Assembly (NCBI RefSeq): GCF_022846255.1
Contig: NZ_AP025682.1
Direction: 5' to 3' (one strand)
From: Escherichia coli
GTDB lineage: Bacteria > Pseudomonadota > Gammaproteobacteria > Enterobacterales > Enterobacteriaceae
Length of the DNA stretch: 64,000 nucleotides
Shown: piece after piece, positions 1 to 64,000 of the stretch
Numbering within the stretch: the stretch's first letter is position 1
How the letters are laid out: every line of letters begins with the position of its first letter
Notes under the pieces: generated by a model
Told to the model about the DNA's origin: nothing
What the model saw: only the letters and a program-made list of their open reading frames with translations
Databases searched by the model: none
Program-made: the position numbers and the translations under genes

Positions 1-219
1 TTTTCGATCATTCGTGAGGCTGGAAGACGTGCAGGATTAGCTGTAAAAGCACATCCTCATATGTTACGTCATGCCTGTGGTTTTGCTCTGGCTGACAATG
101 GTGTCGATACCCGACTACTTCAGGATTATCTGGGTCATCGAAATATTCAGCATACTGTCAGATACACAGCCAGTAATGCTGCTCGATTTAAAGGGGTGTG
201 GAAAAAAAAGCCTCGTTAA
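1..219 (+). CDS. Tyrosine site-specific recombinase, FimB/FimE family, C-terminal 72 codons only (5' end outside window)
   Basis: Frame-1 translation ...HPHMLRHACGFALADNGVDTRLLQDYLGHRNIQHTVRYTASNAARFKGVWKKKPR* has the conserved catalytic tail of FimB/FimE-type invertases; stop TAA 217-219. Track ORF 71-277 is the overlapping other frame. Confidence 0.8.
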   Translation, partial: FSIIREAGRRAGLAVKAHPHMLRHACGFALADNGVDTRLLQDYLGHRNIQHTVRYTASNAARFKGVWKKKPR

Positions 220-231
220 AACAGTACCTTC

Positions 232-247
232 TGATTCAAAATGTCAG
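232..247. repeat. Left inverted repeat TGATTCAAAATGTCAG
   Basis: Perfect 16-bp reverse-complement match to 494-509; starts 13 bp after recombinase stop. Confidence 0.7.
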
Positions 248-493
248 ATTCCTACGTTTTCCTCAATTCTTCCATAAAAAAACAGCTCATTCAATTAAAT
301 AAAACACATAACATGTTGATATTTCTCGCTAAAGTAAAATAACCCCATGATTTGAAATGATTAACCATAAAGGTCATACCAGTGATCAGTTTTCACTCGC
401 GTTGTTAAATAACACAAAATTAAAAACAATAAAAATCAAACAAATTAGATTTATATTCCAAGAAAATTAAATATTCAGGCTATTAAACCAAAC

Positions 494-509
494 CTGACAT
501 TTTGAATCA
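494..509. repeat. Right inverted repeat CTGACATTTTGAATCA
   Basis: Perfect reverse complement of 232-247; lies inside a perfect 33-bp palindrome (490-522) that ends 27 bp before the LuxR start codon. Confidence 0.7.
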
Positions 510-548
510 AAATGTCAGGTTTTGTAGCAATGGCGTGGACGAGTCTGA

Positions 549-1343
549 ATGAAGAAGCCTCTGGTTATTATCAGTGCCTGTCAGTTCACCAGGCTGGCAC
601 TGGAGTCTCTCATCCCAACGGACAGGTATCTCGTGCGGGTGTACAGCAACGTCACTACAGAGGTTGAATTCGTTTTAAAGACCTCCTGTGGCTACCTGTT
701 AGCTGATATCCCATCGCTTCCTTCGGGGGAGTTGGTTCTTCTGGCTTGTCTTGTCCGCTTGCGGAGTGATGCCGGGCAATGGCAGGTCTGCCTGACCGGT
801 GACTCCGACTGGTTCGATAATGCTCCTGCTGCAAGTCTGTATAACGGCTTCCCACGCATCGGCACCATGCTGACAGCGAGTCGTTATCAGAATCAAATTA
901 TCCGCTGGTTACTACGTCCTTTGCCCGGCGATATGAGCGATTTCTGGCTCCTGACTGCACGGGAGTTGAGCGTGCTTAAGATTCTGATGCAGGGTATGAG
1001 TTTCAGTGAGATTGCCCGTTATGAACAACGCAGTTCAAAGACCCTGCATGCGATTGCCACACGGGCTTTAATGAAACTTGGACTGGGAACACTGAGCGAT
1101 TTCAGGCTGCTCTATACGGGATGCGGTGACAGCAGAGTGAAACGGAATATACGGCTACATGCAAAATATATCGGACAACATTCCGCTCATCGACTCACTC
1201 AGTATGTGCAGAACATGGTATCCGGAATTCTTTATCCAGAGAAAGTTGCCGTTGGTGAATCAATAAATTCTGACGCCATATCCGGAAAAGTACTTTCCGG
1301 ACAAAGAAAAAATATGTCTAAAAAAAGACCAGGATTGTTATGA
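549..1343 (+). CDS. LuxR-family transcriptional regulator (264 aa), atypical N-terminal domain
   Basis: ATG at 549; LuxR-type HTH ...LTARELSVLKILMQGMSFSEIARYEQRSSKTLHAIATRALMKLGLGT...; N-terminus receiver-like but lacks the acidic DD pocket. Confidence 0.75.
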   Translation: MKKPLVIISACQFTRLALESLIPTDRYLVRVYSNVTTEVEFVLKTSCGYLLADIPSLPSGELVLLACLVRLRSDAGQWQVCLTGDSDWFDNAPAASLYNGFPRIGTMLTASRYQNQIIRWLLRPLPGDMSDFWLLTARELSVLKILMQGMSFSEIARYEQRSSKTLHAIATRALMKLGLGTLSDFRLLYTGCGDSRVKRNIRLHAKYIGQHSAHRLTQYVQNMVSGILYPEKVAVGESINSDAISGKVLSGQRKNMSKKRPGLL

Positions 1344-1496
1344 CACAGCAGCGTTGTTACTACCCCCCACTGCGGCGCATACGGACTCGCTACAGTGTAG
1401 GAGCCAAAATATTTCTACTGCTCTGGGCTGCAGGATTGGGAGGCACGCTGTACAGCCTGTACAGCGTGCTGGCGTACTGACATCTGTGAGGGAAGG

Positions 1497-2258
1497 ATGC
1501 GTTTCGTTCTTTTCTGTCCCTCAGGAATTGTACCAGCGCAGTTCGCAGCTCTATCAACCGGTTCTGTCGGCAATGTTACCTGCATCAGAACAGAAGAGGA
1601 GTTACGCAATAAATTGCGGCACAGGCCACAGAGTGTCGTGATATCGGCAGGGCGACCTGCCGAATGCGCTGAAATGTGGTTCCGATTTTATCGGGATCAC
1701 TCATTCGTGGTGGTGTTGTGCGTCGCACCCTTTTTTCTGCCACCAGATGTGAGTATTTCTGGCGTTCTCAAAAACCTGAGGTTACTGAAACCAGGAATGT
1801 CAGTAGAGCGTGTCATCAGTATTGCAAATGCCTCTGGTGGGTTTTCAGGGCTGAAACATGCAGAAATTTTGCCAGTTATGGACAGTTACTCTGTCTTTAT
1901 GAAAGAGGTGAATAACCGCACAAAGACAATCGTCATGTCAGAACGCTTCCCGGAAAAGCAAAAGAAGGTGTTGTCGTTGCTTCTTGCCGGACACAGCTGG
2001 GAATACAGTGCGCAGTTTCTCAAAACGGGGATAAGACAGATATGGCTTGCCGAGCAGTCGCTAAAAAAGCGTTGGGGAATACCGGACAGCATGTCATTGC
2101 GGGAAGCCCTGCTGCTTGGCAGCAATAAATTTCACGGTGATGGAAACGCATTGGAAACAACGAATGCCATGACATTGCGTGAAAACGGAAATACCAACAG
2201 GTATTCCGTGGTGGTAAATGCAGGGACGCAGGCTTTATCTCTGCATAAATATAAATAA
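1497..2258 (+). CDS. Second LuxR-like regulator (253 aa), degenerate HTH
   Basis: ATG at 1497 with AGGGAAGG SD; C-terminal ...EKQKKVLSLLLAGHSWEYSAQFLKTGIRQIWLAEQSLKKRWGI... resembles a LuxR/GerE HTH. Confidence 0.55.
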   Translation: MRFVLFCPSGIVPAQFAALSTGSVGNVTCIRTEEELRNKLRHRPQSVVISAGRPAECAEMWFRFYRDHSFVVVLCVAPFFLPPDVSISGVLKNLRLLKPGMSVERVISIANASGGFSGLKHAEILPVMDSYSVFMKEVNNRTKTIVMSERFPEKQKKVLSLLLAGHSWEYSAQFLKTGIRQIWLAEQSLKKRWGIPDSMSLREALLLGSNKFHGDGNALETTNAMTLRENGNTNRYSVVVNAGTQALSLHKYK

Positions 2259-2299
2259 GTGGGAAATTGAAATTAGTTACCAGAATGGAGAATTTCTTC

Positions 2300-4762
2300 A
2301 TGAAAAACAGTAAGGCATTTTACCGCAGCGCATTAGCAACAGCTATTGTTATGGCTCTTTCTGCACCAGCATTCGCTGCTGATAAAGCGGTATCAACTGA
2401 TTCGGTTACGCTGAATAAAGATAAGACAACTCTGGATCAAGATGTTGTTATTAACGGTGATAACAAGATTACAGCCGTAACAATTGAAACGTCAGATTCA
2501 GATAAAGACCTTAATGTTACTTTTGGCGGTCACGATATTACCGCCGCATCAACGGTAAACCAAGGTTTCGTTGAAGGTGTAAAAGTTAGCGGTGACAAAA
2601 ATGTTGTGATTAATGCTACAGGCTCCACCATCACAGCTCAAGGTGAAGGCACCTATGTCCGGTCTGCAATGGTCATTTCTTCAACTGGCGATGTTGTTGT
2701 TAATGGCGGTAATTTCGTTGCAAAAAATGAAAAAGGTAGTGCGACAGGGATATCTCTGGAAGGGCCCCAGGGAAATAATGTCACGCTCAATGGCACAACC
2801 ATAAATGCTCAAGGCAATAAGAACTCCAGCAACGGCTCCAGGGCAATTTTTGCTCAAAAGGTTAGCGGATTGGATGGTTTTAACGGTGATGCAACAGACA
2901 ACATTACCCTTGCTGGCTCAAATATTATTAATGGTCGGATTGAAACAATACTTATTGCCAAGGAGAATAAGGGAACTCATACAGTCAACCTGAATATTAA
3001 GGATGGCTCAGTAATTGGGGCGGCTAATAATAAACAAACAATTTATGCCTCAGCTTCGGCACAAGGAACAGGTTCAGCAACGCAAAATTTAAATTTGTCT
3101 GTTGCTGATTCAGCCATCTACTCTGATATCAAGGCCCTTTCTGTAAGCAATAGTTCAGTCGGTACCACAACAAATGTAAACATGAACGTTGCCCGCTCTT
3201 ACTGGGAAGGTAATGCTTATGCTGATGCTTATGGCGATAAAGCGAGTAGTAATCTGAATATAAATCTTTCCGATGGCTCAGTCTGGAAAGGTAACGTAGG
3301 TAAAGGTCTGGATGGTAGTGCACGTGTCACACTGAAAAACTCCAGCTGGGATGGTGATGTCAACAACGCCAAAACTGCTGTTTTTCTGACGGATGGTTCT
3401 GTGTGGAATGGTGCTGTTTCCATTAACGCGCCAGTGGACCGCGCATCAGTACCAATGGGCTCGGTTCAACCAAATAAAAGCAGTGTATCTCTGCAAAACG
3501 GGTCTGTCTGGAATGTTACGGGAGCCTCAACTGTTGATGCTCTGGCAGTAAAAGACAGTACGGTTAATATCACGAAGGCTACAGTCAATACTGGCACGTT
3601 TGCTTCTCAAAACGGCACTCTGATTGTTGATGCCTCTTCTGAAAACACTCTGGATATCAGCGGAAAAGCGAGCGGTGACTTGCGTGTTTACAGTGCGGGT
3701 TCATTGGATCTTATCAATGAACAAACGGCATTTATTTCTACCGGCAAAGACAGCACTCTAAAAGCCACAGGCACAACGGAAGGTGGTCTGTATCAATATG
3801 ACCTGACACAGGGAGCTGATGGTAACTTTTATTTCGTAAAAAACACGCATAAAGCATCCAACGCCAGCTCCGTGATTCAGGCAATGGCAGCTGCTCCGGC
3901 TAACGTTGCTAATCTGCAGGCTGACACGCTCTCCGCCCGTCAGGATGCTGTCCGTCTGAGCGAAAATGACAAGGGCGGCGTATGGATTCAGTACTTTGGC
4001 GGTAAACAGAAACATACCACCGCGGGAAATGCATCCTATGACCTGGATGTAAATGGTGTAATGCTGGGTGGTGATACCCGCTTCATAACTGAAGATGGTA
4101 GCTGGCTGGCCGGTGTGGCGATGTCTTCTGCGAAAGGTGACATGACTACCATGCAGAGCAAAGGTGACACTGAAGGTTACAGCTTCCACGCTTACCTGAG
4201 CCGCCAGTATAACAACGGTATCTTCATTGATACTGCTGCACAGTTTGGTCACTACAGCAACACGGCAGATGTTCGCCTGATGAATGGTGGCGGTACCTTT
4301 AAAGCTGACTTTAACACCAATGGTTTCGGTGCGATGGTTAAAGGTGGTTACACCTGGGAAGACGGTAATGGCCTGTTTATTCAGCCATATGCCAAACTGT
4401 CTGCTCTGACGCTGGAAGGTGTGGATTATCAGCTCAACGGCGTGGACGTTCATTCTGACAGCTATAACTCTGTGCTGGGTGAGGCCGGTACGCGCGTGGG
4501 TTATGACTTCGCTGTGGGCAACTCGACCGTTAAACCTTATCTGAATCTGGCCGCACTGAACGAATTCTCTGATGGCAACAAAGTCCGTCTGGGTGATGAG
4601 TCTGTCAATGCCAGCATTGACGGTGCAGCATTCCGCGTGGGTGCAGGTGTACAGGCTGATATCACCAAAAACATGGGAGCATATGCTAGCCTTGACTACA
4701 CCAAAGGTGACGACATTGAGAACCCGCTACAGGGTGTAGTTGGTATCAATGTGACCTGGTAA
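2300..4762 (+). CDS. Autotransporter (type Va) adhesin, pertactin/AIDA-like passenger plus C-terminal beta-barrel
   Basis: Signal peptide MKNSKAFYRSALATAIVMALSAPAFA; passenger repeats (NGTTINAQG, DGSVWKGNV, DGSVWNGAV, NGSVWNVTG); C-terminal translocator ending ...GVVGINVTW. Track ORF starts at TTG 2267; ATG 2300 has GGAG SD. Confidence 0.85.
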   Translation: MKNSKAFYRSALATAIVMALSAPAFAADKAVSTDSVTLNKDKTTLDQDVVINGDNKITAVTIETSDSDKDLNVTFGGHDITAASTVNQGFVEGVKVSGDKNVVINATGSTITAQGEGTYVRSAMVISSTGDVVVNGGNFVAKNEKGSATGISLEGPQGNNVTLNGTTINAQGNKNSSNGSRAIFAQKVSGLDGFNGDATDNITLAGSNIINGRIETILIAKENKGTHTVNLNIKDGSVIGAANNKQTIYASASAQGTGSATQNLNLSVADSAIYSDIKALSVSNSSVGTTTNVNMNVARSYWEGNAYADAYGDKASSNLNINLSDGSVWKGNVGKGLDGSARVTLKNSSWDGDVNNAKTAVFLTDGSVWNGAVSINAPVDRASVPMGSVQPNKSSVSLQNGSVWNVTGASTVDALAVKDSTVNITKATVNTGTFASQNGTLIVDASSENTLDISGKASGDLRVYSAGSLDLINEQTAFISTGKDSTLKATGTTEGGLYQYDLTQGADGNFYFVKNTHKASNASSVIQAMAAAPANVANLQADTLSARQDAVRLSENDKGGVWIQYFGGKQKHTTAGNASYDLDVNGVMLGGDTRFITEDGSWLAGVAMSSAKGDMTTMQSKGDTEGYSFHAYLSRQYNNGIFIDTAAQFGHYSNTADVRLMNGGGTFKADFNTNGFGAMVKGGYTWEDGNGLFIQPYAKLSALTLEGVDYQLNGVDVHSDSYNSVLGEAGTRVGYDFAVGNSTVKPYLNLAALNEFSDGNKVRLGDESVNASIDGAAFRVGAGVQADITKNMGAYASLDYTKGDDIENPLQGVVGINVTW

Positions 4763-4801
4763 GAATAAAGCAGTCGGTTCCCCTGTCGACTGTTATACCC
4801 C

Positions 4802-4830
4802 CCTGCAGGCAGCAGTATGCTGCCTGCAGG
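4802..4830 (+). terminator. Perfect 13-bp stem / 3-nt loop hairpin downstream of autotransporter (no U-tract)
   Basis: CCTGCAGGCAGCA-GTA-TGCTGCCTGCAGG, 40 bp after stop. Confidence 0.35.
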
Positions 4831-4946
4831 CTATAAATATCCAGTATTCATGATGCTGGCTTTTTGCTGATATTTACCCTGAACATTCCTGATACAGACT
4901 ATTAATACAATCTTATCTGCGACAGATTTCATTTTCTGGATATATT

Positions 4947-5615
4947 ATGAATGAACAAATCAAACAGGATATCGATCTGATTGAGATTTTATTTTATCTG
5001 AAGAAAAAGATTCGTGTTATCCTTTTTATTATAGCTATCTGTATGGCAATGGTGCTGTTGTTTCTGTATATCAATAAAGATAATATAAAAGTGAGTTACA
5101 GCCTAAAAATAAATCAGACAACACCAGGCATACTTGTTAGCTGTGATAGCAATAATAACTTTGTCTGTCAGACCACAATGACTGAAGATGTTATTCAGCG
5201 AATTACTACATTTTTTCAGACCAGCCCAGATGTCAAGAACAGAGAAATAAAGCTGGAATGGTCAGGAGATAAGAGAGATTTACCAACTGCTGAAGCGGAA
5301 ATATCTCGCGTGCAGGCGTCTATCATCAAATGGTATGCGTCAGAATACCATAATGGCAGGCAAGTTCTCGATGAGATACAAACGCCTTCAGCAATTAACA
5401 GTGAGCTTTATACAAAAATGATATACCTGACCAGGAACTGGTCACTATATCCGAACGGTGATGGCTGTGTCACTATAAGCTCACCAGAAATAAAAAATAA
5501 ATACCCTGCTGCCATTTGCCTGGCTCTGGGATTTTTTCTAAGTATTGTGATTTCTGTAATGTTTTGCCTTGTCAAAAAAATGGTAGATGAATACCAACAA
5601 AACTCTGGGCAGTAA
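4947..5615 (+). CDS. ykgH: Predicted inner-membrane protein YkgH
   Basis: 222 aa, N-terminal TM segment (ILFIIAICMAMVLLFLYI) and C-terminal TM; position next to ykgG matches ykgH. Confidence 0.6.
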   Translation: MNEQIKQDIDLIEILFYLKKKIRVILFIIAICMAMVLLFLYINKDNIKVSYSLKINQTTPGILVSCDSNNNFVCQTTMTEDVIQRITTFFQTSPDVKNREIKLEWSGDKRDLPTAEAEISRVQASIIKWYASEYHNGRQVLDEIQTPSAINSELYTKMIYLTRNWSLYPNGDGCVTISSPEIKNKYPAAICLALGFFLSIVISVMFCLVKKMVDEYQQNSGQ

Positions 5616-5685
5616 TAAACAGCATTCTGACAGAGAGTGCCTGTATAAAACTATAGTGACAGTGACCGGGAAGGGAGCCCGTCTT

Positions 5686-5708
5686 CAGGAATGGATTCCT
5701 GTCTTTTT
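5686..5708 (+). terminator. Intrinsic terminator after ykgH
   Basis: CAGGAAT-GG-ATTCCTG hairpin followed by TCTTTTT. Confidence 0.5.
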
Positions 5709-5857
5709 AACTGTAAATATCCTGGCATTATTAATGTCAGGATATTTACAGAAGAGCAGCATAACCATGACGGAACGGGGTTAAGTCAGGTTGTCCTTAA
5801 CGTTATTCACAACCTCGTATACCGCCTTCAGGTTTATGTCCAGACTACATATCTCTC

Positions 5858-6553
5858 TCAGCAATCCTCAATAATCAGATACACCGCTTTCACCGGACCA
5901 TGAACCCCGACGACTTTGATAAGCTCAATGTCCGCCGTTGAACTGGGACCACTGATGATGTTAATACATGACGGCATTCGTTCACCGGCCTGCGCTTTCT
6001 GATGCAATTTTTCTGCGAGTTGCGCTACACGCGGCAGGATTGTGCTTTTACGCAGGATAAAAAGAGAAGATTCCGGGAGCAGGCTCAATGAACGCCCGCG
6101 CCCGGCGGCGGAAAAAAGAACCACGCCTCCCGATTCGGTTAAACCATATTCAGCATATACGACGCCCACTTTAGCCTGCTCTGCTTGTGATATGTTCTCA
6201 ATACCTTTCGCCGGATCCCAAACAACGGCATTGCATTCCTGCTGCAAACGTTCGCTAATCCCCAATTCCTCCAGCCTCGTGTCACCACTAATCACGACCG
6301 ACTGATCTCCCAGCTCTTTACACAGACGTATTGCAGCTTCTGCCGCCTTCGCCTCGCTGGTCAGTTCACAGCGCGTCAACATAACATCGCTGGCAAACTG
6401 GATAAACGCGTCACAGCGCTGCTGTTGGGTAAGTTGGGTAAGCCGCTCGTTAGCATAGTTGTTAAGCGGCGCATCTTCTGCTTGCGGTTCAAGTCGCAGC
6501 GGGCGACCCAGTGCCTGAGCAACGTTATTCAAAAATTCGCTCCGATTATCCAT
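5858..6553 (-). CDS. ykgG: LutC-like protein YkgG (LUD domain)
   Basis: 231 aa from internal ATG (MDNRSEFLNNVAQALG...) with AGGAG SD; start overlaps ykgF stop (ATGGATAA). Confidence 0.8.
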   Translation of the reverse strand: MDNRSEFLNNVAQALGRPLRLEPQAEDAPLNNYANERLTQLTQQQRCDAFIQFASDVMLTRCELTSEAKAAEAAIRLCKELGDQSVVISGDTRLEELGISERLQQECNAVVWDPAKGIENISQAEQAKVGVVYAEYGLTESGGVVLFSAAGRGRSLSLLPESSLFILRKSTILPRVAQLAEKLHQKAQAGERMPSCINIISGPSSTADIELIKVVGVHGPVKAVYLIIEDC

Positions 6554-7973
6554 TCTTTTTCTCCTGCGCCTGATGTTTCTTAAACCAACTACGGAAACTC
6601 TCTCCGTCAGCTTCAGGAAGATCGCGTGCTTCCATCCAGTCGCTAATCGCGCCAAATTTGAGTGGTGTTTTGCCGCCATTGATAAACCAGCTTGCCGCAT
6701 GAGCACCAGCCATCATCCCAACTTTCCACAATCCTGGATGACTATTGGCATAAGCGAACATTTTTATCGCCCGTTGCTCTGCTTTTGCGGTGATCCCTTT
6801 TTCAGCCATCACCCGACGATGACGCAAAATCAGTTTTGACAGCGGAATACGCACCGGACACACGCTGTCACAAGCGGTGCATAAAGAGCAGGCGTAGGGT
6901 AAATCTTTAAAATCTTTATAGCCGCCAAGTAACGGGGAAATCACCGCACCAATTGGCCCTGGATAAATAGAGCCATATCCATGACCGCCAATATGGCGAT
7001 ATGCCGGACAAGTATTCATACAAGCCCCGCAGCGAATACAGCGCAGCACATCCCGAAATTCAGAGGCCAGCACCTCAGAACGCCCGTTATCGACAATAAC
7101 CAGATGAAACTCTTCAGGACCATCAACGTGCCCCGCTTCGCGCGGTCCTGTCAGCCAGGTGTTGTATCCCGTCAAACGTGCACCAACGGCACTGCGCGCC
7201 AGCATGGTGATCAATACATCTACCTCTGCAAACGTGGGGGCAATACGCTCCATTCCCATCACTGCAATATGCGTTTTAGGCAGCGTGGTACACATTCGCG
7301 CATTACCTTCATTGGTCACCAGGCATACCGAACCGGTCTCTGCCACCGCGAAATTACAGCCGGTAATACCTATTTCAGCACTGAGGAAATCTTCGCGGAT
7401 TTTTTGCCGAATGAATAAGGTCATCGCTTCAGGCGTTTCCGGCCCCTCATAGCCCAGACGTTCGTGTAGCACTCGACGGATCTGATGGCGATCTTTATGA
7501 ATTGCCGGGACCACAACATGAGAGGGCGGATCTTGATCCAGCTGGAGAATGTATTCACCCAGATCGGTTTCAATCACCTGAATGCCAGCATCCTGCAACA
7601 CATGATTGACACCAATCTCTTCGGTCACCATCGATTTAGATTTCACCACCTTCCGGGCATTTTTGCGTTGGGCAACCTGTAAAATGTAGCGGGTAGCGTC
7701 TTCTTTGGTTTTTGCAAAATAGACGTGACCGCCGTTTTGCGTCACTTTTTCTGAGAGCTGGTACAGATAAGCGTCGAGATTACTCAGAACATGATCACGT
7801 ATCTGGGCGGCCCGATCGCGCCACTCCTCCCAGTGCCCCAATTCATCGACCATTTTTTGCCGATTTGCCCCAATACGCTGCTGCGCGTTTGCCACCGCTT
7901 TGCGCATGATCGGATCTTCAATTTGCTGACGGATGCGTGTCTTAAAATCTGTATTACTGGTTTTGATCGACAT
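6546..7973 (-). CDS. ykgF: LutB-like iron-sulfur oxidoreductase YkgF
   Basis: 475 aa; two 4Fe-4S ferredoxin Cys clusters (CIRCGACMNTCP, CSLCTACDSVCP). Confidence 0.85.
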   Translation of the reverse strand: MSIKTSNTDFKTRIRQQIEDPIMRKAVANAQQRIGANRQKMVDELGHWEEWRDRAAQIRDHVLSNLDAYLYQLSEKVTQNGGHVYFAKTKEDATRYILQVAQRKNARKVVKSKSMVTEEIGVNHVLQDAGIQVIETDLGEYILQLDQDPPSHVVVPAIHKDRHQIRRVLHERLGYEGPETPEAMTLFIRQKIREDFLSAEIGITGCNFAVAETGSVCLVTNEGNARMCTTLPKTHIAVMGMERIAPTFAEVDVLITMLARSAVGARLTGYNTWLTGPREAGHVDGPEEFHLVIVDNGRSEVLASEFRDVLRCIRCGACMNTCPAYRHIGGHGYGSIYPGPIGAVISPLLGGYKDFKDLPYACSLCTACDSVCPVRIPLSKLILRHRRVMAEKGITAKAEQRAIKMFAYANSHPGLWKVGMMAGAHAASWFINGGKTPLKFGAISDWMEARDLPEADGESFRSWFKKHQAQEKKNG

Positions 7974-7983
7974 CTTTATATCC

Positions 7984-8703
7984 TCAGCGGCTCATCAGCA
8001 CTTCAGCAATATGCATCACTTTGACTTTCTGCCCTTCCCGTTGTAATCGTCCACTGATGTTCAGCAGGCAACTCACGTCAGCACCAATTAAATACTCAGG
8101 GCGGACTTCCATCAGGTGCACAACCTTTTCTTTCACCATCTCGCCGGATATTTCGGCCATTTTGACCGAGAACGTGCCGCCAAATCCGCAGCAGGTATCC
8201 TGTTCAGCAAAGGTCAACAGCTCCAGTCCACGCACATTTTTCAGCAGCGTAAGTGGTTCGTCCTTCACCCCCAGCTTACGGGCCAGGCTACAAGATGGGT
8301 GATACACCGCTCTCCCTTGCAAACTGGCACCTACATCGACTACCCCTAATGTATTAACAATAAAAGAGGTGAGATCCTGCATACGCGCGGCAACCTTTTC
8401 GGCACGTGATGCCCATTCAGGTTCATCCGCCAGATACGTCGGGTAACTTTTTACGGCATAGGTGCAAGAGCCAGCCGGTGAAATAATGGGATCGTCGTTA
8501 TCCTCCAGTGCGGCGATCAGATTTTTCATCCCTGGAATCGCTTCTTTGATATAACCACTATTGATCGCAGGCTGACCGCAGCATCCCTGTTTCTCCGGGA
8601 AATTTACGCGACAGCCGAGTTTTTCCAGTAGCAGCACGGAGTCTCGTGCCATTCTTGATTTCAGGGCGTCACCAATACAGGTGACAAAAAAATTGACATT
8701 CAC
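7984..8703 (-). CDS. ykgE: LutA-like Fe-S oxidoreductase YkgE (Cys-rich CCG domains)
   Basis: 239 aa, GTG start, CCG motifs (CCGQPAINSG, CCGFGGTF); first gene of ykgEFG. Confidence 0.85.
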   Translation of the reverse strand: MNVNFFVTCIGDALKSRMARDSVLLLEKLGCRVNFPEKQGCCGQPAINSGYIKEAIPGMKNLIAALEDNDDPIISPAGSCTYAVKSYPTYLADEPEWASRAEKVAARMQDLTSFIVNTLGVVDVGASLQGRAVYHPSCSLARKLGVKDEPLTLLKNVRGLELLTFAEQDTCCGFGGTFSVKMAEISGEMVKEKVVHLMEVRPEYLIGADVSCLLNISGRLQREGQKVKVMHIAEVLMSR

Positions 8704-9231
8704 AACTAATACTCCATTACTTCATGCCCATTTATGCCCGATGGTTCCCCCCTTCCGGGGGATCAATCATCAATAAATATGGCGTTCTTTTTTAATTGGC
8801 TAGCAACATACCACCCCTCATTTGTATGACAAATGATAATCTTTCATCTAAACTTCAAATGCAATAACTAATTTTATTTCTTTCGGCATCGCTCACATTT
8901 TATAGGGAAATCGACGATCATTTTTGGCATAAGAAATCCATTTAAAAAGGCTACATCCCTTATACCTATTCAGTGCTACTTATTCAGGGGTTATTGAGAT
9001 ATACACTGATGGTGTACAAACAAAATCACCAACAATAATTACGTATCAAGTAATAGTCGGCATTTTATTTAATTAAAGCAATTTAGTTTGCGTTTTTATT
9101 TAAAAACTGAGCTAGAGTCCATCAAAAAAAAATATATAAAGCCCAAAACCACCGTTGGAAATAGAAATAGTTGAAAGGCTCACAACTCCCGGAATGCGGA
9201 TTATCTTTACCCTGATTTCTGGCGGTTTTAT

Positions 9232-10086
9232 TCAGGGTGCAAGCTGTCTGACCCTTTCCCGATATTCTCCCGGAGTACAACCAAACTCGCGGACAAACGC
9301 CTTGTGAAAAGATGATTCACTGGCATAGCCTACTGACTCAGCGATCACCACAACAGGGAGCATTTCCCGGGAAAACATCTGGGCCGCTATTTGTAGACGC
9401 AACTTTGTTAATACAGCCAGCGGCGTGGTTCCGGAAACATCACGGAAAAGCTGGGCAAAACTTGCCCGGGACATGTGGGCGATGCTGGCCAGCGATTCGA
9501 CGGTCCAGGCGTGTCCTGGCATTTCCAGCATTTGCTGTATTACCGCACCAAGACGTGGATGCAGAAGCAAACTGAGAATGTTTTTCTCTGTATTAACCTG
9601 TGCAATCCACTCACGCACCGCGAGGGTAAAGAATGTAGCGCAGATCTGGCTACACAGAGCATCCACTCCCGGCATTGCCGATCTGGATTCCTGTTGTAAA
9701 AACGGGATCGCCTCCCTCAGCCAGTTATATTCCACGCTATGGTTCACTGGTGCTACAAACAGCGTTTCCGGCAAAGATGTTAAAAAATAACGCGCCGAAT
9801 GTTGCAGCCGAAGAGTGCCACAGACAATACAGGTCGATTCATTATCGACATGACTCAGGCGATGAGCTGAATTTTGTGGTAGCAGGACCACATTTCCCGG
9901 GCGTAATCTAAAAATCTCCCCCGTCGGCATTTCCAGCTTCGCCGCTCCTTGCGTTAACGCATGCCAACGAATAACCGACAATTCCCCGGCACCATGTGGA
10001 AGTTGCCAGTCACTTCCTAACACGCAATTCTTATCGATCGTTCCTTGTGGAGCGTTAAGCATCAACAAACGGCTAAGGGCATCCAT
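9232..10086 (-). CDS. rclR: AraC-family regulator RclR (reactive chlorine response)
   Basis: 284 aa from MDALSRLLMLNAPQG with AGGAG SD; C-terminal AraC HTH; divergent from rclA. Confidence 0.85.
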   Translation of the reverse strand: MDALSRLLMLNAPQGTIDKNCVLGSDWQLPHGAGELSVIRWHALTQGAAKLEMPTGEIFRLRPGNVVLLPQNSAHRLSHVDNESTCIVCGTLRLQHSARYFLTSLPETLFVAPVNHSVEYNWLREAIPFLQQESRSAMPGVDALCSQICATFFTLAVREWIAQVNTEKNILSLLLHPRLGAVIQQMLEMPGHAWTVESLASIAHMSRASFAQLFRDVSGTTPLAVLTKLRLQIAAQMFSREMLPVVVIAESVGYASESSFHKAFVREFGCTPGEYRERVRQLAP

Positions 10087-10312
10087 ATCAGACTCCTGAG
10101 TGGTTTTTTGATTACAAACACCAACAATCTTAGCCAATAATTAATCTAATACCATCAAATAGTTAATCATGATTTTTGTTTTGTGATTCTGATTAAGAAA
10201 AAGAAAATACCAGACGATAAGACAAAATATCAAGCGTTGTGAAGAAATGTTATTTGCTCTTTTGCGTCTATAGTCATGATGTCAAATGAACGCGTTTCGA
10301 CAGGAAATCATC

Positions 10313-11638
10313 ATGAATAAATATCAGGCAGTTATTATTGGTTTTGGCAAGGCTGGAAAAACATTAGCCGTCACGCTGGCAAAAGCAGGTTGGCGTGTGG
10401 CTCTCATCGAACAATCAAATGCAATGTATGGCGGGACCTGTATTAATATCGGCTGTATCCCAACCAAAACATTGGTTCATGACGCACAGCAGCACACAGA
10501 TTTTGTCCGTGCCATACAGCGTAAAAATGAAGTGGTTAATTTTTTACGTAATAAGAATTTTCATAATCTTGCGGATATGCCCAATATCGACGTGATCGAC
10601 GGCCAGGCGGAGTTTATCAATAATCATAGCCTGCGTGTTCATCGGCCTGGGGGAAATCTGGAGATTCATGGCGAGAAAATTTTTATTAATACCGGTGCAC
10701 AAGCCGTGGTTCCGCCAATTCCTGGAATTACCACCACGCCTGGTGTATATGACAGCACCGGATTACTTAATCTAAAAGAATTGCCTGGGCATTTAGGTAT
10801 TTTGGGCGGCGGATATATTGGCGTTGAGTTCGCCTCTATGTTCGCTAATTTTGGCAGCAAAGTAACCATTTTAGAGGCAGCTTCGCTGTTTTTGCCTCGG
10901 GAAGATCGGGATATTGCTGATAATATCGCGACGATTTTACGCGATCAGGGCGTCGATATAATCCTCAATGCCCATGTGGAGCGAATCAGTCACCATGAAA
11001 ATCAAGTGCAAGTGCATAGCGAGCACGCCCAACTGGCGGTGGATGCACTGTTAATAGCTTCCGGTCGTCAACCGGCTACCGCTTCGTTACATCCAGAAAA
11101 TGCAGGTATCGCAGTAAACGAGCGCGGGGCAATTGTCGTTGACAAGCAATTACATACCACCGCAAACAATATTTGGGCGATGGGAGATGTTACCGGCGGG
11201 CTGCAATTTACTTACATTTCACTGGATGATTACCGCATTGTGCGTGATGAGTTGCTGGGAGAAGGCAGACGTAGTACTGATGATCGGAAAAATGTGCCTT
11301 ATTCCGTATTCATGACACCGCCACTGTCCAGGGTTGGTATGACAGAAGAACAGGCCAGAGAGAGTGGTGCTGATATTCAGGTGGTGACATTGCCTGTAGC
11401 TGCAATTCCGCGTGCCAGAGTGATGAATGATACTCGTGGGGTATTAAAAGCGATTGTTGATAATAAAACCCAACGTATATTAGGGGCATCACTGCTGTGT
11501 GTTGACTCCCACGAGATGATCAATATAGTGAAAATGGTGATGGATGCCGGGCTGCCTTATAGCATATTACGCGATCAGATATTTACTCATCCGTCGATGA
11601 GCGAATCACTCAATGATCTATTTTCATTAGTCAAATAA
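10313..11638 (+). CDS. rclA: Pyridine nucleotide-disulfide oxidoreductase RclA
   Basis: 441 aa; FAD motif GFGKAGK and redox-active CINIGCIPTK. Confidence 0.85.
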   Translation: MNKYQAVIIGFGKAGKTLAVTLAKAGWRVALIEQSNAMYGGTCINIGCIPTKTLVHDAQQHTDFVRAIQRKNEVVNFLRNKNFHNLADMPNIDVIDGQAEFINNHSLRVHRPGGNLEIHGEKIFINTGAQAVVPPIPGITTTPGVYDSTGLLNLKELPGHLGILGGGYIGVEFASMFANFGSKVTILEAASLFLPREDRDIADNIATILRDQGVDIILNAHVERISHHENQVQVHSEHAQLAVDALLIASGRQPATASLHPENAGIAVNERGAIVVDKQLHTTANNIWAMGDVTGGLQFTYISLDDYRIVRDELLGEGRRSTDDRKNVPYSVFMTPPLSRVGMTEEQARESGADIQVVTLPVAAIPRARVMNDTRGVLKAIVDNKTQRILGASLLCVDSHEMINIVKMVMDAGLPYSILRDQIFTHPSMSESLNDLFSLVK

Positions 11639-11746
11639 ACTCAAAATCAGACGCCAGAACAAATATTCTGGCGTCTCAGAGAAAAGAATCTTATTAATTC
11701 CCTGTTACTTTATAACTTCTTAATCACTTCATTGATGGTATTTTAT

Positions 11747-11983
11747 ATGTTTAAAAAATCTGTTTTATTTGCAACACTATTATCTGGCGTTATGGCATTT
11801 TCCACCAATGCAGATGATAAAATAATTCTGAAACATATCAGCGTCTCATCAGTATCAGCATCACCGACAGTTCTTGAGAATGCCATTGCTGATATGGCCA
11901 GAAAATATAATGCTTCATCCTGGAAAGTTACATCGATGCGAATTGATAATAATTCAACCGCAACAGCAGTATTGTATAAATAA
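11747..11983 (+). CDS. rclB: Small periplasmic protein RclB
   Basis: 78 aa with signal peptide MFKKSVLFATLLSGVMAFSTNA (track ORF extends upstream to TTG 11732). Confidence 0.7.
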   Translation: MFKKSVLFATLLSGVMAFSTNADDKIILKHISVSSVSASPTVLENAIADMARKYNASSWKVTSMRIDNNSTATAVLYK

Positions 11984-11994
11984 GGATGTTTACA

Positions 11995-12588
11995 ATGGAA
12001 AGATACCTGCACCTGTTAAGTCGGGGAGATAAAATTGGCCTGACATTGATTCGTCTGAGTATTGCGATTGTTTTTATGTGGATTGGGTTATTAAAGTTTG
12101 TCCCTTACGAGGCAGACAGCATTACACCATTCGTCGCAAACAGTCCACTAATGTCGTTCTTTTATGAACACCCGGAAGACTATAAACAGCATCTGACTCA
12201 CGAAGGCGAATACAAACCAGAAGCAAGAGCATGGCAAACGGCTAATAATACCTATGGTTTTTCCAACGGTCTTGGCGTCGTGGAGGTGATTATTGCTCTG
12301 CTGGTTTTGGCTAATCCTGTCAATCGCTGGTTAGGTTTATTGGGTGGGCTGATGGCATTTACCACGCCGCTGGTAACACTCTCATTTTTAATCACCACCC
12401 CGGAGGCATGGGTACCCGCATTGGGTGACGCTCATCATGGTTTCCCTTATTTATCCGGTGCTGGTCGTCTGGTATTGAAAGATACTCTGATGCTGGCAGG
12501 TGCTGTCATGATAATGGCAGATTCGGCGCGGGATATTCTTAAACAACGCAGTAATGAATCCAGTTCAACGTTAAAAACTGAATATTGA
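11995..12588 (+). CDS. rclC: Inner-membrane protein RclC
   Basis: 197 aa from MERYLHLLSRGDK; AAGGA SD 8 nt upstream; multiple TM segments. Confidence 0.8.
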   Translation: MERYLHLLSRGDKIGLTLIRLSIAIVFMWIGLLKFVPYEADSITPFVANSPLMSFFYEHPEDYKQHLTHEGEYKPEARAWQTANNTYGFSNGLGVVEVIIALLVLANPVNRWLGLLGGLMAFTTPLVTLSFLITTPEAWVPALGDAHHGFPYLSGAGRLVLKDTLMLAGAVMIMADSARDILKQRSNESSSTLKTEY

Positions 12589-12747
12589 TAATCCGAACAC
12601 TGTCTGTTGTTCACTTTTTCAGGCGTCAGGCCCCCTTTCTGTTGATGAAGCCTGACGCCATATTACCGGAGATATGACAGAGTGAAGATCAATATCACTC
12701 CCCTGTTAAAAAATTTTTGTCGTCTCAGGTAAAATAAGTGATTAATA

Positions 12748-13632
12748 TCAATCATGTATTTTTACAGCAAGACAACCACGAACAAACTCAGGATTAAAAT
12801 GTTTTACCGATTCCCCAACATAACCTAAATCTAGCGAACTAATTTGCGCCATTTCTTTCTCTGTCAGTGAGAAATCCCAGATAGCAAAATTTTCTTCGAT
12901 ACGCTGTTGATGTGTTGATTTCGGAATAACGACCACTCCCCGTTGAATATTCCAACGCAGAATGACCTGAGAAATCGATTTTTGATGGGCATCTGCAATA
13001 CTCTGAAGCAGATTATTTTCAAAGGGTTTATGTCGTCCACCACCTAACGGAGCCCATGCTTCAGGCTGCACGTTATAATACTTCATGGTTGCCAGCGCCT
13101 CTGGTTGGGCAAAATAGGGATGCAACTCGACCTGGTTGACCATCGGTTTAACTCTTACCGTTTCACAAAAGTTCGCCAGAACATGAGGGTAGAAATTGGA
13201 AACCCCAATCGCTTTTAATTTGCCCTCTTCATAGGCATCTTCGAGTGCACGCCACGCACTAAAATAATCGCGCATGGCCTGGTGCAATAAATAGAGATCG
13301 AAGTATTCTAGCCCCGATTTTTTTAATGATGCTTCAATACCTGCTGCTGCAATATCCTGATTCAACATATCCTGCACCCACAATTTAGACGTTATAAATA
13401 ACTCTTCTCGGGTACATAAACCTTCAGATATGGCTTCACGAACGGCTTCACCGACGGCATCTTCATTACCGTATACCGCTGCAGTGTCGATGAGTCGATA
13501 ACCCGTGCGGATAGCATTCAACACTGACTGTTTGCACACGTCTTTATCGGTAACCTGAAAAACACCAAATCCCATCATCGGCATTTTCAGATTGTTACTT
13601 AATACGGAAAATTCCACTGTCAGTCCCTCCAT
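12748..13632 (-). CDS. Aldo-keto reductase (intact counterpart of the K-12 ykgQ fragment by position)
   Basis: AKR family (PMMGFGVFQ..., LIDTAAVYGNE, ...IPKS...); start uncertain (ATG 13632, or GTG/ATG a few codons in). Confidence 0.75.
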   Translation of the reverse strand: MEGLTVEFSVLSNNLKMPMMGFGVFQVTDKDVCKQSVLNAIRTGYRLIDTAAVYGNEDAVGEAVREAISEGLCTREELFITSKLWVQDMLNQDIAAAGIEASLKKSGLEYFDLYLLHQAMRDYFSAWRALEDAYEEGKLKAIGVSNFYPHVLANFCETVRVKPMVNQVELHPYFAQPEALATMKYYNVQPEAWAPLGGGRHKPFENNLLQSIADAHQKSISQVILRWNIQRGVVVIPKSTHQQRIEENFAIWDFSLTEKEMAQISSLDLGYVGESVKHFNPEFVRGCLAVKIHD

Positions 13633-13864
13633 TAGGTATGAACAATGAGTCTACGTTAAAACGTAACCTCAAATTAGTATGTGGATTTTGATATCACTTA
13701 TGCAAAAAATTCATTAATAATGTAGGACTGAAACCTCTCTATTTTTGGGGCAATGAAGCAGACGCTATCAGTGCTTTTGCCTTGGGACTTGCTGTTTTTG
13801 ATACACTTAGGGCCCAGGACATAACGAAAATGTGCGATATGACAAAGAATTAACGGAGTATGTG

Positions 13865-14722
13865 ATGATCAGGCAGAAGATTCTACAGCAGCTCCTGGAG
13901 TGGATTGAGTGCAATCTTGAGCACCCTATTTCAATCGAAGATATCGCACAGAAATCTGGCTACAGCAGACGCAACATCCAGCTTCTGTTCCGAAATTTCA
14001 TGCATGTGCCTTTGGGAGAATACATTCGCAAACGAAGGCTTTGTCGTGCCGCCATTCTTGTCCGGCTCTCCGCGAAATCTATGCTTGATATTGCACTCTC
14101 TTTGCATTTTGATTCACAGCAGTCATTCAGCCGCGAATTTAAAAAGTTATTCGGCTGCTCTCCCCGTGAATACCGCCACCGTGATTATTGGGATCTCGCA
14201 AATATCTTCCCTTCTTTTTTAATACGTCAACAGCAAAAGACGGAGTGTAGATTAGTCAACTTTCCTGAGACACCTATTTTTGGCAATTCATTTAAATATG
14301 ATATTGAAGTGTCGAATAAATTACCGGATGAAGAAGTCAAACTGCGACGTCATCATTTAGTCAGATGTATGAAGAATTTTAAGACGGATATCTATTTCGT
14401 CTCCACGTTCGAACCATCAACAAAATCGGTCGATTTGCTCACAGTTGAAACTTTTGCCGGTACGGTATGCAAACAAACCGATTCAGAGATGCCGAAAGAG
14501 TGGACAATTAACCGAGGACTGTATGCCTCTTTCCGCTATGAAGGTGAGTGGGAGCACTACCCTGAATGGGCGCGAAACCTCTATCTGATGGAATTACCTG
14601 CCAGGGGGTTAGCCAGAGTGAACGGCAGTGATATTGAGCGATTTTATTACAATGAAAACTTCGTCGAAATTGATAGCAATAACATTGTTTGCGAAATTTT
14701 TATCCCCGTTCGCCCGGTTTAG
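13865..14722 (+). CDS. ykgA: AraC/Rob-like regulator: N-terminal AraC HTH plus C-terminal GyrI-like domain
   Basis: 285 aa from MIRQKILQQLLEWIECNLEHPISIEDIAQKSGYSRRNIQLLFRNF... (Rob/SoxS-like); GGAG SD. Confidence 0.7.
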   Translation: MIRQKILQQLLEWIECNLEHPISIEDIAQKSGYSRRNIQLLFRNFMHVPLGEYIRKRRLCRAAILVRLSAKSMLDIALSLHFDSQQSFSREFKKLFGCSPREYRHRDYWDLANIFPSFLIRQQQKTECRLVNFPETPIFGNSFKYDIEVSNKLPDEEVKLRRHHLVRCMKNFKTDIYFVSTFEPSTKSVDLLTVETFAGTVCKQTDSEMPKEWTINRGLYASFRYEGEWEHYPEWARNLYLMELPARGLARVNGSDIERFYYNENFVEIDSNNIVCEIFIPVRPV

Positions 14723-14846
14723 CCTGTAACTCCATCACATAAGATTTACCCTACCCTGCCACCGTCTAATCGGTACCAGGGTAGGTATTCAGTAAATAAT
14801 GGCGCTGCGCATGTCAACGCCATTATTATTTATTACATCGTCGTTT

Positions 14847-17800
14847 TTATTTCTCCTCAGCGCCTTCAGTATCTGCAGGAACGGCGTTAATTGTCACAGT
14901 CACTGGTTTCATTTCATACCCTCCATATGTCAAAGAGTTGAATGTGAATGTGTATGTACCTGGCTTGTTGGTACTAAATGTACGCGTGATTTTCCCGCTC
15001 GCGAAATGGTCATTTTTCGACGGCAGGAACTGATAATCCGCCTCTGTCACCCCTTCCGGAGCCTCAATGTCGACCCACATGGTTCCTCCTACGGGGTTGA
15101 CACCCGACATCAGAGTAACCGTCAGTGTTGCAGTAGTCTTCCCGTCCGCCACCAGAGAATCTACACGCTCTGGAGATGCAGCGAGCACCGCGTTTTTATC
15201 ATCCGCGACGAATTTAGATTCGGCAGTTTTCGTCGATTCCTGACCGTCGGCCTGTTCCACTTTCGCCGTGAGTGTATATGTCGCTGCGACAGTGGTCGTG
15301 GCGGTGAAAATAGCCTGCCCTTGCTCATTCGTTGTCGCCGTCCCATTGGGAGTCAGAACTAAATTTTCCGGGCTGGCAGTCAGCGTCACTTCGCTATCTT
15401 TCAGCAGGTTGTTATTGGCATCAGTCACCGTAACTTTATACGTCTGTTTGGTTTTGCCGTCCGCCACTGCACGGTTGCCAATCACCTCAATACTGGAGAT
15501 GGTCGCCGTAGTCTTATCAGCCACAAACGTTACAGACTGCGCATTCGAAGGCTGGTCATTTCCTGCTGACGCCGTGATCTCATAGGTTCCGGCAGTCACG
15601 GAAACCACTTTCAGTTCCGCTTTACCCTCCTTGTCGGCGTTCACCATGATATTACCGTCTGCAAGCGGTTTGACGCCCCGAGGCAGATTAAAGACGACCA
15701 CAGCGCCAGGAAGAAGGTTGCCGTATTGATCCTTAACCGTTGCCGTCAGCGTAAAGGCATCTTTGCCGTTTGCCACTTTTTGAGCAGCGGCGTCTACCTC
15801 CAGGCTCGCCTGACCGGTACTGAAATCCGCCTTGAATTTCACCTTGACCGTCTTCTGAGAGTTTTTCACCGAGGCCTCGATCTCAAGTTCCCCTGCAACC
15901 GTTGACATAAGCTCAATGTCCACTTTCCCTGCCGCATTGGTTGTTACTGTATTCCCCGTCTTGCTGGTCACACCCTGCGGTAAAGTCAGCGTAACTTCTT
16001 GCCCCTGCAACGGGTTACCATAGCTGTCCACGACGGTCAGGGTTATCTGGTTAGCAGACTGTCCATTAGCCAGTTGGTTATTAACCTTCACTGTCATATC
16101 ACGAATCTCAGCCTTAGATGCGTCACCTGCAACATTCAGCACCAGTGGCTGAGCAACGGCATTTTGGCCGTTCACTCGCGGCATCACAGACAACTGACCC
16201 GCGGCAGATCCCAGCGTTAAGGTCGACACGTAGACCCCATTACCTTTCTCTGTCCAGTTTCCTGCTGAAGGACGCTCACTCCCCGTGCTGGCGGCACCAC
16301 TAAACACTGGTGCATCTGGCTTCAGCCCGGTGACCGGATTCCCGTACGCATCCTTCACGGTGAAGGTGAGTTCCGTCGTCGTTTTAACCGTTGGAGTTTT
16401 ATTGTCCGCAACAAGCGTAGAGTTCGCTGATGACATCTCTCCGGCAATAACAGTCAGCTGCGCGGCTTCGGTGGCTGCAGGCTGGCCGTTGAAGAGCGGC
16501 ATGACACGAAGCTCGCCCGTCTTTCCGCCTGTAGTTAACGTAGCAACATAGGAACCGTCACCTTTTTCGGTCCAACTGGAAACGGTCGCCCCTTCAGAGG
16601 CGGTCCCCGTCAAACTTGCCGACAACGAAAGACCACTGATAGCGTTGCCATGCGCATCTTTCGCCACCAGCGTTACGGTTGTGCTTTCACCGGCTTTTAC
16701 GTGATCTTCTGCGACAGAGACTTTCGACTGGTTTGAAGATAATGCATCAGCCACCACGGTTACTTTTGCCGCATTTGCTGCCGCGTCCTGCCCATTGAGC
16801 TTCGGCATAACGTCTAATTCACCCGCCGTAGTGCCGAGAGAAATCTGCGCAGTCCAGGTCCCGTCGCCATTATCCGTCCAGCCTGATGCCGTAGAACCAG
16901 CAGCAGCTGCGCCCGATAATGACGGTGCATCCGGATTGAGGCTGGTCACAGGGTTGTCATAGGCATCTTTTGCCGTCCAGATTGCCGTAACTGTACCGCC
17001 AACCACCGGTTTATCAGGATTCAGTGTGATGGACGAATGTGCTGCATCAAGCGGCCCGGCAACAAACTTCAGCGTTTGTTGTAACGTGCCCAGCTGATAC
17101 TGCTCGCTGAAGGCACGCACAACAACGTTCCCGGCACGGGTCGAAGAAACCGTGGCGCTGTAACCCCCTGGTTTTATTTCCGAAATGGCACCAACGGTTA
17201 CACCATTAGCGTCTTGCGGAACAAGTCGCAGGCGGCTGGCTTCTCCCGTCACCGGATTACCCTCGGAGTCCACCGCTGTCAGTGTCAGCGTGTAGGCTTG
17301 CTGACCATCAGCAACCACATCACCTGACGGCTCGTTAGCGCTCAGGGTGGAGTTTGCCACATCCATCATCGTGGCCCGCAGTTCTGCAGTGACAGTTTTG
17401 CTCATGTCATCAACGCTAACAGTAATCGTTGCCTCACCTGACTGCGTTCCGGTAGTAAAGACAGACTGATACACCCCTGCTTCAGTTTCGGTGAACTCAC
17501 CCAGTGTTGGCTTTGCCTGTGATTTAGTGGCCTTCAGGGTACGAGTCACAATATTTCCAGCCGGTTTGAAGGTTAGTTCAGTCTTGATCTGATCTTTCAT
17601 GCCCGTGACTGGCTGGCCCTCGGCGTCGCGCAGAGACAGCACCAGCGGCTTTTGCTCATTACCGTTAGCAAGCATTTGAATACGGCTCTGACCGTCAAGC
17701 GTTAACGCCGTACGATCGGCGCTCATACCAGCTCCGCTAATAACTACTTCTGTCTGCACACGTTTCGAGGCATTGCCTTTGTTATCGTAGGCAATCGCTG

Positions 17801-19097
17801 AAATCGCATAATAATTGTCTTTGCCTGCCTGATAAGCCGGGAGCGTCACTTGCCACTGGTTGCCCTGCCCCGTAATTTTTCCGCCTGCGGCCAGCAAAGA
17901 CGGCGCTTCCCATTGCACATTTTTCAGACCGTGAGTTGCTTTGCTGACCACAAGCCCCAGGGAAACCGTCTGGCCGCCCTTGCCTTCAATACGCTCAGGC
18001 AGAGCAATACGGATCACTTCAGATTTGCGATACTCAAGAACGATATTGTTATTACGCTCAACCAGGTCATAGCGGCTGCCTGCCAGCATTCGACGCTCGC
18101 GAATGCTGTCTGTATCGAGTTGTTTTTCCAGAGGTTCGCCAATCCGATAATTAACTTCCAGGCCAAAGCGAGTGTCATTCTCACCACTCTTGCCCTGCTT
18201 ATGCCCGGCACTCAGGGTCAGAAGAGGCACTGGCGTGTAATTCACTTCAGCGGTAATCGCATGTGGATCTTTCTGGCGTTTATCTTTACCAAACAGCCCG
18301 ACTTCATCGCCATAATACTGTTCATACATCAGGCTTGCGCCAAGCTGCGGCCAGGCGGGTAAATAGCCCTCAGCACGAATATCCCAGCCATTCGCCGGGC
18401 GTTCCTGATAATCCTCAACATCCGGCGATTTTTTCCAGCCAGAAGCCCGGATATAACCATTGGCGCTCAGTTTCAAATAATCACGCCAGTATTCCGCACC
18501 AACACCAATGCGGGTATGACTACGGGATAAATCATGATCGATAAAAGTATTCACCCCCGCCATCCAGTCATTTTCTGAAAAATGACGCCAGCCAAAACCA
18601 ATATTTGACTGAGTACGATCGTCGGTACGATGTATTGCCCCCTGAGTGAACAACATATTTGTCGGTGTATCATAAATCGGATAAAGCATTTCCAGCGAAG
18701 AGTCCTTCAGCGAGAAATTTTTATCGACATTCAGTTTGACGCGCGCAGTACCGTATTTCCCGAGCCACTCCTGAATTTCCTGGTTAGCTTTAGCGGTGGC
18801 CATTCCGGTAATAAAGTTACGTGTCGCATCGCTATCTGGCTGACTGCTTAAAAATGTCCCGGCATTAGCGGCAAGCGACGCGACATTTTTCTCCACGTTA
18901 TTATCAGCAGTTACCGTAGTATTTTCCATGCTCAACCGTGGCTGAACCGCATGCTGCGCACGTGCCGCCATTACTGGGGTAAAGGTGACAGCGAGTGGAA
19001 AAAGAACCTGAACAGAGATATTTGCCCACGCCACGCAGCGGGCCAGAACTGAATAACGAAATTGTGGTTGTTTATGACCTATTTTATAACGTGACAT
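14847..19097 (-). CDS. eaeH: Intimin/invasin-family outer-membrane adhesin EaeH/FdeC, full length (1416 aa)
   Basis: N-terminal signal plus inverse-autotransporter beta-barrel, then many tandem bacterial Ig-like domains; uninterrupted here. Confidence 0.85.
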   Translation of the reverse strand: MSRYKIGHKQPQFRYSVLARCVAWANISVQVLFPLAVTFTPVMAARAQHAVQPRLSMENTTVTADNNVEKNVASLAANAGTFLSSQPDSDATRNFITGMATAKANQEIQEWLGKYGTARVKLNVDKNFSLKDSSLEMLYPIYDTPTNMLFTQGAIHRTDDRTQSNIGFGWRHFSENDWMAGVNTFIDHDLSRSHTRIGVGAEYWRDYLKLSANGYIRASGWKKSPDVEDYQERPANGWDIRAEGYLPAWPQLGASLMYEQYYGDEVGLFGKDKRQKDPHAITAEVNYTPVPLLTLSAGHKQGKSGENDTRFGLEVNYRIGEPLEKQLDTDSIRERRMLAGSRYDLVERNNNIVLEYRKSEVIRIALPERIEGKGGQTVSLGLVVSKATHGLKNVQWEAPSLLAAGGKITGQGNQWQVTLPAYQAGKDNYYAISAIAYDNKGNASKRVQTEVVISGAGMSADRTALTLDGQSRIQMLANGNEQKPLVLSLRDAEGQPVTGMKDQIKTELTFKPAGNIVTRTLKATKSQAKPTLGEFTETEAGVYQSVFTTGTQSGEATITVSVDDMSKTVTAELRATMMDVANSTLSANEPSGDVVADGQQAYTLTLTAVDSEGNPVTGEASRLRLVPQDANGVTVGAISEIKPGGYSATVSSTRAGNVVVRAFSEQYQLGTLQQTLKFVAGPLDAAHSSITLNPDKPVVGGTVTAIWTAKDAYDNPVTSLNPDAPSLSGAAAAGSTASGWTDNGDGTWTAQISLGTTAGELDVMPKLNGQDAAANAAKVTVVADALSSNQSKVSVAEDHVKAGESTTVTLVAKDAHGNAISGLSLSASLTGTASEGATVSSWTEKGDGSYVATLTTGGKTGELRVMPLFNGQPAATEAAQLTVIAGEMSSANSTLVADNKTPTVKTTTELTFTVKDAYGNPVTGLKPDAPVFSGAASTGSERPSAGNWTEKGNGVYVSTLTLGSAAGQLSVMPRVNGQNAVAQPLVLNVAGDASKAEIRDMTVKVNNQLANGQSANQITLTVVDSYGNPLQGQEVTLTLPQGVTSKTGNTVTTNAAGKVDIELMSTVAGELEIEASVKNSQKTVKVKFKADFSTGQASLEVDAAAQKVANGKDAFTLTATVKDQYGNLLPGAVVVFNLPRGVKPLADGNIMVNADKEGKAELKVVSVTAGTYEITASAGNDQPSNAQSVTFVADKTTATISSIEVIGNRAVADGKTKQTYKVTVTDANNNLLKDSEVTLTASPENLVLTPNGTATTNEQGQAIFTATTTVAATYTLTAKVEQADGQESTKTAESKFVADDKNAVLAASPERVDSLVADGKTTATLTVTLMSGVNPVGGTMWVDIEAPEGVTEADYQFLPSKNDHFASGKITRTFSTNKPGTYTFTFNSLTYGGYEMKPVTVTINAVPADTEGAEEK

Positions 19098-19647
19098 TGA
19101 GATAATTTCCTGATGAACGAATTAACGAACATAGGCAGACACAAATAATGGCGTCTGCTTGTCAGAAAAACCGGGGATTTCCCGGTTTCCTTTTCCGCAG
19201 AAAAGGAAATACCTTTATGTAAGAAAGTACACCGCCACCTAATATATCCAGTGCCTGTAGCCACTCATCAGGTGGTTGGGCGCGGGATTATATTTTTATT
19301 TATGGGTGAAAATTTAGCTTTTTGTGCAAGTCATTAAATAGATACCTAAGTTATATTTCTTACTCTGCGGACAGTGAATAATTCATTATTCAGAGTGAAT
19401 AATAATGACCTGCCTTTAATTAGCAACTATTGGAAATACGTCGAAGTAGGTATATACGCCAGGATAAACCGATATATTTTTTATGGATATTCATTTTCCT
19501 TCATCAGACTGTGAATTGCAGGGATATCGAACTTGCACGACTCATCGCAACACTCAAACAGATTTATGAATTTCGTTCATAACCCCTGACAAATCCTGCC
19601 GTCTAATCGAGCTTTTCCCTTTACGTTATGCTTCTCATGAACGATAA

Positions 19648-22571
<2,924 letters not shown>

Positions 22572-22653
22572 CTAAACTTTCAGGAGATTTATTATGAATA
22601 AACGTATCCTCACGATTGCGCCATTCTTCTTACCGATATTCTGACACACATCA

Positions 22654-23580
22654 TTAACTTTCTATTTTTACTCTTTTCTCCACCATAAAATCAATAAAAG
22701 CACGAACTTTAGAGGGCATTCTCACCCGTGATGAAACATATATATAAAATCCAGGAAATGAAACGGCCCAATCCTCAAGAATCGGCTGTAACTTGCCCGC
22801 ATTGATATGTTCAGCGATTGCAAAATCCAGATGTTGAATGATACCCGTTCCATTCAGCGCCATTCGTATCATGCTTTCGTCATCATTAGAAATATACTTA
22901 CCTGACACCTCTATTTCGAACTCTTCATTACCCCCCACAACATTCGAAAACTCCCATGCTGAGAGTGCACCGCTACTTTTATGCCGCAACCGAAGACAAT
23001 TATGGTTACTCAATTCCTGAGGAGTTTCAGGAATACCGTGTTCTTTTAAATAATCTGGCGATGCCACAGTAACCAGTTTAATAAGCGGAGAAACAGGAAC
23101 GGCAGTCATATGCTCATCCAGTCCTTGCTCAAGACGTATGCCCACATCACAGCCGTCCGCAATAATGTTAGATAAACCGTCATCCATAATGAGTTCTATC
23201 TTTGTTTTAGGGTAACGAGTAAGAAACTCGCCAATATGAGGCTCAACAAGCATCCTTGCTGCAACACGGGAGGAATTTATTCTCAACAGTCCTGTAGGTT
23301 CAAGTTGGGTATCACCGACATCTTTCAACGCATCATCAATTTGCCCCAAAGCCGACACCAGCACTTCATACAGATGCTGTCCTTCCTCAGTAAGCGACAT
23401 ATTGCGGGTCGTACGGTATATCAGCTTGGTGTTAAGACGTTCCTCAAGAGATTTTAAATTCTGGGACAATGCGGCCCGCGTAATACCCATTTCAGAGGCT
23501 GCTCTGGAAAAACTGCCGGCACGAACAATCAGCGCAAACCAGGCAAGAGAAGGCAAAATTGAAGGCTCTATTTTCATCAT
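22654..23580 (-). CDS. LysR-family transcriptional regulator, divergent from hydrolase/OYE genes
   Basis: 308 aa from MMKIEPSILPSLAWFALIVRAGSFSRAASEMGITRAALSQNLKSLEERL. Confidence 0.8.
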   Translation of the reverse strand: MMKIEPSILPSLAWFALIVRAGSFSRAASEMGITRAALSQNLKSLEERLNTKLIYRTTRNMSLTEEGQHLYEVLVSALGQIDDALKDVGDTQLEPTGLLRINSSRVAARMLVEPHIGEFLTRYPKTKIELIMDDGLSNIIADGCDVGIRLEQGLDEHMTAVPVSPLIKLVTVASPDYLKEHGIPETPQELSNHNCLRLRHKSSGALSAWEFSNVVGGNEEFEIEVSGKYISNDDESMIRMALNGTGIIQHLDFAIAEHINAGKLQPILEDWAVSFPGFYIYVSSRVRMPSKVRAFIDFMVEKRVKIES

Positions 23581-23736
23581 TGTAAACCTTAACTTAACAC
23601 TGTGATAGATATTAGACCATTGATGATAACCAATACAAGTCATACTATTACGCCGTTCGCGATATGAACACGAATGCCAGTTGCGGATAATAGAAATGAT
23701 ATTTAAATCTGTTTAGGCAAATCCCTGGAGCTTGAA

Positions 23737-24657
23737 ATGAAAACTGTTTCGATAAAACACACTTACTGGGATATAGCTGCTGATATCTATTTCCCTGACG
23801 ATTTTAATAGTGAAAAAAAGTATCCTGCCATTATCAGTGCCCATCCAATTGGAAGCTGCAAAGAACAGACATCGGGTAGTGTGTATGGTGCCGCCCTGGC
23901 AAAAGCTGGCTTTATCGTCATTGCTTTTGATGCCAGTTTTCAGGGAAGCAGCGGTGGAGAACCGCGTTATCTGGAAGATCCAACAATGCGAGTAAAAGAC
24001 TTCAGCATTGTCGTTGATTACCTTACCACCTTACCTTACGTTGATGCCGGGCGTATTGGTGTACTGGGTATTTGTGGTGGAGGTGGATATGCCATTAATG
24101 CCGCAATGACAGAACGTCGGATTAAAGCCATTGGTACTGTCACGGGTGCAAACTACGGGCGTCTTATGCGTGAGGGATTTACAGCGTTTAATCCTATCGG
24201 AGCACTCGAAGCAATGGCGCAACAAAGAACAGACGAAGCTAACGGCGCAAAACTTCGCGTAGATGATTTGCTCCCTTCTTCTCCGGAAGCAGCTCTTGAA
24301 GCGGGATTAACAGAAATAGACCTTTTTGAAGCAACAGAATATTATCGTTCGCCACGAGGCTGTGCGCCTAATGGGGTAAATCGTTCGCTATTTTCACATC
24401 AGACTGTTGCCGTGGGCTGGGATGCTTTTCATCTTGCAGAAGTCCTGTTAACTCAACCACTAATGGTTGTAGTGGGCGATAGAGTGGGCGCTTTTGGTGC
24501 CTATCGTGACGGCTGCGAAATTATTGGTCGTGCAGCCTCAAAACATAAAGAACTGGTCGTGGTTGAAGGTTATTCACATTACGACCTGTATGATAAGCCA
24601 GAATCTGTGAAACAGGCGCTCGATAAATTAATTCCTTTTTACAAAACACATTTGTAA
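23737..24657 (+). CDS. Alpha/beta hydrolase, dienelactone-hydrolase-like with Cys nucleophile motif
   Basis: 306 aa; G-x-C-x-G nucleophile elbow (GVLGICGGGGYA); GGAG SD. Confidence 0.7.
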   Translation: MKTVSIKHTYWDIAADIYFPDDFNSEKKYPAIISAHPIGSCKEQTSGSVYGAALAKAGFIVIAFDASFQGSSGGEPRYLEDPTMRVKDFSIVVDYLTTLPYVDAGRIGVLGICGGGGYAINAAMTERRIKAIGTVTGANYGRLMREGFTAFNPIGALEAMAQQRTDEANGAKLRVDDLLPSSPEAALEAGLTEIDLFEATEYYRSPRGCAPNGVNRSLFSHQTVAVGWDAFHLAEVLLTQPLMVVVGDRVGAFGAYRDGCEIIGRAASKHKELVVVEGYSHYDLYDKPESVKQALDKLIPFYKTHL

Positions 24658-24828
24658 TAACTTTGCAGGGAGATTCATTATCTCCCTGACATTTATCCTT
24701 TATTGACTACACGACAATAATGAAATTACTCAAAAAGAATTCTATTAAAGAAAAAAGCATCAAAAAGTAGCAACTCAACTTATTAAGATTATACGCATTA
24801 AAATCAGATAAACATTTGAGGTATTGTT

Positions 24829-25971
24829 ATGACAAATAAACACCCATCATTGTTTTCTCCTTTTATGCTGACAGAAAAAATAAAGCTACGTAATCGTATC
24901 GTTATGGCTCCTATGACAACCTGGTCAGCTAATCCTGATGGAACCATCTCTGAGCAAGAACTCGAATTTTATAAACGTCGCTCACAAAATGTTGGTTTAG
25001 TAATAACAGGATGTACCTATGTCACGCCAAGCGGCATTGGGTTTACTCATGAATTTGCCGCGTATGACGACCGTTTCATTAACAGCCTTGAAAAGTTAGC
25101 AGCTGCAGCCAAAAGTGGCGGTGCTCCGGCTATTTTACAGATTTTCCACGCCGGTAATAAAGCTATCCCGGAGCTTGTGCCAAATAACGATGTTATTAGT
25201 GCCAGCGCATCAAGCGTAAAATCTGGTGACTTTATGAAGAGAGTGGTACAAAGCAGGGAAATGACTGAAAACGAAATTCAGGAAACCATTAGAGCATTCG
25301 GAGATGTCACAAAAAGGGCGATTAAAGCAGGTTTTGATGGCGTTGAACTTCATGGTGCGCACGGATTCCTTCTGCAGAATTTCTTCTCCCCTCTATTTAA
25401 CCAGCGTAATGACCGATGGGGAGGAGATCTTGAAGGACGTATGCGCTTCCCGCTGGCCGTATTACAGGAAGTAAAAAATGTAGTCTATGAATATGCGACA
25501 AAGCCCTTTGCTATCGGTTACAGAATATCTCCTGAAGAATCTGTAACAGGGGGGCTGCGGATAGAGGATACTTATAAACTCCTTGATCGACTCATTTCAT
25601 CCGGTATTTCGTATATACATACCTCGCTGGTCAGTATTAACGATAGCTACCCTGTTGAGTCGCCAAATGGCCCCCGAACTATTGAATTGATTTTAAATCA
25701 TATTGCAGGCAGAGTGCCGGTAATCGCCGCAGGTAAAATACGCACACCGTCTCAGGCTCAAGAAGCAATTTCCGCTGGCCTGCCACTTGTTGCGATCGGT
25801 AAAGGGCTGGTGATAAATCCAGAATGGGTGACTTTAGCTGAATCAGGTAGAAGTCATGAAATTCAAACAGCCCTTAATCCACAACGCGTTCCTGAATTAA
25901 CCATTCCGGATAAACTATGGGATCAAATTCAGGCATCGAAAGGAACTGGCTGGTTTCCGTTAATGGATTAA
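24829..25971 (+). CDS. NADH:flavin oxidoreductase, Old Yellow Enzyme family
   Basis: 380 aa; OYE TIM-barrel motifs (...RIVMAPMTT..., HGAHGFLLQNFFSPLFNQRND...); GAGG SD. Confidence 0.8.
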   Translation: MTNKHPSLFSPFMLTEKIKLRNRIVMAPMTTWSANPDGTISEQELEFYKRRSQNVGLVITGCTYVTPSGIGFTHEFAAYDDRFINSLEKLAAAAKSGGAPAILQIFHAGNKAIPELVPNNDVISASASSVKSGDFMKRVVQSREMTENEIQETIRAFGDVTKRAIKAGFDGVELHGAHGFLLQNFFSPLFNQRNDRWGGDLEGRMRFPLAVLQEVKNVVYEYATKPFAIGYRISPEESVTGGLRIEDTYKLLDRLISSGISYIHTSLVSINDSYPVESPNGPRTIELILNHIAGRVPVIAAGKIRTPSQAQEAISAGLPLVAIGKGLVINPEWVTLAESGRSHEIQTALNPQRVPELTIPDKLWDQIQASKGTGWFPLMD

Positions 25972-26443
25972 ATATCGATTACTCTCCCGAGAGTAAAACT
26001 ATCAAATCAATGAGTAACCGATACAGCCTCGCAAATTCTTTCAGATAATTAACCCGTCACTGCGGCACGTTCTCTCGTAAGGCGTGCCTGCAGTGTAATC
26101 CAGTATGTATCCGGCATAGTTGACGGTTTAATAGACTCAATTCCTCTCCCTGGTTACCTACAACGATATCTTGTATAACACCCCAGGAGATACGACGTTA
26201 CGATGAGATGCGATATGCTCCTCAGCGCCAATCAACGCCAGGACTGGGCCAGTCTTGAGATCAGACTCATTCCCGTAACTGATTTCAGGCGACATATATC
26301 AATGACGTTGGGGCAATAAAAGATAGCCGATGTAATACATCTATTCAAATTTGTGATACATGTCAAAAAATTGGTTGACCAAACTCGTTATTTATATAAG
26401 GGCACTTACGAAGTGCACTCTTTTTTAAAGCGAGGAAGTACCA

Positions 26444-26545
26444 ATGAAAGAGAATAAAGTACAGCAAATCAGTCATAAACTGATTAATATCGTTGTTTTT
26501 GTCGCAATTGTAGAATACGCCTATTTATTTCTCCATTTCTATTAA
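26444..26545 (+). CDS. ykgR: Small membrane protein, YkgR-like (33 aa)
   Basis: GAGGAAG SD then MKENKVQQISHKLINIVVFVAIVEYAYLFLHFY*; single TM helix; below track size cutoff. Confidence 0.5.
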   Translation: MKENKVQQISHKLINIVVFVAIVEYAYLFLHFY

Positions 26546-26880
26546 TAACGGCAATAAACTGTTCACTTCAGTGATATTTAAAATATGCATCCTCTCCCTT
26601 TTTTGTAAGTAATTATTATATCCGTGGGAGAGGAATACACATTGTCAGGTAATCAATCATGCTGCAATAAATCATCGGCCAGTAAAGTGGAGATAGCCTC
26701 CATTCTCGAAAAATCCATACTCTCAGCGAAACCATCATCAATCACTCATCCAGGCGTTTATGGGAGCGTCGCCAATGGCTGCTAACAATGCCAGACTTCC
26801 CCGTTGCGGAAATTCCACATCCCACAAATAGTCACAGTGATTGGGTGTTGAAATGATCCGGATGAGTATGTATCTTTACG

Positions 26881-26898
26881 GTTATGTTATAACATAAC
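26881..26898. promoter_or_regulatory. Zur box upstream of ykgM-ykgO
   Basis: Perfect 18-bp palindrome GTTATGTTATAACATAAC matching the Zur TGTTATA..TATAACA core, 9-12 bp upstream of the start codon. Confidence 0.6.
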
Positions 26899-26906
26899 AG
26901 GTAAAA

Positions 26907-27173
26907 ATGATGAAACCCAATATCCATCCTGAGTATCGTACTGTGGTGTTCCACGACACCAGCGTTGATGAGTACTTTAAAATCGGCTCGACTATCAAAA
27001 CAGACCGTGAGATTGAGCTGGATGGCGTAACGTATCCGTACGTAACAATTGATGTCTCTTCGAAATCGCACCCGTTCTATACAGGGAAGCTGAGAACAGT
27101 GGCATCAGAAGGAAATGTTGCACGGTTCACCCAACGTTTTGGTCGTTTTGTTAGCACGAAAAAGGGGGCATGA
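26907..27173 (+). CDS. ykgM: Ribosomal protein L31 paralog (type B, zinc-independent)
   Basis: M(M)[25 protein letters not shown]... lacking the CxxC zinc ribbon; ATG at 26907 or 26910. Confidence 0.9.
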
Positions 27174-27313
27174 TGAAAGTCCTTAACTCTCTGCGTACCG
27201 CAAAAGAACGCCATCCAGACTGTCAGATTGTGAAGCGAAAAGGACGGCTGTATGTGATTTGTAAATCTAATCCACGTTTTAAGGCCGTTCAGGGTCGTAA
27301 GAAAAAACGTTGA
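27173..27313 (+). CDS. ykgO: Ribosomal protein L36 paralog (46 aa)
   Basis: [46 protein letters not shown]; ATG overlaps ykgM stop (TGATG); below track size cutoff. Confidence 0.9.
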
Positions 27314-27363
27314 TTCAAAATTCGACGAATTAACGATATTTGTCTGATTAATAATCAGACCGG

Positions 27364-27402
27364 ATTAATGTTGGTGTATTTATTACACCAGCATTAATTT
27401 TC
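27364..27402 (+). terminator. Intrinsic terminator after ykgM-ykgO
   Basis: 15-bp stem (1 mismatch) ATTAATGTTGGTGTA/TACACCAGCATTAAT then TTTT. Confidence 0.6.
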
Positions 27403-28327
27403 CTGGGGATGTATCTTCCTGTTCATTTAAGGTCAACTGCCTGACGTTTCTCTCCGAATATTCCATTATATTAATGTTGACTTGTTGACCAGTTTCGCCC
27501 TGTATGCTGGCATCAACTCTATTTTAGACTGAACACGCCACTCAGTTTCCTCCCTTTGCGACGCAGCCTGCATTTACACTCAAACTGTTAAGATGATAAA
27601 TGTGGTAAATCTGTTGGTACTGACATAAAAACGTTTACGCCACAGGAACGGCCAGATCCATCGGTAACCCCATCGCCGACGTTCGAGTGCCAGTTAGAGT
27701 AACACGCACAGATGACTGAATGCAGTGCCCTGGCAAAGAGGCCATCGTTCCTGTGACAACTGGCAGTCTTCGTTTAACTTCACTTAATTTGGCTCTTGGG
27801 GGGCTTACCGGACAGATGACGTACTTACACCTGTTTAATTTTTCATCACTTATTGGGATGAACACCCATAACCATTTTGTGCGGCATGTTAATCCATTAA
27901 AACACCTTACCGATTGGCAAATCATCTTTAATTATGACTTATGATAGTTTTATATTCTATTTCTTATCATTTAAACTTGTTTTTTTACTAGTCCATTACA
28001 CAACACATTAAGACTATTCCTAACACCTCAGGGCAAAGTTCCTGGCTAATATAAAATGCAAGTAAGAATTGAACGTTATATTGCCAATAACCTTATGAAA
28101 CTGAATGTCTTTTTCTTCTTATCAAAAAAGCAATATTTTCATTTTTTGTAAATATTGACTTAACCATGGAATTCATTTTCTGTTCACATATTGACACTCA
28201 TCAGGAAAAAAACATAAATTTAAACCTAATCGAAATAATTAAAACTTAATCTCGTTTAACCTATATTGATATGTGCTACGTATCTTATTTACTTCCGATT
28301 TACTAAAGAAACTGAATGTACCTGTAA

Positions 28328-28939
<612 letters not shown>

Positions 28940-29013
28940 ACTCCAGGCAAGTTAGTTTTAAAAAATGACTCACCGGGACTTCATGTCCTCAATTCAACTC
29001 GGGAAGAAAAGCA

Positions 29014-29601
29014 ATGAAAAAAAAGGTTCTGGCAATAGCTCTGGTAACGGTGTTTACCGGTACAGGTGTAGCGCAGGCTGCTGACGTAACAGCTCAGGCT
29101 GTAGCGACCTGGTCAGCAACAGCCAAAAAAGACACCACCAGTAAGCTGGTTGTGACGCCACTCGGTAGCCTGGCGTTCCAGTATGCCGAAGGCATTAAAG
29201 GTTTTAACTCACAAAAAGGTCTATTTGACGTGGCTATCGAGGGTGACTCAACGGCTACCGCCTTTAAACTGACCTCACGCCTTATCACCAACACCTTAAC
29301 CCAGTTGGATACCTCAGGTTCCACACTGAATGTGGGCGTGGATTATAACGGCGCGGCAGTCGAAAAAACTGGCGATACCGTGATGATCGATACCGCCAAC
29401 GGCGTACTGGGCGGCAACCTTAGCCCACTGGCTAACGGTTACAATGCCAGCAATCGTACCACCGCACAGGATGGTTTCACTTTCTCCATCATCAGCGGCA
29501 CCACCAATGGTACCACCGCAGTAACCGATTACAGCACTCTACCGGAAGGCATCTGGAGCGGCGACGTTAGCGTACAGTTCGACGCTACCTGGACCAGTTA
29601 A
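29014..29601 (+). CDS. ecpA: E. coli common pilus major subunit EcpA (MatB)
   Basis: 195 aa; signal peptide [22 protein letters not shown]; T/S/G-rich pilin. Confidence 0.9.
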
Positions 29602-29616
29602 TCTCTCTGATGTACC

Positions 29617-29636
29617 AGCAGGGGTACCCCCCTGCT
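29617..29636 (+). terminator. Hairpin after ecpA (possible attenuator)
   Basis: AGCAGGGG-TACC-CCCCTGCT followed by TTATT, between ecpA stop and ecpB start. Confidence 0.35.
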
Positions 29637-29657
29637 TTATTCCTGGACGGAATTGTT

Positions 29658-30326
29658 ATGAAAAAGCACCTTCTGCCTCTCGCTCTGCTGTTTTCCGGAA
29701 TATCACCGGCCCAGGCGCTGGATGTCGGCGATATATCATCGTTTATGAACAGTGACAGCAGCACGCTAAGCAAAACGATCCAAAACAGTACCGACAGTGG
29801 CCGCCTCATCAATATCCGTCTCGAACGGCTCTCTTCACCGCTTGACGACGGGCAGGTTATCGCAATGGACAAGCCGGATGAGTTGCTACTCACTCCCGCC
29901 AGCTTGCTGCTACCCGCCCAAGCCAGCGAAGTGATCCGCTTCTTCTATAAGGGACCAGCAGATGAAAAAGAGCGCTACTACCGCATTGTCTGGTTTGATC
30001 AGGCCCTCAGTGATGCGCAGCGCGATAATGCCAACCGTAGCGCTGTGGCCACTGCTTCCGCCCGCATCGGCACCATTCTGGTCGTCGCACCCCGCCAGGC
30101 GAACTACCACTTTCAGTACGCCAACGGCTCCCTGACAAATACAGGAAATGCGACGTTGCGGATCCTCGCCTACGGCCCCTGCCTGAAAGCCGCCAATGGT
30201 AAGGAGTGTAAAGAGAATTACTACCTGATGCCGGGCAAGTCGCGTCGTTTTACCCGCGTGGACACGGCGGATAACAAAGGACGGGTTGCACTTTGGCAGG
30301 GTGATAAGTTCATTCCCGTGAAATAG
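29658..30326 (+). CDS. ecpB: Periplasmic pilus chaperone EcpB
   Basis: 222 aa from [20 protein letters not shown] (track ORF extends 16 codons upstream). Confidence 0.85.
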
Positions 30327-30351
30327 ATAGCTGTGCAGATGGATAACGACA

Positions 30352-32877
30352 ATGCCTTTACGACGGTTCTCCCCAGGACTGAAAGCCCAGTTTGCCTTCG
30401 GCATGGTCTTTTTGTTCGTTCAGCCCGATGCCAGCGCTGCTGACATAAGTGCGCAGCAAATAGGTGGGGTGATTATTCCGCAGGCCTTCAGTCAGGCGCT
30501 TCAGGACGGCATGAGCGTCCCGCTCTATATTCATCTCGCCGGTAGCCAGGGTCGCCAGGACGATCAGCGAATCGGCAGCGCTTTTATCTGGTTGGATGAT
30601 GGACAGTTACGCATCCGGAAAATACAGCTGGAAGAGAGTGAAGATAACGCCAGTGTCAGCGAACAAACTCGACAGCAACTGATGACTCTGGCCAACGCCC
30701 CGTTCAATGAGGCCCTTACCATCCCCCTGACTGACAACGCGCAGTTGGATCTCAGCTTGCGCCAACTGCTGCTGCAGCTGGTGGTCAAGCGCGAAGCGCT
30801 GGGCACCGTACTACGCTCACGTAGCGAAGACATCGGGCAGTCCAGTGTTAACACCCTCAGCAGTAATCTGAGCTATAACTTCGGCGTCTATAACAACCAG
30901 TTGCGTAACGGCGGGAGCAACACCTCCAGCTATCTGTCGCTGAATAACGTTACTGCGCTGCGCGAACATCACGTGGTGCTCGACGGCTCACTGTACGGGA
31001 TTGGTAGCGGTCAACAGGACAGTGAATTATATAAAGCGATGTATGAACGCGATTTTGCTGGTCACCGATTTGCCGGTGGAATGCTCGACACCTGGAACTT
31101 GCAGTCCTTAGGGCCGATGACCGCCATTTCAGCAGGGAAGATTTACGGCCTTTCCTGGGGAAACCAGGCCAGCTCCACCATCTTCGACAGCAGCCAGTCG
31201 GCCACGCCAGTGATCGCCTTTTTACCGGCGGCGGGCGAAGTACATCTCACCCGTGATGGGCGGCTACTAAGCGTTCAGAACTTCACCATGGGCAATCATG
31301 AAGTGGATACCCGGGGTCTACCGTACGGTATTTACGATGTGGAAGTTGAGGTAATCGTTAACGGTCGCGTGATCAGCAAACGCACCCAGCGGGTCAATAA
31401 GCTGTTTAGCCGGGGGCGTGGCGTCGGTGCACCGCTGGCGTGGCAGATATGGGGCGGTAGCTTTCATATGGATCGCTGGTCGGAAAACGGGAAAAAGACG
31501 CGACCAGCCAAAGAGAGTTGGCTGGCAGGTGCCTCGACCTCCGGCTCACTGAGTACGCTTAGCTGGGCGGCAACGGGATATGGATACGATAATCAGGCGG
31601 TGGGTGAAACCCGTCTGACGCTGCCGCTTGGGGGGGCGATCAACGTTAACCTGCAAAACATGCTGGCCAGTGACAGCTCATGGAGCAACATCGCCAGCAT
31701 CAGCGCCACTCTACCTGGAGGCTTCAGTTCGCTGTGGGTTAACCAGGAAAAAACCCGCATTGGCAATCAATTGCGACGTAGCGATGCCGACAACCGTGCA
31801 ATCGGCGGCACACTCAACCTGAACTCACTGTGGTCGAAGCTGGGTACGTTCAGCATCAGCTACAATGATGACCGCCGCTACAACAGCCATTATTACACGG
31901 CAGATTACTATCAAAGTGTCTACAGCGGTACCTTTGGTTCGCTTGGCCTGCGGGCCGGTATTCAGCGCTATAACAACGGCGACAGCAGCGCCAATACAGG
32001 GAAATATATCGCTCTCGATCTCTCGCTACCACTGGGCAACTGGTTTAGCGCAGGGATGACCCATCAAAACGGCTACACCATGGCAAACCTGTCAGCACGC
32101 AAACAGTTTGATGAAGGAACCATTCGCACTGTTGGTGCCAATCTGTCACGAGCCATCTCCGGCGATACCGGTGATGACAAAACCCTCAGCGGTGGGGCGT
32201 ATGCACAGTTCGACGCTCGTTACGCCAGCGGAACGCTGAACGTCAATAGCGCGGCGGACGGCTACATCAATACCAATTTGACCGCCAACGGCAGCGTCGG
32301 CTGGCAGGGTAAAAACATCGCTGCCAGCGGGCGGACCGATGGCAACGCTGGGGTGATATTCGACACTGGCCTGGAGAACGATGGTCAGATCAGCGCCAAA
32401 ATCAACGGGCGGATTTTCCCGCTTAACGGCAAGCGTAACTATCTCCCGCTCTCTCCCTATGGAAGATATGAGGTGGAGTTGCAGAACAGCAAAAACTCAC
32501 TCGACAGTTACGATATCGTCAGCGGTCGCAAAAGTCATCTGACTCTCTATCCAGGCAATGTCGCTGTCATTGAGCCAGAGGTGAAGCAGATGGTTACCGT
32601 CTCCGGTCGTATCCGTGCGGAAGACGGCACACTGCTGGCTAACGCACGGATTAACAACCATATCGGCCGAACCCGAACCGATGAAAACGGCGAGTTTGTC
32701 ATGGACGTGGATAAGAAATACCCCACTATCGATTTTCGCTACAGTGGCAATAAAACCTGCGAAGTGGCACTGGAACTCAACCAGGCGCGCGGTGCCGTCT
32801 GGGTCGGTGATGTGGTCTGCAGCGGCCTCTCATCGTGGGCGGCGGTGACGCAGACAGGAGAAGAGAATGAGAGTTAA
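30352..32877 (+). CDS. ecpC: Outer-membrane usher EcpC
   Basis: 841 aa with signal peptide; position in ecp operon. Confidence 0.9.
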
Positions 32878-34510
32878 CCTACTGATAGCGATGATAATCT
32901 TTGCGCTAATCTGGCCTGCAACCGCGCTCAGAGCGGCAGTGAGCAAAACAACCTGGGCGGATGCTCCGGCACGCGAGTTTGTGTTTGTCGAAAACAACTC
33001 AGACGACAACTTTTTCGTCACTCCTGGCGGGGCGCTGGATCCGCGCCTGACCGGTGCCAACCGCTGGACCGGTTTAAAATACAATGGTTCAGGAACCATC
33101 TATCAGCAAAGCCTCGGCTACATTGATAACGGTTACAACACCGGCCTTTATACCAACTGGAAGTTTGATATGTGGCTGGAAAATTCACCAGTTTCATCTC
33201 CTTTAACTGGCTTGCGCTGCATCAACTGGTACGCAGGGTGTAATATGACCACCAGTCTTATCCTGCCGCAAACCACCGACGCCAGTGGATTTTATGGCGC
33301 GACGGTGACCAGCGGCGGCGCGAAATGGATGCACGGCATGTTGTCAGACGCGTTTTACCAGTATCTGCAACAAATGCCCGTCGGCAGCAGCTTTACAATG
33401 ACCATCAATGCCTGCCAGACCTCTGTGAACTATGACGCCAGCAGCGGCGCACGCTGTAAGGATCAGGCCTCCGGCAACTGGTATGTTCGCAACGTCACCC
33501 ATACGAAAGCAGCAAATCTGCGGTTGATAAATACCCACTCGCTGGCGGAAGTATTTATCAACAGCGACGGAGTTCCGACTCTGGGCGAAGGGAACGCCGA
33601 CTGCCGGACGCAAACCATCGGCAGTCGTTCAGGATTAAGTTGTAAGATGGTTAACTATACCCTGCAAACAAACGGACTCAGCAACACCTCAATCCATATA
33701 TTCCCGGCGATCGCCAACTCGTCGTTAGCCTCGGCCGTCGGGGCGTACGATATGCAGTTCAGTCTGAATGGCAGTTCATGGAAACCGGTGAGCAATACTG
33801 CCTATTACTACACCTTCAACGAGATGAAGAGCGCAGACTCGATCTATGTTTTCTTCTCGAGCAACTTCTTTAAACAGATGGTGAACCTCGGGATCAGCGA
33901 TATCAACACCAAAGATCTATTCAACTTTCGCTTTCAGAACACCACATCACCGGAGTCTGGCTGGTATGAATTTTCTACCTCCAACACGCTGATTATCAAA
34001 CCCCGTGATTTCAGCATCAGTATTATCTCCGATGAATATACTCAGACACCGTCGCGGGAGGGATATGTCGGCAGCGGCGAGTCGGCACTCGATTTCGGCT
34101 ATATCGTAACCACCAGCGGTAAAACAGCTGCCGACGAAGTGCTGATCAAGGTGACCGGACCCGCGCAGGTGATTGGCGGGCGCTCCTATTGTGTCTTCAG
34201 CTCCGATGACGGTAAGGCTAAAGTACCGTTCCCGGCGACGCTTTCCTTTATTACCCGCAACGGAGCTACAAAAACCTACGATGCCGGGTGCGATGATAGC
34301 TGGCGGGATATGACCGATGCGCTGTGGTTGACCACACCGTGGACTGATATCTCTGGCGAAGTGGGGCAGATGGATAAGACCACAGTCAAATTTTCGATTC
34401 CAATGGATAACGCCATTTCTCTGCGTACGGTAGATGATAACGGCTGGTTTGGCGAAGTCAGCGCTTCAGGAGAGATTCATGTTCAGGCGACGTGGCGTAA
34501 CATTAACTAA
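32867..34510 (+). CDS. ecpD: Pilus tip adhesin EcpD
   Basis: 547 aa with signal peptide [23 protein letters not shown]; overlaps ecpC by 11 nt. Confidence 0.9.
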
Positions 34511-35189
34511 GGCCCTGCTGACAGTGGTCTGTATGCTGGCGGCACCTTTGACACAGGCGATTTCGGTCGGCAATCTGACTTTTTCACTGCCGTCCGAGAC
34601 TGACTTTGTCAGCAAACGTGTCGTGAATAACAACAAAAGCGCGCGGATATACCGTATTGCCATCAGTGCTATTGATAGCCCGGGCAGCAGTGAATTGCGC
34701 ACCCGACCGGTGGATGGTGAACTACTTTTCGCCCCCCGCCAGCTGGCGTTGCAGGCTGGTGAGAGCGAGTATTTTAAATTTTACTATCATGGTCCACGGG
34801 ATAACCGCGAGCGCTACTACCGGGTCTCATTTCGCGAGGTCCCCACTCGTAACCTGACAAAACGCAGCCCAACCGGCGGTGAGGTCAGCACGGAGCCGGT
34901 GGTGGTGATGGATACCATTCTGGTAGTACGACCACGTCAGGTTCAGTTTAAATGGTCCTTCGATCAGGTGACCGGAACGGTAAGTAACACCGGCAACACG
35001 TGGTTTAAGCTACTGATTAAACCAGGATGTGATTCGACCGAAGAGGAAGGCGATGCCTGGTATCTACGTCCGGGAGACGTGGTTCATCAGCCTGAGTTAC
35101 GTCAGCCGGGGAATCATTATCTGGTCTATAACGACAAATTCATTAAGATTAGCGATTCCTGTCCGGCTAAGCCCCCTTCGGCGGACTAA
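34479..35189 (+). CDS. ecpE: Second chaperone EcpE
   Basis: 236 aa from [27 protein letters not shown] with AGGAG SD; overlaps ecpD 3' end. Confidence 0.85.
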
Positions 35190-35501
35190 GACTTATCCAT
35201 CAGACGAGGGAAGAATTCCACCTCAGAGACTCAAAAATCGTTTAAATGATGTGGAAGCGATCGTCAATGTCACCTGTAACGATGAGCTTTCTCATATGCA
35301 CACCACAGTGTTCAGGAGACACGGAAAGGTACCAGGCGGCCTGCTAACGAGTGGTTTCTTCACTAATTAGGACGTAAAATCGGTAACGGCTGGAAATCAT
35401 TCAATACTCACACTATCGAAAGTACACCAGCCAACCGAGATACGTCCCTGCATACGACGTACCGCAGTTATCTTTACGATTTATAGCTGTACTGGTGAAT
35501 T

Positions 35502-35831
35502 ATGAGCAATCTGAATCCATGCATGACGTGTGGTGCCTGTTGTGCATTTTTCCGCGTCTCTTTTTACTGGGCCGAAGCCGACGATGCTGGCGGTACCATT
35601 CCCGCCAGGCTCACTGAACAAATATCCCCTTTTCACCGATGCATGAGCGGTACTAATCAGAAAAATCCCCGATGTATTGCCCTTGCAGGAACACCGGGCA
35701 AAAATGCCTGCTGCACGATATATGAAAATCGATCGTCCACATGCAGAGAATTCGCCATGTCTGGTGAGAACGGAGAAGTCAATGAGGCTTGCAATCGTGC
35801 AAGAGCTAAATACGGGCTAACACCGTTATAA
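35502..35831 (+). CDS. ykgJ: YkgJ-family cysteine-cluster (putative zinc/iron-binding) protein
   Basis: 109 aa, [11 protein letters not shown] and C-x-T-x-Y-x(n)-C motifs. Confidence 0.8.
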
Positions 35832-35853
35832 ATATACAATAATTAATTGCATT

Positions 35854-35888
35854 GCCCCGCCAGCTGTAATAGCGGGGCTTCGTTTTTC
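35854..35888 (+). terminator. Intrinsic terminator after ykgJ
   Basis: GCCCCGC...GCGGGGC stem followed by TTCGTTTTTC. Confidence 0.6.
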
Positions 35889-36038
35889 AGGGACAACAAA
35901 ACCTGAAACTTCTTCCATTTTCCAGCAACAATGCCTCTTCTTCTGTAGCGTTCTCCGGATCTACATCATCCTGAAGTAGCGCGATATGATCACTGACTGT
36001 CCGCATCAGAATATGAAAAGCAACGTTTTTAACCTATA

Positions 36039-36065
36039 AAAATGGCGCTATATTTGCGCCATTTT
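36039..36065 (-). terminator. Intrinsic (bidirectional) terminator after yagU
   Basis: AAAATGGCGC-TATATTT-GCGCCATTTT perfect 10-bp stem flanked by A/T runs. Confidence 0.6.
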
Positions 36066-36079
36066 TATCATTCAAAGCA

Positions 36080-36694
36080 TTATCTATTTGAGCCTAAAGG
36101 GATCTCAGGATCTGGCTCATGGGTAATTCTGTTTCGTAAATCTCTGCGAATAATTTCAATAGACCAGAACCAGACTAAATGTCCAAAAATTTCAGAGACA
36201 TTCTCATACCACGGAAGCTCAAAGAGAGGTGGCGTAAGTCCCATGAGAGGGAATGAAATCATATGAACAAAAAGTTGCGCTAAAGCACCTGCCAGTAAGC
36301 CCTGCCAAAGTTTAATTTTCGGAAATACTTCGGCGACCACACAGTAACCAACGGCAAAAACTATCGAAAAGATTATGTGCGTTACACCAACCCAGTTAAA
36401 GACATGCCCGGCGAAGGTATAAACAGCCGAATTTGGATCTGTCAGTCCCAACCAATCCCGAAGAAAAATGTACGGAGGATTGAGAAAGTTACGGGAGCAA
36501 TCAATTTGGCCTGCAGCCCTGATTAATGATTCCGGACCACACGCTGCATTAAACATATCAACCGGACTACGTGGTGGCAATGGAACTTCTGCCCCCCACT
36601 TAACAAATGCGGAAACAACGCCAGCAATCAGCCCAATGAATGCAGCAAGACCATAACGTCTGCGGTTTGGTGGAGTTTGTTCAAATATATTCAT
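36080..36694 (-). CDS. yagU: Inner-membrane protein YagU (DUF1440)
   Basis: 204 aa, multi-[36 protein letters not shown]... Confidence 0.85.
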
Positions 36695-36901
36695 ATCTAC
36701 CCTGCTTGTACCATTATGTTATACACCTCTTTAGGAGTATTCATAAAACAAGGCAAATGTAAAGAACTGTATTGTTTTGTATAACCACATGGTTACCTAA
36801 TCGCCAATTAATATAAGCTCCATTATTTCTCCATATTTTTATGTTAGAAGTGACAAGGAGAAATGTAATGTTTCTCTCAGAGAATATAAATCATTCCTTT
36901 T

Positions 36902-36926
36902 GCCCACCTTAATGGTGGGCTTTTTT
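36902..36926 (+). terminator. Intrinsic terminator in the yagU-thrW spacer
   Basis: GCCCACC-TTAAT-GGTGGGC then TTTTTT; overlaps the stop of a 14-codon mini-ORF. Confidence 0.5.
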
Positions 36927-37151
36927 ATGCAAAACCTGAACGTCCTGTGGTATTCCTCTGGCATAATGATTTTCGCGATTAACCAACAACCAGACCAGCA
37001 AAGACGCCACCACAAGCACAGCAACATCCATCAGGCTTGCCACACCCCATGCGTGCGGCTCAAAGCCGCCATGGCATATTAATCCGCTTGCCATTTTCGA
37101 ACAGCTGATTGGTTTAGTCCGGTGTTTCCCTGCTTGCACTTAAAAATGAGC

Positions 37152-37226
37152 GGATGGGAAACTCTCGAAATGGTTCGTCGATATGCTCACCTCGCACCTA
37201 ATCACCTTACCGAACACGCACGGTAA
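37152..37226 (+). pseudogene. Remnant: last about 25 codons of a phage-type tyrosine integrase
   Basis: ...[24 protein letters not shown] (RYAHL catalytic-Tyr tail); upstream frame is not integrase-like; lies 89 bp from the tRNA-Thr 3' end. Confidence 0.45.
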
Positions 37227-37314
37227 ATAGATTCGATCCTGAACCCATCGGTCCCAAATCTGTCCCAATAAAAAATAAGGAAGGTATTAGTGATGTGTAA
37301 CTTATTGATTTAAA

Positions 37315-37390
37315 TGGTGCCGATAAGAGGAGTCGAACCTCCGACCTTCGCATTACGAATGCGCTGCTCTACCAACTGAGCTATATCGGC
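37315..37390 (-). tRNA. thrW: tRNA-Thr (anticodon CGU)
   Basis: 76-nt cloverleaf read on minus strand: acceptor GCCGATA/TATCGGC, D-arm GCTC-AGTTGGTA-GAGC, anticodon loop TTCGTAA, T-arm GGAGG-TTCGACT-CCTCT, encoded CCA. Confidence 0.95.
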
Positions 37391-37504
37391 CCTGAAAGGA
37401 CATGTTCACGAACGTGAATCACGGTGGACAAGGTTAAAACTAACCGGGCGATGCGTCAATGGCCTTGTGAATCAAATGGCTACTTTTGCATCACCCGGTT
37501 TTAT

Positions 37505-38758
37505 TTACGCACGAATGGTGTAATCACCAATGCCGATCCACTTGTAAGTGGTCAGTGCTTCCAGCCCCATTGGGCCACGCGCGTGGAGTTTTTGTGTGCT
37601 TACCGCCACTTCCGCACCCAGTCCAAACTGGCCGCCGTCGGTAAACCGCGTAGAGGCGTTAACGTAAACAGCGGACGAATCCACTTCGTTAACAAAACGC
37701 TGGGCGTTGCGCATATCGCGGGTCAGGATCGCATCGGAGTGTTGTGTGCCGTGTTCACGAATATGGGCGATGGCATCGTCAAGATCGCTGACGATTTTGA
37801 CGTTCAAATCTAATGACAGAAACTCATCGTCATACTCTTCCGCTTTAACAGCCACCACCTTCGCGGGGCCTGTCTGCAACTGCGCCAGCGCAGCTGCATC
37901 TGCGTGTAATGTCACGCCGCTTTCCGCCATTTGTTTGCTTAATGCGGGCAGGAAGCTATCGGCGATGTTTTTATTTACCAGCAACGTTTCTACCGTATTA
38001 CATGTGCTCGGACGCTGAGTTTTCGCGTTGACAATTACTTTCAGGGCTTCAGCGATCTCTGCACTTTCATCAACGTAAATATGGCATACGCCTATACCGC
38101 CTGTGATCACCGGGATTGTCGACTGTTCGCGGCACAGCTTATGCAGCCCAGCGCCACCACGCGGGATCAGCATGTCGATGTATTTATCCATACGCAGCAT
38201 TTCACTGACCAGCGCGCGGTCAGGATTATCAATCGCCTGCACGGCACCCGCCGGTAAGCCACAGGATTTCAGGGCGTCCTGAATCACCGCCACCGTTGCA
38301 GCGTTAGTGCGACAGGTTTCTTTGCCGCCGCGCAGGATCACCGCGTTACCCGTTTTCAGGCACAGCGAAGCGACATCAACCGTCACGTTCGGGCGAGCTT
38401 CATAAATCACGCCAATCACCCCCAGCGGCACGCGACGGCGCTCCAGACGCAGACCACTGTCCAGTACGCCGCCATCGATTACCTGCCCCACCGGATCGGC
38501 GAGATTGCACACCTGGCGCACATCGTCGGCAATGCCTTTCAGCCGTGCGGGCGTCAGTGCCAGACGGTCAAGCATCGCTTCGCTAAGGCCATTGGCACGC
38601 GCGTCTGCAACATCCTGCGCGTTAGCGTTGAGGATACTTTCGCTTTGTGCTTCCAGTTCATCGGCGATTTTTTCCAGCACACGATTTTTTTCGCGGCTGG
38701 AGAGTTGCGCTAATTTATACGAGGCTTGCTTCGCGGCAATGCCCATTTGTTCCAGCAT
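37505..38758 (-). CDS. proA: Gamma-glutamyl phosphate reductase
   Basis: 417 aa, [38 protein letters not shown]... Confidence 0.95.
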
Positions 38759-38769
38759 CGGCCAGCTCC

Positions 38770-39873
38770 TTAACGGGTAATCATGTCATCACGGTGAACG
38801 GCAACCGGGCCGTATTCATATCCCAGTATTGCATCAATTTCTTGCGAGTGGTGTCCGGCAATACGGCGTAATGCATCGCTGTTGTAACGACTGACGCCGT
38901 GGGCGATATCGCGACCTTCGAGGTTGCAAATACGGATGACTTCACCACGCGAGAAATTGCCAGTCACGCTTTTAATGCCTTTCGGCAACAGGGAGCTGCC
39001 GCGTTCAAGAATGGCGGCAGTTGCCCCTTCATCTACCGTGATTTCACCCGCTGGCGGCGCACCGAAAATCCAGCGTTTACGGTTTTCAAGCGGAGTTGCC
39101 TGGGCATGGAACAGCGTACCCACGGAAATGCCTTCCATCACATCACCAATAACGCCCGGCTTGCTGCCCGCGGCAATAATGGTGTCGATACCCGCACGGC
39201 AAGCCACGTCCGCGGCCTGCAATTTGGTACTCATGCCGCCAGTTCCGAGGCCTGAAACGCTATCACCGGCAATCGCGCGCAGTGCGTCATCAATGCCGTA
39301 CACATCTTTAATCAGTTCTGCCTGCGGATTGCTGCGCGGGTCAGCGGTATACAAACCTTTTTGATCGGTCAGCAGCAACAGTTTATCGGCACCCGCCAGA
39401 ATCGCCGCCAGCGCAGAAAGGTTATCGTTATCACCGACCTTAATCTCTGCCGTAGCGACAGCATCGTTCTCATTAATTACCGGAACGATATTGTTATCGA
39501 GCAACGCACGCAGGGTATCGCGGGCGTTCAGGAAGCGTTCACGATCTTCCATATCAGCACGGGTCAGCAACATCTGCCCGACATGAATGCCGTAAATTGA
39601 AAACAGCTGTTCCCACAGTTGAATCAGTCGACTCTGCCCTACCGCCGCCAGCAATTGTTTCGAGGCGATAGTCGCAGGTAGTTCCGGGTAACCCAGGTGC
39701 TCACGTCCGGCGGCAATCGCGCCCGACGTCACAATAACAATCCGATGCCCGGCGGCATGTAACTGCGCGCACTGGCGAACGAGTTCAACAATATGGGCAC
39801 GGTTCAGGCGGCGCGATCCGCCTGTTAGCACACTGGTGCCGAGTTTTACCACCAGCGTCTGGCTGTCACTCAT
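38770..39873 (-). CDS. proB: Glutamate 5-kinase
   Basis: 367 aa from [32 protein letters not shown]...; C-terminal PUA domain. Confidence 0.95.
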
Positions 39874-40160
39874 GATTCTCTGCCATTCAATTTTAGGAAA
39901 AATGATATCAAACGAACGTTTTAGCAGGACTGTCGTCGGTTGCCAACCATCTGCGAGCAAAGCATGGCGTTTTGTTGCGCGGGATCAGCAAGCGTAGCGG
40001 CAGTTGTTTACGCTTTTATTACAGATTTAATAAATTACCACATTTTAAGAATATTATTAATCTGTAATATATCTTTAACAATCTCAGGTTAAAAACTTTC
40101 CTGTTTTCAACGGGACTCTCCCGCTGAATATTCGCGCGTTAATTAAAATCAGGAATGAAA

Positions 40161-41216
40161 ATGAAAAAGAGCACTCTGGCATTAGTGGTGATGGGCATTG
40201 TGGCATCTGCATCCGTACAGGCCGCAGAAATATATAACAAAGACGGTAATAAACTGGATGTCTATGGCAAAGTTAAAGCCATGCATTATATGAGTGATAA
40301 CGACAGTAAAGATGGCGACCAGAGTTATATCCGTTTTGGTTTTAAAGGCGAAACACAAATTAACGATCAACTGACTGGTTATGGTCGTTGGGAAGCAGAG
40401 TTTGCCGGTAATAAAGCGGAGAGTGATACTGCACAGCAAAAAACACGTCTCGCTTTTGCCGGGTTGAAATATAAAGATTTGGGTTCTTTCGATTATGGTC
40501 GTAACCTGGGCGCGCTGTATGACGTGGAAGCCTGGACCGATATGTTCCCGGAATTTGGTGGCGACTCCTCCGCACAGACCGACAACTTTATGACCAAACG
40601 CGCCAGCGGTCTGGCGACGTATCGGAACACCGAATTCTTCGGCGTTATCGATGGCCTGAACTTAACCCTGCAATATCAAGGGAAAAACGAAAACCGCGAC
40701 GTTAAAAAGCAAAACGGCGATGGCTTCGGCACGTCATTGACATATGACTTTGGTGGCAGCGATTTCGCCATCAGTGGAGCCTATACCAACTCTGATCGCA
40801 CCAACGAGCAGAACCTGCAAAGCCGTGGCACAGGCAAGCGTGCAGAAGCATGGGCAACAGGTCTGAAATACGATGCCAATAATATTTATCTGGCAACTTT
40901 CTATTCTGAAACACGCAAAATGACGCCAATAACTGGCGGCTTTGCCAATAAGACACAGAACTTTGAAGCGGTCGCCCAATACCAGTTTGACTTTGGTCTG
41001 CGTCCGTCGCTGGGTTATGTCTTATCGAAAGGGAAAGATATTGAAGGAATCGGTGATGAAGATCTGGTCAATTATATCGATGTTGGTGCTACGTATTATT
41101 TCAACAAAAATATGTCGGCATTTGTTGATTATAAAATAAACCAACTGGATAGCGATAATAAGCTGAACATCAATAATGATGATATTGTCGCGGTTGGCAT
41201 GACCTATCAGTTTTAA
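40161..41216 (+). CDS. phoE: Outer-membrane phosphoporin PhoE
   Basis: 351 aa from [21 protein letters not shown]; porin ending ...VAVGMTYQF. Confidence 0.9.
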
Positions 41217-41224
41217 TGGATATT

Positions 41225-41245
41225 GCCGGATGTGATGCATCCGGC
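41225..41245. terminator. Hairpin between convergent phoE and crl
   Basis: GCCGGATG-TGATG-CATCCGGC, 8-bp perfect stem. Confidence 0.45.
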
Positions 41246-41254
41246 ACATTTCAC

Positions 41255-41713
<459 letters not shown>

Positions 41714-42958
41714 TTAACACAACCGTTTTTCGATCCAGTCTGTGATTTCCTGAAGGCCTTTGTCAAAATTCCGATACACCGGGTTAAATGGGATCTCTAA
41801 TAATTTACCGTCAGCAGATGACGACGTGATTAAGCGTGAGTCCTCTTCCGGGCTGAACGGATCGTTCTTCCAGTAGCCTGATAACATTGGCGTTGGGCAG
41901 CGACGTCCCAGCAATCCTTGCACTTTTAATGAATAGCGATTCAACTCCACGCGCAACGCTTCATCGGAAGCATCATGCATCCCTAAACGACTGGCCAGAA
42001 CGTCAAGATACATTTCCGGCACCTGTTGCTGGCACTTAAAATCACTCAACAGGGTATGAACTACCGGACCAAGACAGGCAACCACTTTCAGACGCGGCGA
42101 TTCAAGGTATGCCAGACGCACGGCAACGTTAGCGCCGAAACGGAAACCAAAGGCCGCGACGCGAGTGTGATCCACCCACGGTACGTTAGGCAGCGCCTTT
42201 AAAACGTGCTGATGCAACAGGCTGGAGTCCTGGGTGAGCTTCCATTTTGAAGAAAAGCCCACCGACGGCATATCAATAGTCAGCATAGCAATGCCGCGCG
42301 GCGCAAAATAACGTTCATACAGGCTGTAATAGTCCGTCTGCATCGCATCCAGACCACCACACATTAATACTGTCGGGAACGGGCCATCGCCTTTCGGCAT
42401 ATGCAAAAAGCCGGTGATGGGCGCACCGCCGGGTACGGTAAACTCCATCTGCCGCATCGTGCCCGGCAGACGCTGAGCGGCCTCTTCATAGGCGCGGTTT
42501 GACAAAGCCTGCGCTTGCTCGGCCAGGTCATCTCCTTTCAGATGAGGATAGGCAGCAATGTTGTACAACGTAGCCGCATGCAGCCAGTGTCGACCGCTGA
42601 GTTGCGGATCTTCTTCCGCACAGGCTTTTTGTTGCCACACCATCGCCTGGGTAGCCCACTCATAAATCCAGTTGCCGCCGCGGTAGCCAATCACCGTATC
42701 GTATAAATCATCGTCGGTACGTTCGGCATCGCTCATCACAATACGCGCCTGGACATCGAGGATTTCACGTGGGTCAATGCCGCGCCAGATCCACATCAGA
42801 CGGTTAATCATGCGATACCAGTGAGGGATGGTTTTACCATCAAGGGCCGACTGCACAGGCAGTTGTGCGCCGTGACTAAAGCGGCGGACTAGCGTCGAGG
42901 TTTCAGGATGTTTAAAGCGGGGTTTGAACAGGGTTTCGCTCAGGTTTGCCTGTGTCAT
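41714..42958 (-). CDS. frsA: Alpha/beta-hydrolase esterase FrsA
   Basis: 414 aa, [21 protein letters not shown]... Confidence 0.9.
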
Positions 42959-43049
42959 GGATGCAGCCTCCAGAATACTTACTGGAAACTATTGTAACCC
43001 GCCTGAAGTTAAAAAGAACAACGCCCGGCAGTGCCAGGCGTTGAAAAGA

Positions 43050-43508
43050 TTAGCGACCGGAGATTGGCGGGACGAATACGACGCCCATATCCCACGGCTG
43101 TTCGATCCAGGTATTTTGCGGAATATCAACAACATAATCATCAACCAGCGGACGACCGGCCGGTTTTGCGAAGATGGTGACAAAGTGCGCTTTTGGATAC
43201 ATTTCACGAATCGCAACCGCAGTACCACCGGTATCTACCAGGTCATCAATAACGATGAAGCCTTCGCCATCGCCTTCTGCGCGTTTCAGCACTTTAAGCT
43301 CGCGCTGGTTGTCGTGATCGTAGCTGGAAATACAAACGGTATCGACATGACGAATACCCAGTTCACGCGCCAGTAACGCACCCGGTACCAGACCGCCACG
43401 GCTTACGGCAATAATGCCTTTCCATTGTTCAGAAGGCATCAGTCGGCTTGCGAGTTTACGTGCATGGATCTGCAACATGTCCCAGGTGACGATGTATTTT
43501 TCGCTCAT
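43050..43508 (-). CDS. gpt: Xanthine-guanine phosphoribosyltransferase
   Basis: 152 aa, [23 protein letters not shown]... with PRPP motif [11 protein letters not shown]. Confidence 0.95.
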
Positions 43509-43768
43509 GTGAAGTGTCCCAGCCTGTTTATCTACGGCTTAAAAAGTGTTCGAGGGGAAAATAGGTTGCGCGAGATTATAGAGATCTGGCGCACTAAAAA
43601 CCAGTATTTCACATGAGTCCGCGTCTTTTTACGCACTGCCTCTCCCTGACGCGGGATAAAGTGGTATTCTCAAACATATCTCGCAAGCCTGTCTTGTGTT
43701 GACAACATTTTCTGCTAACCCTGTGACCTGCAATACTGTTTTGCGGGTGATCGACAAGGAGACTTAAC

Positions 43769-45226
43769 GTGTCTGAACTGTCTCAATTATCTCCACAGCC
43801 GCTGTGGGATATTTTTGCCAAAATCTGTTCTATTCCTCACCCGTCCTATCATGAAGAGCAACTCGCTGAATACATTGTTGGTTGGGCAAAAGAGAAAGGT
43901 TTCCATGTCGAACGCGATCAGGTAGGTAATATCCTGATTCGTAAACCTGCTACCGCAGGTATGGAAAATCGTAAACCGGTCGTCTTGCAGGCCCACCTCG
44001 ATATGGTGCCGCAAAAAAATAACGACACCGTGCATGACTTCACCAAAGATCCTATCCAGCCTTATATTGATGGCGAATGGGTTAAAGCACGCGGCACCAC
44101 GCTGGGTGCGGATAACGGCATTGGTATGGCCTCTGCACTGGCGGTTCTGGCTGACGAAAACGTGGTTCACGGCCCGCTGGAAGTGCTGCTGACCATGACC
44201 GAAGAAGCCGGTATGGACGGTGCTTTTGGCTTACAGAGCAACTGGTTGCAGGCTGATATTCTGATTAACACCGACTCCGAAGAAGAAGGTGAAATCTACA
44301 TGGGTTGTGCGGGAGGTATCGACTTCACCTCCAACCTGCATTTAGATCGTGAAGCGGTTCCAGCTGGTTTTGAAACCTTCAAGTTAACCTTAAAAGGTCT
44401 GAAAGGCGGTCACTCCGGCGGTGAAATCCACGTTGGCCTGGGTAATGCCAACAAACTGTTGGTGCGCTTCCTGGCGGGTCATGCAGAAGAACTGGACCTG
44501 CGTCTTATTGATTTCAACGGCGGCACACTGCGTAACGCCATCCCGCGTGAAGCCTTTGCGACCATTGCTGTCGCAGCTGATAAAGTCGACACCCTGAAAT
44601 CTCTGGTGGATACCTATCAGGAGATCCTGAAAAACGAACTGGCAGAGAAAGAGAAAAATCTGGCATTGCTGCTGGACTCTGTTGCGAACGATAAAGCTGC
44701 CCTGATTGCGAAATCTCGCGATACCTTTATTCGTCTGCTGAACGCCACCCCGAACGGTGTGATCCGCAACTCCGACGTGGCAAAAGGTGTGGTCGAAACC
44801 TCCCTGAACGTCGGTGTGGTGACCATGACCGACAATAACGTAGAAATTCACTGCCTGATCCGTTCTCTGATCGACAGCGGTAAAGACTACGTAGTGAGCA
44901 TGCTGGATTCGCTGGGTAAACTGGCAGGTGCGAAAACCGAAGCAAAAGGCGCATATCCTGGCTGGCAGCCGGACGCTAACTCTCCGGTAATGCATCTGGT
45001 ACGTGAAACCTATCAGCGTCTGTTCAACAAAACGCCGAACATCCAGATTATCCACGCGGGCCTCGAATGTGGTCTGTTCAAAAAACCGTATCCGGAAATG
45101 GACATGGTGTCTATCGGGCCAACCATCACCGGTCCACACTCCCCGGATGAGCAAGTTCATATCGAAAGCGTTGGTCATTACTGGACGCTTCTGACTGAAC
45201 TGCTGAAAGAAATTCCGGCGAAGTAA
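43769..45226 (+). CDS. pepD: Cytosol non-specific dipeptidase (aminoacyl-histidine dipeptidase)
   Basis: 485 aa, GTG start after AAGGAG SD, MSELSQLSPQPLWDIFAKICSIPHPSYHEEQL... Confidence 0.95.
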   Translation: MSELSQLSPQPLWDIFAKICSIPHPSYHEEQLAEYIVGWAKEKGFHVERDQVGNILIRKPATAGMENRKPVVLQAHLDMVPQKNNDTVHDFTKDPIQPYIDGEWVKARGTTLGADNGIGMASALAVLADENVVHGPLEVLLTMTEEAGMDGAFGLQSNWLQADILINTDSEEEGEIYMGCAGGIDFTSNLHLDREAVPAGFETFKLTLKGLKGGHSGGEIHVGLGNANKLLVRFLAGHAEELDLRLIDFNGGTLRNAIPREAFATIAVAADKVDTLKSLVDTYQEILKNELAEKEKNLALLLDSVANDKAALIAKSRDTFIRLLNATPNGVIRNSDVAKGVVETSLNVGVVTMTDNNVEIHCLIRSLIDSGKDYVVSMLDSLGKLAGAKTEAKGAYPGWQPDANSPVMHLVRETYQRLFNKTPNIQIIHAGLECGLFKKPYPEMDMVSIGPTITGPHSPDEQVHIESVGHYWTLLTELLKEIPAK

Positions 45227-45238
45227 TTATTTGATTTG

Positions 45239-45270
45239 CTGCCGGATGGCGTTTAATCGCCTTCCGGCAG
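45239..45270. repeat. REP-like palindromic unit / terminator after pepD
   Basis: CTGCCGGATGGCG...CGCCTTCCGGCAG imperfect palindrome between convergent pepD and prfH. Confidence 0.55.
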
Positions 45271-45282
45271 TTTCATCCTTCA

Positions 45283-45897
45283 TTATCCTTCGATAAAAGC
45301 CATCCCTGTGAACGTTCGTCGCGGGTTGCCACGTTCAATCTGGTGATGGAACATTCGCCGCTGCGATTTCAGCGCCGCGCTATTTTCCTGTTGCTGTTGT
45401 TCCAGCTTCCAGGCAATCAGTAATCGCGCCAGCCGCTTGTTAGCATGCTGACTGCGCTCTGACTGAACCTTCACGCTAATACCGGATGCCAGATGCGTGG
45501 CGCGTACCGCCGAGTCGGTTTTATTGACATGTTGACCGCCCGGCCCCGACGAACGCAGCGTCTCATAACGGATCGCGTCGGATTGTTCCTGCTCATCAGC
45601 GGTAAAACGCCCAATGCCCAGAAACCAGTTTTTGCGCCCATGATGAGGCCGATACGGACTCGGACAAATCCACTGGATAGTGCCACACCAGCTTTCGCTT
45701 AGAGCCCATGCGTTATCGCCATCCAGAGAAATCAGCGCCGAACGCAGTGTGTCAGAGTAGCGACCCGTTTCTGTTTCCAGCACCGTTACCGCGACGTCCT
45801 GTCGGGTAGCTTCTTTAATCAGCCTGTCCAGTGCTTTTCTCACTGCGAGACAACATTCTTCCGGCCCCTGAGCAGAGGAGAGTTGTAGCAAGATCAT
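45283..45897 (-). CDS. prfH: Peptide chain release factor homolog PrfH (RF-H)
   Basis: 204 aa from [14 protein letters not shown]...; RF domain with [13 protein letters not shown]; ATG overlaps rtcB stop (ATGA). Confidence 0.85.
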
Positions 45898-47045
45898 CCT
45901 TTTTTCCCTCCACTGTTTTTGAGCGTCAGCACCGGGCGCAGTCGCGCGACAGGAATAATTAACCCAGCCAGCACCAGACATTGCACCACGCTTTCAGCCG
46001 ATTTATAGGCTTGTGGCGCTTCTTCAAAGATGAGTTGTTTATCGCGACAAATTACCCGACTGCCAAGTTCAGTCCGCGAGAGTTGCGTCGCCGTGTATTT
46101 CGCTGCCAGACGCCCTTTACACTCGGTGCGCCCCCATTTACGCCCCGCCCCATGCGCCAGCGAGTGGAGCGTTTTTTCGTTCGCAACAGGTTTAACCAGC
46201 CAGGAGTAATCGCCGCGTGAACCGGGAATAATCACCAGACCGTTGTCATCCGGCGTGGCGCCTTTACGATGCAACCAGCCCTGTTGATCGCCGATTTGGC
46301 ACGCGCTAACAAAGTTATGCGCCACATCCAGAACCGGACTTCCGGTGGCCTTAACTTGTTGCATTATGCGCAAAGCGATCAGCTGGCGATTAATACGCGC
46401 AAACGCCAGCGCATCGTCATGTTCCGCAATATACCGTAGCGCGTCGTCACTGCCTTCAGGCAAACCATGATGCGAAAACGAGGCAATATGCCGCTGTAAA
46501 ATAGACTGCCCCAATCCCCTCGAGCCGCTATGAACCAGCAGTTGCAGATGCTGCGCATCCAGACCAGCCAGTGCAAACAGTTCCGCGTCGATAATTTGAT
46601 CAATCTGTTGCAGTTCTGCGAAGTGGTTACCGCCACCGATGGAGCCAAGCGAGTTGTGCCACGGATGCTGTGCAAATGCTGACGGCAGGTTTTCCTCCAG
46701 CCAGCTTTCTTCAGCAACGTCATCCAGATCTGATAATCGCTTTTCAAACTTATCGGCGTTGTATTTGCGAGCGAGAATATCTGTTTGCCATAGCGCCATG
46801 CCGCAGCCGATATCATTGCCGACCAGTGCCGGGTAAAAACGGCCTACGGAGAAGAACGCTGCGCCAATCGGGTAGCCGCGTCCGGGATGTAAATCTGGCA
46901 TCCCCACAACGCGCTGCATGTTGGGTAAATTTGCCGTGGTGTGTAATTGTTGGATCGCTAAACTCTCGATCCACAGGTCATCAGATGCGATGGTAAATAC
47001 CGCATCGGATAAGGGACGAATATATTTGCCCATGTACCATTCCAT
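45894..47045 (-). CDS. RtcB-family RNA ligase paralog coupled to prfH
   Basis: 383 aa; RtcB metal-binding motifs (...GGNHFAELQ..., ...HGAGR...); translationally coupled upstream of prfH. Confidence 0.85.
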
Positions 47046-47222
47046 TTATGAATAAAAATCAGGAAATGGCAGACGAATCCAGGGCAAGAAAAAAGAATTA
47101 ATCCTGGAAAGGTCTGCAAAGAGTCATTGATAAAGGATTTGTCATGATTTACCTCCTTGCAGTTTGTGGAATAAGAAAACGCGCACATACTAGACGGGCG
47201 TTATTTTCATTGCAAGCTGGAT

Positions 47223-47675
47223 TTAATGTTGCGGTTTATATCGCATATAAAAATTAGTAAACCACGTTCCCCGGCATTCAACGCGCTGCTGCTTAACTGT
47301 CTGAAAACCATAACGTTCAAAAAAGGGTTTTGCGGTTATGCTGGCGTCCACCGTAAGTTCGGATTCAGACTTAATCAATGGTTTTAACAAAGCGCTGGCA
47401 ACTCCGCGTCGGGTGTATTCCGGTTCAACAAATAACATATCGATATAATGTCCAATGCGGGTAATAAAACCAACCGGTTGTGCATTAATAACTGCAACCC
47501 GCACTTGTGATTTCGCGAGTTTCTCCTTCCAGCGAGATTCGTCAATCTGCGCCCAGGCGGCAATTTGCTGTGGAGAATAGTGCTGACTCGCCGTCATCGT
47601 AACAGCTCGAAGGAAAATAGCGCATAGTTGCTGAAAATCACCAGGCTGATAGTTTCTTATTTGTATGTTATTCAT
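47223..47675 (-). CDS. yafP: GNAT-family N-acetyltransferase YafP
   Basis: 150 aa; last gene of dinB-yafN-yafO-yafP. Confidence 0.85.
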   Translation of the reverse strand: MNNIQIRNYQPGDFQQLCAIFLRAVTMTASQHYSPQQIAAWAQIDESRWKEKLAKSQVRVAVINAQPVGFITRIGHYIDMLFVEPEYTRRGVASALLKPLIKSESELTVDASITAKPFFERYGFQTVKQQRVECRGTWFTNFYMRYKPQH

Positions 47676-47684
47676 AATATAAAT

Positions 47685-48083
47685 TCAAAAACGCATGCGA
47701 AACGCTTCTGCCATTTTCCCAATTTTATGCATTTGGTTGTTATCTCGAGCCAGTTTATGAGGTTCAGGTTTCAGAATGGCAATGAGCAACCATGCTTGCT
47801 CATCAAACGCACCCTGACAATATACCAAATGCGCTGCGTCATTCGTTCTGCTGAATTGGCGCAACTGTGGCGGAAATGGATTATTCACATTTGCCAGATG
47901 AATATGAGCAACTCGCTCAAATTTGATTAATGGCCAGGTAAACGAGTCGTCGTAGAGTGCATCGCGACCAAATATATCTGGCAAAACACCGTCACGCTTA
48001 TAGGAAATAAAATCCGCCGTTAACGCATCAAGTTCCTCTGCTGTAAGTTGCAGGCGAATAAGTTTTGTTTTGAATACCCGCAT
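47685..48083 (-). CDS. yafO: Ribosome-dependent mRNA interferase toxin YafO
   Basis: 132 aa, immediately downstream of yafN. Confidence 0.85.
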   Translation of the reverse strand: MRVFKTKLIRLQLTAEELDALTADFISYKRDGVLPDIFGRDALYDDSFTWPLIKFERVAHIHLANVNNPFPPQLRQFSRTNDAAHLVYCQGAFDEQAWLLIAILKPEPHKLARDNNQMHKIGKMAEAFRMRF

Positions 48084-48085
48084 CC

Positions 48086-48379
48086 TTATTCCTTAAAGTC
48101 ATTGAAATCATCATCCGTCATATCATTAAGATATTGTTCAGCGCGGCGTGTAATTTCCTCTAATCTTGCGGCACTCGGACGGAAGCGCGCCTTAACCAGT
48201 TTTTTCTCCTCTTGTTCAGCAAGCATGTCCATTAACGCTTCAAATGCGCTGGCACTTAAGAGATATCCTGCGGGGCGATTATTAGAAAGAACCGCAACCG
48301 GTTGATCAATAAAGTATTTAGCTGGGTTTTTACGTAACTCAGTGATATTGACCGATTTTTCAGCGAGAATTCGATGCAT
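48086..48379 (-). CDS. yafN: Antitoxin YafN (Phd/YefM fold)
   Basis: 97 aa, MHRILAEKSVNITELRKNPAKYF... Confidence 0.85.
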   Translation of the reverse strand: MHRILAEKSVNITELRKNPAKYFIDQPVAVLSNNRPAGYLLSASAFEALMDMLAEQEEKKLVKARFRPSAARLEEITRRAEQYLNDMTDDDFNDFKE

Positions 48380-48430
48380 ACAGTGATCCCCTCATAATAA
48401 TGCACATCAGAATATACATAATAGTATACA

Positions 48431-49486
48431 TCATAATCCCAGCACCAGTTGTCTTTCCATTTGAGGGTCAAGTAACGTCACATGCAGCCCCACCAGACGC
48501 ACACCGCGCCCGCCACGGCGTTCATCCCAGGTTTTACGCGCGGTGGCGATTAAGTCAGCTTTATTCAGCCGCGGCCAGACGTGCTCCTGAGTGGTTTGCT
48601 GAAAATCATCAAACTTTAATTTCACCCCCTGGCGAGCAATCAGTAAATCAGGTTTTACCTTTGCCAGACGGCGTTCAAGTTCAGGATACAGCCGCTCGAT
48701 AATCGCTTCACATTCAGACCAGTGATGAATATCTTCCGCCATCGTGCGTTCCACGCCGACGGATTTTCGCAACCGTTCACTGTTAACGTCGCGCTCGTCA
48801 ATCCCCTGACTACGCTCCCACAAAATGCGGCCAAATTTGCCAAAACGTTTGAGCAGAGTCACCAGATCACACTTTTGCACATCACCGCAGGTCCGCAGCC
48901 CCATCGCTTCCAGTTTTGCCGCCGAGACTTTGCCGACGCCGGGAATTTTTGCCAGCGGTAAGGTTTGCAGAAATGCCGGAACTTCTGCCGGCGTAATCAC
49001 AAACTGGCCGTTGGGTTTATTCATGTCGGAGGCGATTTTGGCGAGAAACTTGACCGGCGCAACGCCCGCAGACGCCGTCAGTTGCAGCTCGTTGAAGATC
49101 GTCTGGCGGATTTCCTGGGCGATGAGGGTCGCAGAACCGTGGCAATGGACGCTATCGGTGACATCGAGATAGGCTTCATCCAGTGATAACGGTTCAATGC
49201 GCGAGGTATAGCGCGAGAAAATTTCGCGGATATGATTTGAGGCTTCTTTGTAGGCGTCAAAGCGCCCTGGAAGCAAGGTGAGATGCGGGCATAATTTGAG
49301 CGCCATCCCTGTCGGCATAGCGCTACGTACGCCAAATTTACGCGCGGGATAATTGGCGGTGCTGATTACCCCCCGTCGTTCGCGGCTGCCGCCAATAGCA
49401 ATAGGGATATCGCGCAGGGCGGGATTGTCGCGCATCTCCACCGCTGCGAAAAAGCAGTCCATATCCACATGAATGATTTTACGCAT
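48431..49486 (-). CDS. dinB: DNA polymerase IV
   Basis: 351 aa, [33 protein letters not shown]... (Y-family polymerase). Confidence 0.95.
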
Positions 49487-49502
49487 TGCTCACCTCTCAA
49501 CA

Positions 49503-49518
49503 CTGGTAAAGTATACAG
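49503..49518 (-). promoter_or_regulatory. LexA (SOS) box upstream of dinB
   Basis: Minus strand reads CTGTATACTTTACCAG (CTGT-N8-ACAG class), 17 bp upstream of dinB ATG. Confidence 0.75.
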
Positions 49519-49556
49519 TGATTTCAGGGTTTGAGAAATGCGTAAAGATTCAGCAT

Positions 49557-50480
49557 TTAACGCGTTCGCTGCGAAAGCACCTGCTGCTTATCCAGCTTTT
49601 GCACCAGCGGCTGCACCACTTTATCCCCATGCTGACCAAAGTATTGATACAGCGTATCGGACGCGCTTTTAGTCAGCACCATAATCTCAATGCGCCGGTT
49701 GCCCGCGCTTTGCGGATTTTTCGCGTCCAGCAGCATCTGGTCCGCCATTGCGCTCACCTGCATCACTTTATCTTCCGGCATTCCTGCCTCTTCCAGCACC
49801 CGACGAGCCGAAAGCGCGCGGTCACCCGAAAGGTTCCAGTTGTTGTAGATATTGTTTTTGTAGGCCATCGCATCGGTATGCCCGGTAATAATAATTTTGT
49901 TATCGAGCGAGTCGAACACTGGCGCGAGCTCCACCAGCAGCGTTTTAAAGAACGGCATAATCTGCGCGCTGCCGCGTTCGAACATATTGCGATTCTGGTC
50001 GTCTTTAATCAGCACGCGTAATCCCTGCGGGACAATCTCCATCTCCAGATTCGCTTCCATATGCGCATCACGGGCAATGGTGTTGATGCTGGTTGCCAGC
50101 TCACCAAGCTCGGTGGCGGATTTCTTCTTCAGCAGCGCCGTTTTCTCGTTGACGTCGCGCGCTTTTTTCTCCGTCTCTTCCGGCACCGCCACGGTGGCAG
50201 GTTTTGACGGATGAGACGGGCTGATTTTATTTAACGGCGACAGCCCACCACCGTTAAAAATCGACTGCCCGTGCAGCGCGGCGATAATGCTTTCACGCTC
50301 GGATTTACTGACGCTATTGACAATCCACAGCGTCATAAATAGCGCCATCATCGCCAGGGTAAAGTCGGCGAACGCTACCTTCCACGCCCCGCCGTGGTGC
50401 CCGGCATGATTCTTTTTGATCTGCCGCCGGACGATGGTGGTTTTTGCCCCACGCTCGCGGCGGTTGCCCGTCTTTCTCAT
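49557..50480 (-). CDS. lafU: Lateral-flagellar stator protein, MotB-like
   Basis: 307 aa from MRKTGNRRERG...; TM segment then C-terminal OmpA-like peptidoglycan-binding domain. Confidence 0.85.
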   Translation of the reverse strand: MRKTGNRRERGAKTTIVRRQIKKNHAGHHGGAWKVAFADFTLAMMALFMTLWIVNSVSKSERESIIAALHGQSIFNGGGLSPLNKISPSHPSKPATVAVPEETEKKARDVNEKTALLKKKSATELGELATSINTIARDAHMEANLEMEIVPQGLRVLIKDDQNRNMFERGSAQIMPFFKTLLVELAPVFDSLDNKIIITGHTDAMAYKNNIYNNWNLSGDRALSARRVLEEAGMPEDKVMQVSAMADQMLLDAKNPQSAGNRRIEIMVLTKSASDTLYQYFGQHGDKVVQPLVQKLDKQQVLSQRTR

Positions 50481-50482
50481 GC

Positions 50483-51346
50483 TTATTCTTGCTCCAGCAT
50501 CGCATTCACCCATGCATCGAGGTTGGCGAAGGTCGGTTTGGACGCCAGATGCAGCAGCTTACGCCCGGCGTCCACCGCCAGCAGCGTCGGTTTGCCGCCC
50601 GCCTGGGCCACCAGCACGGTACGCACACACTCCAGCAGCGAATGTTCCGCCCGCGCCTGCTGTTCCATGGCGTTGGCGAGCGGGTCCATCAGGCAGTAGC
50701 AAATAAACACGCCTAAAAATGTCCCCACCAGCGCTGCCGCCACTTTCAGGCCAATCAGGGCGATAGAACCGTCAATTGACTGCATGGTGATGATGATGCC
50801 CAGCACTGCCGCGCAAATACCAAATCCCGGCATCGCTTCGGCGGTCCGTTGCAGCGAGCGTGACGGCGTTAACAGCGACTCTTCAGCGGTGTCCAGCTCC
50901 TGATCGAGAATGCCTTCCAGTTCATGGGCGTCGATTTTACCCATCGCCATCAGGCGAAAGTTATCGGCAATAAAAGTCACCAGCCGCTTCTGGGTTAACA
51001 CCAGCGGGTATTTCTGGAAAACGGTACTCTCTTCCGGCTGCTCAATATGCTGATCCAACATCCGCAGACCGCCGTTTTGTACCATTTCAAGCAACTCATA
51101 CAGGCACATTAATAGCTGGCGCTGAAACTCCGGCCCGAGCTGTTTTTTACTGATCACGCCTTTAATTTGATGGGCAATCTCTTTCAGCACATGTTTCGGG
51201 TTCCCAATAATCATCGCCCCGAAACCCGCACCCAAAATAATGATCATTTCCGCCGGTTGCCAGATAGCCACTAATTGGCCGCCCGCTTCAAAATAACCGC
51301 CAAATACGCAGCCGAGCACCACCAGTAAACCTAATATTTTTTGCAT
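50483..51346 (-). CDS. lafT: Lateral-flagellar stator protein, MotA-like
   Basis: 287 aa, four TM segments, MotA/TolQ/ExbB family. Confidence 0.85.
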   Translation of the reverse strand: MQKILGLLVVLGCVFGGYFEAGGQLVAIWQPAEMIIILGAGFGAMIIGNPKHVLKEIAHQIKGVISKKQLGPEFQRQLLMCLYELLEMVQNGGLRMLDQHIEQPEESTVFQKYPLVLTQKRLVTFIADNFRLMAMGKIDAHELEGILDQELDTAEESLLTPSRSLQRTAEAMPGFGICAAVLGIIITMQSIDGSIALIGLKVAAALVGTFLGVFICYCLMDPLANAMEQQARAEHSLLECVRTVLVAQAGGKPTLLAVDAGRKLLHLASKPTFANLDAWVNAMLEQE

Positions 51347-51358
51347 GATTTCTTCACT

Positions 51359-52078
51359 TTAATTCGGATAGACAAAATCACGAATTTTCTGCGCGATCTG
51401 TTTATTCAGTTGACAAATTCGGGCCTCGGTTAGCCCTAATACCAGCGCAATCTCTTTGAGATTCATCTCATGCTGGTAATACATGGAGAGGATCAGTTGC
51501 TCTTTTTCGCTTAATTGTGAAAGCGCGTGTTGCAGCATTTTCTGCGTGACAAACTGATCTTCCAGGTCTCTGCCAGCAAGCGGAATACCCGGTCCTTCGC
51601 CGTTCAGCAGTTCGTCCAGGCTGGCGAGCGTTTCCGCCCCTTCCAGTTGCTGATATTCGAGATAATCTTCATGCGAGATCCCTTCCTCAGCCAGCTCCTG
51701 CCACTCCGGTTCGTGCCCCAGTTTTTTACGCGTTTCGCGAATCAGGTCTTTCATCTGATGATATTTCTGTCGCAGCTGGCGCGGTCGCCAGTCGAGAGCG
51801 CGCAGCTCATCCAGGATCGCACCGCGAATACGGTGCACGGCATAGCCCGCAAAACCTTCGTCCGGCAGCCCATAGCGACGAATGGCCTTCAACAGCCCCA
51901 TTAACGCCGTTTGTTCCATATCCTGACGGTCAATAATGCAATTACACTGCGGGGCAAGGTGCCGCACCACTTTACGCACCAACGGTAAATAGGCCTGCAA
52001 GTAGTGGCTCTCCTGCTGCGGGGTTAATACCGGCGCGGCAGCAAATTCTTCTGACTCGAATAATACGTCCTGTAGCAT
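51359..52078 (-). CDS. lafS: Sigma-28 (FliA)-type sigma factor of the lateral system
   Basis: 239 aa; region 2 and region 4 HTH (...LKEIALVLGLTEARICQLNKQIAQKIR...). Confidence 0.85.
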   Translation of the reverse strand: MLQDVLFESEEFAAAPVLTPQQESHYLQAYLPLVRKVVRHLAPQCNCIIDRQDMEQTALMGLLKAIRRYGLPDEGFAGYAVHRIRGAILDELRALDWRPRQLRQKYHQMKDLIRETRKKLGHEPEWQELAEEGISHEDYLEYQQLEGAETLASLDELLNGEGPGIPLAGRDLEDQFVTQKMLQHALSQLSEKEQLILSMYYQHEMNLKEIALVLGLTEARICQLNKQIAQKIRDFVYPN

Positions 52079-52097
52079 GTTTATATCCGCCTGGTGA

Positions 52098-52565
52098 TTA
52101 CTGGAAGACCACTTTTTTCACCAGTAAATCCTTATACGGTGCGCTCATTTTGCGACGCTGAAGATCTTTCTTTAACGCATCCGAAATCAGTTTGCGGATG
52201 GCAGATATTTTCATGCCGCGCAAATCTTCAAATTTCATTTCCGTCAGGCATTCAACTGCAATACTTTGATACAGAGGCTCCTGATGTTTTATTTTTTCCG
52301 CCTCTTTGTCACTGGCGACCACCATCACTAATTCCGCCGACAAATAATGATCCGCGCCGTTGTTGTCATGCAAAGTGACAATGGTTTCCGGCAGCGTCAC
52401 AAATACGCTCTTGCTCTCATCCAGAGCTTCCACCGATTCCGTTTGCGCGGCGGTAGTCGGTTTTCCTTTTCCGGCATAATGATGCCAGACACTCCATCCT
52501 GCTCCAGCGCCGACCACCAACGCCAGAACGGCGCTGACCACGCCTGCCACCACGATTTTCTTCAT
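52098..52565 (-). CDS. lafF: FliL-like flagellar basal-body-associated protein
   Basis: 155 aa, single N-terminal TM segment. Confidence 0.75.
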   Translation of the reverse strand: MKKIVVAGVVSAVLALVVGAGAGWSVWHHYAGKGKPTTAAQTESVEALDESKSVFVTLPETIVTLHDNNGADHYLSAELVMVVASDKEAEKIKHQEPLYQSIAVECLTEMKFEDLRGMKISAIRKLISDALKKDLQRRKMSAPYKDLLVKKVVFQ

Positions 52566-52572
52566 ATTGCCT

Positions 52573-53634
52573 TTACACTTTGATCAAAACGGATTCGTTC
52601 TGTTGAAATTGAGGCGCATCATCAAGCTGTAAGGCGGCACTCACCTCTTCCTGCTGATGGCCCGACTGTTGTTGCTGCTGCGACTGCCCTTCGGAGGAGA
52701 CCTGTACGTTCACCTCCATAAAATTTTGCGCCGTCAGATGCTGGCGGAGATCGTCGCTAAACTGCTGTAACGCGCGGCAAACTTCACTTTGGTTCGCGCC
52801 GATGTGCACCATCAGTTTGCCGTTGTCGAGTTGTACGGCGATCTCGAGCTTGCCAAGCGACGGTGGATCGAGACGGATGGTGGAGATCTGCTGTTGTTTG
52901 TTGAGCTGAAAGTGGATCTGATCTTTCAACAGCGTCGTCAGTTTTTCGCCCAGTTCGTCGATCGAAAGCGTGGCTGGTTTGGCGACAATCTCCTGATGAT
53001 CGCTGACCAGCTCCGGCGTCTTAACCTGCAACACCGCACGCGCAATAACCAGTTCGCTGTCCGACACTTTTTCCGTTTTACGCTCGACCTGCGGGCGCGC
53101 GTTCACACGGGTTAGTTCAGGTTTCGGGCGAGCTGGCTGTGTTGAGACGCGCGGCTGCGTCGGTGCAATGGCATGTAAATCTTCACTGGCGTAAGTCGCC
53201 AGTCTGGCCTGCTGTTCGGGTTTCGCCTGCGGCAACTGACCGATCAGCTCCTGCAACTGCGGCGGCAACGGCGTGAGTTCCTGCTGCTGCGTCGGGCGTT
53301 GCGCCGCGTTTTGCACCACCGCTTTCGTCAATTGCTGGATAACCGGCGATGTTGCGACGTTTCGCGGCTGCGGCGTGTCCTGATGCGGCGCGGCAGGTTG
53401 CGGAAGTAACAGCGCCATTAGCGCCTGCATCGCCACCGGATCGTTCTCCTGCGGGCGCGTCGCCTGTTGCTGACTGGTTTTTGCGCTATGAACGCGCTCC
53501 GCCACCGCCGCGACCGCCATTTTCGGCAGGGTAAACGCGGGCGCGTTTTCACTACTCACCGGCGGTAAAATATCCGCTTTCAGCGACGCCGTTTCCGCAA
53601 GTGTTCCGAGCGTGGCAAGCAATGCCGGATTCAT
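52573..53634 (-). CDS. lafE: Hook-length control protein, FliK-like
   Basis: 353 aa, Pro/Gln-rich middle, C-terminal FliK domain (...RLDPPSLGKLEIAVQLDNGKLMVHIGANQ...). Confidence 0.75.
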   Translation of the reverse strand: MNPALLATLGTLAETASLKADILPPVSSENAPAFTLPKMAVAAVAERVHSAKTSQQQATRPQENDPVAMQALMALLLPQPAAPHQDTPQPRNVATSPVIQQLTKAVVQNAAQRPTQQQELTPLPPQLQELIGQLPQAKPEQQARLATYASEDLHAIAPTQPRVSTQPARPKPELTRVNARPQVERKTEKVSDSELVIARAVLQVKTPELVSDHQEIVAKPATLSIDELGEKLTTLLKDQIHFQLNKQQQISTIRLDPPSLGKLEIAVQLDNGKLMVHIGANQSEVCRALQQFSDDLRQHLTAQNFMEVNVQVSSEGQSQQQQQSGHQQEEVSAALQLDDAPQFQQNESVLIKV

Positions 53635-53942
53635 GACTTCTCCGAAAGTAAATTAACAATTGAGTAGGCCAGTACGCCTTCCTGATGCCGCTGATGCTGT
53701 TCCATACGCGCCTTCAACACTTCTGCACGCTGCTCGCGCCGTTTAATCAGGGCATTAAACGCGCCGTACAGCTGCGCCTTCACCGCACACAACTGCGCCG
53801 CGTCGGTTTCCGCCGCCACGTAATCGTGAAACTGGCGCATCAACTGCTGATGCAGTGCCGGAAGGCGTCGCCAGCGTTGCTTGTCGAGGGCTTCGTTCAT
53901 CGCTTCAACCAGCGCGAAAAGTTGCCTGCGTTGTTTTTCCAT
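53631..53942 (-). CDS. lafD: FliT-like flagellar export chaperone (by position after fliS homolog)
   Basis: Helical 103 aa from MEKQRRQLFALVEAMNEALDK; alternative GTG start at 53984 would overlap lafC. Confidence 0.5.
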   Translation of the reverse strand: MEKQRRQLFALVEAMNEALDKQRWRRLPALHQQLMRQFHDYVAAETDAAQLCAVKAQLYGAFNALIKRREQRAEVLKARMEQHQRHQEGVLAYSIVNLLSEKS

Positions 53943-53946
53943 CGTC

Positions 53947-54339
53947 TTAACCCAGCTTGCCCGAAAGCCCTTCCCAGCCTTCACGCAGGTTGCTTAAGAT
54001 CAGCATCACTTCATCGATTTTCTCTGCCGACAGTTCGCCGCTGGCCTCATACAAGCGATACACACAGTGGTCATAGAGGCGCGAAAGGTTGACCACCAGC
54101 TCGCCGCCAGTTTCAAACTCCAGCGAACTGGTGAGCGCATTGAGAATGTCGATGCATTTATTGATGCTCTGGGCTTTCTTCTCGAAACGCCGCCCTTCAA
54201 TATGGCTTTTGGCGCGTTCCAGCTCGTCCATCAGACCAGAAAACAGCACCAGCACCAGTTCCAGAGGCGATGCCGCCGCAGTACGCGCCGCGAGATCGAT
54301 CTCTTTATATTGCGAATAGCCGTCCTGTACTTGGTACAT
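53947..54339 (-). CDS. lafC: FliS-like flagellin-specific chaperone
   Basis: 130 aa, MYQVQDGYSQYKEIDLAARTAAASPLELVLVLFSGLMDELERAK... Confidence 0.8.
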   Translation of the reverse strand: MYQVQDGYSQYKEIDLAARTAAASPLELVLVLFSGLMDELERAKSHIEGRRFEKKAQSINKCIDILNALTSSLEFETGGELVVNLSRLYDHCVYRLYEASGELSAEKIDEVMLILSNLREGWEGLSGKLG

Positions 54340-54361
54340 CTTTAGGGATATTCCTTCTGAG

Positions 54362-55678
54362 TTACGCGAATGCCGCCATGCTGGCTTTCATGGTGTACAC
54401 CTCGACCAGCGTGTTGGTGTACTCCTCGAGATAACGGTCGTAGTTGGCGTTATAGGTATCAGTAAGCTGATCGCCTTCGTCCTGAATTTTGCTCATCTGA
54501 TCGTCAATGTTCTGCTGGCGCAGGGTGATGATGCCGTTGCTGGAGTCCGTGTAGGTGTTAATCAGGTCGTCCATCTGTGCCACCATGCTGTTGTCGCCAA
54601 CGAAAATAGAGGTCAGACCGTCAGGATTTTTCGCCATTTCGTCGTTGAACTGGTCGGAGTCAATCTGTAAGTGGCCGTGAGAATCAAGCGTGATGCCATA
54701 GTCAACAATCGACACCCCGTTGTAGCTGGCATGGGCGATATCATCGAGCTGGTTCGCCAGTGAGCTGAGTCCGGCGTCACCCGCAAATACCCCGGCGCTG
54801 GTACTGTCATCACCGTGGGTGGTCAACGAATCAACCGTATCAATCAAGGTGTTATAAGCATCAACAAAGGTCTGTACTTTCTCCTGGCTGGCGCTGGAAT
54901 CTTCGCTGATGTTAAAGGTAGTGAGATCGCTGTCAGAATCGCTGACTTCGGTGAAAGTCATGGTGACGCCGGGGATCACATCATCAAAGGTATTGCTGCT
55001 ATTAGTGATCTCTGGCCCCGTGGCGCTGCCGAGATGAATAATCGCGTCCTGGGCGGAGGAAACATCCGTAGCAACAGGCGCGCTGGCGCTGTCGTTGCTG
55101 GCGTCATGCCCCGTTACGCTCACCGAAAATGCGCTCTGCGCCCCGGTGCTATCGGAGGTGAGCATAATCGTGGTGGTGCCGTCGGTTTTTACCAGTGCCG
55201 CCGACACGCCCGGATTGTCATCAGAGTCGTTAATCGCATTCACCAGTTCACTGGCGTCGATAAAACCGTCGCCGTCACCGTTCTGATCTGCCGCCGACAG
55301 ATCAATATCCATGGTGCTGTCGCCCATCGTCAGTTCGAAGGTGCCGGTAGCGGAAAAGGCGTCGTCGCCCATACTGAACGTGGTTTGCTGCCCCTGTGCC
55401 AGTTGCTCAACGAAAAATGAGTAGCTTCCCGCCTGCACCTGCGAGTTAGCGGAAACGGTCGCCGAGTCATTATTGCTGGTGGCGGCAAACGTCACCGGGC
55501 CGTCAGTATCGCTGTTCAGCGCGTCAACGGCGCTCTGAAAATCGCTCAACGCTGAGCTGAGCGAGTCCAGGCCGCTGCTTTCAGCATCCAGCTCGCTCTG
55601 CTTCTCCTGCAAATTGGCTGCCTGAGTGGCAACATCCGCATAAGCGATTTCTTGCGCAATGGTTCTTGGGTTGATCAT
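54362..55678 (-). CDS. lafB: Flagellar filament cap (HAP2), FliD-like
   Basis: 438 aa, N- and C-terminal heptad regions typical of FliD. Confidence 0.8.
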   Translation of the reverse strand: MINPRTIAQEIAYADVATQAANLQEKQSELDAESSGLDSLSSALSDFQSAVDALNSDTDGPVTFAATSNNDSATVSANSQVQAGSYSFFVEQLAQGQQTTFSMGDDAFSATGTFELTMGDSTMDIDLSAADQNGDGDGFIDASELVNAINDSDDNPGVSAALVKTDGTTTIMLTSDSTGAQSAFSVSVTGHDASNDSASAPVATDVSSAQDAIIHLGSATGPEITNSSNTFDDVIPGVTMTFTEVSDSDSDLTTFNISEDSSASQEKVQTFVDAYNTLIDTVDSLTTHGDDSTSAGVFAGDAGLSSLANQLDDIAHASYNGVSIVDYGITLDSHGHLQIDSDQFNDEMAKNPDGLTSIFVGDNSMVAQMDDLINTYTDSSNGIITLRQQNIDDQMSKIQDEGDQLTDTYNANYDRYLEEYTNTLVEVYTMKASMAAFA

Positions 55679-55812
55679 TGATGACTCCGGATAACGATGT
55701 CAGGTTATTGGCAAAAGGCGTGCCAATAATTTTTATGTGAATAATCAATAAATTGAAAAAGGGGCGGAAATGGTGTTTCCGGTCTGGCGGAAAAAAGCCT
55801 GCCGCTGAAAGC

Positions 55813-55873
<61 letters not shown>

Positions 55874-55883
55874 AAGTCCGCCA

Positions 55884-56798
55884 TTACTGCAGCAGGCTGG
55901 AAACCATGCTGGACATGCTGTTGGACTGTTTCAGCATGGTGATGCCGGTCTGCATCAGCACCTGCTGTTTAGTCATGTTGGACGCTTCCGTCGCGTAGTC
56001 GGTATCCATAATGTTACCGATAGCGACTTCGGTGTTGTCCTGCATACTGGTCAGGTTATTAGCGGTGTCGTTCAGACGGTTGATAGACGCCCCCAGCTTG
56101 GACTGGATCTGCGAAACATCATCCATCGCGGTAGAAATGCTGGTGATCATCTGGTTAGCCGAGCCAGACGCAGTCAGCTCAGTACCGCCAGAAACGCCTG
56201 CGGTGCCAGTGGTGTCAGCCTGATCCGCACTGAAGGAGTTGCTGATAGCAGAAAGATCCGTCACCAGGGTATTCAGCTGGCTTGAAATATTCACGGTCAT
56301 GGTGTCGGAAGATTCCGCGCCCACCTGGAAAGTTACTGCGCTCTGGAACAGACCGTCAGTACCGGTGTTGCTGGTACCGGAAACACCGAACAGGTTGGTG
56401 CCGCCGTAAGTGGTGTTTTGCAGCATGTCAGACATCTGCTGACCCAGTTCATCGTATTCGTCCTGCATCGCCTGCAGATCGTCGTCGCTGTAGGTGCCGT
56501 TCGCTGCCTGAGTTGACAGGTCTTTCATACGACCCAGCACATCAGACATTTCGTCGAACATGCTGTCAGCGGTTTGCAGCATCGCGGTGGCATCATTGAT
56601 GTTGCTCAGCGCCACACCCATACCGCTGGACTGTGCTGTCAGACGGTTAGCAATTTGTTTGCCTGCGGCGTCATCGGCAGAAGAGTTAATCCGGTTACCC
56701 GTTGCCAGGCGTTCCATAGATGTAGACAGAGAAGAGCTGCTTTTACTGATTGCATTAACGGCGGCCATTGAGGCGTTATTGGTGTTAATAGATAACAT
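55884..56798 (-). CDS. lafA: Lateral flagellin
   Basis: 304 aa from MLSINTNNASMAAVNAISKSSSSL... to ...MLKQSNSMSSMVSSLLQ with AAGGAG SD (track ORF extends 22 codons upstream). Confidence 0.85.
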   Translation of the reverse strand: MLSINTNNASMAAVNAISKSSSSLSTSMERLATGNRINSSADDAAGKQIANRLTAQSSGMGVALSNINDATAMLQTADSMFDEMSDVLGRMKDLSTQAANGTYSDDDLQAMQDEYDELGQQMSDMLQNTTYGGTNLFGVSGTSNTGTDGLFQSAVTFQVGAESSDTMTVNISSQLNTLVTDLSAISNSFSADQADTTGTAGVSGGTELTASGSANQMITSISTAMDDVSQIQSKLGASINRLNDTANNLTSMQDNTEVAIGNIMDTDYATEASNMTKQQVLMQTGITMLKQSNSMSSMVSSLLQ

Positions 56799-57232
56799 GA
56801 TACTGCTCCTTGGGATTAATCGTTTTCGTTTCGATACCCTGTAAAAACGACACCTCAGGAGCAAACTTAAAATCGCCGTTAAAATTTTTTCGCCACGTAT
56901 TATCCGATGCCACTTTTAGCTAAAAAAAGCAGAGGTTAAATTCAGATAAAAAGATTATTAGCAATATCTGCCACATGGCCAGGAATCAAAATATGTCTTT
57001 ATCAAATGCTTGATATAGTTAAGATTGTCATCAATTAACGCGTTTTCTTCTCAATGTACTGATGCCAAAATTTACATTGCGTTGCAAATAGTACACGTTT
57101 AGCTATTGTGCCTGTCCTGTCATTTCGTTACATTTCCACGCCATATAGTGATTAAGAATAATCCTATTACCATAAAATATTAATTATCACGCAGAAAAAT
57201 CATCTTCTCAGGGACGTATAAGACTGTGCTTT

Positions 57233-58126
57233 ATGCAAAGCACTATCAGGAAACATTTATCCCTTGCTAAGGTAAACTCAACTATGAGTATTATTATCAA
57301 CAACTGGCGGATGGACCCGTCGCTTAATGCCTTAATACATTGCGAAACGGGTGAAACACGTCGTCTCGGCGAATACCATTTTATTTTGCTGGAAACATTA
57401 GCAAAAAATGCCGATGTGGTTTTATCGCGATCTTATTTATGTGCCGAAGTATGGAAGAACCGCATTGTCGGCGGTAACAGCCTGCCGACGGCGATCCACG
57501 CTCTGCGCGTTGCCATTGATGATGACGGCAAGCAACAGAACATTATTAAAACCATCCCGAAAAAAGGGTACCTGTGCAATAAAGAGTATGTGTCTTTGCC
57601 GGAGTCATCGCCTGCAGAAGCGCTGATTATTACCGACCAGATACAAGATACAGCCCCAGAAGAGATATCTTCGACAACACCGCCTGTACCTGTTAGAAAA
57701 AAACATAAAGGACTGATGGGGTTAGCGTTGGCCGCAGCTGTTATATTTATTGGCTCGACCGTGGGGTATTCACACTTGAAAAGTACACCTGACGCCCCGC
57801 AACTGGTAAAAGAGTCAATTAACAGTCCAAGAATAAAAATATTTCATTTAACTTCTGCTGGAGAAAATAATTCCGTACCGTTACTATCACAAACCCTCGC
57901 ACCAGGAAAAGACAAACTCGATAATTTATTGTCAGCGCATAATATGACAATGACAACCTATTATAAATATGTTCGTAACCGACTGGAGAGTGATATTGTT
58001 CTGCGCAACCAGTGCAATGGTAGCTGGCAATTAACCTTTAATGTGGAAGGTTGGCAGAACAGCGATATTAATAGCGCGATGTATCAGAATTTAGAGAAGT
58101 TGTTAAATACTGTGCAGAAATGCTGA
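57233..58126 (+). CDS. lafZ: ToxR/CadC-like membrane-anchored transcriptional regulator
   Basis: 297 aa; N-terminal OmpR/PhoB-type winged helix, one TM segment (GLMGLALAAAVIFIGSTV), periplasmic C-terminus; divergent from lafA. Confidence 0.65.
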   Translation: MQSTIRKHLSLAKVNSTMSIIINNWRMDPSLNALIHCETGETRRLGEYHFILLETLAKNADVVLSRSYLCAEVWKNRIVGGNSLPTAIHALRVAIDDDGKQQNIIKTIPKKGYLCNKEYVSLPESSPAEALIITDQIQDTAPEEISSTTPPVPVRKKHKGLMGLALAAAVIFIGSTVGYSHLKSTPDAPQLVKESINSPRIKIFHLTSAGENNSVPLLSQTLAPGKDKLDNLLSAHNMTMTTYYKYVRNRLESDIVLRNQCNGSWQLTFNVEGWQNSDINSAMYQNLEKLLNTVQKC

Positions 58127-58141
58127 TGAGTGCCAATATAT

Positions 58142-58178
58142 GCCGGATGCGACGCTAAACGCGTCTTATCCGGCCTAC
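58142..58178. repeat. REP (palindromic unit)
   Basis: GCCGGATGCGACGCTAAACGCGTCTTATCCGGCCTAC, canonical REP between lafZ and lafW. Confidence 0.7.
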
Positions 58179-58184
58179 CGATAA

Positions 58185-59162
58185 TTACCCCAATAAATTC
58201 CTCACCGTCTGGCTGGAAATTCGCGCCTGACCGTTCACAGCCTGCAATAAAACCTGATAGTTATGATTGGCGCTATCAAGCACACCGCCGAGATTTTCCG
58301 ATGCCTGCACCGCGTTTTCCGTTTGCGGGAAGCGCGACATGCCGTCGATCAGCTGCCGCGCTTTTTCCTGCTGCACCGCCATCTTCGCGCGCTGCTGATT
58401 AATGTTTTCTAACGTCTGAGAAATCCCCGCCCCACCCTGTTGCAGGCTTTGCGCTAAGCGGTCCGCCTGTGACGGTTCGGCAAAGGTTTTTAGCGGCATA
58501 AACGCTGATTTATCACCATCGGTACGCACGCTTAAGGTTCGTTCGATATGGGGCCACTGTTTTTCAGTGGTGGAGAAGCTGATGCCATCGGCGTGTTGAT
58601 GCATCTGAACGCCCACGCGGCGCAGAGCGTTGGTCAGCCGCGTCTGATACTGCGCGGCGCTGTCATCCTCAGACAGCATCACCGCCGAAAGCTGAGTCTG
58701 CCGCCCGTCAGAGACGCTGAACATGCGCGTTCCCGGCGTGGGATTGTGTACCAGATTCGTCAGATCCGGCGAGTGAAAAGTCACCCGCGCTTCCCCCTGC
58801 AACACTGGCTGCAACTGGCGGTCCACCGCGCCGCCGGAAAGCGCGGTGCGTTTGTCCAGCATCTGCATCAGCGCTGAACTCTGCGCCTGCCCGCCCTTAC
58901 GCTGGCTGTGACGGTAATCGAGCAACTGCTGTTCCAGTTGCCCGAGATAGTGATCCGCCTGCTGCAACGTGGTGAGCTGATCGTTAAGCTGCACACTGTA
59001 ACGCTGCGGGCGAGTGGTAATCAGCGGCGAGGCCGGATATTCACTCGCCGTCGCCGGGAGTTTTTGCCGCACCGCCTGAGTGGGCGCAACGGTTGACGAC
59101 GATACCGCAGCGCTATGCGCGCCGCCGGTGGCGAGTGATGAAGATGTAAGTCCGACCTGCAT
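58185..59162 (-). CDS. lafW: Flag-2 protein of unknown function
   Basis: 325 aa, Ser/Gln-rich, no recognisable domain; placed by synteny between lfgL and lafZ. Confidence 0.5.
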   Translation of the reverse strand: MQVGLTSSSLATGGAHSAAVSSSTVAPTQAVRQKLPATASEYPASPLITTRPQRYSVQLNDQLTTLQQADHYLGQLEQQLLDYRHSQRKGGQAQSSALMQMLDKRTALSGGAVDRQLQPVLQGEARVTFHSPDLTNLVHNPTPGTRMFSVSDGRQTQLSAVMLSEDDSAAQYQTRLTNALRRVGVQMHQHADGISFSTTEKQWPHIERTLSVRTDGDKSAFMPLKTFAEPSQADRLAQSLQQGGAGISQTLENINQQRAKMAVQQEKARQLIDGMSRFPQTENAVQASENLGGVLDSANHNYQVLLQAVNGQARISSQTVRNLLG

Positions 59163-59178
59163 ACGGTTCCTGAAAGAG

Positions 59179-60108
59179 TTAGAGAACGCTGAATAAATTC
59201 AACTCACTCACTTTCGAGTAAGTCTTGAGGGTAGCTTCCATTGCCACTTCCAGTCCGGTAAAGGTGATCGACGCCGGGCCGTAATCGAGATCCTGTAAAG
59301 AACCAATCAACTCATCATTAGAGGTAGAAATATCGGTCTGCGCATCGCTCAGCATCGACATGGTGTTCTGCGTCTCGCCAAGCGACGCAATCGAGGCGTT
59401 GAGATCGTCCGAAGCGGTATCCACCACATCAACGGCGTTCTGAAGATCGCTCTGCACCTGCGGATCTGCCGGGTCAACATCCGGGTTTTGCAGCTCCTGC
59501 GACAGGGAATTAAGGGTGTTGAGCACGTCTAAATTACTGCCGAAGAAATCGCTCGCCGCCACGTTGGTATCCACTTCCACGCCGTTCGACACCGTAGTCT
59601 GACGATGGTCACTGTTACCCTGATAGCTATAGCTGTCGGTCACACCATCACCGTCATCATCCACAGCCACAATCGGCGGCTGATCGTTGATGGTGCCGCC
59701 AAAGACGTAATGCCCGTCTTCATCCTGATAGTTCAGCGCCGCGACCATTGATTCGGTGAGCGACTCAATATCCTGGCCGAGGCTTGCCAGCGAATCGGCG
59801 GTATTGGTGCCGTTCGCTGCTTCCAGCAGGTCGTCACGCACCGCCAGCAGGCTGTTGTTGACGCCATCAAGAATAGACTCCTGCTGGCTTAAGCCCGCCG
59901 ACGCGGAGTCGATATTGCTCTGATACTGTTCAATCGCCGACTGCTGGCGGTTTAACTGGGTGATGCGCGTGGCGGCGATTGGGTCATCCGACGGCTGCAA
60001 AATTTCCTTGCCGGTTGCCATCTGCTCGACCACATGCGCCAGAGAGCCGGAGAGATTATTAAAACTTTGCGTCATCGAGACGTAGGTTTGTTGGGTGGTT
60101 ACTCGCAT
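59179..60108 (-). CDS. lfgL: Hook-filament junction protein (HAP3), FlgL-like
   Basis: 309 aa from MRVTTQQTYVSMTQSFN with GGGAG SD; flagellin-like terminal helices. Confidence 0.8.
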   Translation of the reverse strand: MRVTTQQTYVSMTQSFNNLSGSLAHVVEQMATGKEILQPSDDPIAATRITQLNRQQSAIEQYQSNIDSASAGLSQQESILDGVNNSLLAVRDDLLEAANGTNTADSLASLGQDIESLTESMVAALNYQDEDGHYVFGGTINDQPPIVAVDDDGDGVTDSYSYQGNSDHRQTTVSNGVEVDTNVAASDFFGSNLDVLNTLNSLSQELQNPDVDPADPQVQSDLQNAVDVVDTASDDLNASIASLGETQNTMSMLSDAQTDISTSNDELIGSLQDLDYGPASITFTGLEVAMEATLKTYSKVSELNLFSVL

Positions 60109-60122
60109 TTTCGCGCTCCCGC

Positions 60123-61499
60123 TTAGCTGCACATTTCCAGCACCGAATCGAAAATCTCGGCCCCGGCGGAAATGACTTTCAGATTGGCTTCATAAATTTG
60201 TTGATAGGTGATCAGGTTCACCGCCTCTTCGTCCATGCTGACGCCGCTGACGCTACTCTGCTGGTTTTGCGCTTCGGAATAGACATTGGACGCGGCATCG
60301 ACTTCCGTCTGGTTTTGCTGACTGTAAATGCCGATATTGCTGATGATTGACGAGCACGCCTGCCCGACCGTCACACTGCCGAGGTTGGCTATCTCCAGCG
60401 GTTCGGTGGAGATATTGATCAGCGCCTGCAGGTTGTCGCTGTTGCCGCTTTCGTCCGGTGAACTGGAAAACGCCAGCTCATCGGCAGTGATATCCGGGTT
60501 AACGGTCAGTGGGCCGTCGGCATTGCTGGCATCGTAAATAAACAGTGGCTCGCCGGGGTTACCGTTGAGATCGTAGCCCTGCGCCAGCTGGTTGTTGACC
60601 GCATCGGCGAACTGCGACGCCATGCTGTTGATGGTGTCGGTCAGCGGCGTCAGCACATCGTTTTGATAATCAAACAGTGCGCCTAATGAACCGCCAGTGT
60701 CGGTGGTCATCGTCGAGATGGTTCCGGCGAAGGTCAGCGTCATACTTGCTGTACCATCGGCGTTGGTTTCCAGCGCGATGGTCGAGCTTTGCTGCCCGCT
60801 CACCAGCGGCTGACCGTTTTTCAGGGTGACGTTGTAGTTGCCCTGGTCGTCAACATTGACCTGCACGTCCATCATTCCGCTCAGTTCTTCCACCATCTGA
60901 TCGCGGGCGTCGTACAGCGCGGAGGCGTTATCGCCGTTGGCTTCGGCCTGAGCGATTTGCTGGTTATAGCTGGCGATGCCGCTGGTCAGCGTATTGATTT
61001 GCGATACCATCGCCTGCTGCTGACTGATGATTTCCGTGCTTTGCGAGTCGATGTAATCCAGCGTGTTGTCGATGCGCAAGGACAGCGCCCCGGCTTCGCT
61101 GATCACCTGCTCGCGCAGGGCGGAATCATCGGGGCTGGTGGTCGCTTCGTTAAGGGCAGCGAAAAAGTTATCGAAGCCGCCGCTCAGACTGCTGTTATCG
61201 TCGCTCAGTACCGCTTCCAGTTGTGTGAGATACCCTTGTTGGGTGCTGTAATAGCCGTAATCGCTGGCGGCATACCATACCTGATTAACCTGATACTGGT
61301 TGGAGACGCGGCGAATACTGTCGACCTGCACGCCGTTACCGGCGCTGTTCGGCGAACCACCGCTGGCACCGATGGTGCTGATCTCCGCCACCTGGCGGGT
61401 GTAGCCCGTGGTCATGGCGTTAGCGGTGTTTTGCGCCGTGACGTTCAGCTCCACCTGCGCGGTTGATGCGCCGCTGTAGCCGATGTTAATCATGTCCAT
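60123..61499 (-). CDS. lfgK: Hook-associated protein 1, FlgK-like
   Basis: 458 aa, MDMINIGYSGASTAQVELNVTAQNTANAMTTGYTRQ... Confidence 0.85.
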   Translation of the reverse strand: MDMINIGYSGASTAQVELNVTAQNTANAMTTGYTRQVAEISTIGASGGSPNSAGNGVQVDSIRRVSNQYQVNQVWYAASDYGYYSTQQGYLTQLEAVLSDDNSSLSGGFDNFFAALNEATTSPDDSALREQVISEAGALSLRIDNTLDYIDSQSTEIISQQQAMVSQINTLTSGIASYNQQIAQAEANGDNASALYDARDQMVEELSGMMDVQVNVDDQGNYNVTLKNGQPLVSGQQSSTIALETNADGTASMTLTFAGTISTMTTDTGGSLGALFDYQNDVLTPLTDTINSMASQFADAVNNQLAQGYDLNGNPGEPLFIYDASNADGPLTVNPDITADELAFSSSPDESGNSDNLQALINISTEPLEIANLGSVTVGQACSSIISNIGIYSQQNQTEVDAASNVYSEAQNQQSSVSGVSMDEEAVNLITYQQIYEANLKVISAGAEIFDSVLEMCS

Positions 61500-61582
61500 G
61501 TTGGGTCCTTACCGGTAAATCGTGCCGGTTAAAAGCGGCGTGAAGTTGGGGATTCTTAAGTGGATAATGGTGCGCGCTGATG

Positions 61583-61690
61583 CCCTCACCCCGGCCCTCT
61601 CCCACAGGGAGAGGGCGAAAACCTGCGCCATATTCACCTCCGCGCTCAATCGGTCCCCTCGCCCCTTTGGGGAGAGGGTTAGGGTGAGGG
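61583..61690. repeat. Composite GC-rich inverted-repeat element in the lfgJ-lfgK spacer
   Basis: CCCTCACCCCGGCCCTCTCCC (61583-61603) versus inverted GGGAGAGGGTTAGGGTGAGGG (61670-61690), plus local perfect hairpin GCCCTCTCCC-ACA-GGGAGAGGGC (61594-61616). Confidence 0.6.
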
Positions 61691-61704
61691 GCAAAGCGCG
61701 CCCC

Positions 61705-62004
61705 TCATTTCCCCTTCGGCGACAACTGCTTCACAATCATCGCCGCAATCCCAATCCCGTGCTGCTGCGCCAGGGTGTTACACAACTCATCGTCATAAAA
61801 CCCCTGCATCATGCGCACCGAATCGCTGTTAAATGGGTTATCTTTCGAATCGAACAACTCGTTGGTTTTACGCATCTCTTTCAGCATGTTGCGTAAAAAA
61901 ATCGCCTCAAACTGTTCCGCGGCCTGCCTGATATCATTGGCCTGAACCTTCGGCCCCATTAACGCATCGCTGCCGTCAATCCCGCCGCTGCCGTTGATTT
62001 TCAT
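61705..62004 (-). CDS. lfgJ: FlgJ-like rod-binding protein (N-terminal domain only, no muramidase)
   Basis: 99 aa, ...AAEQFEAIFLRNMLKEMRK... Confidence 0.75.
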   Translation of the reverse strand: MKINGSGGIDGSDALMGPKVQANDIRQAAEQFEAIFLRNMLKEMRKTNELFDSKDNPFNSDSVRMMQGFYDDELCNTLAQQHGIGIAAMIVKQLSPKGK

Positions 62005-63119
62005 CAGATCACCTCCAGGTCGGCATCCAGCGCGCCCGCCTCATGCAGCGCCTGCAAAATCGACATAATGTCATCCGGCGTCGCGCCTAAACTGTTCAAC
62101 GCATTAACCAACGTTTTCAGGCTGCTCGACTCCGGCAAACTCACCACGCCCGGACGGGCATGATTCACCGCGATATTGCTCTGTGGCGTTACTGCCGTAC
62201 GCCCGCCCGCAAAGGCATTCGGTTGGCTGACGTTGCTGGTTTCGTTAATTGAGACAGTCAGGCTGCCATGCGACACCGCCGCCGCGTGCAGCGCGATGCC
62301 ATCGCCCATCACCACCGTACCGGTACGCGAGTTAAACACCACGCGGGCGCGGATTTTCTCCGCCTGCACCTGCACATCATCCAGTTGCGACATAAACGCC
62401 ACCCGCGCGCCGGGGCTGGTGGGCGCACGCACAGTGACGTTGGTGGAACTCTGCGCCGTGGCAATGCCGCCAAACGAGGCGTTGATCGCCGCCGCAATGT
62501 TGTTGGCGTCTTTAAACGACGGGCGTTTCAGGTTGAGCGTGATGGTGTCGCCCATCTGAAAATCGCTGGGGATCTCGCGCTCCACCGTCGCGCCGTTGGG
62601 AATTAACCCGGCGGTTGGCGTATTAACCGTTACGCTCGAACCGCTGGCCCCGGTGGCATTCATCCCGCCCACCACCACGCTGCCCTGCGCCAGCGCATAA
62701 ACTTCGCCATCCGCGCCGTGCAACTGGGTCAGCAACAAAGTGCCGCCACGAATACTTTTGGCATCGCCAATCGACGAAACGGTGACATCAATGGTCTGCC
62801 CGCGCGAGTACATCGGCGGCAGCGTGGCGCTCACCGCCACCGCGGCGACGTTTTTCACCTTCGGGTCGATTTTATTCGGCAGTTGCACGCCAAACTGGCG
62901 CAGCATATTGGTGATGGTCTGGTTGGTGAATTTGACCTGGTTTTTATCGCCCGTGCCGTCGAGGCCGACCACCAGGCTGTAGCCGACCAGTTGGTTTTCA
63001 CGCACGCCCTGTACGTTGACCAGCGATTCCAGCGATTGCGCCAGCGCCACGCCAGGTAGCGCCAGGCTCACGGTGATTACTGCGGCCTTTATCCAGTTTT
63101 GCATTGCACTCTCCGGCAT
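62004..63119 (-). CDS. lfgI: Flagellar P-ring protein, FlgI-like
   Basis: 371 aa with signal peptide; start overlaps lfgH stop. Confidence 0.9.
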
Positions 63120-63784
63120 TAAATCGGGAACAGAGGATGGTTAAACAGTCGCGTCAACCAGCCTGCGGCGTTGGCGTCGCTTAACGCGCCGCGTCCGGCA
63201 TAGGAGATGCGGGCATCGGCGATCCGCTGCGAGGAAACCGAGTTGTCGTTCTGGATGTCGTCGGCGCGCACCAGGCCGCTTAAGCGGATGTACTCATCGC
63301 CCTGGTTGAGGGTCAGCCATTTTTCGCCGCGAATTTCCAGGATGCCGTTAGGCTGCACCGCATGGACGGAAACGGTGATCTCCCCGCGCAGGCTGTTCTG
63401 CTGCTGGGAAGTGGCGCTGCCGTCAAAGTCGCGGTTGGCATCAATGGAGCCGGAAAGCTTATCTTTGGTGTGTCCAAAAATGGTCGGCGCGCCGATATCG
63501 ACGGTGTTGCTTTTGCCGAAGTTGGTTTTCGCCTGTTTGCTCGACTGGGTGGATTCTTCGAGGATCACCGTCAGGATATCGCCCACGCGGTAAGCCCGCC
63601 GGTCGGCAGTTAGCGACCAGTTGTAGCCGGTTTCAAACACGCCCCCGGCACGCCCGTCTGCCGGAGGCGGCGCTTCGGTGGTTGGTGGCGCAAAGTATGC
63701 GTCGTCTTTTTTGACCAGAATGGCCTGCGATTCACACCCGCTAAGCAGGGGAAGCAGCGCCACCAGCCAGAGATAATTTTTCAC
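63119..63784 (-). CDS. lfgH: Flagellar L-ring lipoprotein, FlgH-like
   Basis: Called from GTG ([19 protein letters not shown], lipobox LLSGC); the 25 codons the track adds upstream are read through a REP unit. Confidence 0.8.
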
Positions 63785-63821
63785 GTTCTGCCTGTTTAAA
63801 TACAGTGAGTTATGTGCTCTT

Positions 63822-63858
63822 GTAGGTCGGATAAGACGCCTCAGCGTCGCATCCGACA
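63822..63858. repeat. REP (palindromic unit) between lfgG and lfgH
   Basis: GTAGGTCGGATAAGACGCCTCAGCGTCGCATCCGACA. Confidence 0.7.
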
Positions 63859-63865
63859 TTTCGCC

Positions 63866-64000
63866 TTACAGCGTCTGGCTGATGTACTGCAACATATCGT
63901 CCGCTGCTGACACCATTTTGGCGTTCATCTCGTACGCGCGTTGCACCGTAATCATCGCCACCATTTCGTTGACGATATCCACGTTCGAGCCTTCGAGCGC
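63866..64000 (-). CDS. lfgG: Distal rod protein, FlgG-like, C-terminal 44 codons (gene continues beyond window)
   Basis: Minus-strand translation ...ALEGSNVDIVNEMVAMITVQRAYEMNAKMVSAADDMLQYISQTL* is the conserved FlgG C-terminus. Confidence 0.8.
   Translation of the reverse strand, partial: ALEGSNVDIVNEMVAMITVQRAYEMNAKMVSAADDMLQYISQTL

Follow-up and report, generated by a model that had tools for sequence, protein, structure and literature searches.

A palindromic repeat of Escherichia coli has been described several times under different names. It was first named BoxC (Bergler 1992), then PIT (Hoyne & Maher 2000, 2002), and then TMECO (PMC4666352). The TMECO consensus is CCCTCNCCC-N3-6-GGGNGAGGG-N3-GGGNGAGGG (Holder et al. 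2015, PMC4666352). BoxC pairs always consist of one type A and one type B unit in inverted arrangement, and MG1655 contains five of them (Holder et al., PMC4666352). The same study reported that TMECO sites have no link to gene class or gene distance, that their surroundings show markedly raised sequence variability, and that the repeat is not associated with transposons, phages or plasmids. Circular dichroism and NMR revealed an intrastrand purine-motif triplex in types A mm and B in vitro, and in vivo DMS footprinting did not support a stable triplex (Holder et al., PMC4666352). According to the summary of Hoyne & Maher (2002) in PMC4666352, PIT elements have no promoter or terminator activity, and they block DNA polymerase in vitro and leave RNA polymerase unaffected in vivo. 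The motifs HPG1 and HPG2 were proposed to form a G-quadruplex-hairpin-duplex switch (Kaplan et al. 2016, PMC5100583).

The DNA analyzed here (the window; 64,000 nucleotides) contains part of an E. coli Flag-2 (lateral flagella) cluster, which lies on the minus strand, and the end of the window falls within lfgH. Neighboring genes overlap or almost abut in lfgH/I/J and in lfgK/L, whereas the ORF coordinates leave exactly the 205 bp between lfgJ and lfgK that an earlier note on this DNA had pointed out. The features of this region are as follows.

60123-61499, minus strand: lfgK, from ORF coordinates
61500-61704, no strand: lfgJ-lfgK intergenic spacer, 205 bp, from ORF coordinates and sequence
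61500-61561, minus strand: lfgK leader with the ribosome-binding site AAGGA at 61507-61511, from the comparison of nine alleles
61509-61694, minus strand: spurious 61-aa ORF with a TTG start, a read-through translation of the repeat
61532-61558, minus strand: putative sigma-28-type lfgK promoter, TAAGAATC-N11-GCCGCTTT, from cross-genus conservation
61570-61703, no strand: composite BoxC pair unit, ~134 bp, with ends GTGCGCGC (61570-61577) and GCGCGCCC (61696-61703)
61583-61615, minus strand: BoxC/TMECO type B (the HPG2 G-tract motif), CCCTCTCCC-TGT-GGGAGAGGG-CCG-GGGTGAGGG, matching the TMECO consensus
61616-61655, no strand: 40-nt linker between the units (GAAAACCTGCGCC...CGCGCTCAATCGGTC), conserved in copies aligned from four loci
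61656-61690, plus strand: BoxC/TMECO type A with one stem mismatch ("A mm"; HPG1), CCCTCGCCC-CTTTG-GGGAGAGGG-TTA-GGGTGAGGG, matching the consensus
61705-61707, minus strand: lfgJ stop codon (UGA), immediately after which the long RNA stem starts
61705-62004, minus strand: lfgJ, from ORF coordinates

The 61-aa ORF was dismissed in the earlier note as a mere translation of the element, and RefSeq indeed leaves it unannotated in near-identical genomes. Its TTG start is the one point that speaks for a real small protein gene, a reading to which we give practically no credence: the ORF is composed of repeat sequence, RefSeq has no gene there in genomes with the same sequence, and the frame is broken in the empty, inverted and REP alleles described below. 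It is to be dropped from the annotation. At the other border of the spacer, the C-terminus of LfgJ (61705-61716) reads ...SPKGK in the window and ...SPKHK in most other alleles, owing to a CAT to GGG change adjoining the element. Through this change, a short inverted repeat that spans the stop codon, TGAGGGGC / GCCCCTCA (61685-61692 / 61700-61707), becomes longer.

The greater part of the spacer is occupied by an imperfect palindrome of ~134 bp at 61570-61703. A repeat finder returned inverted arms of 35 nt (61569-61603 / 61670-61704; 77% complementary, 66 nt between them), and it recovered both structures described in the earlier note, namely the inverted copies at 61583-61603 and 61670-61690, some 66 bp apart, and the perfect local hairpin GCCCTCTCCC-ACA-GGGAGAGGGC (61594-61603 / 61607-61616). 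The right-hand unit has a hairpin of its own with one mismatch, CCCCTCGCCCC-TTT-GGGGAGAGGGG, which is absent from that note. The pattern GGGAGAGGGYN(1-4)GGGTGAGGG (GGGAGAGGG-N-GGGTGAGGG) has two matches in the 64 kb, both of them here, with 0.00 expected from 100 shuffles. The TMECO consensus likewise has two exact matches in the window, at 61583-61615 on the minus strand and at 61656-61690 on the plus strand (0.00 expected). Together with base 61582, the type B unit is letter-identical to TMECO no. 1 and no. 4 of MG1655, which have a CCG loop, and the type A mm unit with base 61691 is letter-identical to no. 7, 11 and 15, which have a TTA loop (PMC4666352 Table 1). The HPG1 21-mer GGGAGAGGGTTAGGGTGAGGG is found exactly at 61670-61690 (plus strand) and the HPG2 21-mer GGGAGAGGGCCGGGGTGAGGG exactly at 61583-61603 (minus strand). 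The five A+B pairs of MG1655 could be re-derived, and the window pair, B(-) followed by A(+), obeys the same pairing rule. MG1655 also contains pairs of another geometry, (+,-), in which only 16-27 nt separate the two units. A type A unit at NC_000913.3 1351204-1351239 adjoins fabI (= envM), the locus at which BoxC was first described (Bergler 1992).

Searches for other identities were negative. The REP consensus (GCCGGATGCGGCG...CCGGCCTAC; GCCGGATGCGGCG...TTATCCGGCCTAC) is absent from the spacer of the window. An Rfam scan of 61000-62200 at E <= 10 returned no family; the best match reached 21 bits where the gathering score is 94, all E values were >= 0.5, and the noise matches were mainly to eukaryotic miRNA, snoRNA and IRES models. 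Judged by its sequence, the element is a pair of inverted BoxC/PIT/TMECO units, already known down to the identical sequence and the A+B pairing. The description in the earlier note, an inserted member of a GC-rich palindromic repeat family of enterobacteria other than REP, was thus apt and can now be given a name. BoxC has been known for three decades, and the lfgJ-lfgK copy is an already known kind of element. It shares with the K-12 copies the identical units, the intergenic location, the presence in multiple copies, the inverted A+B pair and the variable surroundings; there is no essential difference, except that the window copy belongs to a cluster, Flag-2, that is missing from K-12. HPG1/HPG2 (PMC5100583) are the same object under another name, and the regulatory role proposed for them is unsupported by the distribution of alleles reported here.

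The number of copies agrees with this identity. When 61560-61710 was compared by blastn with 5426 complete E. coli genomes, matches were found in 5398, at a median of 16 places per genome, which makes the element in the spacer one copy of a dispersed repeat. Uniqueness, which the earlier note had named, together with a lack of effect on transcript levels, as refuting its reading, is not the case. Nine of the 5426 genomes have a 100% match at the lfgJ-lfgK locus itself. The copy in the window is intergenic. Candidate cases of plasmid carriage were rejected, as the matches are mostly mislabeled chromosomes or chromosomal fragments, for example a Flag-2 fragment. A scan of species-representative genomes with GGGAGAGGGYYRGGGTGAGGG agrees with the wide taxonomic spread already reported by Holder et al. 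(PMC4666352): among the matches listed, the motif is multi-copy in MAGs labeled Verrucomicrobia, Hyphomicrobiales, Deltaproteobacteria, Polaromonas, Contendobacter, Afipia and Archangium. In 97 of the 135 matches listed the motif follows a C-rich partner, the arrangement seen in E. coli, and the flanks are lineage-specific. In the MAG "bacterium GL140_5", the BoxC-like core is embedded in a longer, near-invariant repeat, GTAACAGTGATAAAAAGAACGTTGTTGCCCCCTCCCTCGCCCTCT-core-TTGCGGGCTCCGCCCGCGTTAG, present on many contigs; the flanks around the core in other phyla differ from these.

Nine E. coli alleles of the lfgJ-lfgK spacer were compared. The 62 nt adjoining lfgK (61500-61561) and the lfgJ stop codon are common to all nine with a few substitutions, and the variable inserts start in each case beyond ...CTTAAG. 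The spacer of PCN033 is 76 bp long and lacks any repeat, and MFDS1022581 carries the BoxC pair unit in the opposite orientation. REP/BIME alleles, which have two to six REPs and span 175-420 bp, are the common state of the spacer; the REP consensus is present at this slot in alleles L005-L010. The REP-type allele of O26:H11 str. 11368 additionally contains an insert of ~70 bp (...GGCATGCGGACTGCAGGCAGAGAAAACTGGCCGATTTTCTCTGCACTGGAGGG...) with no relation to either REP or BoxC.

Approximately 1222 complete genomes carry the lfgJ-lfgK junction and 33 of these have the BoxC pair at it, in a census that uses BoxC counts only, since piece-joining and REP sites elsewhere confound the BLAST counts of empty and REP junctions. 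The orientation of the window is found in 27 of the 33 alleles (95-99.3% identity over 271 nt), the inverted orientation in four, and a 63-bp internal duplication in the remaining two (VCSW5, VCSW7). Some 97% of Flag-2 loci are without the BoxC pair at this junction, and the comparison among strains that the earlier note had proposed thus reveals a polymorphism in presence, the spacer being otherwise empty or filled by REP. Since the gap of other strains is empty or REP-filled, the element is to be regarded as a strain polymorphism and not as a flagellar control device. This spectrum of empty alleles, two orientations, internal duplication and REP arrays fits exactly the variability reported around TMECO sites. 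In VCSW5/VCSW7 part of the linker is duplicated (+63 bp) and a degenerate half-unit is present, a sign of local instability within the element.

Inversion in situ was considered as the source of the opposite-orientation allele and rejected. The arms, distinguishable by their TTA and CCG loops, are exchanged and the junctions lie a few nt apart, which argues for separate insertions instead of a flip in place. In a search for target-site duplications, direct repeats at the junctions of the window element, of the opposite-orientation allele and of two copies at other loci (L002, L137) did not exceed 1-2 nt, the junctions being ambiguous owing to divergence of the flanks as well.

The region between the insertion site and lfgK may hold a promoter. 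The lfgJ-lfgK spacers of Citrobacter rodentium, another Citrobacter, Scandinavium, Dryocola and Pseudescherichia were fetched. With the exception of that of Scandinavium, which its gene call shortens, each of them (L140, L141, L143, L144) has in common with E. coli the motif TAAGAAnn-N11-GCCGCTnT at an unchanged spacing, and this motif resembles the sigma-28 layout TAAAGTTT-N11-GCCGATAA. Only 7-16 nt, with no repeat, separate it from the lfgJ stop codon in the other genera. This makes the short state the ancestral one, with BoxC and REP inserted into it just upstream of the putative -35 box. In a scan of the window, the lfgK site scored 9/16 against the canonical FliA consensus, under the cut-off; a loose TAAG-N15-GCCG search of the window showed no enrichment (5 found, 1.8 expected); and neither the region upstream of the presumed lafA nor other late genes in the window gave a clear match. 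As the FliA, loose-motif and lafA scans gave no support, the case for the promoter is one of conservation across genera. The flgK gene, both in the primary flagellar system and in the lateral flagella of Vibrio parahaemolyticus, offers an analogy for a late promoter of its own. Taken with this analogy, the conserved motif suggests that lfgK probably has its own late, sigma-28 (LafS-type) promoter. Because the slot lies directly upstream of the conserved putative promoter motif, the lfgJ-lfgK site is probably a boundary between transcription units and not the interior of an operon. The placement of the element inside a tightly packed operon, as given in the earlier note, therefore stands as to the packing of the genes, which overlap or nearly abut, but probably not as to the operon.

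With its end only ~11 nt from the putative -35 box, on the upstream side, the BoxC element could alter the context of the promoter. It is conceivable that a triplex or G-quadruplex acts as a non-B DNA switch tuning the adjacent lfgK promoter, and both structures do form in vitro in these sequence types (PMC4666352, PMC5100583). Apart from this proximity and the in vitro structures, the evidence is unfavorable, and we consider such a switch very improbable: the in vivo footprinting and the lack of a link to gene class or gene distance (PMC4666352) speak against it, and the element is present in a minority of alleles and in either orientation. 

The composite unit is not confined to lfgJ-lfgK. 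Both units and the 40-nt linker align with the window in three copies (L002, L011, L137): the opposite-orientation allele of MFDS1022581, a copy in Flag-2 variable region 1 (VR1) of R32_14_1F (L002 2501-2633), and a copy in the phnK-phnL spacer of FORC_069 (L137 1491-1666). Similarity among the aligned copies ends at GTGCGCGC on one side and at GCGCGCAC on the other; the right end reads GCGCGCCC in the window as opposed to GCGCGCAC in the other copies. The (-,+) pair, 40-nt linker and GTGCGCGC ends included, thus recurs as one unit at several loci, and the BoxC descriptions consulted hold no explicit statement to this effect. The VR1 copy (L002 2501-2633; L146 2489-2620) lies, in some strains, between genes for a lysine-N-methylase and a glycosyltransferase, and one VR1 stretch was deposited as a 70-kb "plasmid" with flgA/M/N-type genes. 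The phnK-phnL spacer contains the pair unit in 545 complete E. coli genomes, about a tenth, and in MG1655 (L139 4897-5006) it contains a REP pair instead. The phnK-phnL spacer is a second slot with BoxC/REP alternation. In the convergent phnP-yjdP spacer, strain 23CRST031 (L145 1201-1317) has a pair-like BoxC variant with 84.7% identity to the window unit, and MG1655 has a single type A unit.

These properties invite comparison with two other classes of repeat. Like REP/BIME (PU) elements, BoxC is palindromic, intergenic and multi-copy, its consequences for RNA are likely to be similar, and REP/BIME elements occupy the same slot in most Flag-2 loci and in phnK-phnL. Unlike them, BoxC is of unrelated sequence, and its strands are purine/pyrimidine-asymmetric with a third G-tract. 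To our knowledge, no RAYT-type transposase is known for BoxC. Like MITEs (ERIC/IRU, Correia), the BoxC unit has terminal inverted repeats, a length of ~130 bp, a presence/absence pattern and both orientations. The terminal repeats of the composite unit are GTGCGCGC / GCGCGC(A/C)C; the whole unit is found at lfgJ-lfgK, Flag-2 VR1 and phnK-phnL, with a variant at phnP-yjdP; and an empty site can be identified in the 76-bp PCN033 allele and in the short slots of other genera. We know of no parent IS whose ends match those of the BoxC unit. We put forward tentatively, as a somewhat doubtful proposal, that the B+A BoxC heterodimer, whose ~131-134 bp are bordered by GTGCGCGC, may move as a discrete MITE-like unit, inserting in either orientation and competing with REP/BIME for very short slots directly behind stop codons.

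The earlier note had suggested that the element acts as an internal attenuator or mRNA-processing site, and the folding of the transcript bears on both roles. In the mRNA sense, the 205-nt spacer RNA folds with -94.8 kcal/mol (z = -4.3) and the 142-nt element RNA with -86.2 kcal/mol (z = -6.3), a value that none of 200 shuffles equaled. The predicted stem is an imperfect duplex of ~55 bp that begins right after the lfgJ UGA. An attenuator or terminator would partly halt lfgB-J transcription at this hairpin and uncouple hook-junction from rod/ring genes; the stability of the hairpin and its position directly after lfgJ are as such an arrangement would have them, and Kaplan et al. (PMC5100583) speculated on a terminator role for motif copies within operons. 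However, the stem is followed by CAUUAUCCACUUAAG and not by a U-tract, and a search for intrinsic terminators (GC-rich hairpin plus U-run) found 0 sites in 61300-61900 on both strands; the hairpin would therefore not be expected to terminate transcription. The PIT elements tested lacked terminator activity as well, in the citation of Hoyne & Maher (2002) given in PMC4666352. A promoter scan of the spacer region found no sigma-70 promoter. Moreover, the element is missing from nearly all Flag-2 loci, and in the 545 genomes noted above the same unit lies between phnK and phnL, upstream of genes required for C-P lyase. Strong polarity is disfavored since the same unit sits within the phn operon in so many E. 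coli genomes. An attenuator is thus improbable.

A role in mRNA processing or stability has somewhat more in its favor and is nevertheless unlikely. The stem would be cut by RNase III or would block 3' exonucleases, and it may slow the termination of lfgJ translation. The ~55-bp imperfect duplex starting right after the UGA is suited to such a role, a long dsRNA stem could be a substrate of RNase III, and the slot is elsewhere filled by REP/BIME, for which roles of this kind are reportedly established. An effect of this kind would also be compatible, as a side effect, with a neutral repeat. Against a dedicated role, empty alleles exist in E. coli and short spacers free of inserts are the rule in the other genera sampled, which indicates that a processing element is not needed here. 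With 33 of ~1222 Flag-2 genomes carrying the element, a phn operon copy in 545, and neither a U-tract terminator nor a sigma-70 promoter, the regulatory part of the earlier note is not borne out.

It seems likely instead that an inverted BoxC pair has been inserted into an insertion-tolerant slot as a selfish or neutral dispersed repeat. The B+A pair, a palindromic unit of ~134 bp, would have entered a ~15-nt slot bordered by the lfgJ stop codon and the putative lfgK -35 box, and would persist because this slot is the one harmless place for an insertion in a compact gene cluster. A lfgB-J transcript reading into the element would fold into the ~55-bp imperfect hairpin, whose effects may at most resemble those of REP/BIME: it could hold up 3' exonucleases or modestly slow the ribosome as it completes lfgJ. 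As single-stranded DNA, each unit could form a hairpin, a purine-motif triplex or a G-quadruplex; ViennaRNA, which predicts the hairpin part only, gives -11.7 kcal/mol for the type B unit. All three forms have been observed in vitro for these exact sequence types (PMC4666352, PMC5100583), and non-B forms may be the reason for the unusual variability at such sites. The element may, on the other hand, have some local influence on the level of lfgJ or lfgK, and the sharing of one slot by three different palindromic inserts could reflect selection for a structured element and not mere tolerance.

As a catalogued repeat and a minority allele, the element deserves annotation neither as a gene nor as a Flag-2 regulator. 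On the function and spread of BoxC, a question 30 years old, the lfgJ-lfgK copy offers no better handle than the K-12 copies. The clean alternation of empty, BoxC and REP states at lfgJ-lfgK and phnK-phnL does provide natural material for testing effects on transcripts, and the lfgJ-lfgK slot offers both BoxC orientations. If the MITE-like reading is true, it implies a mobilizing enzyme or a structure-directed route of recombination, and it might help to explain why a near-identical 36-nt core is found in distant phyla, each with flanks of its own. Finally, the five-genus motif is a likely late promoter for lfgK and bears on the order in which the Flag-2 genes are expressed; if the putative promoter is real, lfgKL would form a separate transcription unit.
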